A DNA stretch of 44,798 bases. It comes from Catajapyx aquilonaris. Taxonomy: Eukaryota. Shown in pieces: positions 1 to 44,798 of the stretch. The translations under genes were made by a program, and so were the position numbers. Position 1 is the first letter of the stretch, and each line of letters begins with the position of its first letter. The stretch spans positions 62,001-106,798 of the forward strand of contig JYFJ02000839.1 in assembly GCA_000934665.2 (NCBI GenBank). The letters run 5' to 3'. The notes under the pieces were generated by a model that saw only the letters and a list, made by a program, of their open reading frames with translations, made no database searches and was not told where the DNA came from.

Positions 1-1072
1 GGGATCACCTGAAAGTGTATGTAAAGTGAGTATTAACGGACTCCCCCATTCGATTCAGTGACGACACTGCGTAAATCAGTCTTCAGATCGAGTTTTTACT
101 ACTTTACAACCTGCCATCCCCATCATAACCCACCCCTGTTCTCTTCCACACAGGGTCCTGCACTCTCCATTCTGGACGTGCATGTAATATCTTCACTGTC
201 ACAATTCCGTAATTGATTTAGTGCAAAAGGTGAGCACTTCCTCTCTGGGTTCGTCTTATTGCAGATTTCTAAGGCAAAATTACAGCTTTATTACGGAAAT
301 AATAGCTTGTTAAGTTTTGAATAGGCTTGTGATAGGGCTCATACTGCGCTCCAGGCAATCTGCCAAACATCACTGCTACATGGGTCACCTGGTATGCAGG
401 ATGAGCCCTTCTACCCGTGTGTATTTACATTTTAATTTAACAAGCTCTTATCTCCGTAATGAAGCTGAAATCGCTAAACAGAAATTTTGTGCCAGAAATT
501 CAAGAAGTCTCAGCCTGAGAGGAAGTGAGCATCATTCCCCATCCTGTATACAGAATCAGATCTAAGCTCTTTATACCAGTTTCATGACATCGTGACCATC
601 TGCAGTGAACCGAGCTAGAATCCGCAATAGTAGGTAAACGGAATGCTATAGAAAACGATCCTAGATCCCTACGGACCCCTGGTATATAACAAGCAGTAAA
701 ACGAGCCTCCGTATATGAAACCTCCGCCAAATAGACAAGTCGGACACGGCAAGACATCGATTATGTCCATTGAAACATGGCGACCGAGTTTAGAAGCCGG
801 CTTATTATCGCAGCGGTGGATCTAAATTGAATTTCCTCCCTCCCAGTTAATACTGTCCAACATTGGCACAGGCGATAACGGGACGTTTTATTTACTAACT
901 TAAGAGGAACTTCGGAAGAGCAGGTGAGAATTTCTGTGGCTTTTCGTCGCCGGATGTCGCCCTGGCATTTGGGTCAGCATGACGTCAGGAGCTTGCGGGA
1001 CCGACGCGACGGAGTATTGGGATGATGCGCTTCTTGCGGTCGCCAATCATTAGTGGTGATGGAACATCTCAC

Positions 1073-1151
1073 CATTCTGCAGAAGGATTGCATGAATACG
1101 TGAGTCTGGGATGAGTGATGGAATTCTCGCGAGTCTTTGCATGAAGCTCAT
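1073..1151 (-). CDS. Hypothetical first coding segment of an unidentified gene, MSFMQRLARIPSLIPDSRIHAILLQN(G)
   Basis: Lies in a candidate exon 1214-1073 bounded by ATTCTAG| and ATG|GTGAGA; start context AAAAATGA. Could join the acceptor CACTTTCAG| at position 9 (phase 1, giving G-D-P). No homology recognised. Confidence 0.3.
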
Positions 1152-1229
1152 TTTTCAACACAGGGCATACTTTTGTATAGGAAGAAGAAAACACACAAGT
1201 AAAAACACGCCCACCTAGAATATAAGCAG

Positions 1230-1368
<139 letters not shown>

Positions 1369-1565
1369 ATCACCTGACATTTTAAACAAAATTTAAACGA
1401 TAACTTAAAATCGTTAATATACAGTATAATATTCGATTATATATCTGTAGCAGAGATAACAGAATAACAGCATCTATCCCTGATAATGGTGCGTAAATGG
1501 ATGTTACAGGGTGTTCGCCCTCAACGTTCAACAAAAAAGCAGCAACGTTTAAACTGCCTTATATA

Positions 1566-1566
1566 G

Positions 1567-1600
<34 letters not shown>

Positions 1601-1603
1601 GTT
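1566..1603. repeat. (GTT)n microsatellite
   Basis: About 11 perfect units. Confidence 0.97.
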
Positions 1604-3438
1604 AGAGATGCAGGAGTTATACGGCTGATGAGTTCTTTATCATCGTCAACTTGATCAGATTAGCCGAAATCCTTCTCATGGGGACAGTCTCAGCGTAGCC
1701 CGAATGTCTACGACGCACAGCGTATAGCATTATTGATGCAGAGAGAGAATAGTAGCAATAAGAAATAACGAATGTCAGTAGTGAAACCTAAGAATAATAA
1801 AGCCACGCATCGTCTTTTGATAGTATACATACAAAACGCGAATAACACTGCACATAATGAGTTGCATTATTGCTATTGTGCTGCGCGTAGGTCATATACA
1901 GATGCGTATAGCCATGTATAGTACCAAACCGCTGGGACACTTCTCAGCAGCCATACCTGCTGGACTTCGCAATTCGACAAATCACTTCTTACCGAAATCT
2001 TTATTTAGAAATATTTTGCTCAAACTTTACAGCATTGATGAGCCTCAGCAGAAATGTTTATGACAACCAGCCACTGGCCTTTTTACACAGAATGGTGTCA
2101 TGCATGCACTTGCGATATCAAGCTGATATTTAGCATGTACATCTTCCAAACCTCTCCTACATGAATTCGTGATAATGAAAAGGGCCCAAGTCCACGCTTC
2201 TCAACGTTACGGGAGAGTTTAAAAGCGGATTTCCCAATATAAACGGTTGGAAACTGTCATTTTCAAACTTTCCACGTGATATTCTTTGTAGGCCTACTTT
2301 AGACTTGATAATCCGCGTCACCTGGTGCTTCTTTCAGTCCACTCTAAAATAAGTGATAAATGTTAGACTCGAGATATTATTCACGTGAATTAATCAATCG
2401 CCATTTATTGCGCATTTTACTCCCCTACTACTGCTTTAAGTTTTATACATTAATTTTTTGCTGCAATTATTATAGGTGTAAGCTACATACTGCAGGTGGC
2501 CCACAATTACCATCACAAAACATCCCAACATCTCCCCATTAACGCTTCAGTCTAAAAACGAATCTAAAACAGCCTGGTATCCCAGTTTAAGTGCAGCAAT
2601 TATGCTGAGAGCATTTTTTTTTGAAACTGTGAAACGAAAAATGTACTTGGCATGACTCCCATTGCAACAAAAAGACCACAGCTCCGAAACAAAAAAAAAA
2701 GGCGCGAGTCCTGCTGCTAGAGCCAAGACTACCAGCATATGAAAACTCAGCATGATTGTACCGAACAAAACACTGCGGAGGAATACACGTCATTACTATA
2801 TGCCCCATCCACACGCCACAAAATGGAAGCCCGCCAGAGGCGCTCGCACTTATTCCATAGGCGCCTGATAATTGCACTTTCATTCTAGCCCGGTTTATAT
2901 ATCCTACTTCGATGCTATGCTAGACAAAGTAGCTGCGTGGGATTCGGAGCAGATTTTTATGCAGGTCTGGTATGCATAGTCATTTTAATGGCACTACAAA
3001 CTCTAGAACGATGCCACTAATTGCGTGGGGAAGAAGGCGGAGGAGGGGTTGATAAATATATTGTCGTAGGGATTTTGGGTTTCTTTCCTCTCGTCGTGAT
3101 GTGGAGGTCTTGTTACACATTCTTTGCGCTGATCGACTGAGATTAACTCCGTTAATTTTCAGATATTTTGTTACGAGTAGCTAATAGTTTGTCTTGGCTG
3201 AATTGGCAGTTGCTCGAGTTCGGAAGGATTGATGTATTCAGTGTCAGTATTGTCATGTCATGCTCAGTTAATTCGTAATGCTATTAGGACTTAGCTGAGG
3301 CTTTGTTCAATGCAGCACACAGTATGTACTGTACAGTATATTAACGGTGTTTTGGGCTGTGCAATTTAATCCTCTATCTGTACAGTATAGTCTTTCGCGG
3401 TGAAAAGGGACACACTATATAGGCCTATAGTCTATATA

Positions 3439-3818
3439 CCGGGTGATCCAAAATACTAACTTATTGTCCTATAGCTGTGGCTATTTGTTGGTTATCAAAC
3501 GTATTAGCTGATAATAATAAGTTGTGCGTATATTATCCATCATTAAGCCTGCACAAAATGGGTTCTGCTTGTCATTGACGTGATATGCCAATAATTGTTC
3601 CTACGGGCCACTCCCAATCGGAAGTACGGTACTGTGCAGTTCAGAGGTTGAATGGATGATTCAGTTTCATAATATTAGCAAATAATACTTTTGATAACCA
3701 CTAAAAGTAACTGTAATAAGCAAAATATAATATATAAGCAAAAATAAATGCTACGAAATAAGCAGCTTAGTGCCAACAAATAGCCAGAGCAATTGGACAA
3801 GTATTTTGGATCACTCAG
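3439..3818. mobile_element. Tc1/mariner-type MITE
   Basis: Imperfect TIRs: left CCGGGTGATCCAAAATACT(aacttat)TGTCCTATAGCTGTGGCTATTTGTTGG; reverse complement of right end CTGAGTGATCCAAAATACTTGTCCAATTGCTCTGGCTATTTGTTGG. Flanked by TA at 3437-3438 and 3819-3820; non-coding. Confidence 0.8.
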
Positions 3819-4426
3819 TATAAGTGCATATAGGGGTAAGCCTTACAGGCCTAAATACACACGGAAAACCAAAACATTTCTTCTGCAGTCTTGTTATCGA
3901 GTTAACAAGCATTAAACAGAGAGTGAACAGCCTATGACATTTCCATCGCCTTGGTCACTGCCAGGATATTTTTATACTTTGTGATTGCTGTGCTTGCTAT
4001 TATGAGGCTTCACAGATCAAGTGACATTTCTCTGGTACGCAAGAGATGGACTGTAGTGGTTTGTCATAATGATAATGAAACACCCTCTAGAAGTCTAGAT
4101 AGTCTATAGAGAAACTTTTGAGTTGGATAGGTAGGCTGCTATATGAGAGTGTAAGCCGGATCACGAGGCCAGGAAGAGAATGCAGACTTTTTCTAGCCGC
4201 GTGGTTATTCCTGGGAACTTCTTCCACACTCTATTGCAGAATCACTGACATGCCTAACCCACGCCACGCCTCGCCGTGGCTATATAAAAGTCATTCAAAC
4301 GCCAGGCAGCAGTGACTCTCTATGGACGCAATGTTCTCTCCAGTCAGTCAGTCAGGAACCGATGCGATGTGTCTATAACATTTTACTAATTTTTGATTAC
4401 ACGTGAGATTTAGATTGTAACGGATC

Positions 4427-4459
4427 ATAATATAAGTATAATATAAGTATAATATAAGT
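4427..4459. repeat. 11-bp tandem repeat ATAATATAAGT x3
   Basis: Three perfect units read directly. Confidence 0.9.
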
Positions 4460-6859
4460 GCAAGATTACTATACCAGCAAGTGACACACTGCTTTGTTAT
4501 CTATGACATAATTATATAAATAACTTTTTAAGGCTGCGCTGTTAGAAAAACATACGCGCGGCCCACCAATCAGGGTGGAGATCGACCTGCCACGCTTACG
4601 TCTGGTCAACATAGGTCTCGTGTAAACGGGACTTACAGTTAGGGCTCATCTTTCTTATGAAATAATTAAGTCGCAACTGAACTGAGGTTCCGCCAAGATC
4701 AGCTATTAGTTGTGCATGGTCTTCCTATCTGGTAAGACGTGGAGCCATGTAAACTGTCTTACTACTGCTGCACAGTTTGTGGAATTGAATGGAGTAACTC
4801 TGTATAACAAGTTTCAGCAACCGGACAGTTTCAACATCATTATAATGTGTCTACAGCCCGCGCATCCCACACCCCACCATTTCTCCCTCACACACATATC
4901 TGCATAAGTTGTGTCGAATGGGGGTGCGGAAATGTATTGTTCCCCATGGAATATAGTTTGTAGCCTAACATTACTATGGATGTAATGCACAGATAGAATT
5001 TTGCGAACGCGTCACAAAGAAAACCTTATTAGGTGTACCGCTTGATTATCAACATGCAATCTTAATGCAAATTAAATAATGCCCTTGTTCGGAATCATGT
5101 CAGTGCTACTTTGGTCCTTGCCTTTTTATTTAACTAAAGTGTAAAGTTAAAGATATTCTTAAATTCTTTATCCTCTCTGGGAATTTGGATAATATTGACT
5201 GTAAATATTAGATTTCAAGGTTATCTTATGGCGAAGTGAGTTTAAGCGTACATAAATCTCACGTCTCCCTCTAAGTCTGGGAATTCCTGTCCTTATACCC
5301 CTGGGGGCCAGGCATTGTTTCTGGGTCGAGTTGACTTCTGGACATGCTGGACCACTCCTCTCACTCGACAAGGGAAAAGCAGCTTTTGTAGTTGAAATCA
5401 ATTTTGAAATCCAGCTAACCCTACCAGAGCTCTAACAAACCGAATTACAAAACTCGTCCTGATTCCCGCAAAGGTTAAAGTGCTATTGATCTGTTGAAAT
5501 GACGATGTGTTCCTTTTCTCTTAAATTATATGATACTGGATTGTATTAATTGGCATTTGGAACTATTTTCTCACTAATTATATATTTATTGCTCAGGTTG
5601 ACATACTCTTTGACTATGAGGAGCTTCAGGAGGCTAAACTGTGACTTAGGTCTCACGTCATTTTGAAGGCTTTCCCAGAGGAGAGCTTGAAAGGGTTTCC
5701 TCCCACAGTTCCTAAAGTTGACCCCCACGCTGTCACTAGCCCCAGTCGGCTTCCTGACTGATCTGAAGGAGTTCAGAAAGTCCGTCTAGATCCTATGGCG
5801 ATTCGAAAGCCCTTTCTATTTCCTTTCAGGCTGAGTGCATAGCTTTGAATAATTGCGCAATCGATTCCTCGTTAACTGGCGCTTCACAGTCGCATACTTC
5901 CAGTGTGAAAAATCAAACATGTGCCAAAACTTGCACCTATATTATGGATCCATCCACCATAGTCATCTCGTTGTTTCCGCCAGGGTGCAGTCATATCGAC
6001 GTTGGACTCTGAAGAGAATAGAGTCAGTGGCTGAAAGAACCTGCTGCCATTTTAACTTACGGGCGGTCCAGTGGATTCATAACCAGAGTTCTACGCATTG
6101 TGAGGGTAAATGCGTGTATTTTCTTTTACGATATTGGCGGACATTCCTACTCATTCGCATATTATTATTTTCACTCAAAAACCATTGACTTGCCAACCCT
6201 CCACAAATTCTAAAAACCTCCGTGTACATTTAGGGAAATCCTGTTTTTAGAAACGGGAAATTCCCCCACGACCCCACTGTTGAAATGAACTGGTCACACC
6301 ACCTTTCCATGGTTGGCACGAGCCTTTGGTTGCAACCACACCTCCCCACCCCATACCCTACATACTCTCTCCATCCACCCGTGCCCCTGCCTGGCTGCCA
6401 CCTCTCACACAAAACAAGGCCAACATCGGCCCTCTTCAATCCACACATCCAGCTGCAAGAAAAGTAGGGACCATCTGTCGGGGACGGCGATGGACTCTCT
6501 CTCTCCAAAATGACGCCTAGCGCTTTTCCTTTGTGTAGCTCCCAAAACCCCACGCCACTATGGAAATGTGGCCAGAATGACTAGCTGATGAATGGGCTCA
6601 CCTTCATTTGTATATCACCAGGAAAAAAAGGGTGGAGGAGAAAATAGAATATTTTGAGGTCTCTGGTCGAGTTGACAGTGCAGGTACGGTCAAGCGCCGG
6701 AAGGGTCTGGCTACCGTCTCATGTTATCAGGGGACGGTGGTCATAATTATTTTTGAACGTGAGTGGAGGGCAATGAACTGTGGGTCTACATGCATTTATT
6801 ACATAATGTGTGCAACGGGCTGGGAGAAAATGAGTTCGTTCACGTTTTTCATGATGTAT

Positions 6860-7090
6860 ACACAGGTGGCCTATTATTGGCTATATGTGTTAATGCCATT
6901 CTGGAGGTCCTGGGTTCGAATCTCGGTGCCATCCTGACTCGATGGTTTCCTTTGAGAATGACCAAGACTTACAAACTGTGCTGAATCCCTTCCCTGGTTA
7001 CTGCGTTGCTTGGTCTTGATTACTTGGTGTGGGAGCAAAAGGTTCTTAGAAACCATAACATATGATATAGAGTTAAGAACCAACAGGTAT
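6860..7090 (+). mobile_element. Possible old tRNA-derived SINE
   Basis: B-box context GAGGTCCTGGGTTCGAATCTC (~6904-6924) with a degraded A-box region. No TSD; extent is a guess. Confidence 0.35.
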
Positions 7091-9444
7091 TTTGTTTACG
7101 GGACTGCAGCTGCTGTTATGCTCTCCCTCAGTTATTCAATTACATACGTCCATCACAAGCTTGTTTTGTCCGTTGGGTTTGTGTTGGTTTATGAAATATA
7201 AAACCAACAACCCTTCCCCTTCCCTTTCCCACCCACATCCGAGTCTAGTGGGTTGGATTGGATTTAGATGTCCTGCACCTTATAATGTTACAGTAAGAGA
7301 CCGTACAGTATAAGCAAAGGATGCGTAGAAGCTTGACCCCCAGCTTAATGGGTTTCCCAAATTGACCAGAAGAGATAGGCTTCGAAAACGAGAATGATAT
7401 TCAAAGAGAATTAAAGACATTTGACAAAATAAGTAGCTACAAATTTTATCTACTAAAGAGAGGCAATAAATTATAGCAGTGCCATGACAAACCATCAGGG
7501 AAGAAGGTAGAATACCTACTTTATGATTGACAATACACATATTTTGAGTAATGATTTATGATATGGTTGCAGCACTGAAGATGAGCTATTGACTGCAGAT
7601 TTATCCTTAGTATTGAGTGTTGCCAAAAATAAAATAACATTAACAAGGAAAAATCCTCCATCCATTGTCTGGCGCTATATTCAGTGTTGACATTAGGCCG
7701 CTCAAGAGTGCGATAACATAACATATGTGTAATTCATTACATACGGATGTTGTCAAAATCAAAATAAATTTGTAAATTATGGTTATTAATGGTGATAAAT
7801 TATATGGTTTGGACAATATACTTGTACAGTATATTTTAAAATTATTTTCTTACATTGTTGCAGAGGACAGATTAAACTTATATACCAACCATAAAATAAT
7901 CCCGTTTTAACTACTAGGTAAGCCGCCAGGTACAGCACAGCGTCACATTTTCAGCAGTGAAAAAAAAGGTGGTAAAAAAGGGCCAGTCGTTCGACAAACG
8001 TTCAAAACATATACGTAGGTATGACATAATGCATATATGTTGCATTAGTTTTCTTTCCTTCTTATTGTACACTACAGTTTTATCATATCATTTTTCACGC
8101 ACCGTTCATTAAATAATAACCGGTGTTAGGCTAATATAAAGTGTAGAATGTGGGTGTTTGCAGTTACAATTTCTTAAAATTAACCTATTTCTCACTCTCT
8201 CTAGATCATAATTCCGTACTATTTTACGGTTAGGAATGTGGTTAGAAATGGTAATTGAGTTTATCAGAATAACCCAAGGCAATATACTTAAGTCCAGGAG
8301 GATATGAGGACTGAGAAAGAGGGAAAGAGAGGCATAATACAGTATACGGAAAGGGAGACTAAAGCAGGTGTTGAGGACCCTATTGGTATAAAACGCGAAG
8401 TAGTCCTATATCTGGTATAGTGTGGTCCCCTCACCAGCAGCAAAAAGAAATATTAACCCACGTGCCACGTCAAGGAGGAAATGATACAGTAACTGAAGAA
8501 TTTTCAGGGTGTTTGTGAGAGTGGTTCATGGTTCATGGAAATATTTTGCGAAATTGTTTTAAAAATACAAATCCATTATATTGAAAATGCAAATGTAACA
8601 CGATATCGCACGTAATTATAGCAGCGTTTAACGTCTGGCGGTCATTTCATGTTCCAGGCATCAATATAATTATCTTCCAATAAATATATGCAAGATGTGA
8701 TGTTTGTAATATTCATAGCAAGGTTATACTATTCGTCTTAATTCCATTCAATTTCCATTGAATTCCAATCCACTTGGCAGTGAATTGAACTGCCATCCAT
8801 TCAGATGGCCAGTATGGTGTAATTTGCTGATTAATACAATTGCGAATTGAACGATGCCCCTCACTGGCTATCATGACTGGATATTTCATACAACAAAATC
8901 AATGGATAAAATAATAACTGGTATATCCTGCTTGAAATTTTCTGCTACATTGCGAGAACTCGGTGTTTGCCCTCAATTACAAATTGATTGCGTCGGGTTT
9001 TGTGTGGCCTGCAAGATGTTTAATAAAAGTAAACAATAAGGCCAATTACTGGCTAAGTAACTCGAATAAGCCTTTTCGAGCTGTATCGCTAACAATATAT
9101 TATTGGAAGCAATTTTTTATGAGGCTTCAATTTAGCTTTCTGCCCACGTGGGACTCACGTGGGATAACTGTTAAGGTGTAATACCGTTTCCTACAACTTT
9201 CCAAAACTATATTTAATCTAATCTAATACCCTCCTGTAGTGACATGATTTTGTTCTGATTTTTTCAGATCCTCCTTCCAGTGATTGACGGTCGAGGTCAC
9301 GCGCTGACAGAGGATTATGAGCAAAGTTAAACGGTTCGAAATTCACGGCCCAGGAAAAAATTACTGCATGTAATATTACATAAATAAATACCGGTACTAA
9401 ATATTTGCATTTTGCGTTTGTCCTGTAATATTAGTCATCATATG

Positions 9445-9772
9445 GGGGAGGCGGAGTGGTGCTGCGGTAACGTATGCGCCCACGGATGTTAAGGTCCCGG
9501 GTTCGATCCCAACCCGGGGGACACCCCCTTCATCTCGTGCAGAGTTCAGGGTCACCTCTGGCTTCGTCTCAGGTGGTATTTCCACAGACTAAACCACCCG
9601 GGGGAGTTCACTAAAAATGGCCACGTTTAAGACATTGCACTGCACCTTGCACATCCCCTCCTGTCATCCTGCCAGTGGGCCCGGGCGTTACGTATAAAGG
9701 CTCCAATGTACTTGACATAATAAATAAAGGTCCGTGCTGCATACCTCAGATGAGGTCAAGCACTACCCCGGA

Positions 9773-9834
<62 letters not shown>
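9445..9834 (+). mobile_element. tRNA-derived SINE with (TTA)n tail
   Basis: tRNA-like head with B box GGTTCGATCCC and a (TTA)n tail at ~9778-9834. 16-bp target-site duplication TATTAGTCATCATATG at 9429-9444 and 9835-9850. Confidence 0.9.
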
Positions 9835-9839
<5 letters not shown>

Positions 9840-9859
9840 GTCATCATATGATACGTATA

Positions 9860-10110
9860 ATTGGGTACGAATCTCAACACACTGCATTGTTTTCGGTAAT
9901 ATCTGACAACTTCACTATTTCCATAGTACCAACAGAAATTATTCATTTCTGTAGCTTGAGTTGCACTCTCATGCAGCAAGTTTCCAAAACGCGTGATGGA
10001 TAGGCTCTCATATGAAGCACATAACATCCCAGCATTGTTGCCTCCAGCTCCATGCTCCTATTGGAAGAACTCCGGGTATCAAGGAACGTAATACGGAGTC
10101 TGCCGGAGTC
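9860..10110 (-). pseudogene. Possible decayed LINE endonuclease relic
   Basis: Frameshifted pieces LRITFLDTRSSSNRSMELEATML / VLET / NNFCWYYGNSE loosely follow the order of APE N-terminal motifs. Confidence 0.3.
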
Positions 10111-13045
10111 CATGCATAAAATCAATACGTGGGATGCAGAAATGAGAGCCCAATACTGGCGGGTAGAAAACCAGGGAGGGGGTGGAGGGGGTTTGAGCAC
10201 TATTAATGACAAGCTCAAATCCCTGGAGATATGTGTGGATGTTTGGTTTTCGACAGAACTTTGTATGGACGGATCGGACTGATACTGTTTGGCATCATGT
10301 GGTTATAGGAGGCCGGAAAAACTAGTTTTTGTAGCGTGATGGTGATGAATCGCATGTTGATTTGGTGGTTAAGCAGGAAAGAATGGTCACCGTCTTGGAA
10401 TGCTTTTCTATACTCATTCTTGTGTGATTTGGTCGAATTCTGCGATTATGTGATTTAGATGCCGTCTAAAAATAGTTAAGTTTATTCAATTGATGAGAAA
10501 TATGCATGTGAGTGTCACTTTTATGAAAGTGACGAATTTTACATTATTGTAATTTTCTGCATTGGTAAGGAAATAAAAACAACTAAGAGACACAAAACAA
10601 TATCTAATGCAGAGAGTATTATATGCAAACTGCATAATACACTGAAAGCACAGTATTACACTGCTGAGCAGCAATCTGAAGAACCTTTTAACATTTCGGC
10701 ATGGTTAGGCCTATTACACGAATGAAATCATAATTGCATATATAGAGTGAGCTGAAACATGCAGCACAGTTTGCGCGGATGTAACGAAAAAAAACAAATA
10801 AATGAGGTATGCAGCATACCAAAATGATGAAAACATCTCTTTCAAACAGGGTTCATTTTCCTACTTGATTTGTTTCTGCCAGATTGACAGGCATGCCCGC
10901 TGGCAGTTGTACGTAAACAGACATACTGGTACCTGTATCTTTGGCACACCGGAAAAATCCACTAACAAGTTAGTAAGTCCAATTTTGGCGGTTCTGAGTT
11001 ATTTACACCAATAAGTAGCATTTTTATACTTTATCGCCTGGTGAGGTCCATTTAGTCATTCGTAAAGATTCATAATGAGCCAGCAACCCAGAATTTTATG
11101 TCTTCGCTAGCATGTAAGAAATTCAAGAACAAAGCTTTGGATCATCTCGAAACGGATTCAATAAGATTCCCATCATAGATTCAGACTGAATTTGGTCTAT
11201 TTGACAGTCAGGTGCAGTATGGAGCAATATTTTCCCCCTCAAATAGATATCAAATGCACTATGAATCTGATATTCTTACTGATTCCCGCCTTGGTGCAAG
11301 GCCGTTTCACATATCTGCGATATCGCGCCCGAGGTTATCGATTACTTGACCGGCAGCGATATCGTTCTGCACCCAGGCATTCTCATATTGGTGATTAGGC
11401 ACCACACCGTTCCTCTCTGTCTTGAAGGGAAAAAAATTATCTTGGGCCTTGATTCCTTACAAAATGAAAACCTGAATCGCCTCTTAGATAATTGTAACTA
11501 TACTAATTTTATTGTAATGTGAAACCCACGGATCTCTCAACAAGGACCCCTGCTTGCAAAAATTAGCTTATTTAGCGAATATCCAATAACAACATTGCAT
11601 CAGGTTATTTGAAGCGCAGTTGAAAGTAACCGCTACAATCCTCGCGTCCGTATCCGCAGGCCACGCCTACTTTGTGCCAATAAATAAGGTCATTATCTTA
11701 CTATTAGATACACCCACGAGTTTCTCCAATTACCGAATGTGCCCCAAAGTCTATCTCGTACAGTATATGCGGAGAATACACGGGCACAAAGTGAGCTGGC
11801 CAGTATAAGGGTATATACAAGGAGTTGCAGTGGTTACTTTCAACTACTACAAAAAATAACCGAATACAATATGGTTATACTGGATCTTAGCTAAATATAT
11901 TTAAATATTGCCAGGAGCAGTGGTCCTTTCTTGTTAGACTATACCCTGTACGTATATACAGGCACAGCACGCACATCCCAAAGTAAAACTGTCACTTGTA
12001 TTGTATATATAGGCCTAAATAAGGGAATGTCGAGATGCCTTCCCCACATATTGATTCTGCCATAATGAATAATATTTTGAAAATCTTAGGCCAGATTCGA
12101 ATTCGGCATCCTTAAAACCGCATTTCGTAAAGTTTCCGTGTAAATTATTTTTTGCTATTAAGCGGTGAGTGCGCACTAACTCCTGGCCGTATACAGTATA
12201 TACGCAAGAAAATAGAATAGCGTACCGGGGGAACGACAAAATTACATCCTGTTCGATACTGAAAGTTGTCCCAAACTAAATTACGTCCACCTTCTTAAGG
12301 ACAACCTACCTGACACTCACGACAACCTTTTCGCATATAGTGTTGTATACGGTCGTATACCTTTTAAAAAATATACACTGGCGTTGATAACATTGTTCGC
12401 TGGAAAAACCAAGTATAGCCAAATAGTAGTTTATGATTGCGCCAAGGCAGGATATCTACTGAATTGTTGCTCTCGCTCTGTTGGCAACCAGGCTTGGTGT
12501 ATATAGGTAGCCTATATAGACGACGGCCATCCGATGCCCAGAATGCTGGAGATATTCGCAGCCATATCGAGCACGCATAGTTGCCTGATACGCTTTCACC
12601 AGAATCATTCTTGTATAGGCCCTTTCATAAAAGTGCAAAGAATGCTAGCAAAGAAGATAAAAAAATGTGCGGGACATCGATTTGGGCTCAGGGCACGAAT
12701 ATTTATGGTGAAAAAGGTGAGTAAGTGCGTATGAAGAATAGCGATGTAAAATAGCGACAAGCAGGTGATAGACTGGATTAAAACATTGCTAATTTGCAAA
12801 TTTCTTGAACTGTGAAGGCCTGCTGCAGGGGTTTGTTGGAATATTCGGGAATTTTAATCTTAATTTTTATAGAAATTGTAAATAAAGCTCTCAATTTTTA
12901 AAGGTGCGCGTAGTTTTTAAAATTTACATTCAATGATATCAATAGTTTCTGCACGATGTAGTAGGGGGGTTATTATTACGTGCCTTTTTAGCAAAAATCT
13001 TCCTGCATCCGAATTCAAATTGGTGTCATATATAGGACACCAATT

Positions 13046-13115
13046 TTGTAAGCAAAGTACCATAATTAATTATGTATATACATAATTAATTAATTATGGT
13101 ATACTTTGCTTACAA
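13046..13115. repeat. Spacerless imperfect palindrome
   Basis: TTGTAAGCAAAGTACCATAATTAATTATGTAT|ATACATAATTAATTAATTATGGTATACTTTGCTTACAA; the right arm carries two small slippage insertions. Confidence 0.9.
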
Positions 13116-14086
13116 GCTTTTCTATGCATAGTGCTTAAGGGTTGGTCATGCCCGTTTATGCAGTTAGCACTAACGGCTCCTGCAAGTTATGGCAACTATA
13201 TTACATACGTATGTCATTTTCGTATACAGTACAGAACACGAAACTTTCATGTGCGCCGGTATAGTGCAAAAGATATAATATGAGTGTCATATCCCAGTTA
13301 CGGAAGCATCATATAGTGCTTTTTCTCCTATTTTAAAATTTTGCCACTAAAAAAATGCATAAGTGGGATGTTTCAACTGTTTAGTGATTTTAATGTTATT
13401 GATAAATAACTTATCGCAGAAAAAAACCGCAGGTAATTCAAATTCCTTCATTAATGGAAAGGAAAATGTATTCTCAGTCCCTGTTCCCAGTTTCTTTTCA
13501 TGGGAATTTGAGACTTTTTGCAACGGCTCTTCAAGGCTGTACATTATCCTGCTGGTCCTATTACCTGAGGCGCATGCCTCATTTGCGTTGGGTTGTATCG
13601 GAGATTAGATGTTCTAGCACCCAGAGGGGCCTTTTCACCTCGCCGAACGCTGACCAATGACGGCATCCCACTTCGTATACGACAGAGATTCAAGGGACTT
13701 GGATAGGAATTGAAGTAAGAGGCTGTGGCCATTCCGAAGTAGAGACCATTCGGGAATTGTCCTGGTACAGCGACCGAGGAAAACAATGATTGTCAGGAAG
13801 GTTGGTGTACCAGCGATAGAACTCAGCCGAATCTATGTGCAGAATGACAGCCTATCTAGCATTCTCCCCACCAAGCCTATTTTTTCGTGTATATTTGACC
13901 GTTTCAATATTTCCGCCCGCCAAAATTTTGCAGGTGATGAAACAAGTGAAAGTTACTTGATAGTGCAAGGTCTTCACGCATTTAAAAAAAATGCTCAAAG
14001 ACATCCCTCTTAAACTGATTGGAGAATGCCCACGACATGCCCGACTGCACATTGCACTCCTTACCCAGGCATTACTCAAAGTCTCG

Positions 14087-14149
14087 AACAATTCAAGTGG
14101 TCCTCCTAACGATTCAAGTGGTGCACCTAACAATTACAGTGGTGCACCT
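14087..14149. repeat. 21-bp minisatellite x3
   Basis: AACAATTCAAGTGGTCCTCCT / AACGATTCAAGTGGTGCACCT / AACAATTACAGTGGTGCACCT. Confidence 0.85.
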
Positions 14150-17100
14150 GTGAGCATTCAGACCATTATTCAGACATTTTTTTATCGAGTCGTCATATAG
14201 CTTGTTTTGCCACCTCCATAAAAATTTGGCAGGAGAGAGAGACTATAGATATAGAATTTAGAATGACCAAGAGAAGAAAGGACCAGCTTGGAGGCGAAAT
14301 CGATAGATCCGCCTTAAAAAGCAATAAATGTATTCTGTTTATGGTTTATTTAGAAGGTATAAGGAATTGTAAAATTATGAGCCTAATCAGAAATGAAGTA
14401 AATCTATACATGTAAGTGTTTTCCAAGAGCCTTTAAATTAGAGTCTAAAAAGTACCGGTACCTTGTATGTAGCCATGATCTAGTTTAATAATTTCAGCTT
14501 GTTAACCCAAGCATAACTACTGTTGTTTATCAATCCAAAAAGTGAACTTTGACGCAGTTTTGATAATAAAATTAGTGCTAAAATTTTAAAATGAAATATT
14601 TTATGACGCAATTGAAGTACACTCATCAAAGTCTACGATATAGCGTTTGAAGCTTAAACATAGTATACATTTGGCACCCTACAAGTGCAAAATGAGACAC
14701 TCTAAAATTGTTAATTTAACTTACACGCAAATAATACATTTCCCCCTCACTAAAGTAACATTTGTTCATGTGTAACCTGCCTATAGTGTTGCACCTTAGC
14801 CTAACAATTCTGGAGCCTAACAAATCAGCCCATTTTGCAAATGAGCCGCAACTCTTTATAAACTCCCCTCGGGGCTAGAGCTCCTCTGTTCCGCATCTTG
14901 GTTTCGGCTGATTCAGTCACAGATTGACTAATTGCACGCCTGAGAACGGAATGCCCTCTACATCGTCCATTGAACGCACTTTTACTTTCAAGTCCAGAGG
15001 AAGTCGAGCGTAGCTCGAACCAGTTGCAAGGCTTCTCAAGCTTAGGAACATCATTTCCCACCCTCAACCTGCGCACCAATTCTGATCCCGAAGCTCTACA
15101 TTATTTAGATATGCATTAATTATTTTTGAGAGTCGGAGTGTGGGCTAGGTGGCACAGTCTCATTAGTCTGCCCTACAGAAAATCTGTTCCGTGGGATGAG
15201 ATTGCAGCCGGGGTTCGGGGAAGGCGTACAGGCGTCGGTATGCTCGCGACTCGCACACTAATCCCTCATTAGAAGCTTGCCTAAATACGCTTACTAGGAT
15301 TTAGGGAATAAGGACTGGACTTTGCCGATATGGGTTTTTATTTTGCTGGCTTGCACCTGTCTCTTCTGCGCCGTTGCATCGGGGGACTCGGCTCATATTC
15401 GGATGCCTTAGTTGTAATACTGTGCATCGGCCCTTTTTACAATACTTATTGCTAGATGAATGTAAAAGCCAGTATGTCACAAAGTATGGCGCAAGTATGA
15501 CATACTTGCGCCACACTTAACTTTGTGAACCACATTGTGGTTAATCATTTTAAAAATAAATTATTGCAAAAATTGGGTATGTGACTTTACCTCTGAGGTT
15601 TTAGTGACATGTGGGGGGGGGNGGGGGGGAGCTTCATCCTTGACCTTGGTAGTCAACGCTTCTTCATCCGGTCCTGTAATGCTAGACCCTCCCAGTGAGA
15701 GGGATGCGTAGGAAGATCGGGGAAAGAGGGAAGTGAGGGAGGGGAGGGATCGTGTTCGTGTCTGTACAGTATAAGTTATGGGCTGGTGGCTCCCTCAGCC
15801 GTGGGTTGGTAAAACAGAGTAGAACATACTACAGTTCGATAGAACATTTTGAAGTATTTGTTATTAGTGAAGTTTATTTTTCCCTGACTGCGTCATGTAC
15901 ACTATGTTTTGTTTTGAATTTGGCAGCCGAATCAAAATGATAACATGCAAATATTGTGAACATTGTGACCCATCTTGAGATTATATCAACCGCGTGTACA
16001 GTACCTAACCAGACACCAGAGAATTCGCATGTGTCGGTCATCTGAGATGGCAATGTATTACGCTCATCTGATTATCGCTGGATATGCCATTCATTGATAA
16101 TGCCACGAGGAAATGAATGAATGAGTGAATGAATGAATCTTGCGATTTGGCCCTGGATCTTTAAAAAAAAATCAATTATTTCCACGTGGCACATACCATT
16201 ACTATATGCCATTTTTTCATAAGTGAATATTATCCAATAATATCTATCTTGGGTAATTCTGAATTGTTAACTTTTATAATATATAGGGCCCACGGTATAT
16301 CTCTGCAAAAATTAAATCACAAAGAGTTGCGCCATTTTTCCAGCTATTTAAAAACTTGCTGATGATGTAGATTACATAATTATGCTAATAATATTTAGTA
16401 GACTGACTAAATTACAAAGGTAACTAAAGAATTCCTCTTAATGCTCACGTAGGATTTTCTCATTGCAGATATAGTTTTGCATTCATGCAATTAATGGAAT
16501 ACCAAGACTGAAATGCCAAAGAAATGTTCCTTCAAGTTCGGTGTTGTATACGAACGTGTATCAGACCTATATGAAGCAAAAGACCATTTCCAGCCGTTTT
16601 TCACGTTCCTGGCTCTAATACCCTCTCAATAGCCGCAAAAAATCTTTTGAAGAGGAGGCCGATTAAGGAGCTTAGGTTCTGACAGGCACAGTTGGAAGCG
16701 ACCCGCGACGGGCCCACGCTACAACTGCCAAGGCCGGCCAAGGACGGCTGAGTCTCTGCTGCAGTTGTATGCAGAGGACATTTACATAGCACCCAGACAA
16801 CTATACCCAGTTTAGATCCGGTCTACTGTTTGGTTGCTGTTCAAAATTTGAAGCTTTGAAAACGAGACTAACAATAGCGAACAATGACAAGCTAAGAGAA
16901 TCAACTACAACACGACGCTAGTGAACGTCGCTTCCAGGTTTGAAGCGCTTTAGCACAAGTTACACGACAGCGATGAATCGCTCTACGCGAAGCGGCTCCC
17001 TGAAAAGCGATAGAAGCTGCAACGTGACTTATATTATTTCCATGCACTTCCAAATCCGACTACACTCCAGCCGGGTAGCAAATATGTGCAATTCTTTAAT

Positions 17101-17498
17101 TCCAGTTAAACCATGTGTCAGCAAAAAAGAAAAAAAAACAGTAACAAAATTTGGTGTTTTCGATCCATGTGTTTAAAAACTCAGCTTGCCACATAGGCCT
17201 ACAAGCAAATATTTCGTCTCCAAAATTTATATAGCGAAACTACTGCATTAATAACAGTGGCAATAAAATCGATGCTGCCTGATGTATAGGTAACACAAAA
17301 TTCCGCTGAAGGACGCCGGAAATGACAAAGTTTGACAATGTACGTAGCGTCGATAGGTTTCTGGCAGATAAAGTTATACAATATATTGCCTCTCAGTGTA
17401 CAAAAAAAAGTCTTTGATAATATAACAATACATGCACTTTAAACTCGATACAGTAACTGTTCATGGAGGCGCTGATGCTACTTCAATATTATAAAATC

Positions 17499-17689
17499 AG
17501 GGGAGGTGTGGTGGCCGAGATCGTAACGTCTCGGCTTGCCGAGTGAAAGGTCCCAGGTTCGATCCCCGCCTGGCCTTTCACCTGCGTCGGAAGGGTCTTT
17601 GACCTACACCAAGGAGGTGTATGGTAACCTAACCTCCTGGGGACTGACCCTTATCGGGTTATAACGGGGTAATAGAGAGAGAGAAAATA
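17499..17689 (+). mobile_element. tRNA-derived SINE, family A
   Basis: Head AGGGGAGGTGTGGTGGCCGAGAT...GGTTCGATCCCC, almost identical to the copy at 41021-41229. 11-bp TSD ATTATAAAATC at 17488-17498 and 17690-17700. Confidence 0.9.
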
Positions 17690-19399
17690 ATTATAAAATC
17701 GAAGCTTATGAGTATATGCAGTTCTTCCATACTATCTGAAAATCCCTAACATTATGAATTACTATATACCCCCACACACCAAAACAATAACGACTTAAAT
17801 GGCGCATTAGTTAAAAGAAGAAAATACGCCAAATTTATAACGCTATTGTAACTACTCATTGTAAGTTGTGAATATGAGTAAAGATTAGCCTGCGTGAGGC
17901 CACATTTTTGACTATTTTTTCATATCATTTGTAGGCGTCTATAGTAAAAGTATCATTGACGACATTTGACGGGAACTCAATTGAGGTATAGTTTCACCAT
18001 TGGTTTGGTCTTCGAAATGCAGTGAAACGAAGGAATAGGACAAACTGGTACAGTAACAACAATGAGGAACCATTGGGTCGCGTGTGTGCGAGGGGCTTGT
18101 CCCTGCAGTCACGGTCATGTAAAGGCCGATCATTACATTCAGTATAATTCACTTCAACAAATCTCTTCTGGCAGTCATGATCCACAACGTTATCTTTAAA
18201 ACCACCCACTGCACCCCAACCCAAACACTATAACTTAGGACTAAGAACCTGGATGCATGGAAATGTCATGTCATCCCTACCCAAGGTACTAGTACCTTGA
18301 AAATTATCATGTACAAAACACGACAATACCACCTTTTTTTTTCGAGGGGCTTATTGTCATGCAAAGTTATCTTGGCTAGGTTGGGGTAGGGGGTATAGGA
18401 TAAGCCGGGGGATCAGGATTGCTACGAGATTGGTTCATTACAGTACTTAAGTCGGCTTACTGGGCTATAGGCTTTCGATTTTTGAACTCATTTCCTTTGT
18501 CTTGAACACTGTCGGTTTTTAAGAATTATGAAGGCCTGGATCTGGCTCTTCACTGCTAAGAGTATAGGAAACCATCCTTCAGAAGAGTTGAAGTACCACA
18601 TAGTAGCCAATTATATTTGTTCTCTTGGTTTTACATTTCGGTAGGCTACCAGACGGACTTAGGCAGGCATGAATGGCATTAAAACTAAAGCCTACCTTTA
18701 AAAAACCCATTAAATGCATGCCCTCCTAAAAAGTGAATTATTTGGAATTTAATATGCGGAAACCGAGAGTATTATTGATTACTTCCAGGAAGAGAAGTCA
18801 CTCACCAGTCAATCTAAAACGAGAGCTTCTTGGAATTCGCCTTTCCTTTTAAGAAAATAATGTAGCGCTTCTAACAAATAACATAGTTTTGGAGTACATT
18901 TTGGATCATTTCCTGTGTTCGGGCGTACAAAAAGCCCAGACAACCTAATTGCGCTGTGACCAATTGACTGTTCAAATATGCAGGTTCTTCTTTCTATCTT
19001 TTTCTAGAAGTCTGCAACCAGAAATAGGCAGGATTTTTACGCGGGTTTCACCAAAAAAAGACAAGTAAATAGGCCCCTTGTACAAGCTATACTTTTCACA
19101 AAGATTCAAAGTGGGAGGCAATAAGTGACCAGTATTTCGTCTGGAAATCAGGAGTGTGGAAGGGATTGATCTACGGTATTATGTACAGGTACAGTAGGTC
19201 ATATTCACGTCAAGGGCGCATACCGGCGGAAATGATAAGTTATAGGCTATACTAAAGTACCAACTGTTCCAGAATGTTCATAAAATAAGCATCTTAGGGT
19301 GAAAAAACGCTGTATATATAGAGCTATACTCTCTAATACCTTCTTAGTGACTGACAAATTAGGTGAAAGCTAAAGCAGGTGGGACAATTTATGTTTTAT

Positions 19400-19625
19400 C
19401 GATCACCTCCGAAACCTCTTCAGATTGAGGTGGAAATTTGTAGATGACAAGATAGTAATAAGGTGTTAAAGCTAGTGCAATGCAATGGCGGAATATTACT
19501 TCAATCGAATCACCCACTTCCTCACGAGAGGTCACTGAAAAGGTTATTAACGAGACCAATTGAGAGATCTTCAACATTTTGTTTCGTACCTCTTACATTT
19601 TTATATGCTGCATGGACATACGTAC
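19400..19625 (-). pseudogene. Possible decayed LINE apurinic-endonuclease (APE) N-terminal relic
   Basis: One minus frame reads YKNVRGTKQNVEDLSIGLVNNLFSDLS*GSG*FD*S...*RGFGG. The NVRG to RG.GG spacing (~60 aa) is like that of APE domains. Several stops; judged by eye only. Confidence 0.4.
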
Positions 19626-19818
19626 AGGTGTTCCAAGTACCTGGGTAGCTTTAGTCAAGTGATATGAAATTTCGGTCGAATCTGTAATTTTTCTGTAACT
19701 TGTTGAACCCCGGTCCATCAGTACCCTGTTCTCGTAACAACTGCCGTATTCGACCACCTGGAAATAATAGGGTTCTTCGTACCTATAGATCTTTGCAACA
19801 AACTACACAAAAATAACT

Positions 19819-19904
19819 ATACTTCGGGCGATTTTAGCAGAGCTGCTAAAATCGCCCGAAGTATGGATATTTTTATAGGTCTTTTTTAGCTCTAAAAAAG
19901 ACCT
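19819..19904. repeat. Two adjacent perfect palindromes
   Basis: 22-bp arms with an AG spacer (19819-19864) and 13-bp arms with a CT spacer (19877-19904). Confidence 0.95.
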
Positions 19905-20803
19905 CGACACTTAGAACACCTTATACATCATCTTTACTTCCTCCAGCATATTTACTAGTACAAGGCATCGATGATGTTGGAGAAACTGCATGGAATATCT
20001 GTCATGTAAGCCTACACATATCCGAGTTACGTCATTGTGAAGAAAACCATTCATCTGCCATTCATCCTTTCAATTAATTTATATGTAGACATCCTAGATA
20101 GCCCTACAAATTAACCAGGAGATATGAAATCTCACTGCACGTGCTCTGTATAGTACGTTTGTGTACGTTCTTTACGGGGCCTGTCAACTGCTGAAAGTCA
20201 TTTCTGACCTTGACCTAGTAGTGTTTTTCACATGATCCTACGGGGTTGAGTCTGGAGGGTCAGGGGGAAAAAAAATTATATTTTCCCATATACCGAAGTG
20301 GAGCCGACTGCGTCTCTGCGCTCCTGCAGGCTATATCATAACGATCCCGACAAACATTAAGAGTGAACTTCTGCTTAGTAAGAGTCACTTTATGTAGGAG
20401 TGAAATTTGGTCTCCCCAGACTAGTTACCGAGATAATGGGTTTTTATTATGTAGTATCATGCATATCCGGGAAATTAGGGAATAACTCTTATTATGCGTC
20501 GATGGATAGTGCTGGGAAACAAGAAACTGCCGCAACATATTATGGGCGTTTTCTAAACCAGCCATCATGACACAAAATTCGCGTCCTGACATTTTCGTTT
20601 AGTCCAGAAAGCGTTCTTTTTTTCCGCCCAATGGCCGTTTTCGGGGTTTGAGCCTAACCACCGCATGTACAGTACAACTGCCATTCAATTGACAGCGCAG
20701 TAATTAAACCTCACAAAATCTGTTCCAAAGACGCTCACTATATATAGCTTACATGCTGACTGCGGCTGCCTACAGCGACGTACAGTACCACTAATTGCCT
20801 TAC

Positions 20804-21082
20804 CTGCTCAAAAGTCCTGCCGTCAGCGGTAACCGCAACCGTACGGGAAGTTGCACAAAGAACACATTGCATAGAACTTCCGAGAACACTGGCGGAGAGA
20901 TTCCTTCAGAAACGGTCATCCGACACGTCCTCTTCCTCTGCAAAACTCGTCGTTGGAGCACTGTATGACCTTCTCAAGTCAATCTGCCGCCCACGGAGAC
21001 GAGGTCTAGCGCTCTTGTTGTCTTACTCCATGTTGAAATAAACTCTTCTATATGCTGCTTCTACGACACAATTAGCGAGACT
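20804..21082 (-). other. Candidate first (5') exon of a minus-strand gene
   Basis: Inr TCAGTC (A at 21082), CpG-rich body and strong donor CAG|GTAAGG at 20803. Upstream are CACGTG (21122-21127) and two GATAAG sites (~21134-21148). Confidence 0.35.
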
Positions 21083-21210
21083 GAATAAAGGTGTGCCATT
21101 ATCATCCTAAGTAAAATTCCGCACGTGCTGGCCAGATAAGCTGATAAGCGACTGTCAAATGCATACTACATGATTAAGAAGCGGTTGCAGGTCATCGGTT
21201 GTGGTTTGTG

Positions 21211-21366
21211 CAGCAAGGTGACATAGTGGTTACTGCCACCTCTGAGGTTCAGCGTTCGATTCCCGGGTCGGACAGACTTTCTTTATGTGGAATGAATTTT
21301 GGTTGGTTTTCTCTCCATACTCGCATGAATTTTCTCGGGGTTCTCCCATTTCTATACTATTCAAAT
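21211..21366 (+). mobile_element. Degenerate copy of SINE family B
   Basis: Collinear similarity to the 38955 element (GCCACCTCTGAGGT...GTTCGATTCCCGGGTCGGAC...TTATGTGGA...TTTTCTCGGGGTTCTCCC). Boundaries approximate; no TSD seen. Confidence 0.7.
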
Positions 21367-21871
21367 TTCTTCAGAAGCTCATGAGGTGCCTAGAAGACTG
21401 ATGAGTACCATTAGGTGGGATAATTTCATGGCTTCCCAGGTGTCTGGACTGAGCACTGATTTTCTCTCTCTGGGGTTATGCGAAAAACATTTCCTACTAC
21501 GTATGCCAAGATCAAAAATTACCTTCATCAGTTGACAGGCCGAATAAGCTACGCTTTAGATATACGCTTACCTCCAACATGCTGCAAATCACGTGGATTA
21601 AGATCGAATATCGCTTGCATGCAGTATATTGCGTCTGTCGTGCGTCCTATAGTGCCCAGAGTGAAATTAATTTGTAAGATGCTCTACTTTGCATGCTATA
21701 ACCCAATTAGCGTACATGGACGAGTAAGTTATAGTAAACCGATTTTGAGATGAACTAGAAAAATCCTCGCTTATTCGATCGTATTTTTCTAGGGCCCAAG
21801 CCTGTGGTGGTGGAGGCCATATTGTTAATCTCTTCGGACTTAGCCAGCGATGTTGCCTATGGATGCAACGA

Positions 21872-22399
21872 AAGACATAGAGATGGATAGACCGCTTAAC
21901 CCAATGCCGCCAGAGCCATCATACTGAAGTCGAAAAAAACTTTGGCCGCCATGACAGTAGCGGGAAAAACAGGGTAAATCAAATCACGTTCCAAATTGTG
22001 TTTGCTTGGGTGGTTGCTTGTATGGTACTTGGCAGAATTTAGCGCTTTCGGTAGTTATTTTGATAGGTATTTAAGGAAACTAATTTCTAAATCGAATTCA
22101 TACGGTTACTGACCTGTAGACCTGACCTTGGCGAATAGAGTGAATCCGGAAAACCGGAAGTACCGGTATAGTAAGTTGACCATGAAACCTATTTTGGCAC
22201 GCTGAATTCGAATTCTAAATCCGTTTATTGAATATTTGTTGAATATAATCTCCCTATGAACTTACTGTCCTAGCAGCAATGCCTCATTTTAACCTTATTT
22301 GCGACATTTCCCGCAATTCTTTTCCTTTACTGTCATGACCGCCGGAATTTCAATTCGATTCAAGATGGCCGCCGGTTAAGCAGTCTATTTCTCTGTCTT
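21872..22399. mobile_element. Degenerate inverted-repeat DNA element (old MITE)
   Basis: Left end AAGACATAGAGATGGATAGACCGCTTAACC...GCCATGACAGTA mirrors right end TACTGTCATGACC...GGTTAAGCAGTCTATTTCTCTGTCTT. No clear TSD. Confidence 0.45.
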
Positions 22400-22658
22400 G
22401 GATCCAACAACCATAAGAAACTCCCCCTCTACCCACCCTCCCTCCTTTTCAAGGGTAGGCCCTAGTAAGTATAGTAAAAATACGGTAGACCAAGATGGCT
22501 CTGCCGCCAGCTGTCATGCTGAATCTACCGAACGTTGTACAACAATAGAAGGCAGTTGTTGCCCCTCGTTGCCATGACTCCGTCCCTCATCTACAGGCAA
22601 CTGATATCATAGACTGCACTTCTGGAACCTCCCTCTTCAAGTTTCCATGGAAATGACA

Positions 22659-22713
22659 TCAACAATATGAGTAAGCAGTGCAACAAAAGTACACTATTTA
22701 CTCATATTGTTGA
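22659..22713. repeat. Inverted repeat / hairpin
   Basis: TCAACAATATGAGTAAGCAGTG pairs with CACTATTTACTCATATTGTTGA (22-bp arms, 2 mismatches, 11-nt loop). Confidence 0.85.
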
Positions 22714-25700
22714 GTGAGGGGGCCAATCGGAAGTGTCGGGCAAACAATACGATGTATGGCCCGGGCCAATCGGAAGTCTTGCACAAGCAAGGATTTTAAT
22801 ATTCATATAGATTATTATTATTATTAGTCTACGGTATTATTATACTATTAGGTCTATTATTTTTGGGTAATTATCAAAAGCACCCTGCAACCCCTGACGC
22901 TGCGAGTTCTCAGTGAAATGAAATGTGCTCTAGCCTCTAGGCCCTACTATACTTGAAACGATTGGTGCCGAGGTGGTGCCGATCTCTGAATGACGCAATT
23001 CAATTCCGAGTTGGGGCAATTCCGATCTGAATTAAAGGCAATCAATTCAAGTAAATATATGTTACCATTTTAGTTCAATTCAACTTATGTAGGAACGTTA
23101 TAAATTCCGAATTTACTCCGAATGAATTCAAACCCAAATTGATGACATATCACTGTCTTCCCGTAATTGGCAGTCTGTAATAATTTTAATATTAAAGGGT
23201 TGAGTCATTCGCTACTGCAAATATACTGTATAATACCAAGAGCTCATGATATAATACTGTATCGTATATGCAATATCGAATGAACGAAACATTTTTATCT
23301 TTATCAGATTTAAGAGTTCTACCATCCGGGTATATTACTGTAATATTCCTACACTGAACATTCCTAAAATACGGTATCTTCTGGCATACAGGGCAACCAC
23401 GTGCAGCAAGAAAATTGTGAACTATAACTCCTAGTCGGTCAGAACACATCTACTAACCGAATAATATCATATTACGGTTAAGCCGGTGTATATTGAGTAT
23501 ATCCTCTTCAGTTTACGGTAAGAAGTGTATTGTTAAATGTGAAAAACCCCTAACTTGCCCTACTGAAAAATACTCTGAGAAACGTCTACAATAATGCTTG
23601 TAGCCTAAGTGTCAGCATCGGCCATGGTATTATTCACTGGCTGTTAGCGAAATGGATATGCTACACTCCGATGCCAGTTTTTTTTTTTTTTTCAGTACGG
23701 AATGTAACCATGAGACCTATCCATTATAAGCTTTGAGGAAAAGAAAAAGCAAAAAAAAGTGTGGGTGGAGAGTAAAGATCACTTTCACGACCGTTCTTCC
23801 CTTGAAGGCATAAATGGACAGACCAGATGCATTTATGCTGAACATAATGCGATATTATCATTCTAGACGTCGTTTCATTGCAGGCCACTGCACTTACTGT
23901 GAAGGAATTTCAGAACATTACTGCAATTGATGTGGCCTATTCATTGCAGCCTATTTATCATTCCGGACTTTTTTTTTTGTCTGGTAAAAAAAACATCTCT
24001 TTGCGTGCACTGCAATTGCGTTCAGAAAAAAAGCGGTGTGCAAAACCTTGAAAATGACTTTTATGAAGGTCAAGCAAAATGGAGAGAGAAAAATAAAACG
24101 CTACGGAATACGGTCGGCATGACACGAAACAATTTCGCGCCACTTGGAGACATCGGTAATAAACCAAGGGATGTTAATTCGGTCGCAAAATTCTAGAACA
24201 GAAAGTGATCACCAACACCCGGAAAAACCGGGAAACGTTCACTTCCTATGGGGCCCTCCAATTAGATACCTTTATAACGTTCCTTCGAGACCGTCTGAGA
24301 ATCTCACGCTTCATTAATTCATTCTTTTGTTTTTCTCCCCTACCTTTTTCTGATTGGGCGTTTTCTATAGAAGCCTTTGATGTTATTTTCTTCTTTTCTG
24401 CCACTTTTAGTCACCTATAATTTCGTCCAGACAGCGGCAAGGAAGCGTGAAAATAACGAACACCAATCAACGTGACGCTTAATTGCTACTTGAGCTGCTG
24501 ACATATCGCCCACGCCAAGTTTGACCCAAAATACTGTCCAAAACGACAACAAACTCAAATTCCGAATTGTCCGTTTCCCCCAAAAATTTGACAGTTGTCA
24601 CACGTGGAATCAAAATGGCGCGCTTGACAAGTATGATTGCTGCTGGATTCAAGAAAGGAACATGGCCCAGTTCCCCGTGGAACTTGGGCGTGTAATTTGA
24701 GAATCGAAGGGCAGATGCCAGCCAAGTCAGACGCCAATAAAACGCGCAAGTGGATCTGGGAAACAGACCAACCCCTTTTGCCAGGCCTGTCCTATATACC
24801 CCTTTTTTGACCAGGGCCTCCAGACCTGACGAGAGATGAAAAAGCTGCAGGCCAGCAAAATAAGAGTGGCCTCTCGGCTTTCACACAGGGCCAGATTATG
24901 TGTCTTTGAGGCGTCAGTAACATTCCATCAGAAGCTGAGGATCTTGTGGGGGAAGATTCAAGCTATTTCTTCTAAGGGCTAGAGCTAGAACTCTCAAAAT
25001 GACTGTTAAGGTCATACTGAATGCTTGAGGATGGGAATGAAGCCAATATAAATCATTAGTTGGTGCGTAGGAGTCCAGGCACATTCTGACGCATTTGTCT
25101 GTATTTTTGGTGTAGATGTGAGCCAATTAGAGATATAGATCATACACGCCTTCGACCACAGTAATTGGATGAAGTTTGGTAGATGCAGGAGGTGACATAT
25201 TATGCCTGATGGCATTGTGTGGACAAACTGTATTGTTATTTGTTGAAAGGAGAATGTAGTTATTTCAGTCCAAAAGTTCCGTATAGAGTATATCACGACA
25301 TAGACCTTGCGGATGGAAATGCGACATCTCGAAAAAGTTTACGGGTACCTCTGTACATTGGAATCATAAATCCACAGCCATCTGAATGTTCTTTAACTTT
25401 TGGTCGAATGACTGTAGGTTATTATATATGCGCGGGAGTGTTTCTTCTCCGTTGCGCAATACTGCTATACAGGGTTGCAATCCTTATAATACCCATGTCT
25501 TCTTGTGCTCATATTCCTCACTAGGGAATAATATTGCTCTTTGCAACATTTCCATTGCTCCAGCAGTCATTTTATTATCTCACGAGTCAGTTCCGACTCC
25601 TCTTTCTTCAATTGCATAGTTTCACTAACTTATCTCGTTAACAATTTTATGCACCATTTGTACTAAAAATCTCCAGTCGCAAATAATAAAATGATACTAT

Positions 25701-26390
25701 ATACAGATTCCCTACCTTATTAAGCGGCTTACTTACGAAATTAAAATACCCCTAGGACCAACGTGTATTAACACCGGTTTTATGATGCTCATAGGCTAAC
25801 TGGCGTTAAAATCCCAGGTCAAAGTGCAAAGGGGGTGCATTTGGCATAAAGAACCTGATTTCCTCATATACCATACTATCGCACAGCAGCACTCGATATA
25901 CTGAAAAATCAGTCATCTATACGCGTATGCCTTGATGAGAGGGAAGTTCATGATGGTCAGGCTTTATACCTCTCTAGCCACCATTTCACCTCCATCCGTT
26001 TCTTCAATACGTAGACTAAATAGCGAGTCCATTCAGGACATTCAGTGGTTTTTTCTTGCCGAGAGTCGGAGTACAGTACAGGGACGAAATCAGATGCGCT
26101 ACTAGTATACATATAACTTAGGTCTATACAGTACGGTATGTTTCTGAATGAATAAAGTGCTTACCATATTGCATCAGATCACACGTATGTTTCAAATTTT
26201 CCTCTTTCTTTCGGCAGATGAACCATATGTACTGTACTTTTCACAGTAGCTTACTGTATATATATGATACGCGTGAAATGAATTGAGAATATCTTGATAC
26301 ACGTATTTCTATATTGACTAGCAGGACGGTGATTATCGGAAAATGAAGAACTCAGTTGGTGACCACTTGTTTGTGACCTCATTTGACTTC

Positions 26391-26471
26391 TCGAAACTAT
26401 AGCCACATATGTAGGTATCTTGTGTCCAGCTTGTGTCCGACCCGGGGATCGAACTGGGGACCTCAAAGTGG
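26391..26471 (-). mobile_element. Fragment of SINE family B head
   Basis: Reverse complement CCACTTTGAGGTCCCCAGTTCGATCCCCGGGTCGGAC...GATAC...TATGTGGCTATAGTTTCGA aligns with 38995-39060. Confidence 0.65.
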
Positions 26472-27505
26472 TGCTATTTGTAATTATTGGGTTGTCAATT
26501 TTTTTAAAATTTTAACAGTAACATTTTCTCTGTGCATCATGGACAGTTAGAGAATGATAATAATAGATGCACAACTGAAACTGCTGGAGAAGAACACATG
26601 ACAATGTCTGACTGCTCAGTGCTATCCTTACACGAACATTTAAAGTGGGTCATCTTTGAGCGTCCAGACCACCCGACGGTTCACACCTTGTACCAATGAC
26701 CTCACTTGTTTGGCTACCACCATAAAATTTATTGCAGCTCAGAGCCTAGGGAGAGACCAAGAGACGAAAGAATAGGTTCGTCGGCGAGACTTCTCGGATC
26801 GTCAACTTGAGAAGGGGAACACCTTGTATAGAGTACTGTACGGTACCATTTCGGTCTGTCATTGTGTATAGTCGGCAGAGAGAGAGTGTCAGAAAGGAAT
26901 GGAGCTGGGTGAGAATTGTGGGGATCTTGGTGAATTATGAAAGTTGACTGAACCCTTTTGCACTACAGCCTGCATGCCTGTACGCTGTATAACATGCCCT
27001 ATATAGGAAGGATCCAAACAGTGTAACCAAGTATAGGCAAAATTTCCAGTTGACTTAATTACGAGTTTACTGCTAAAGGCGCCAGCACAATATGCAAGAT
27101 CAAGTTACAAATGTATTAATTCAAAATCCTACGACATAGGGTATGCAAACTCACCAAATTGTACCATCTAATAAAAATCAACTTGCTATATTACAAAGCG
27201 TAGCCTACACTGTGTCAATTTCATGGTCACATGGCATAACATAAGGCGCTGCAACACGATTTATCATATTTAATGCAGCCATGGATGGCCACTAGTTTCA
27301 AGCACTTTGAATCATGAAACACGAGGCAAAGTTGTGTTCCGCAATGCCCAACAACAGGTCACAGATGAGGTCATGGTACTGAAGTCGGGTGCTGTATAGT
27401 CGTGGAAGGTGTTGCCCCTCCTGTCCCGCCCAGCATTTCCTTCGGATGTCAGGGACAGTGACCGGCACATCGCACTATTTCTAAATGTTTGAGTGAGCAT
27501 ATACT

Positions 27506-27619
27506 AGAGCAGAAAAAGCGGTGCGCTGCGCAGATTTGCATGCATATAAATTGTGACGTCACGTCACAATTAGTATATAGCTAAGCCTAACTTAGCGAAG
27601 AATGCGGCTTTTCTGCTCT
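27506..27619. repeat. Short foldback element
   Basis: Outer inverted repeat AGAGCAGAAAA/TTTTCTGCTCT with a central palindrome AATTGTGACGT-C-ACGTCACAATT (27549-27571). Confidence 0.65.
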
Positions 27620-30600
27620 GAAACAATGTTTCCATTGCAGTATTGTACAGTACATAATACGCGTTGTATGTAGTACTACAATACCATGGGTATTACAGTA
27701 TATACAGTTCTAATTAAGAAACTATAGCATTAAAACTATTCATCCATGCGTACAAAAAGTTGATGGGTCTTTATTTACGCTAGTTTCCTTCAGCATAGCT
27801 CGATTTGCAAGGCTCTGTTTATTTTGAGCTTTCCCTCGAATTAACAGCGCGGTGTAGGTCTACTTTATCCTTTGCACTTTTACAAAACTATTAATACATC
27901 CGGATGACTATTTCTGTACCTTGCAGCTGCGACTAGCAAGGGAGCAGAAATGCATATGCCTAAAATTGCTGCAGCGATTCACAGTACACGCAATGCACAA
28001 GGTCCTCTCAATTTTCAGAAATGACCTCTATAGTTGAACACTATGTCCTAAATCCTAGTGTTCTCATCGTACCTGATGTTAAAGGGGGGAAGGGGACCTA
28101 GCCCACGATGACGCAAATAAAATATTGATCAGAGAGTGCCAACTACAGTAGACCTTGACCTCTAGCACCGACCTAGCGTAAGGCATGTTTTGAAGCAGCA
28201 CACCCCTGGCTGTGGTTGAATTTTAATTACACGTGGGCAACATGACTGCTAGGGTATGGAATCACACAACTGCATAACGGAATGGTGGGGGGAGGGGAGG
28301 AAGGGGAAAGAATGTGGATCAAATTGCAACCTTCCGTGTTTGCTGGACTCTGGGTCAACGGGTCAGTTAATACGACCTTATATGCCGTGTCGAAAACTGG
28401 TCAAAATCATGGGGTGAATTTTTATTTGGAAATTTTAAGCGTGCGTGGTATTAAGTTGCTGGGCTATGCGGCTGGTACCGGTCTTTCAAGAAAATGTTGG
28501 GTCTACATTTTAAAAAAGTGGAAGCCTTCAAAATATTAATATCAAATATTAATTATTTGCTTAAAGAAATAATATTGAAAGTAATGGAAGACAGGCCACA
28601 CTCCCCTTTTGCTGAAAACTCAGATTTTGTTACCCGCTATGTCGAGTGTTAATAATTTACTGAAATTAGAGGCATTTAAAGTGTTAGTATGTCATTTGTT
28701 ACAGTTTTCCCGCACAAAAGCCGCGTTATTAAGTTTTCATATTACGGTGTCCGGTGTTTTATTTGCTCGCCTCGAGATTCGCATGTTGAGTCCAGTTCAG
28801 TGGCTGCTTTGGCCCTTTGACTCATCATTTAAATTGATGCCAATTAACAGATTGCATGTAACATGGAGTAATTGGCCGGACTAATTTACTCTTCGAAGTG
28901 GCAGTAACAGTAAACCTCGAGAGCATGAAACAAAATATATCATTTAAAATTATGAAAATAAATCTGTCGCTCTTTGTGTACCGTACTAAATCATTTACGG
29001 CTCATCGTCAGGTTGTATGAACGCTGATAATAATTGAACTATCCGATTACGATCATTTTTCTTACGTTGTGTTCATTCAACGGAGCCTGAAACTCACAGA
29101 TTGAATATTTTGAAATATTTCAACATTTTCTAAACGACTATCCTAATTGATCATATAATAAGCCAAACTCCTCTGAACTGGATCGCGCGTTGCCAGCAGT
29201 TACCGGTAACTAGCCTGGTCAAAATGCATGGCACAAGTAGTAGGGGGAAGAGTCATCTAACCGTCCTTTCACATGTAGGGCACATGAAACGGCGTTGGCC
29301 GATAGAGAGGTTATGTAGGTGCCGCGTGACTAGTACATTACCCCTATTTTCCTTTTCTGGGACTCGGGACTCTAATCGCGCTTCAAATGACGCAATCAGA
29401 CAACATGGGGCAATATATGCAAAGAGTGTCCCTATTGGGATGGCATTTCCCGGTTATTGAAATCAACCCACCACTGGGAGGTATTGGCAAGTTTTTATTT
29501 TGCACAGGCTAGGAAGGAAACATAGTTATTAGGTGACTCAACAAGTTCACTGTTCAAACTTTGTTGGATAAATTCATCGTAGAGTATAAACGGCTGTATG
29601 ACGTGGCCTACTTACGCGGATGTTTAATATTACACTAAATGGTTATATATTAAGGATCACTAGAACAAGTGAAATCGTCACCATCAGGAAAGACAACCAA
29701 CTACTTTTCCACTCGGTTTAATACAAAATTACGCTTTGAATTTGCTCGAAATACTGCTGGCTCACTTCCCGTTAATTTTGCTTCATGGGATACCGCATGG
29801 CGTAAAAAGTACGGGCACATTCTTGCACACTACCTAACATTGCAAAAAATAGAATTTTTTTCTCTCTGCTCTCTAGCGTGCACTCTTGATGCATAATACC
29901 ACTCGTAATAATTCGCCTTTACGCTGCCAAATTACGGCTGGGAAAGCCACATACGAAAGGTCTACTGAAGCTATAGTTGTTATATAGTTTTGCGATATTT
30001 GGAAGCTCCTACCTTTCACATCGTTTGGTTTTGGTATGACACAATTGATTTTTTCTCTTGTAATATCTTGAATATACTTTTGGCACAGATTAATTTTGTA
30101 GAAACATGCTTTATTGTTGCTCTTAACTACAATAAAAATAACTTCCAGCCAGCTGCTTGGAAACATTCTACCTCGAATAGTAAATTAGTTATTTTAATAT
30201 CACTTTACAGCCCATGACTAGGATGAGTATGGAAGCATATACTATATTAACACTATTGCATTTAGTACTTGAAAAATAATAATGAACAGTTGATTATGCT
30301 GAAATAATGTAGAAAATCCTGGTGTAGGTCACCCTGAAAATAATCTGCAACTAAAAATCAGAAAATATCGGACGTTTGTTGGTATTTAGCTATGGTAAAT
30401 AAATATTCCAAATCGAGTCCTCGGTGAAGGTAAAATTTTTACGGGTGTCCAATTTTTCACGATGAACACTGCGAAAAGAAATTTAGAGAATATAATTATA
30501 TTTTGTCCAAGTTGTTAGGGCTGACAAGTGATAATGAGCTCATTTTAAATAATTTTATTACTTAAGTACGACGAATTTAGATCACACAACCAGGATTTCC

Positions 30601-30731
30601 TCAAGTCCCAGTTTCCTTTATATTTGTGTTATCACCATCAGGCATGAGGCTTGGTTAATGGTTTCTTTTCATTCCTCCTCCTTGTCGCCATCAATCAAAG
30701 CAACTTTTCCCAAGAAACAATCACCGGTCAC

Positions 30732-30791
30732 TTTATTACATTGTCGATGATATTTCTTTCATACACGTCGTACTGTGCAATGGTATTTATT
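30732..30791 (-). terminator. Candidate Pc polyadenylation signals (two AATAAA)
   Basis: First minus-strand AATAAA hexamers I found downstream of the Pc stop, at 30786-30791 and 30732-30737. They imply a 3' UTR of about 1.6-1.7 kb. Confidence 0.5.
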
Positions 30792-32413
30792 CAAAATTTT
30801 ACAAGTGTCAAAATTAGCGTCTTTGTCTTAAACGTTAAATCTGTTGGTAGGTCAATACAATACGAGTTCAATTTGCGAAGGATAAGTCTTGACACAAATA
30901 AAGGAACACTGGGTGGAAACAGCAACACTGATAGGAGGGGTATTCAATTGTTTTTTCTCCCATTTGCCCATTATGAATTAACAGGGCATTTTTAATGAAG
31001 TAGTGCAAACACCAGCAGGAAACATTTTAAACTGTGCAAATTTACTGCACATATAAAAATTATCAAGGAATTTACTTTACCCTATCGTCAAGTCATTTCA
31101 CAATATTTTGCTATTATGACTGACATGCAAATCACTTATTCAGCACAGTTTCGAGAAACTTTCTTTCACAGCTGCCAAAACATGTCTGACGCCGACCTGG
31201 TACAACACCTGGAGATTAATGTACTGTATTTCCCAACTTCCCTAATTCTGATGCACAATGAAGAGTTAAATACAGTAGATTAAGCACTGATCGCGGCACT
31301 TGTCAATGCACATTTGGATGTTACACAAAAATATGCTGTGGCCACTGAGAATGACAGAATCTTCTCAACTGAGCACAAGCTCATACAATGATTTGATCAT
31401 TTTCTATAAATATACTGCACATATTTGCACCACTTCTGAAACCTCCCTTGCCAAGTTACACTGAAGTTACCTAACAGCAGTAATGTCTTAAGCAAAACCT
31501 GTGTGGACACTTTCCCACAGCCAGAAAATAAAATTGCTTCAAAGATTTTTAAAAGCCGTTCAAGGAATATAACATTAATACACAACAAATAAAATAAATG
31601 CCATGATCATGTTCATTTCTTGCAAGTTGTCTGTACTGGTAACAAATCACTGAGTCAATAGTTATTTTCGAAAATCAAGTGTAATAATGTGGTCGTGACA
31701 CGCCATGAACATGAACTGGCTCACTGGCTAGGGTGTCCATGATTATAATTACCAGGATGGGATTTACTGGTCTGAGGATATGACGACTGGAGCATACCTC
31801 TAGGCATAGTCCATAAATTACGTTGACGTGAAAGGATGGGAAGTCCTCTGCTTGACTTTGCATAAATGAGGCAAGAAAGGACACAAATGGTCCATGCACA
31901 GCCTACAGCTTCAATCGCGTAGTAGTTTCTGAAAATGTTGACTTGGGTTCTTAACAGGTCGGGCAGATGAAGGCAGGTAAGTGAGTGACTTTTGATACAT
32001 GTCATTTTGGGGGGAGGTGGTACATAACCTGTATGGTAGTGTACAGTGAAAGGAGGAGGATGACAGGCTACATACCGTCCACATAATTTATGGGCAGCCC
32101 TCATCAAATAGCAACTTCTTGAAACTCAAAATAGGGAAAAAAATATATTTGAAGTTTGCCCATTAATCTGCCAGTCTATCACACTGGAACCTCAGACCAA
32201 ACCTACATCAATGTTCACTGGTGATCATGAAGAGGAAACAGTTTCCAGAAGTATATTACGTGATGAAATATTCTATCACCTTTGTATACCTCGATCATAA
32301 GTTTTCTAATGGTCCTTGATGTTGACTTCTCTCTCCACTTCCGGAGATTCCAGATGCTTAACCACTAAAAAAACCTTGCGCACAGCCATTTTGGGACCCT
32401 GCTGGCAACAAGG

Positions 32414-33220
32414 TCACTTAATGTCATTTTTTTGGGACTCGGTAACATCATTGGATCGATCGCGAAAGAACCCATCCATAGTTTTGCACTCACGTATTGT
32501 AACAGTCATCAGGTTAACCGTCACGTCGGTGATGAAAATTTGGTCAGCCAACGGATTTCTATTATGCCAGTATTCAGGTGGTGGGCTGATAGGCTCTATG
32601 TCAGGTGGTGATGGAGACGAAGACAGTACACCTGAATCGTCTCCAGTACCACCCCGATCAGGATCCTCCATGTCAGACTGAGCCCCATCGCCATTGGTCA
32701 CGCTCGCCTCCACATCTCTGTCCTTTGGAGATGGTGAGGGTGCTGGTGCCGGCGACAAAGGTGGGGCTACCGGGTTTATTGGGGATGCTACTGGAGTGCT
32801 ACTGGGAGATTTCACGCTGCTATTAACAGTAAGCGTTGTGCCCGTTGTGGACGTGTCAGACGCTGTCGGGGTGGCAGGTGACTTGGCAGAACCATCCTTG
32901 CCCGATGCCTCTTCTTTGTAGCTGAACTCTTCAGTAACAGCTTCAGGTGATGGCAGGCGAGACATTTTGGCAGGTGGGCTGCTGGGACTGGAGGATGACG
33001 AGGCAGCCGAGGTGGGTGATGCAGTGGTGATGGTGACTCCAATCTTCCCTGACTCGCGTAAGACTTCTGCTTTGCGCTTAGGGGCTTCCTTCTTGTTGAC
33101 TGGCCTCTCCTCTGACGAGGCATCACACACCTTGGAAGGGCCAGGACGTGCTTCTTCACCTCCAGACCCATCTCCATCTAAGTTCTTGTGGGGTGAAACA
33201 CAGCTGCTGGAGCCATGGTG
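32414..33220 (-). CDS. Pc: Pc terminal coding exon: S/P/T-rich low-complexity linker plus C-terminal Pc box (RING1-binding)
   Basis: Long open frame ending YWHNRNPLADQIFITDVTVNLMTVTIRECKTMDGFF (Pc box, ~32465-32572), stop TGA at 32414-32416. The 5' boundary is inferred from a phase-0 CAACAG| acceptor with a CTAAC branch-like motif upstream; the exact acceptor is uncertain. Confidence 0.88.
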   Translation of the reverse strand, partial: HHGSSSCVSPHKNLDGDGSGGEEARPGPSKVCDASSEERPVNKKEAPKRKAEVLRESGKIGVTITTASPTSAASSSSSPSSPPAKMSRLPSPEAVTEEFSYKEEASGKDGSAKSPATPTASDTSTTGTTLTVNSSVKSPSSTPVASPINPVAPPLSPAPAPSPSPKDRDVEASVTNGDGAQSDMEDPDRGGTGDDSGVLSSSPSPPDIEPISPPPEYWHNRNPLADQIFITDVTVNLMTVTIRECKTMDGFFRDRSNDVTESQKNDIK

Positions 33221-33544
33221 CTGTTGGCAAAGATCATTGAAACTGTTAGAGCAGGTCAAAGGTTATTGCACATGCCCACACCAGGACTCCACTGCTGCTC
33301 AGAATCAATTTGGTCTAACTTCCGACTATCCACTTCACCTTGTATGTATGTAATCACATTGTATATGCCTAATTGGTTCATTTTCCCCTACAGGGCCTGA
33401 TTTCCAATGTTGCAAAATGGGTGGCAATACATGTCGGCCAATAACAAAATTTAACTGACAAAGATGCTTTGTCATATATTTTGCTCCATTGTAATTCCAG
33501 CCTTAAGGGATACATCAAGAAGGAAAGGGGGGTAAAGGCATGAA

Positions 33545-33621
33545 AGGCCCCACCGAGAGTCGAACTCGGACTCCTGGGTTCCCATAAGGAGCCCAGAGTG
33601 CTGCCATTACACTATGGGACC
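33545..33621 (-). tRNA. tRNA-Gln-like gene with an abnormal 13-nt anticodon loop (isotype undetermined), in Pc intron 4
   Basis: Minus strand reads GGTCCCA TA GTGT AATGGCA GCAC T CTGGG CTCCTTATGGGAA CCCAG GAGT CCGAG TTCGACT CTCGG TGGGGCC T. All four stems pair; A box TAGTGTAATGG; B box GTTCGACTC. The body resembles eukaryotic tRNA-Gln. Confidence 0.8.
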
Positions 33622-34269
33622 TCATCAGCCATGGTCAATTTTTTCAGTTGCTTCTGTTTGTCAACTCTGAACCAATAAGGTTGGTAAAAACTGCAATCAA
33701 AACTATGCACTTGCACCATTACACCAGATTGACTCGCACTTGCCAATTCGTTTGTGCCTCAATATTAACTACCGCATAATTCCTTACCTGAAACACCATG
33801 TCAGCTCATTCACACCAACATGTAGAAATTACAATTATTATGCGACTGCTAATATCTCACACAATACAGTCGGAGTAGTTGGCCACGTTAATACCAGTTA
33901 ATTCAATTCAAATAATTAATCCTCCTAGAGCCAGCATGAAACCGGGTGAAACGGGAATCGCAATCAGGTTCATCCACGTGCTTAGCTGCATCTACGTATC
34001 TTCAAACAGGTTCAAAAACTGACGTATCATGACCTAACCCAACCCAATTACCCTCCATCCCACTCCTTGAGTAATGCGATCTCAGCCCTCTTTGAAATCC
34101 TCCACATCAGGACCTTCATGGAAACATGAACCTTCTTTCGCACATCAATTGACTACCCCTAACCCCCTGTTTTCCCACCAACAAGTGAATCGCCCAAAGA
34201 GATAATTTTTTTTACATCATTGTTTATAAATGGAAAATCTAGGCTTTTATATCAGCTAAGGGCCAGTTT

Positions 34270-34475
34270 CTAAATTTGGATTTAATAGTTACTTATTTAT
34301 TTTATCTTAACTTGAAATTGATTTAATCCGGGATTTTTTAAAATTTAATTTGGAATTATTTGTTATTTACTTATTTTATTTTAATTTTGGAATTATTTAA
34401 TAGTGGATTAATTTAATTTGGGGTTATTAATTTTTTTTACCTTATTTTAATTTGGAATTTAATTTAGGATTAAAC
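34270..34475. repeat. AT-rich degenerate minisatellite in Pc intron 4
   Basis: Recurrent TTAATTT(T)GGAATT-like units. Confidence 0.6.
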
Positions 34476-36575
34476 TGCTTATCGACATGATGGCGGTCAA
34501 ATTGTCAAAAACCCGCATAACACTTTCTATTGATTTCCCAGACGTGTCCTCGAGAAAGAATCCATTTACCTTAATTACTACCATCAGACAATGTCTAGTC
34601 CACCCCCGTTTCGCAATCCACGATAATCCACTCTCAAAATAATCCGCCAAAATACGCAAAAATTCTCCACGTGCCTATTGGGGTATATTTCGTCATACAC
34701 ATTGGTGCAAGCCATGTGACGCAAACAGTTCGTGCAACATTCGCGTTTTTCCGCATCCACCCTTCTTTAAAAACCGCAAATTTCTCAGAATCGCCAAACC
34801 CCACTGTTAATTCCAGGTATCCCATCAAAACATAAAATTTCAAGGTTAAGTATCCCTCCCAAAAAAAAAATCGGACAGAAGGGTGAGACCCATATGAGGC
34901 TGTTCTCACGGCCACGTGTAACCAGATCCTTTTTTTGGGGGGGATGGGGGATATCCCGAAACCGGTTTTTAGTTGTCCGTATAAATGCTCCGGATTATAT
35001 GTGTAAAAAAAAAAAATGTACCGGTGTCAAAGACTAGTCGGAAGAGCCAGATGTGTCCGCAATACCACTTGATAGGCATACCCCCCCCCCCCTCCCCCCT
35101 CCCCTATTTTTCGTAGACGGTCGATCTAGATTGGAGTGCAGCCGCGGCTGATCCAGTTTGGCACACAAAAATGCTTCGAACTCGATGCCGCTTGGCCGGG
35201 TGTTGTTTTCAGAAACGGATCGAATTTCAAGGCTTCAGGATACAAAAAACCGATACAACATATTGCGCGGCTACTTTATTTTTTGCCCATTTTTTTTTTC
35301 AAAAAGTCAGATGGCAAAAATGCAGCTTACTACGTCCGCTAACCTGAACTTGCTTTTTTCCCCCCACTGTGATATTACGGATAGAAGCGCGCAATACTGC
35401 TGATTCACTTGAGAATATTAATGGCAGCTCATATGTAATCGATACGTGTGTGCTCGACATTAAAAATTCAGGACGATAACGAAATTACCAGCACGGATAA
35501 TAATAATAACAGCGTTTTCAGACTAACCTGCATATAGACACGAATTTAAATTATGATTAACTTAAATTGTAAATTAAAATATCACTGCCAATATTGCATC
35601 AAAGCCGACAAGAGCGGAAGCGAGCGTCCGCGAGATTCCCACCAATACGGATGAGCGCTGTGTATACAATATTGAAACAATATTCCGCGCGCGCAAAAAA
35701 AAAAACCCCACGTGCCCGCAACAATTCAATAAATAAGTCCATTTAAAATAAATCCCCCCGCAATTTGCCAACATCCCAGCTCACTTCACACCGGATTTAT
35801 GACAGGCTCCCAAACTGTGGGGTTGGGAAGCCGGAGCAGGGAACTTCTGCCGTTCCCCTCCCCCATTGGCTAGGAAATAATACATGGGGCTTTGACCGAT
35901 TCCGGTCCATGGCTGCTCAATCCCTAAATACAGATGGTGCCAACAGTCGTTCCATTGTTGCCACCTTCGGGGATATGCTTATATTATTGTATATGCTGGT
36001 GTGGTAATAATCCCTCCGGTGTTAGTTACTCGGGGGTTAGTTACCCCCGGGTTAGTTACCTAAAGTTGGAAAAGTAGCCATAGAATAATTTTTTTTCACG
36101 TCTACCCCTTGCTATACCCTACCCCCCATTTCCCCCCCGTCGCGCCTGGTTACCGTTGTCATGGCAATGAACTGCTGCACACGTCGTTATGCCGGGTCAC
36201 GTGGTGTCGACCAAACACGCCGATTGGTCCGAACCGAAAGGCGGGCGTGGGCAACCGTTGTAGCTTATGCCATGCCGGCCGTTTTTTTTTTGTTTTTTTT
36301 AGTGATCCTATATTTTTGATTATTTCTCCGGATGTACTCACTTAATTTGATGCTTTTTTAATTCAGGGTGGTTCAGACTGTAGCGTTTCGAAAATGCGTT
36401 TTTTTTTCTGGGTGCGACAACAGGTCGGGAGCGGTGCGATTTTTTTGGGAGGATTTTTTTGTAAACCCCTCGGTGGCCAACTGCCACTTGGGCCACAATT
36501 TCCTGAACACACCGTACCATTTCGGCCATACCGTTATGCCGAAATGTCACAAAATTTAAAAAAAAACATTCCTAC

Positions 36576-36633
36576 CTGCCGGTCTCTTTTGGGCTTGGGT
36601 CCTCGTTTGTGCGGCATGTCCCGATCTTTTTGA
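36576..36633 (-). CDS. Pc: Pc coding exon 4, (S)QKDRDMPHKRGPKPKRDRQ
   Basis: Acceptor TTCTTTTTGCAG| and donor CAG|GTAGGA; 58 nt; frame continuous with exon 3. KRGPKPK is the AT-hook-like motif that follows the chromodomain in CBX proteins. Confidence 0.92.
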
Positions 36634-36690
36634 CTGCAAAAAGAAAACAAACATGAGTACACAGCATGTACAGTACACCTGTAATCTCAC

Positions 36691-36756
36691 CTTTTCTCGA
36701 AAGCGTCGATCAGACGACCGTCCAGAATGTTTTCCTCCGGTTCCCATGTGCTGTAC
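36691..36756 (-). CDS. Pc: Pc coding exon 3, (R)[21 protein letters not shown](S)
   Basis: Acceptor CATACAG| and donor AAG|GTGAGA; 66 nt; phase matches exon 2. Contains the [10 protein letters not shown] chromodomain signature. Confidence 0.96.
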
Positions 36757-36822
36757 CTGTATGTACAGGGGAAAAAAAGACCGTAAGTTGCGTGCCGGTT
36801 GCAACGTGCACAAACAACGTAC

Positions 36823-36866
36823 CTGGGACTCCATCCTTTCCATTTCACCAAATATTCTACCCGACC
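36823..36866 (-). CDS. Pc: Pc coding exon 2, [14 protein letters not shown](R)
   Basis: Acceptor TTTTTACAG| and donor AG|GTACGT; 44 nt. Encodes the chromodomain core YLVKWKGW with aromatic-cage W32/W35. Confidence 0.96.
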
Positions 36867-36939
36867 CTGTAAAAATAAGTATATTTGTAGTGACATATCC
36901 AAATGATGTCATACGCACACACGCACAACTCACACTTGC

Positions 36940-37008
36940 CTTCTTCACACGCTTTTTCTGTATACGTTCTGCTGCGAATACGCGATCCCCGACACTCGAC
37001 AACTCCAT
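36940..37008 (-). CDS. Pc: Polycomb/chromobox (Pc, CBX2/4/6/7/8 family) coding exon 1, MELSSVGDRVFAAERIQKKRVKK
   Basis: ATG at 37008. The 69-nt exon translates to the typical Pc-class chromodomain N-terminus (compare CBX7 MELSAIGEQVFAVESIRKKRVRK). It ends at AAG|GCAAGT; an alternative in-frame GTGAGT donor starts at 36933. Confidence 0.93.
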
Positions 37009-37560
37009 TTGTATCCAACTCGGTGTGTTGTAATGTTTTTAGTCACAAGTACGCGAGGGTATGGGGGAGTACTGGACGTAGTTTCCCCCAGGCCCGCCGA
37101 CTCGCCACTGACCTGCTGCGTAGTGTGTAGCTCCAACCCCAGGATCCATCCTATGACGTCACACGAACAGCGTTAATGCGCGGTGTTGCGACATGTAGTT
37201 GCGATTTGCGATTTTTTAAAAAATGGATTGTTACGTGTTAGATGTGTATGTGTATGTGTGGATTTTGCACTTTTTGAGAGGGGTATTTTTTTTTACGGGG
37301 TGAACCGGGAGCTTGGGGGGTGTTGGTGAAGGGGAAGGGGACACCCGAATGACTGAACGTGGCTGGGCCCGCTCCGGAGGCTTTGTTCGATGAATTTCCT
37401 TGAGAGAGGGTTGAGTCGAGGCTGGAGACACCATTTTGAATCCGTGGGGGCTTGGGATGGGGAAAAAGAGCGCGGGAATATTCAGCGAGATGTCCCGAGT
37501 TCTGAAACATACTGTATCGCTCAAAAAGATGGAGACGATTTTGCATTGAAACCAAATGCA
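37009..37560 (-). promoter_or_regulatory. Pc 5' UTR / CpG-rich promoter region
   Basis: CpG-rich segment directly upstream of the ATG. Perfect CRE TGACGTCA at 37154-37161; Inr-like TCAGTG (A at 37109) and TCAGTC (A at 37354) on the minus strand. The TSS cannot be determined from sequence alone. Confidence 0.5.
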
Positions 37561-37573
37561 ACATCGTCTCTAT

Positions 37574-37792
37574 GGGCCGAATTCTGAGAGGTTGATTAAC
37601 GTAAACGCGCCCGATTAAATTCTTTAGTCAGCCTCGATTAGCAAATTTAATCAACCTGCTAATACAAAGACGGCGATTAGCGCTAAACGCCCCCTAATCG
37701 CACTTGCTAGCACTTTTAAATTTGCTAATCGAGGATGACTAAAGGATTTAATCGGGCGCGTTTACGTTAAGCAACCTCTCTGAATTCGGCCC
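37574..37792. mobile_element. PIF/Harbinger (Tourist-like) MITE
   Basis: 77-bp TIRs (37574-37650 and 37716-37792, 4 mismatches) starting GGGCC, with a 3-bp TSD TAT on both sides. Confidence 0.88.
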
Positions 37793-38017
37793 TATCTTTT
37801 TCAGCGATATATAGATACGGTGGGTGTAATATTGCATTGAGGGGTTAATGCATATGCTAACAATGCAGTTGGCTCCGAGGTTGGCTCCTTTTGATAACGT
37901 GTGTGAAATACATGTACACTACAGTGCTATACTGTATGCTCCCATTGAAAAATGTTAACACTAACTGGTTATTTACACTAGTTGGTAATATTAAATTGAA
38001 TGGCAGATATAGCCTTT

Positions 38018-38065
<48 letters not shown>
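38018..38065. repeat. (ACA)n microsatellite
   Basis: About 16 perfect units. Confidence 0.97.
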
Positions 38066-38066
<1 letters not shown>

Positions 38067-38954
38067 AAGTTCATTGGCCACAGTGCTTAGGCTGGAAAAA
38101 TGGCAATTCAGCCAATGAATCACTAAAATTAACTGGTACAAAATAACCGCTTAACAATAAGAGGTTTAGCGCTAAAAATTATTTCTAACCACTACGGATG
38201 CTTCAACGAGAAAATAATTTTTTTAGCCCTTCATACTGAGCAAATAATTGTTAGTGTATTTAGAGTAATGTTCACATGATTTTAACTGCGAATAATGTAT
38301 TATACAGTTCTACAATGTGATTAAGATCACTTTGAGCAGGTGTATTGTGTCGCGTTTTACGATGAAGTCCTATTCCAAGATCTACACCGTATATACATAG
38401 TATATTATACTCTGCATCATATTTGATTGGGAGTCATCATTATTTTTGTTGGCGTCGCAAACATGTGAATAACATTCATAACATTACTAATATCATACGG
38501 ATTAGACCACTCTCTTGCGTGCTAGCCGAGATATCTAATAAGCAGGACACTTCTTTATTAATCATTTACAAGTTAGTGTCGCATGCAGTCGCATGGGAGT
38601 TATAATAATTCCACAAATGCCAAATAAATGATGTAGGCCCTATTTTTGAATCCGGAGTAGGTCAAGGAATCGCCCACCAATTGCTGCAGTTACTGACCAT
38701 CCGTATATCGCACTGTTCAATAATTATGATCTCTTATTCTCATGCGGATGTGTATACAGTATACCTGCACAGCTGCACATATGCAATATATCACACGCAG
38801 CCGTTTTTCCGAGCGAAAAATGTGCTCCTTGATCCGCGCTATAGTGAAAGCGTAAGCGCCTTTTTCACCGGACAATAAAGCTGCTGTGTGTACAGTACAC
38901 GCCATAATATTCGTGTTGGGATACTCTTTGTATTATAGCATATTATTCATAAAG

Positions 38955-39214
38955 TTGGCGACACGGTGGCCGTGTGGTTAGCGCCGCAGCCTTCCACCTC
39001 TAAGGTCCCGAGTTCGATCCCCTGGTCGGACGAAGGATACTTATGTGGATAGAGTTTCGATGGGTTCTCTCCGTGTTCGCGTGGGTTTTCTCGGGGTTCT
39101 CCCGTTTCCTCCCACTATCAAAATCCATCACATTTCAGGCAAATGATTAAAGACGGGTTTTCAAAAGATGATCCCCTAAGAGGCCCAAGGGGCCTATCAC
39201 GGGGTATCCATTAT
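38955..39214 (+). mobile_element. tRNA-derived SINE with V-domain-like core (V-SINE-like), family B
   Basis: A/B-box head. The central GAGTTTCGATGGGTTCTCTCCGTGTTCGCGTGGGTTTTCTCGGGGTTCTCCCGTTTCCTCCCAC resembles the V-SINE conserved domain. 14-bp TSD TATTATTCATAAAG at 38941-38954 and 39215-39228. Confidence 0.88.
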
Positions 39215-41020
39215 TATTATTCATAAAGCTATTGAAGAAACAAAAAAGTGCCAAATATTGACTTGCTACAAATTCAGGGTTTAGTGCTTTAAAAGCTATA
39301 TGTAGGGCCCTATATATCAGAAATGAAATTTTGATTGTTATTTTATATAGTATATAGATTTCATCTCTGAAGATGTATTACTCAGAGGCGAAACCAATGC
39401 TATAGCCTACATAATTGCGTTTATATATAACTTACACTAAAAAATTTCACCTCTTGTTATTGACTCCTTTTTGATTAATGATAGGATCATGTATGTCTAT
39501 AATGGCTGAAACCAAGACCAAGGGAGCAAAGGTCATATTTCGCCTGCTGGCACCTGGCGTAAGCTATACAGTTGAGAGATTACATTGTATAGGGTGGTCC
39601 GAGGTTGATATGATTCAGTTAAAGTTAAATAATATTCCTCGCTATATTTTGTAAGGTTATCTTTAATCGGGAACTGATAGCCCGATATTTTCCTTTTGTT
39701 TATACAAAAGTCAGTGTTGGAATGATTATTTTGCAAGTTATATAGTCGACATCAAATTAAGGTGCCATCATATGCAATTTCGTAATTACTGCACGTCATA
39801 TCATCCATGCCATCATACACTTTTATCAATAATTGTACAGCTTGCAAAAAAAATTTCAACATTGAGTTTTGGAGACAAAGAGAAACCCTATATCGGGCTA
39901 TTCCACAGATATTAGAGGCTAGGGGCTATTCATGAATTATAGTCATAATCTTCAAAATGTATACGATAATGTAAAAGATAACATACGGTAGCTTGCGGAG
40001 AAGCTATACGCGAAATTCTACTTTCTGTGTGGGCTACACATGGATGGAGGTGCTTCGGGGATGGAATATTAATGCGAGTTCAGAGCGCAACATATCAGTA
40101 CCATATTAAATAATTATTATATCAGACTATACAAGTGAATCACAGGTCATTCCACACTTGCAGAAAATACTGTTCCTTGAGTTCATTCGGGCATATACAG
40201 CAGTATTGAGATTAGAATAATATTATGAATCATGAAAGTTATTTATAACTGATGTCAACTAACAGTATAGCTCAGCAATGAAACATTTTTGAGGAAAGTC
40301 TGATATCAAAGAATTGCGCTCAAGTCCGTCGTAGCTGCTGTCAATAACTTACAATCTTACATCATTTGAAGGAAACTTACGTCGTATATTATTCTATGCC
40401 ATTATACAGGGTATGAAGTGCCAGTTCCAAGAGCATGGATTTATCACCCCAGTAACCAGCTTAAAGATACATAATAATAGCAACAAGTGAATTCATGATT
40501 GTTGCTTGCTTCCAACGGGTTGCTTCTCTTTAAACTAGTTGTTGGGATGTGCATTCCATATAACTTCTAGCCTTATTGAACTGGATATTTGGGCAGTGCA
40601 ACACCACGTATATTGCAACATTGTTATACAAAATTGGTCATTCAGAAGGGTGTGATTTTCCACGTAAAACTTTGGTATTCCCATCAATATGAACATTTAC
40701 GATGAGAAGTTGCCCGGTATTCACAAACTATATATACAGGGCTCTTGAACCGAAAGTGGTGCGCATTCCATGAAGTTCGGTTGGCTAGGTGGAATGTGCA
40801 AGTGGTGGTATGGATCAACCCTTCCAAAAGAGATTACATCACAGCCCCTGTAGTAGCAGTCGGGTTCAAAATGTTATTCTACAAACAGTGTAATATCTGC
40901 ATAAGGGTCAAATAAAGCGACCTCTTTTGAAACCTGATGTGTTATGTACTGCACATTTTTCGCAATTGAAATGATTGGCGAATTTTCGGAATTGAGCGGT
41001 TTATTTTAATCCGTTACTTT

Positions 41021-41229
41021 TTATTTTTAAAATTTACGTTACCCCGTGATAGGGCCAGAGGCCCTTATAGGGGGGTGGAATACCACCATTTTTCCTTCAA
41101 TTTTCTGATTTTTCTTCTAACTCCGGTGCAGGTCAGAGACCCTCCTGACGCAGGTGATGCGGGGATCGAACCTGGGACCTTTCACTCAGCAAGCCAAGAC
41201 GTTACCATCTCGGCCACCACACCTCCCCT
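41021..41229 (-). mobile_element. tRNA-derived SINE, family A
   Basis: The first ~70 nt differ from the 17499 copy at only 3 positions. 14-bp TSD TAATCCGTTACTTT at 41007-41020 and 41230-41243. Confidence 0.9.
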
Positions 41230-41401
41230 TAATCCGTTACTTTGTATAGTTACTTTCCATGGTTATCAAAAGTATTAGCTGCTGACATTAGGTTATGTGG
41301 ATCCATATAAAAACCCGCAAAGAGGGCCTTGCATACAATCGAAATTCCCAATCGGATATTCTATTCCAATTCATCACCTTGAAGCCTTGAATAGATTATT
41401 C

Positions 41402-41485
<84 letters not shown>
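41402..41485. repeat. (AAT)28 microsatellite
   Basis: Read directly. Confidence 0.98.
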
Positions 41486-41486
<1 letters not shown>

Positions 41487-42805
41487 TGTAATCCATCAGT
41501 AAATATTCCATCCATCCACTTTGAGCCTTGCTCTTGGAACACAAATGGAGGCCCAGGTTATCGTATCGGGCAGACTCTATACTATCTCACTGCAAAGTGG
41601 AGAGCGGCTGCGCGGCCGCTTTCCCAGCCCCAGGTCGCCCTCCTCCCCATCCCCTCCGACCCACTCACAAGCCCCCCCCCCCCCNCCCTCCCTCTCACCC
41701 CCTCATCCTTCTCCTCCTCCCCTCCCCACCATCCCCAACTGGAAATCTCTTTCCCCATGCCGCCGAAATGGACTCGGCCAGGATAATCAGATACGGTGTG
41801 TGAGTAACGAGTGCCGAGCTCCACTGTAAGCAACGGAGGTCAGACTTTTATGCTGGGAAGCGGAGGAGAGGGAAGCGGGGGAGGCGGAGGTGGGGCTTGC
41901 CACCTCCACCTAGTTCTAACCACCCTTTCATTTTGACGTCGGAGGAACTAGAGTAAATAAGTCGGGCTAATTTATGGCTCACCTAAGTAGGAATGACAGT
42001 ACTGCCAATTTTGAAAAAAAAGTTGAATGAAAATTATTTTTTAAAAACTATTTAAATTCGATAGTTATTGACATTTACATAAATAATTAAACTGAATGTT
42101 GTTTCAGTGTATTATGAATAATTCAAAGTCGTAGCCCCAGGAGTAACATTCATCGAATCTGTTACTGTAAGAGCAACATGCAAAATTGAGCAACATTATA
42201 CGTCGGAGCAGATTTTCCGTAATGAACAAGTTTCCGCTATATGAAGTTCCGGTACACTGTATTGCCGCCTGGAGGGGAGATGGACGAGAGAACCACTCAT
42301 TCTAGCCACTCCCCCAAACCCCGGTCTGACACGCCTATACTGTATATCCACTCATAGCATAAATAGACAGGTTATGAAGTGATGAACGCAGCCTAACAGT
42401 TCACAGAAAATGGGGAAAAAATCGCCGGAATTTAAAATTCGCGAAGGCAGTAGCCTCGTCATAAAAATTAATGAAGTGTTATTAATTAACTTATTTTGTA
42501 TTCCCAGGCATAAAGGGCCATTCTGGCACATTGCTCTCATACTCCCCGGCTCTTCACAAAGAGAGAAGTAAACGTGACATGCAGTGGACTTCATTTTGCT
42601 ATTTCCAGCGAGATTTTATCATTTTTCAGGACTCGACTATTATTTTACTAAATGATTTTAATATGCAGGAATAACAAATAAAGGCCCGGAATGTAGAACC
42701 ATTCATCATTTGAAATTGAATTAGGCACTGAGTATGGCTGAGTTATCCGTACAGTTTCCTACTCACGATCATTCTGTTGGAGCAGTGGCATTGTATAACC
42801 TAGAC

Positions 42806-43216
42806 CAGGGTTATTCAACTGGCGGACCGCGGTCCGGATCCGGACCGCGACGCAATTTTGTCCGGACCGCGACAATATACAGGACGGTTTGAAATAGCAT
42901 GATAAATTACTAATTCATGATTTTTTGGAAAAAGGGCCGACCAATTTCATCAAATACACACCCATTCAAATGTCCCACATTCACCTAAGCTCGTGGGACC
43001 TTGAACCCTCAAAAATTTCCCGCCCTTTACGGCTTGTTCACCCCTTCTACCCTTGCTGCACATGTTTCTATTTTCGAATATGAACCCAGTTGTACCACAT
43101 AAAATCTATATATTTTTACCTGGGGGGGGGNGGGGGGGGGAGGAGGGGGTCCGGACCTTCAATGGTCCAGGAAAGCCAAATACTGGACCTTGTCATAAAC
43201 TAGTTGAATACCCCTG
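42806..43216. mobile_element. hAT-type non-autonomous element
   Basis: TIRs CAGGGTTATTCAACT and AGTTGAATACCCCTG; 8-bp TSD ACCTAGAC (42798-42805, 43217-43224). Subterminal GGACC/GGTCC repeats include a 22-bp palindrome at 42828-42849. Confidence 0.92.
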
Positions 43217-44298
43217 ACCTAGACACATAGTTTAAAAAAATAAAAGGCTTTCAAACCCTCACATCCAGAATTATTCAAATGTGACTCTGGTCTTCCTGCA
43301 TTTCAGATCTTCAAGAGTGTCGAACATTTATCTCTATAATAGTATTTAATATGTTGAGGATGCAAATACATGCCAAAAATATTAAAAAGTGGCAAGAGGT
43401 GCTTTAGCATTTTCAACATGAAAAGTAGGTAACGAAATTGACGGACTTATGTAAATTGCTCAACATGTGTCATTTCACATACACGATGTCCCAAATCAAA
43501 TAACTTACGATAACATACCATCCACATTAGGATATGATTACTAAATAATGCAAAGTGTGTAAAAATAACTTCCAGAAATTTTGTGGTTGGATTATGCAAT
43601 TTTGTATGTATCATTTATCAGAAGGAATGACTCTAATTTAAGAGAATTTGGTTTCATTAGGGAGATAATTGCATGCTAAGTTTCGTCACGCGGATCAGTA
43701 AAAGGCTTGGTAAAAGGGGATCACCCGTCGCCTTTGGCGACAGATGTATGACAGGTAGCTGCTGGGGTGAAAAATAACTATCACGATGACCCCAATTATT
43801 CAGGTGCATGACAAAACTAATCGTAGCATGCAATTAACTCGTCCGTAACTTAGCCAAAATCTCCAAAATCAACAACAGTATAGGTTACCATCTATCATAT
43901 TAACATCCTCAGTTGCGGTGTTTGTATAAGCCCTCTGATTGGTCAGCCGCCCATTGTTGTGACCGCCACGTTCCGATTGGCCCCCGTCCATTGTTACCTG
44001 GACGTATTGTTACCATGACGCCTCCAATTGGCCCCGTTCCGAGCATGGGTGGAAGAACGCCACAGTCGCTTGCTGGACGTCAACGAGGACACATCTCCTC
44101 TCCCGTGAAGACCCCTCTACCCTTCCACCCTCCTGCACCCACGTCTTCACGGTGACCTCACAACAGGGAGGGGGAGAGGAGGGAAGCATGGAACCTGATG
44201 GAACGTCGTCAACAAACCGAACATAGTCTGGCTATACAGTCGGGATGTTGTTTATCAGTGGTGCCAAACTGCCAATTCCATCTATAATTATTTATTAA

Positions 44299-44798
44299 AA
44301 TCGTAGTGGGGTTAAGCAGGGTTGTGTCATGTCTCCCTGGTTATTTAACTTATACTTAGATGCATGTGTAAGGGAAGCTATGGTTGAAGGTGTAGGAGTG
44401 CAGTTTGGTGATGAGTTAGTTAGTCACTTGCTGTATGCAGATGATTCTGCCCTTCTGGCGGAGAGTGAGGCTGATTTACAGTTGATCCTAGGCAAGTTAG
44501 ATAATGTTTGTGAAAAGAGGGGTATGAGGATTAACGTATATAAGACTAAGGTTTTGGTATTTGAGAGGGGACAGCAGGTTTCTCCTTGTACGTTGCAGGT
44601 ACGAGGAAAACTGGTTGAGCAGGTCAGCCAGTTTGTATACCTGGGTAGTGTCCTTGAGAGTAATGGCAGAATTGATGGGGAAATAGACAGGAGAGTTAGT
44701 CCTGGGTTGAAAGTGATAGGTGCCACAAGTAAGTTTTCTAGAAATAAGGACTTATCTTCTGCCTGTAGGTTGTCTGTCTATTCTCACGTTATTGTTCC
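44299..44798 (+). mobile_element. Non-LTR retrotransposon (RTE-like) reverse transcriptase fragment, 5'-truncated, runs off the window
   Basis: Stop-free frame SGVKQGCVMSPWLFNLYLD...HLLYADDSALLAESEADLQ...GMRINVYKTKVLVF...EQVSQFVYLGS...DGEIDRRV, with YADD at 44434-44445. It is absent from the ORF track because no stop occurs within the window. Confidence 0.93.

What the first reader, a model, noticed from the sequence alone, without database searches (positions are those of the whole stretch)
33545..33621. tRNA-Gln-like RNA gene with a 9-nt hairpin in place of the anticodon, nested sense-strand in the Polycomb intron
Seen: a complete cloverleaf with fully paired acceptor, D, anticodon and T stems and intact A/B boxes. 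The loop is CT-[CCTTATGGG]-AA instead of CT-[YTG]-AA, and the extra bases can extend the stem (TCCT/GGGA around TAT). Established: standard eukaryotic tRNA-Gln has a CTGGA/TCCAG anticodon stem. Here it is CTGGG/CCCAG, a compensatory double change, so structure looks maintained rather than decaying. There is no SINE body, tail or TSD, and no T4 Pol III terminator directly follows (TTTCATGCCTTTACC). Inference, four options: (a) a non-decoding tRNA-like RNA cut from the Pc pre-mRNA by RNase P/Z, which could also sever the chromodomain exons from the Pc-box exon; (b) a TFIIIC-bound insulator; (c) a tRNA with a 6-nt intron (ATGGGA) giving a CCT anticodon on a Gln body, although U37 would be atypical; (d) a member of a tRNA-like repeat family.
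Basis: partly seen in the sequence, partly recalled or inferred. Interest (0 to 1): 0.8.

Follow-up and report, generated by a model that had tools for sequence, protein, structure and literature searches.

The report
Disabled glutamine tRNA in Polycomb intron
A lone glutamine-type tRNA gene inside an intron of an arthropod Polycomb gene keeps its full cloverleaf shape but has a small hairpin where the codon-reading loop should be, so it is most likely a tRNA copy that can no longer decode; whether it has a second role is untested.

Summary
A 77-nt tRNA homologue lies at 33545-33621 on the minus strand (Rfam tRNA 49.6 bits, gathering 29, E 9e-8). All 21 cloverleaf pairs are standard. Between the CTGGG/CCCAG stem lies a 13-nt loop that can close into TCCT/GGGA around TAT. 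The body is glutamine-type: 60/71 identical to canonical eukaryote-type tRNA-Gln, and 117 of 126 signature matches in public contigs are tRNA-Gln. It sits sense-strand in the inferred 3.36-kb last intron of a Polycomb/CBX gene.

All three stem changes relative to canonical Gln keep pairing. Ten random substitutions do so in only 0.08-0.6% of simulations. The inner hairpin itself is only mildly above chance. The first T4 is 96 nt downstream, against a median of 7 nt for real Gln genes. There is no target-site duplication (TSD), tail or second copy in the window.

My best reading is a diverged tRNA-Gln paralogue whose anticodon loop is destroyed. It cannot decode but should still be recognised by tRNA-processing enzymes. 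Copy number, conservation and expression could not be tested: no genome is held and read laying was unavailable. A 6-nt intron reading is disfavoured. Interest is modest.

The parts
33545..33621 (-). tRNA-Gln-derived, tRNA-shaped gene (77 nt, discriminator T, no encoded CCA)
   Evidence: Rfam RF00005 49.6 bits, E 9.1e-08. 21/21 cloverleaf pairs are standard. 60/71 identical to canonical tRNA-Gln.
33574..33596 (-). Aberrant anticodon arm: CTGGG/CCCAG stem enclosing 13 nt (33579-33591) that fold to TCCT/GGGA plus a TAT triloop with a C.A 1x1 loop
   Evidence: arm alone -11.5 kcal/mol, against -5.1 with the loop open. Chance control.
33604..33614 (-). A-box region TAGTGTAATGG; differs from canonical Gln genes only by G9->A
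   Evidence: Alignment. The box consensus is recalled.
33556..33566 (-). B-box region AGTTCGACTCT (T arm/loop; T54 T55 C56 A58 C61 kept)
   Evidence: Alignments. The box consensus is recalled.
33446..33449 (-). First T4 run downstream of the gene, at +96; the nearest possible Pol III terminator
   Evidence: In reference Gln genes the first T4 is at a median of +7, and 92 of 114 have one within 20 nt.
33221..36575 (-). Inferred host intron of the Pc/CBX gene (3355 nt, GT..AG, phase 0). The tRNA-like gene lies 2954 nt from its 5' end, and 324 nt of intron follow it.
   Evidence: Homology mapping; splice-site and phase inspection. There is no RNA evidence, so further small exons are not excluded.
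36576..36633 (-). Pc exon encoding QKDRDMPHKRGPKPKRDRQ, upstream of the host intron
   Evidence: tblastn of 8 Pc orthologues; CAG|GTAGGA donor.
32414..33220 (-). Last Pc coding exon with the CBX C-terminal (Pc box) motif
   Evidence: Pfam CBX7_C 7.8e-16. Homologues are named polycomb group protein Pc; best E 3.3e-25 at 39% identity.
36693..37008 (-). Pc exons 1-3 (start codon, chromodomain); exon bounds approximate
   Evidence: Pfam Chromo 2.1e-12; tblastn.

Best explanation
This is a diverged paralogue of the nuclear glutamine tRNA gene in an arthropod genome. Its anticodon loop has been replaced by 13 nt that pair on themselves.

**Shown.**
- The acceptor stem, D arm, T arm, invariant tertiary residues and internal promoter regions are all of tRNA-Gln type and intact.
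- There is no 7-nt loop and no YTG anticodon.

**Inferred.**
- The RNA cannot read codons and lacks the anticodon that GlnRS normally uses. For translation it is a dead gene.
- It kept tRNA-type constraint for most of its divergence, so it looks like a variant isodecoder that was later disabled by the loop lesion, not like a long-decayed relic.
- The acceptor/T minihelix is intact, so any transcript carrying it would still be a substrate for RNase P, RNase Z and CCA addition. Such a transcript could be the Pc pre-mRNA intron made by Pol II, or a Pol III transcript running to the T4 at +96. The product would be a roughly 77-nt non-decoding tRNA-shaped RNA.
- No function beyond that is shown.
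For: **It is a true tRNA homologue.**
- Rfam tRNA scores 49.6 bits against a gathering score of 29.
- All 21 cloverleaf pairs are standard.
- The canonical cloverleaf with the closed arm is within 1.7 kcal/mol of the MFE (-33.4 against -35.1).

**It is glutamine-type.**
- The body signature finds tRNA-Gln in 117 of 126 matches; the rest are 1 Asp and 8 uncalled.
- Identity to canonical Gln genes is 60/71.

**It cannot decode.** The loop is 13 nt. Reference Gln genes have CTCTGAA (60) or CTTTGAA (55) among 116 parsed.

**Its divergence looks constrained.**
- The 3 stem changes are A31G with T39C, and A70G. All three keep pairing.
- 10 random substitutions keep all pairs in 0.08-0.6% of simulations. 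They keep all pairs plus the 11 invariant residues in 0.005-0.04%.
- 7 of 10 substitutions raise G+C and 2 lower it, in an intron of 42% G+C. The gene is 60% G+C. This is opposite to decay towards the background.

**It is not a standard Pol III gene.** The first T4 is at +96. In reference Gln genes 92 of 114 have one within 20 nt.

**It is not a retro-copy or SINE by local marks.** There is no encoded CCA, tail or TSD and no other copy in the window.
Against: - Only one sequence is available. The ancestor is assumed to be the canonical Gln gene, and the species' own Gln genes were not seen.
- The simulation ignores ascertainment. This element was noticed because it is intact, and a genome with thousands of tRNA-derived copies would yield a few intact ones by chance.
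- If the differences were inherited from a diverged master copy, as in a repeat family, the constraint argument says nothing about this locus.
- The reference set was collected with a pattern taken from this gene. It is therefore biased towards canonical-like Gln genes.
- Copy number, conservation in relatives and expression are all unknown.
- The inner hairpin gains more energy than 93-98% of random loops. That could hint at selection for a closed arm rather than an accidental lesion.
Confidence: 0.45

Rival explanations
1. It is a maintained, non-decoding tRNA-like RNA made from the Pc pre-mRNA. RNase P and RNase Z cut the cloverleaf out of the last intron. The structure or the cleavage modulates splicing of that intron, or produces Pc transcripts lacking the Pc-box exon.
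For: - It is sense-strand in the inferred last intron, with 324 nt of intron following it before the acceptor.
- It has an intact acceptor/T minihelix and a stem-preserving divergence.
- It has no nearby Pol III terminator.
- The closed arm is more stable than 93-98% of random loops.
- Precedents exist. The Arabidopsis GUT15 tRNA-like lies in a final intron, has a non-canonical anticodon stem-loop, is Pol II-dependent, receives CCA and inhibits splicing of its host intron (PMC6152437, abstract and passages). Human nimtRNAs promote splicing in a way that depends on the cloverleaf (PMC7722341, abstract).
Against: - There is no expression, conservation or processing data of any kind.
- An intronic, sense-strand location is expected by chance for many tRNA genes (PMC4999229).
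- Unlike GUT15, the A-box region here is like that of normal Gln genes. Pol III independence is therefore not implied.
Confidence: 0.2
2. It is one member of a dispersed family of tRNA-Gln-derived repeats, either a SINE head or a multi-copy tRNA-like gene. The ten differences and the loop insert would then be inherited from a master copy.
For: - Ten differences with no broken pair are what a young copy of a diverged but selected master would show.
- tRNA-derived SINEs are common in arthropods (recalled).
- A reverse-transcriptase fragment lies in the same window, so retroelements are present.
Against: - No second copy of the gene or of its flanks occurs in 44.8 kb.
- There is no TSD, no A-rich or simple-repeat tail and no encoded CCA.
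- The full 3' acceptor strand is present, which SINE heads usually lose (recalled).
- Scans for this variant's arm or T-arm signature found 0 matches in viral and prokaryote-genome contigs. The expanded-loop Gln pattern found 0 matches in metagenome contigs. These collections hold few arthropod sequences, so this is weak.
Confidence: 0.15
3. It acts as DNA rather than RNA: a TFIIIC-bound tDNA serving as an insulator or Pol II roadblock inside the Pc gene.
For: - The B-box region keeps the T-arm residues of functional Gln genes.
- tRNA genes and their introns have been linked to transcription-barrier activity (PMC10275265, section 11, citing Donze and Kamakaka 2001).
Against: - Nothing in the sequence distinguishes this from any tRNA gene or pseudogene.
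- It does not explain why the stems, rather than only the boxes, are preserved.
- It is not testable here.
Confidence: 0.06
4. It is a decoding tRNA with a 6-nt intron (ATGGGA) at the canonical 37/38 site. Splicing would give loop CUCCUUA, anticodon CCU, on a Gln body.
For: - Removing 6 nt restores a 7-nt loop with C32 and U33.
- In one register C32 can pair with the antepenultimate intron G. This leaves a 3-nt bulge (G, A, A38) at the 3' splice site, as the anticodon-intron pair rule requires (PMC10275265, section 11; sequence).
Against: - That register has only a 2-bp helix. The stable register is 6.4 kcal/mol better than the open loop and buries the 3' splice site in a helix.
- Six nt is far below the quoted intron range: 14-60 nt in yeast and up to 133 nt elsewhere.
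- Position 37 would be U.
- The anticodon would be Arg on a Gln body.
- The Gln family is not among the intron-bearing families listed for human in that review: Tyr, Ile-UAU, Arg-UCU and Leu-CAA.
- 0 matches to a Gln body with an 11-17-nt span in metagenome contigs, against 120 or more with the normal span.
Confidence: 0.04
5. It is tRNA-Ile(UAU) with an 8-bp anticodon stem, as ARAGORN calls it.
For: ARAGORN reports Ile (tat) at 33544-33622. CTTATGG is a well-formed 7-nt loop with U33 and a purine at 37.
Against: - The call needs an 8-bp acceptor, a distorted D arm and a C.A mismatch in the arm (drawing).
- That arm fold is 4.5 kcal/mol worse than the MFE arm (-7.0 against -11.5).
- The body is Gln-type.
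- An anticodon arm 3 bp too long would not fit the decoding geometry (inference).
Confidence: 0.01

Closest known systems
Canonical eukaryotic nuclear tRNA-Gln (CTG/TTG) genes
   Same: - 60/71 aligned positions are identical.
- Same acceptor stem apart from A70G, same D stem, same 4-nt variable region length, same T stem and same discriminator T.
- The body signature is Gln-specific in 117 of 126 matches.
   Different: - 13-nt loop with no YTG anticodon.
- G31:C39 instead of A31:T39.
- D loop 1 nt shorter.
- Variable region GAGT instead of CGAT; no GAGT among the 116 parsed.
- T loop TTCGACT.
- U3.G70 wobble.
- First T4 at +96, against a median of +7.
GUT15 tRNA-like molecule of Arabidopsis (PMC6152437; abstract and passages read)
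   Same: [quoted passage not shown]
   Different: - GUT15's A box deviates by two extra nucleotides and it has three unpaired bases between the acceptor and D stems. Here both are canonical.
- GUT15's accumulation, CCA tail, Pol II dependence and splicing inhibition are shown by experiment. Nothing is shown here.
- The host there is a plant lncRNA; here it is an arthropod protein-coding gene.
nimtRNAs, nuclear intronic mitochondrial-derived tRNA look-alikes (PMC7722341; abstract read)
   Same: Intronic tRNA look-alikes that keep a cloverleaf despite base changes. The cloverleaf is proposed to act as a splicing regulatory element.
   Different: They derive from mitochondrial tRNAs through numts and are described in human. 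The element here is of nuclear Gln type.
mascRNA / MEN-beta tRNA-like (Rfam RF01684)
   Same: A tRNA-like structure cut from a Pol II transcript by RNase P/Z, with a non-canonical anticodon arm (recalled; also discussed in PMC6152437).
   Different: The Rfam model scores only 20.7 bits against a gathering score of 42.5, and aligns only the acceptor and T arm. It is not a member.
Ordinary tRNA pseudogenes and tRNA-derived SINE heads
   Same: tRNA-derived sequence with a non-functional anticodon region.
   Different: - All stems and invariant residues are intact despite about 15% divergence.
- No tail, TSD or repeated flank.

Membership tests
tRNA (Rfam RF00005) | Covariance-model score at or above the gathering score | tested here: met
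   49.6 bits against 29, full model 1-71, E 9.1e-08.
tRNA (Rfam RF00005) | Four-stem cloverleaf with standard pairs | tested here: met
   21/21 pairs are standard. The cloverleaf is within 1.7 kcal/mol of the MFE.
tRNA (decoding) | 7-nt anticodon loop with U33, anticodon 34-36 and purine 37 | tested here: not met
   13-nt loop CTCCTTATGGGAA. It closes to a 4-bp helix and a triloop.
tRNA (decoding) | Expressed, CCA-tailed and aminoacylated | not testable with these tools
Nuclear tRNA-Gln | Gln-type body sequence | tested here: met
   117 of 126 matches to the body signature are ARAGORN tRNA-Gln. 60/71 identity.
Nuclear tRNA-Gln | CTG or TTG anticodon | tested here: not met
   Reference loops are CTCTGAA or CTTTGAA in 115 of 116. 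Neither is present here.
Pol III type 2 gene | T4 or longer terminator shortly after the 3' end | tested here: not met
   First T4 at +96. Reference Gln genes: 74/114 within 10 nt, 92/114 within 20 nt and 104/114 within 40 nt.
Intron-containing eukaryotic pre-tRNA | Intron at 37/38 in a bulge-helix-loop with an anticodon-intron pair; splice sites single-stranded | tested here: inconclusive
   A C32:G (antepenultimate) pair is possible but gives only a 2-bp helix. The favoured fold buries the 3' splice site (rule from PMC10275265).
Intron-containing eukaryotic pre-tRNA | Intron length in the known range, and a plausible spliced anticodon loop | tested here: not met
   6 nt against 14-60 nt in yeast and up to 133 nt elsewhere. 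The spliced loop CUCCUUA has U37 and an Arg anticodon on a Gln body.
tRNA-derived SINE | tRNA-related head followed by a body and an A-rich or simple-repeat tail, flanked by target-site duplications | tested here: not met
   No tail. The longest word shared between the 60-nt flanks is 5 nt, reached by 1737 of 2000 shuffles.
tRNA-derived SINE | Many dispersed copies in the genome | not testable with these tools
   No genome is held. Only the window was searched, with no second copy.
mascRNA-menRNA (RF01684) | Covariance-model score at or above the gathering score | tested here: not met
   20.7 bits against 42.5.
GUT15-type intronic tRNA-like RNA | Sense-strand in an intron of a Pol II gene, with a non-canonical anticodon arm | tested here: met
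   The intron bounds are inferred from homology and GT-AG/phase, not from RNA.
GUT15-type intronic tRNA-like RNA | Stable RNA produced from the host Pol II transcript, CCA-tailed, and affecting host-intron splicing | not testable with these tools
   No expression data could be obtained.

The most novel reading that the evidence does not exclude
The element is a selectively maintained, non-decoding tRNA-shaped RNA embedded in the last intron of an arthropod Polycomb gene. RNase P/Z cut it from the Pc pre-mRNA. Its structure or its excision tunes removal of that intron, and so the ratio of full-length Pc to transcripts lacking the Pc-box exon. That would make it an animal, protein-coding-host counterpart of the Arabidopsis GUT15 tRNA-like.
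Probability: 0.12. Interest if true: 0.6.

Novelty: new member of a known kind. Interest (0 to 1): 0.27.

Why it matters
If it is only a disabled tRNA-Gln copy, it matters little. It would be one more entry that annotation pipelines should flag as tRNA-like rather than as tRNA-Ile, which is ARAGORN's call, or tRNA-Arg with an intron.

If the closed anticodon arm and the intron position turn out to be conserved in related arthropods, it would be a rare animal example of a nuclear-tRNA-derived structured RNA co-opted inside a developmental regulator gene. It would also be directly testable with a minigene and tRNA-seq.

Tried and rejected
- **Whole-genome copy number.** The genome search 'own' reported that no genome is held.
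- **Sequencing runs.** Five runs hold the stretch. Four come from one sample that may be the source of the DNA, and one is of unknown kind with a share of 0.30. No RNA holder is listed.
- **Read laying.** Nothing was laid and it was not repeated. Depth-based copy number, variants and intron joints therefore remain open.
- **Public collections, this variant.**
  - Gln body with an 11-17-nt span in metagenome contigs: 0.
  - This variant's T-arm signature in prokaryote genome contigs: 0.
  - This variant's anticodon arm in viral contigs: 0.
  - These collections hold little arthropod DNA, so the blanks say little.
- **Earlier notes of this scan.** Nothing for this genome or this sequence. A word search returned only phage tRNA inserts.
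- **ARAGORN's tRNA-Ile(TAT).** Rejected as a forced fold.
- **mascRNA membership.** Rejected.
- **Other Rfam families within 33300-33900 at E up to 10.** Only chance-level hits.
- **LTR or other repeat context.** No second copy of the 677-nt surroundings in the window.
- **Literature.** Four full-text searches gave no paper on a tRNA-like element in a Polycomb intron or on a Gln-type tRNA with a 13-nt closed loop. These searches were narrow and do not show that none exists. A search inside Yoshihisa 2014 (PMC4090602) for the shortest intron length matched nothing.

Full report
**What is there**

The window carries one RNA-family match at Rfam's gathering level. It is tRNA (RF00005) at 33545-33621 on the minus strand, 49.6 bits against a gathering score of 29, E 9.1e-08, covering model positions 1-71.

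Read on the minus strand the 77 nt form these parts:
- a 7-bp acceptor stem with U3.G70;
- a 4-bp D stem;
- a 5-bp anticodon stem, CTGGG/CCCAG;
- a 4-nt variable region;
- a 5-bp T stem.

All 21 pairs are standard. Where a 7-nt anticodon loop belongs there are 13 nt, CTCCTTATGGGAA. Rfam treats these as an insertion. ViennaRNA closes them into a C.A 1x1 loop, the helix TCCT/GGGA and a TAT triloop.

Whole-molecule folding is only moderately better than shuffles: z -2.38, with 3 of 200 shuffles as good. The MFE uses an alternative T arm, GAGTC/GACTC. The canonical cloverleaf with the closed arm is 1.7 kcal/mol above it, at -33.4 against -35.1.

ARAGORN calls the gene tRNA-Ile(TAT). It does so only by drawing an 8-bp acceptor, a distorted D arm and an anticodon stem with a C.A mismatch. 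That arm fold is 4.5 kcal/mol worse than the MFE arm. I reject the call.

**Host gene**

The minus strand also encodes a Polycomb/CBX gene.
- Pfam finds Chromo (2.1e-12) in the 36687-36908 frame.
- Pfam finds the CBX C-terminal motif (7.8e-16) in the 32414-33262 frame.
- The last exon has 418 homologues at E up to 0.001. The named ones among the best 120 are mostly insect 'polycomb group protein Pc'. The best has E 3.3e-25 at 39% identity over 78% of the query.

The source is therefore an arthropod with no close relative in that protein collection.

Eight orthologues map by tblastn to exon 1 (from 37008), two chromodomain exons, a KRGPKPK exon and the last exon. Inspection of splice sites and phase gives:
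- a donor, CAG|GTAGGA, after 36576;
- a phase-0 acceptor, TTTGCCAACAG|CAC, before 33220.

The inferred intron is thus 33221-36575, 3355 nt. The tRNA-like gene lies in it in the sense direction. Some 2954 nt of intron precede it and 324 nt follow it. These bounds rest on homology and sequence rules only. No RNA evidence was available.

**Is it glutamine-type?**

I used a signature taken from the gene itself: the D-stem 3' strand, the start and end of the anticodon stem, and the T-arm start.
- Of the 126 matches in those 122 loci, 117 lie in ARAGORN tRNA-Gln calls (60 CTG, 57 TTG). One is Asp, from a viral contig. Eight have no call.
- With an 11-17-nt span the same signature matched nothing in the metagenome collection.

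The window's gene is 60/71 (84.5%) identical to the commonest Gln sequences and 52/71 identical to the most distant.

Among 116 parsed Gln genes the anticodon stem is CTGGA/TCCAG in 115 and CTGGG/TCCAG in 1.

The other differences are:
- G9A;
- a D loop 1 nt shorter, with T>C;
- variable region CGAT>GAGT;
- T loop AAAT>GACT;
- A70G.

The reference set is biased towards canonical-like genes because the pattern came from this gene.

**Decay or constraint?**

Outside the loop there are 10 substitutions. Three are in stems (31, 39, 70) and all three keep pairing. None of 11 invariant or semi-invariant residues is changed.

I placed 10 random substitutions on the canonical 72-mer outside the anticodon loop, with 200,000 trials for each transition/transversion setting.
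- All 21 pairs stayed intact in 0.08%, 0.2% and 0.6% of trials (kappa 1, 2 and 4).
- Pairs and invariant residues together stayed intact in 0.005-0.04%.

Seven of the 10 substitutions raise G+C and two lower it. The surrounding intron is 42% G+C and the gene is 60%. Both observations argue against long neutral decay at this locus.

Three caveats apply.
- The true ancestor, the species' own Gln genes, was not seen.
- The differences may have been inherited from a diverged master copy.
- The element was noticed because it is intact, which is an ascertainment bias.

**The hairpin**

The closed arm is less special than it looks.

| Control | 4 or more inner pairs | Energy gain as large as the observed 6.4 kcal/mol |
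|---|---|---|
| Shuffles of the 13 nt | 19% | 6.7% |
| Gln loops with a random 6-nt insert | 16% | 1.5% |
| Random 13-mers at local composition | 12% | 4.5% |

**Pol III context**

On the gene strand the first run of four T's is 96 nt past the 3' end. Among reference Gln genes with enough flank:
- 74 of 114 have a T4 within 10 nt;
- 92 have one within 20 nt;
- 104 have one within 40 nt;
- 7 show none in 60 nt or more;
- the median offset is 7 nt.

The gene therefore lacks the usual terminator. It has no encoded CCA and no tail. It has no target-site duplication: the longest shared flank word is 5 nt, reached by 1737 of 2000 shuffles. No second copy of the gene or of its 677-nt surroundings occurs in the window.

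**The intron reading**

Removing ATGGGA at 37/38 gives the loop CUCCUUA, which is anticodon CCU with U37.

The review PMC10275265 (section 11 read) states three things:
- eukaryotic tRNA introns lie between N37 and N38;
- they range from 14-60 nt in yeast up to 133 nt elsewhere;
- they form a bulge-helix-loop, with a pair between N32 and the antepenultimate intron residue.

Here C32 could pair with that residue (G). The helix would then be 2 bp, and the more stable register buries the 3' splice site. With U37 and an Arg anticodon on a Gln body, I put this reading at about 4%.

**What it most likely is**

It is most likely a diverged tRNA-Gln paralogue that evolved under tRNA-type constraint and whose anticodon loop is now destroyed. 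It is non-decoding (shown by the sequence). It should still be recognised by RNase P, RNase Z and the CCA-adding enzyme (inferred from the intact acceptor/T minihelix).

I cannot tell whether it is a recent casualty or a maintained tRNA-like RNA. Published analogues show that the second is possible:
- The Arabidopsis GUT15 tRNA-like lies in a final intron and has a non-canonical anticodon arm. It is made from the Pol II transcript, is CCA-tailed and inhibits splicing of its host intron (PMC6152437, abstract and passages).
- Human nimtRNAs are intronic cloverleaves that promote splicing (PMC7722341, abstract).

The location itself is unremarkable. In C. elegans 44% of 609 tRNA genes are intronic, no more than chance, and 56% of those are in the host's orientation (PMC4999229, passages).

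**What stays open**

Genomic copy number, conservation in related species and expression all remain open. No genome is held. No RNA run is listed.

**Verdict**

The element is a new member of a known kind, and of modest interest.

Noticed in passing
window 33553-33573 (minus strand): The variable-region and T-loop substitutions together create an alternative perfect 5-bp helix, GAGTC/GACTC. It competes with the canonical T stem CCGAG/CTCGG and is used in the MFE fold. Canonical Gln genes lack it.
   Followed up: partly
window 44299-44796 (+): An open frame running off the window end encodes a reverse-transcriptase fragment (Pfam RVT_1, 1.1e-14). A retroelement therefore lies about 7 kb upstream of the Pc start.
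   Followed up: no
window 41402-41486 and 38018-38066: Perfect trinucleotide microsatellites: (AAT)28 and (ACA)16. The window also holds three N's.
   Followed up: no
window 1-25000: Only one stop-to-stop frame of 130 aa or more (24479-24880, minus strand) in 25 kb downstream of the Pc gene. The region looks gene-poor and was not examined further.
   Followed up: no
window 33455-33475 (minus strand): A small hairpin, ATGACAAAG..CTTTGTCAG, lies about 70-90 nt downstream of the tRNA-like gene, just before the first T4 run. It could act with that T-run as a terminator-like element, or it could be chance.
   Followed up: no
L002 (viral contig), 281-355: A viral contig carries a tRNA called Asp(GTC) that shares the Gln-type D-stem, anticodon-stem and T-arm signature.
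   Followed up: no
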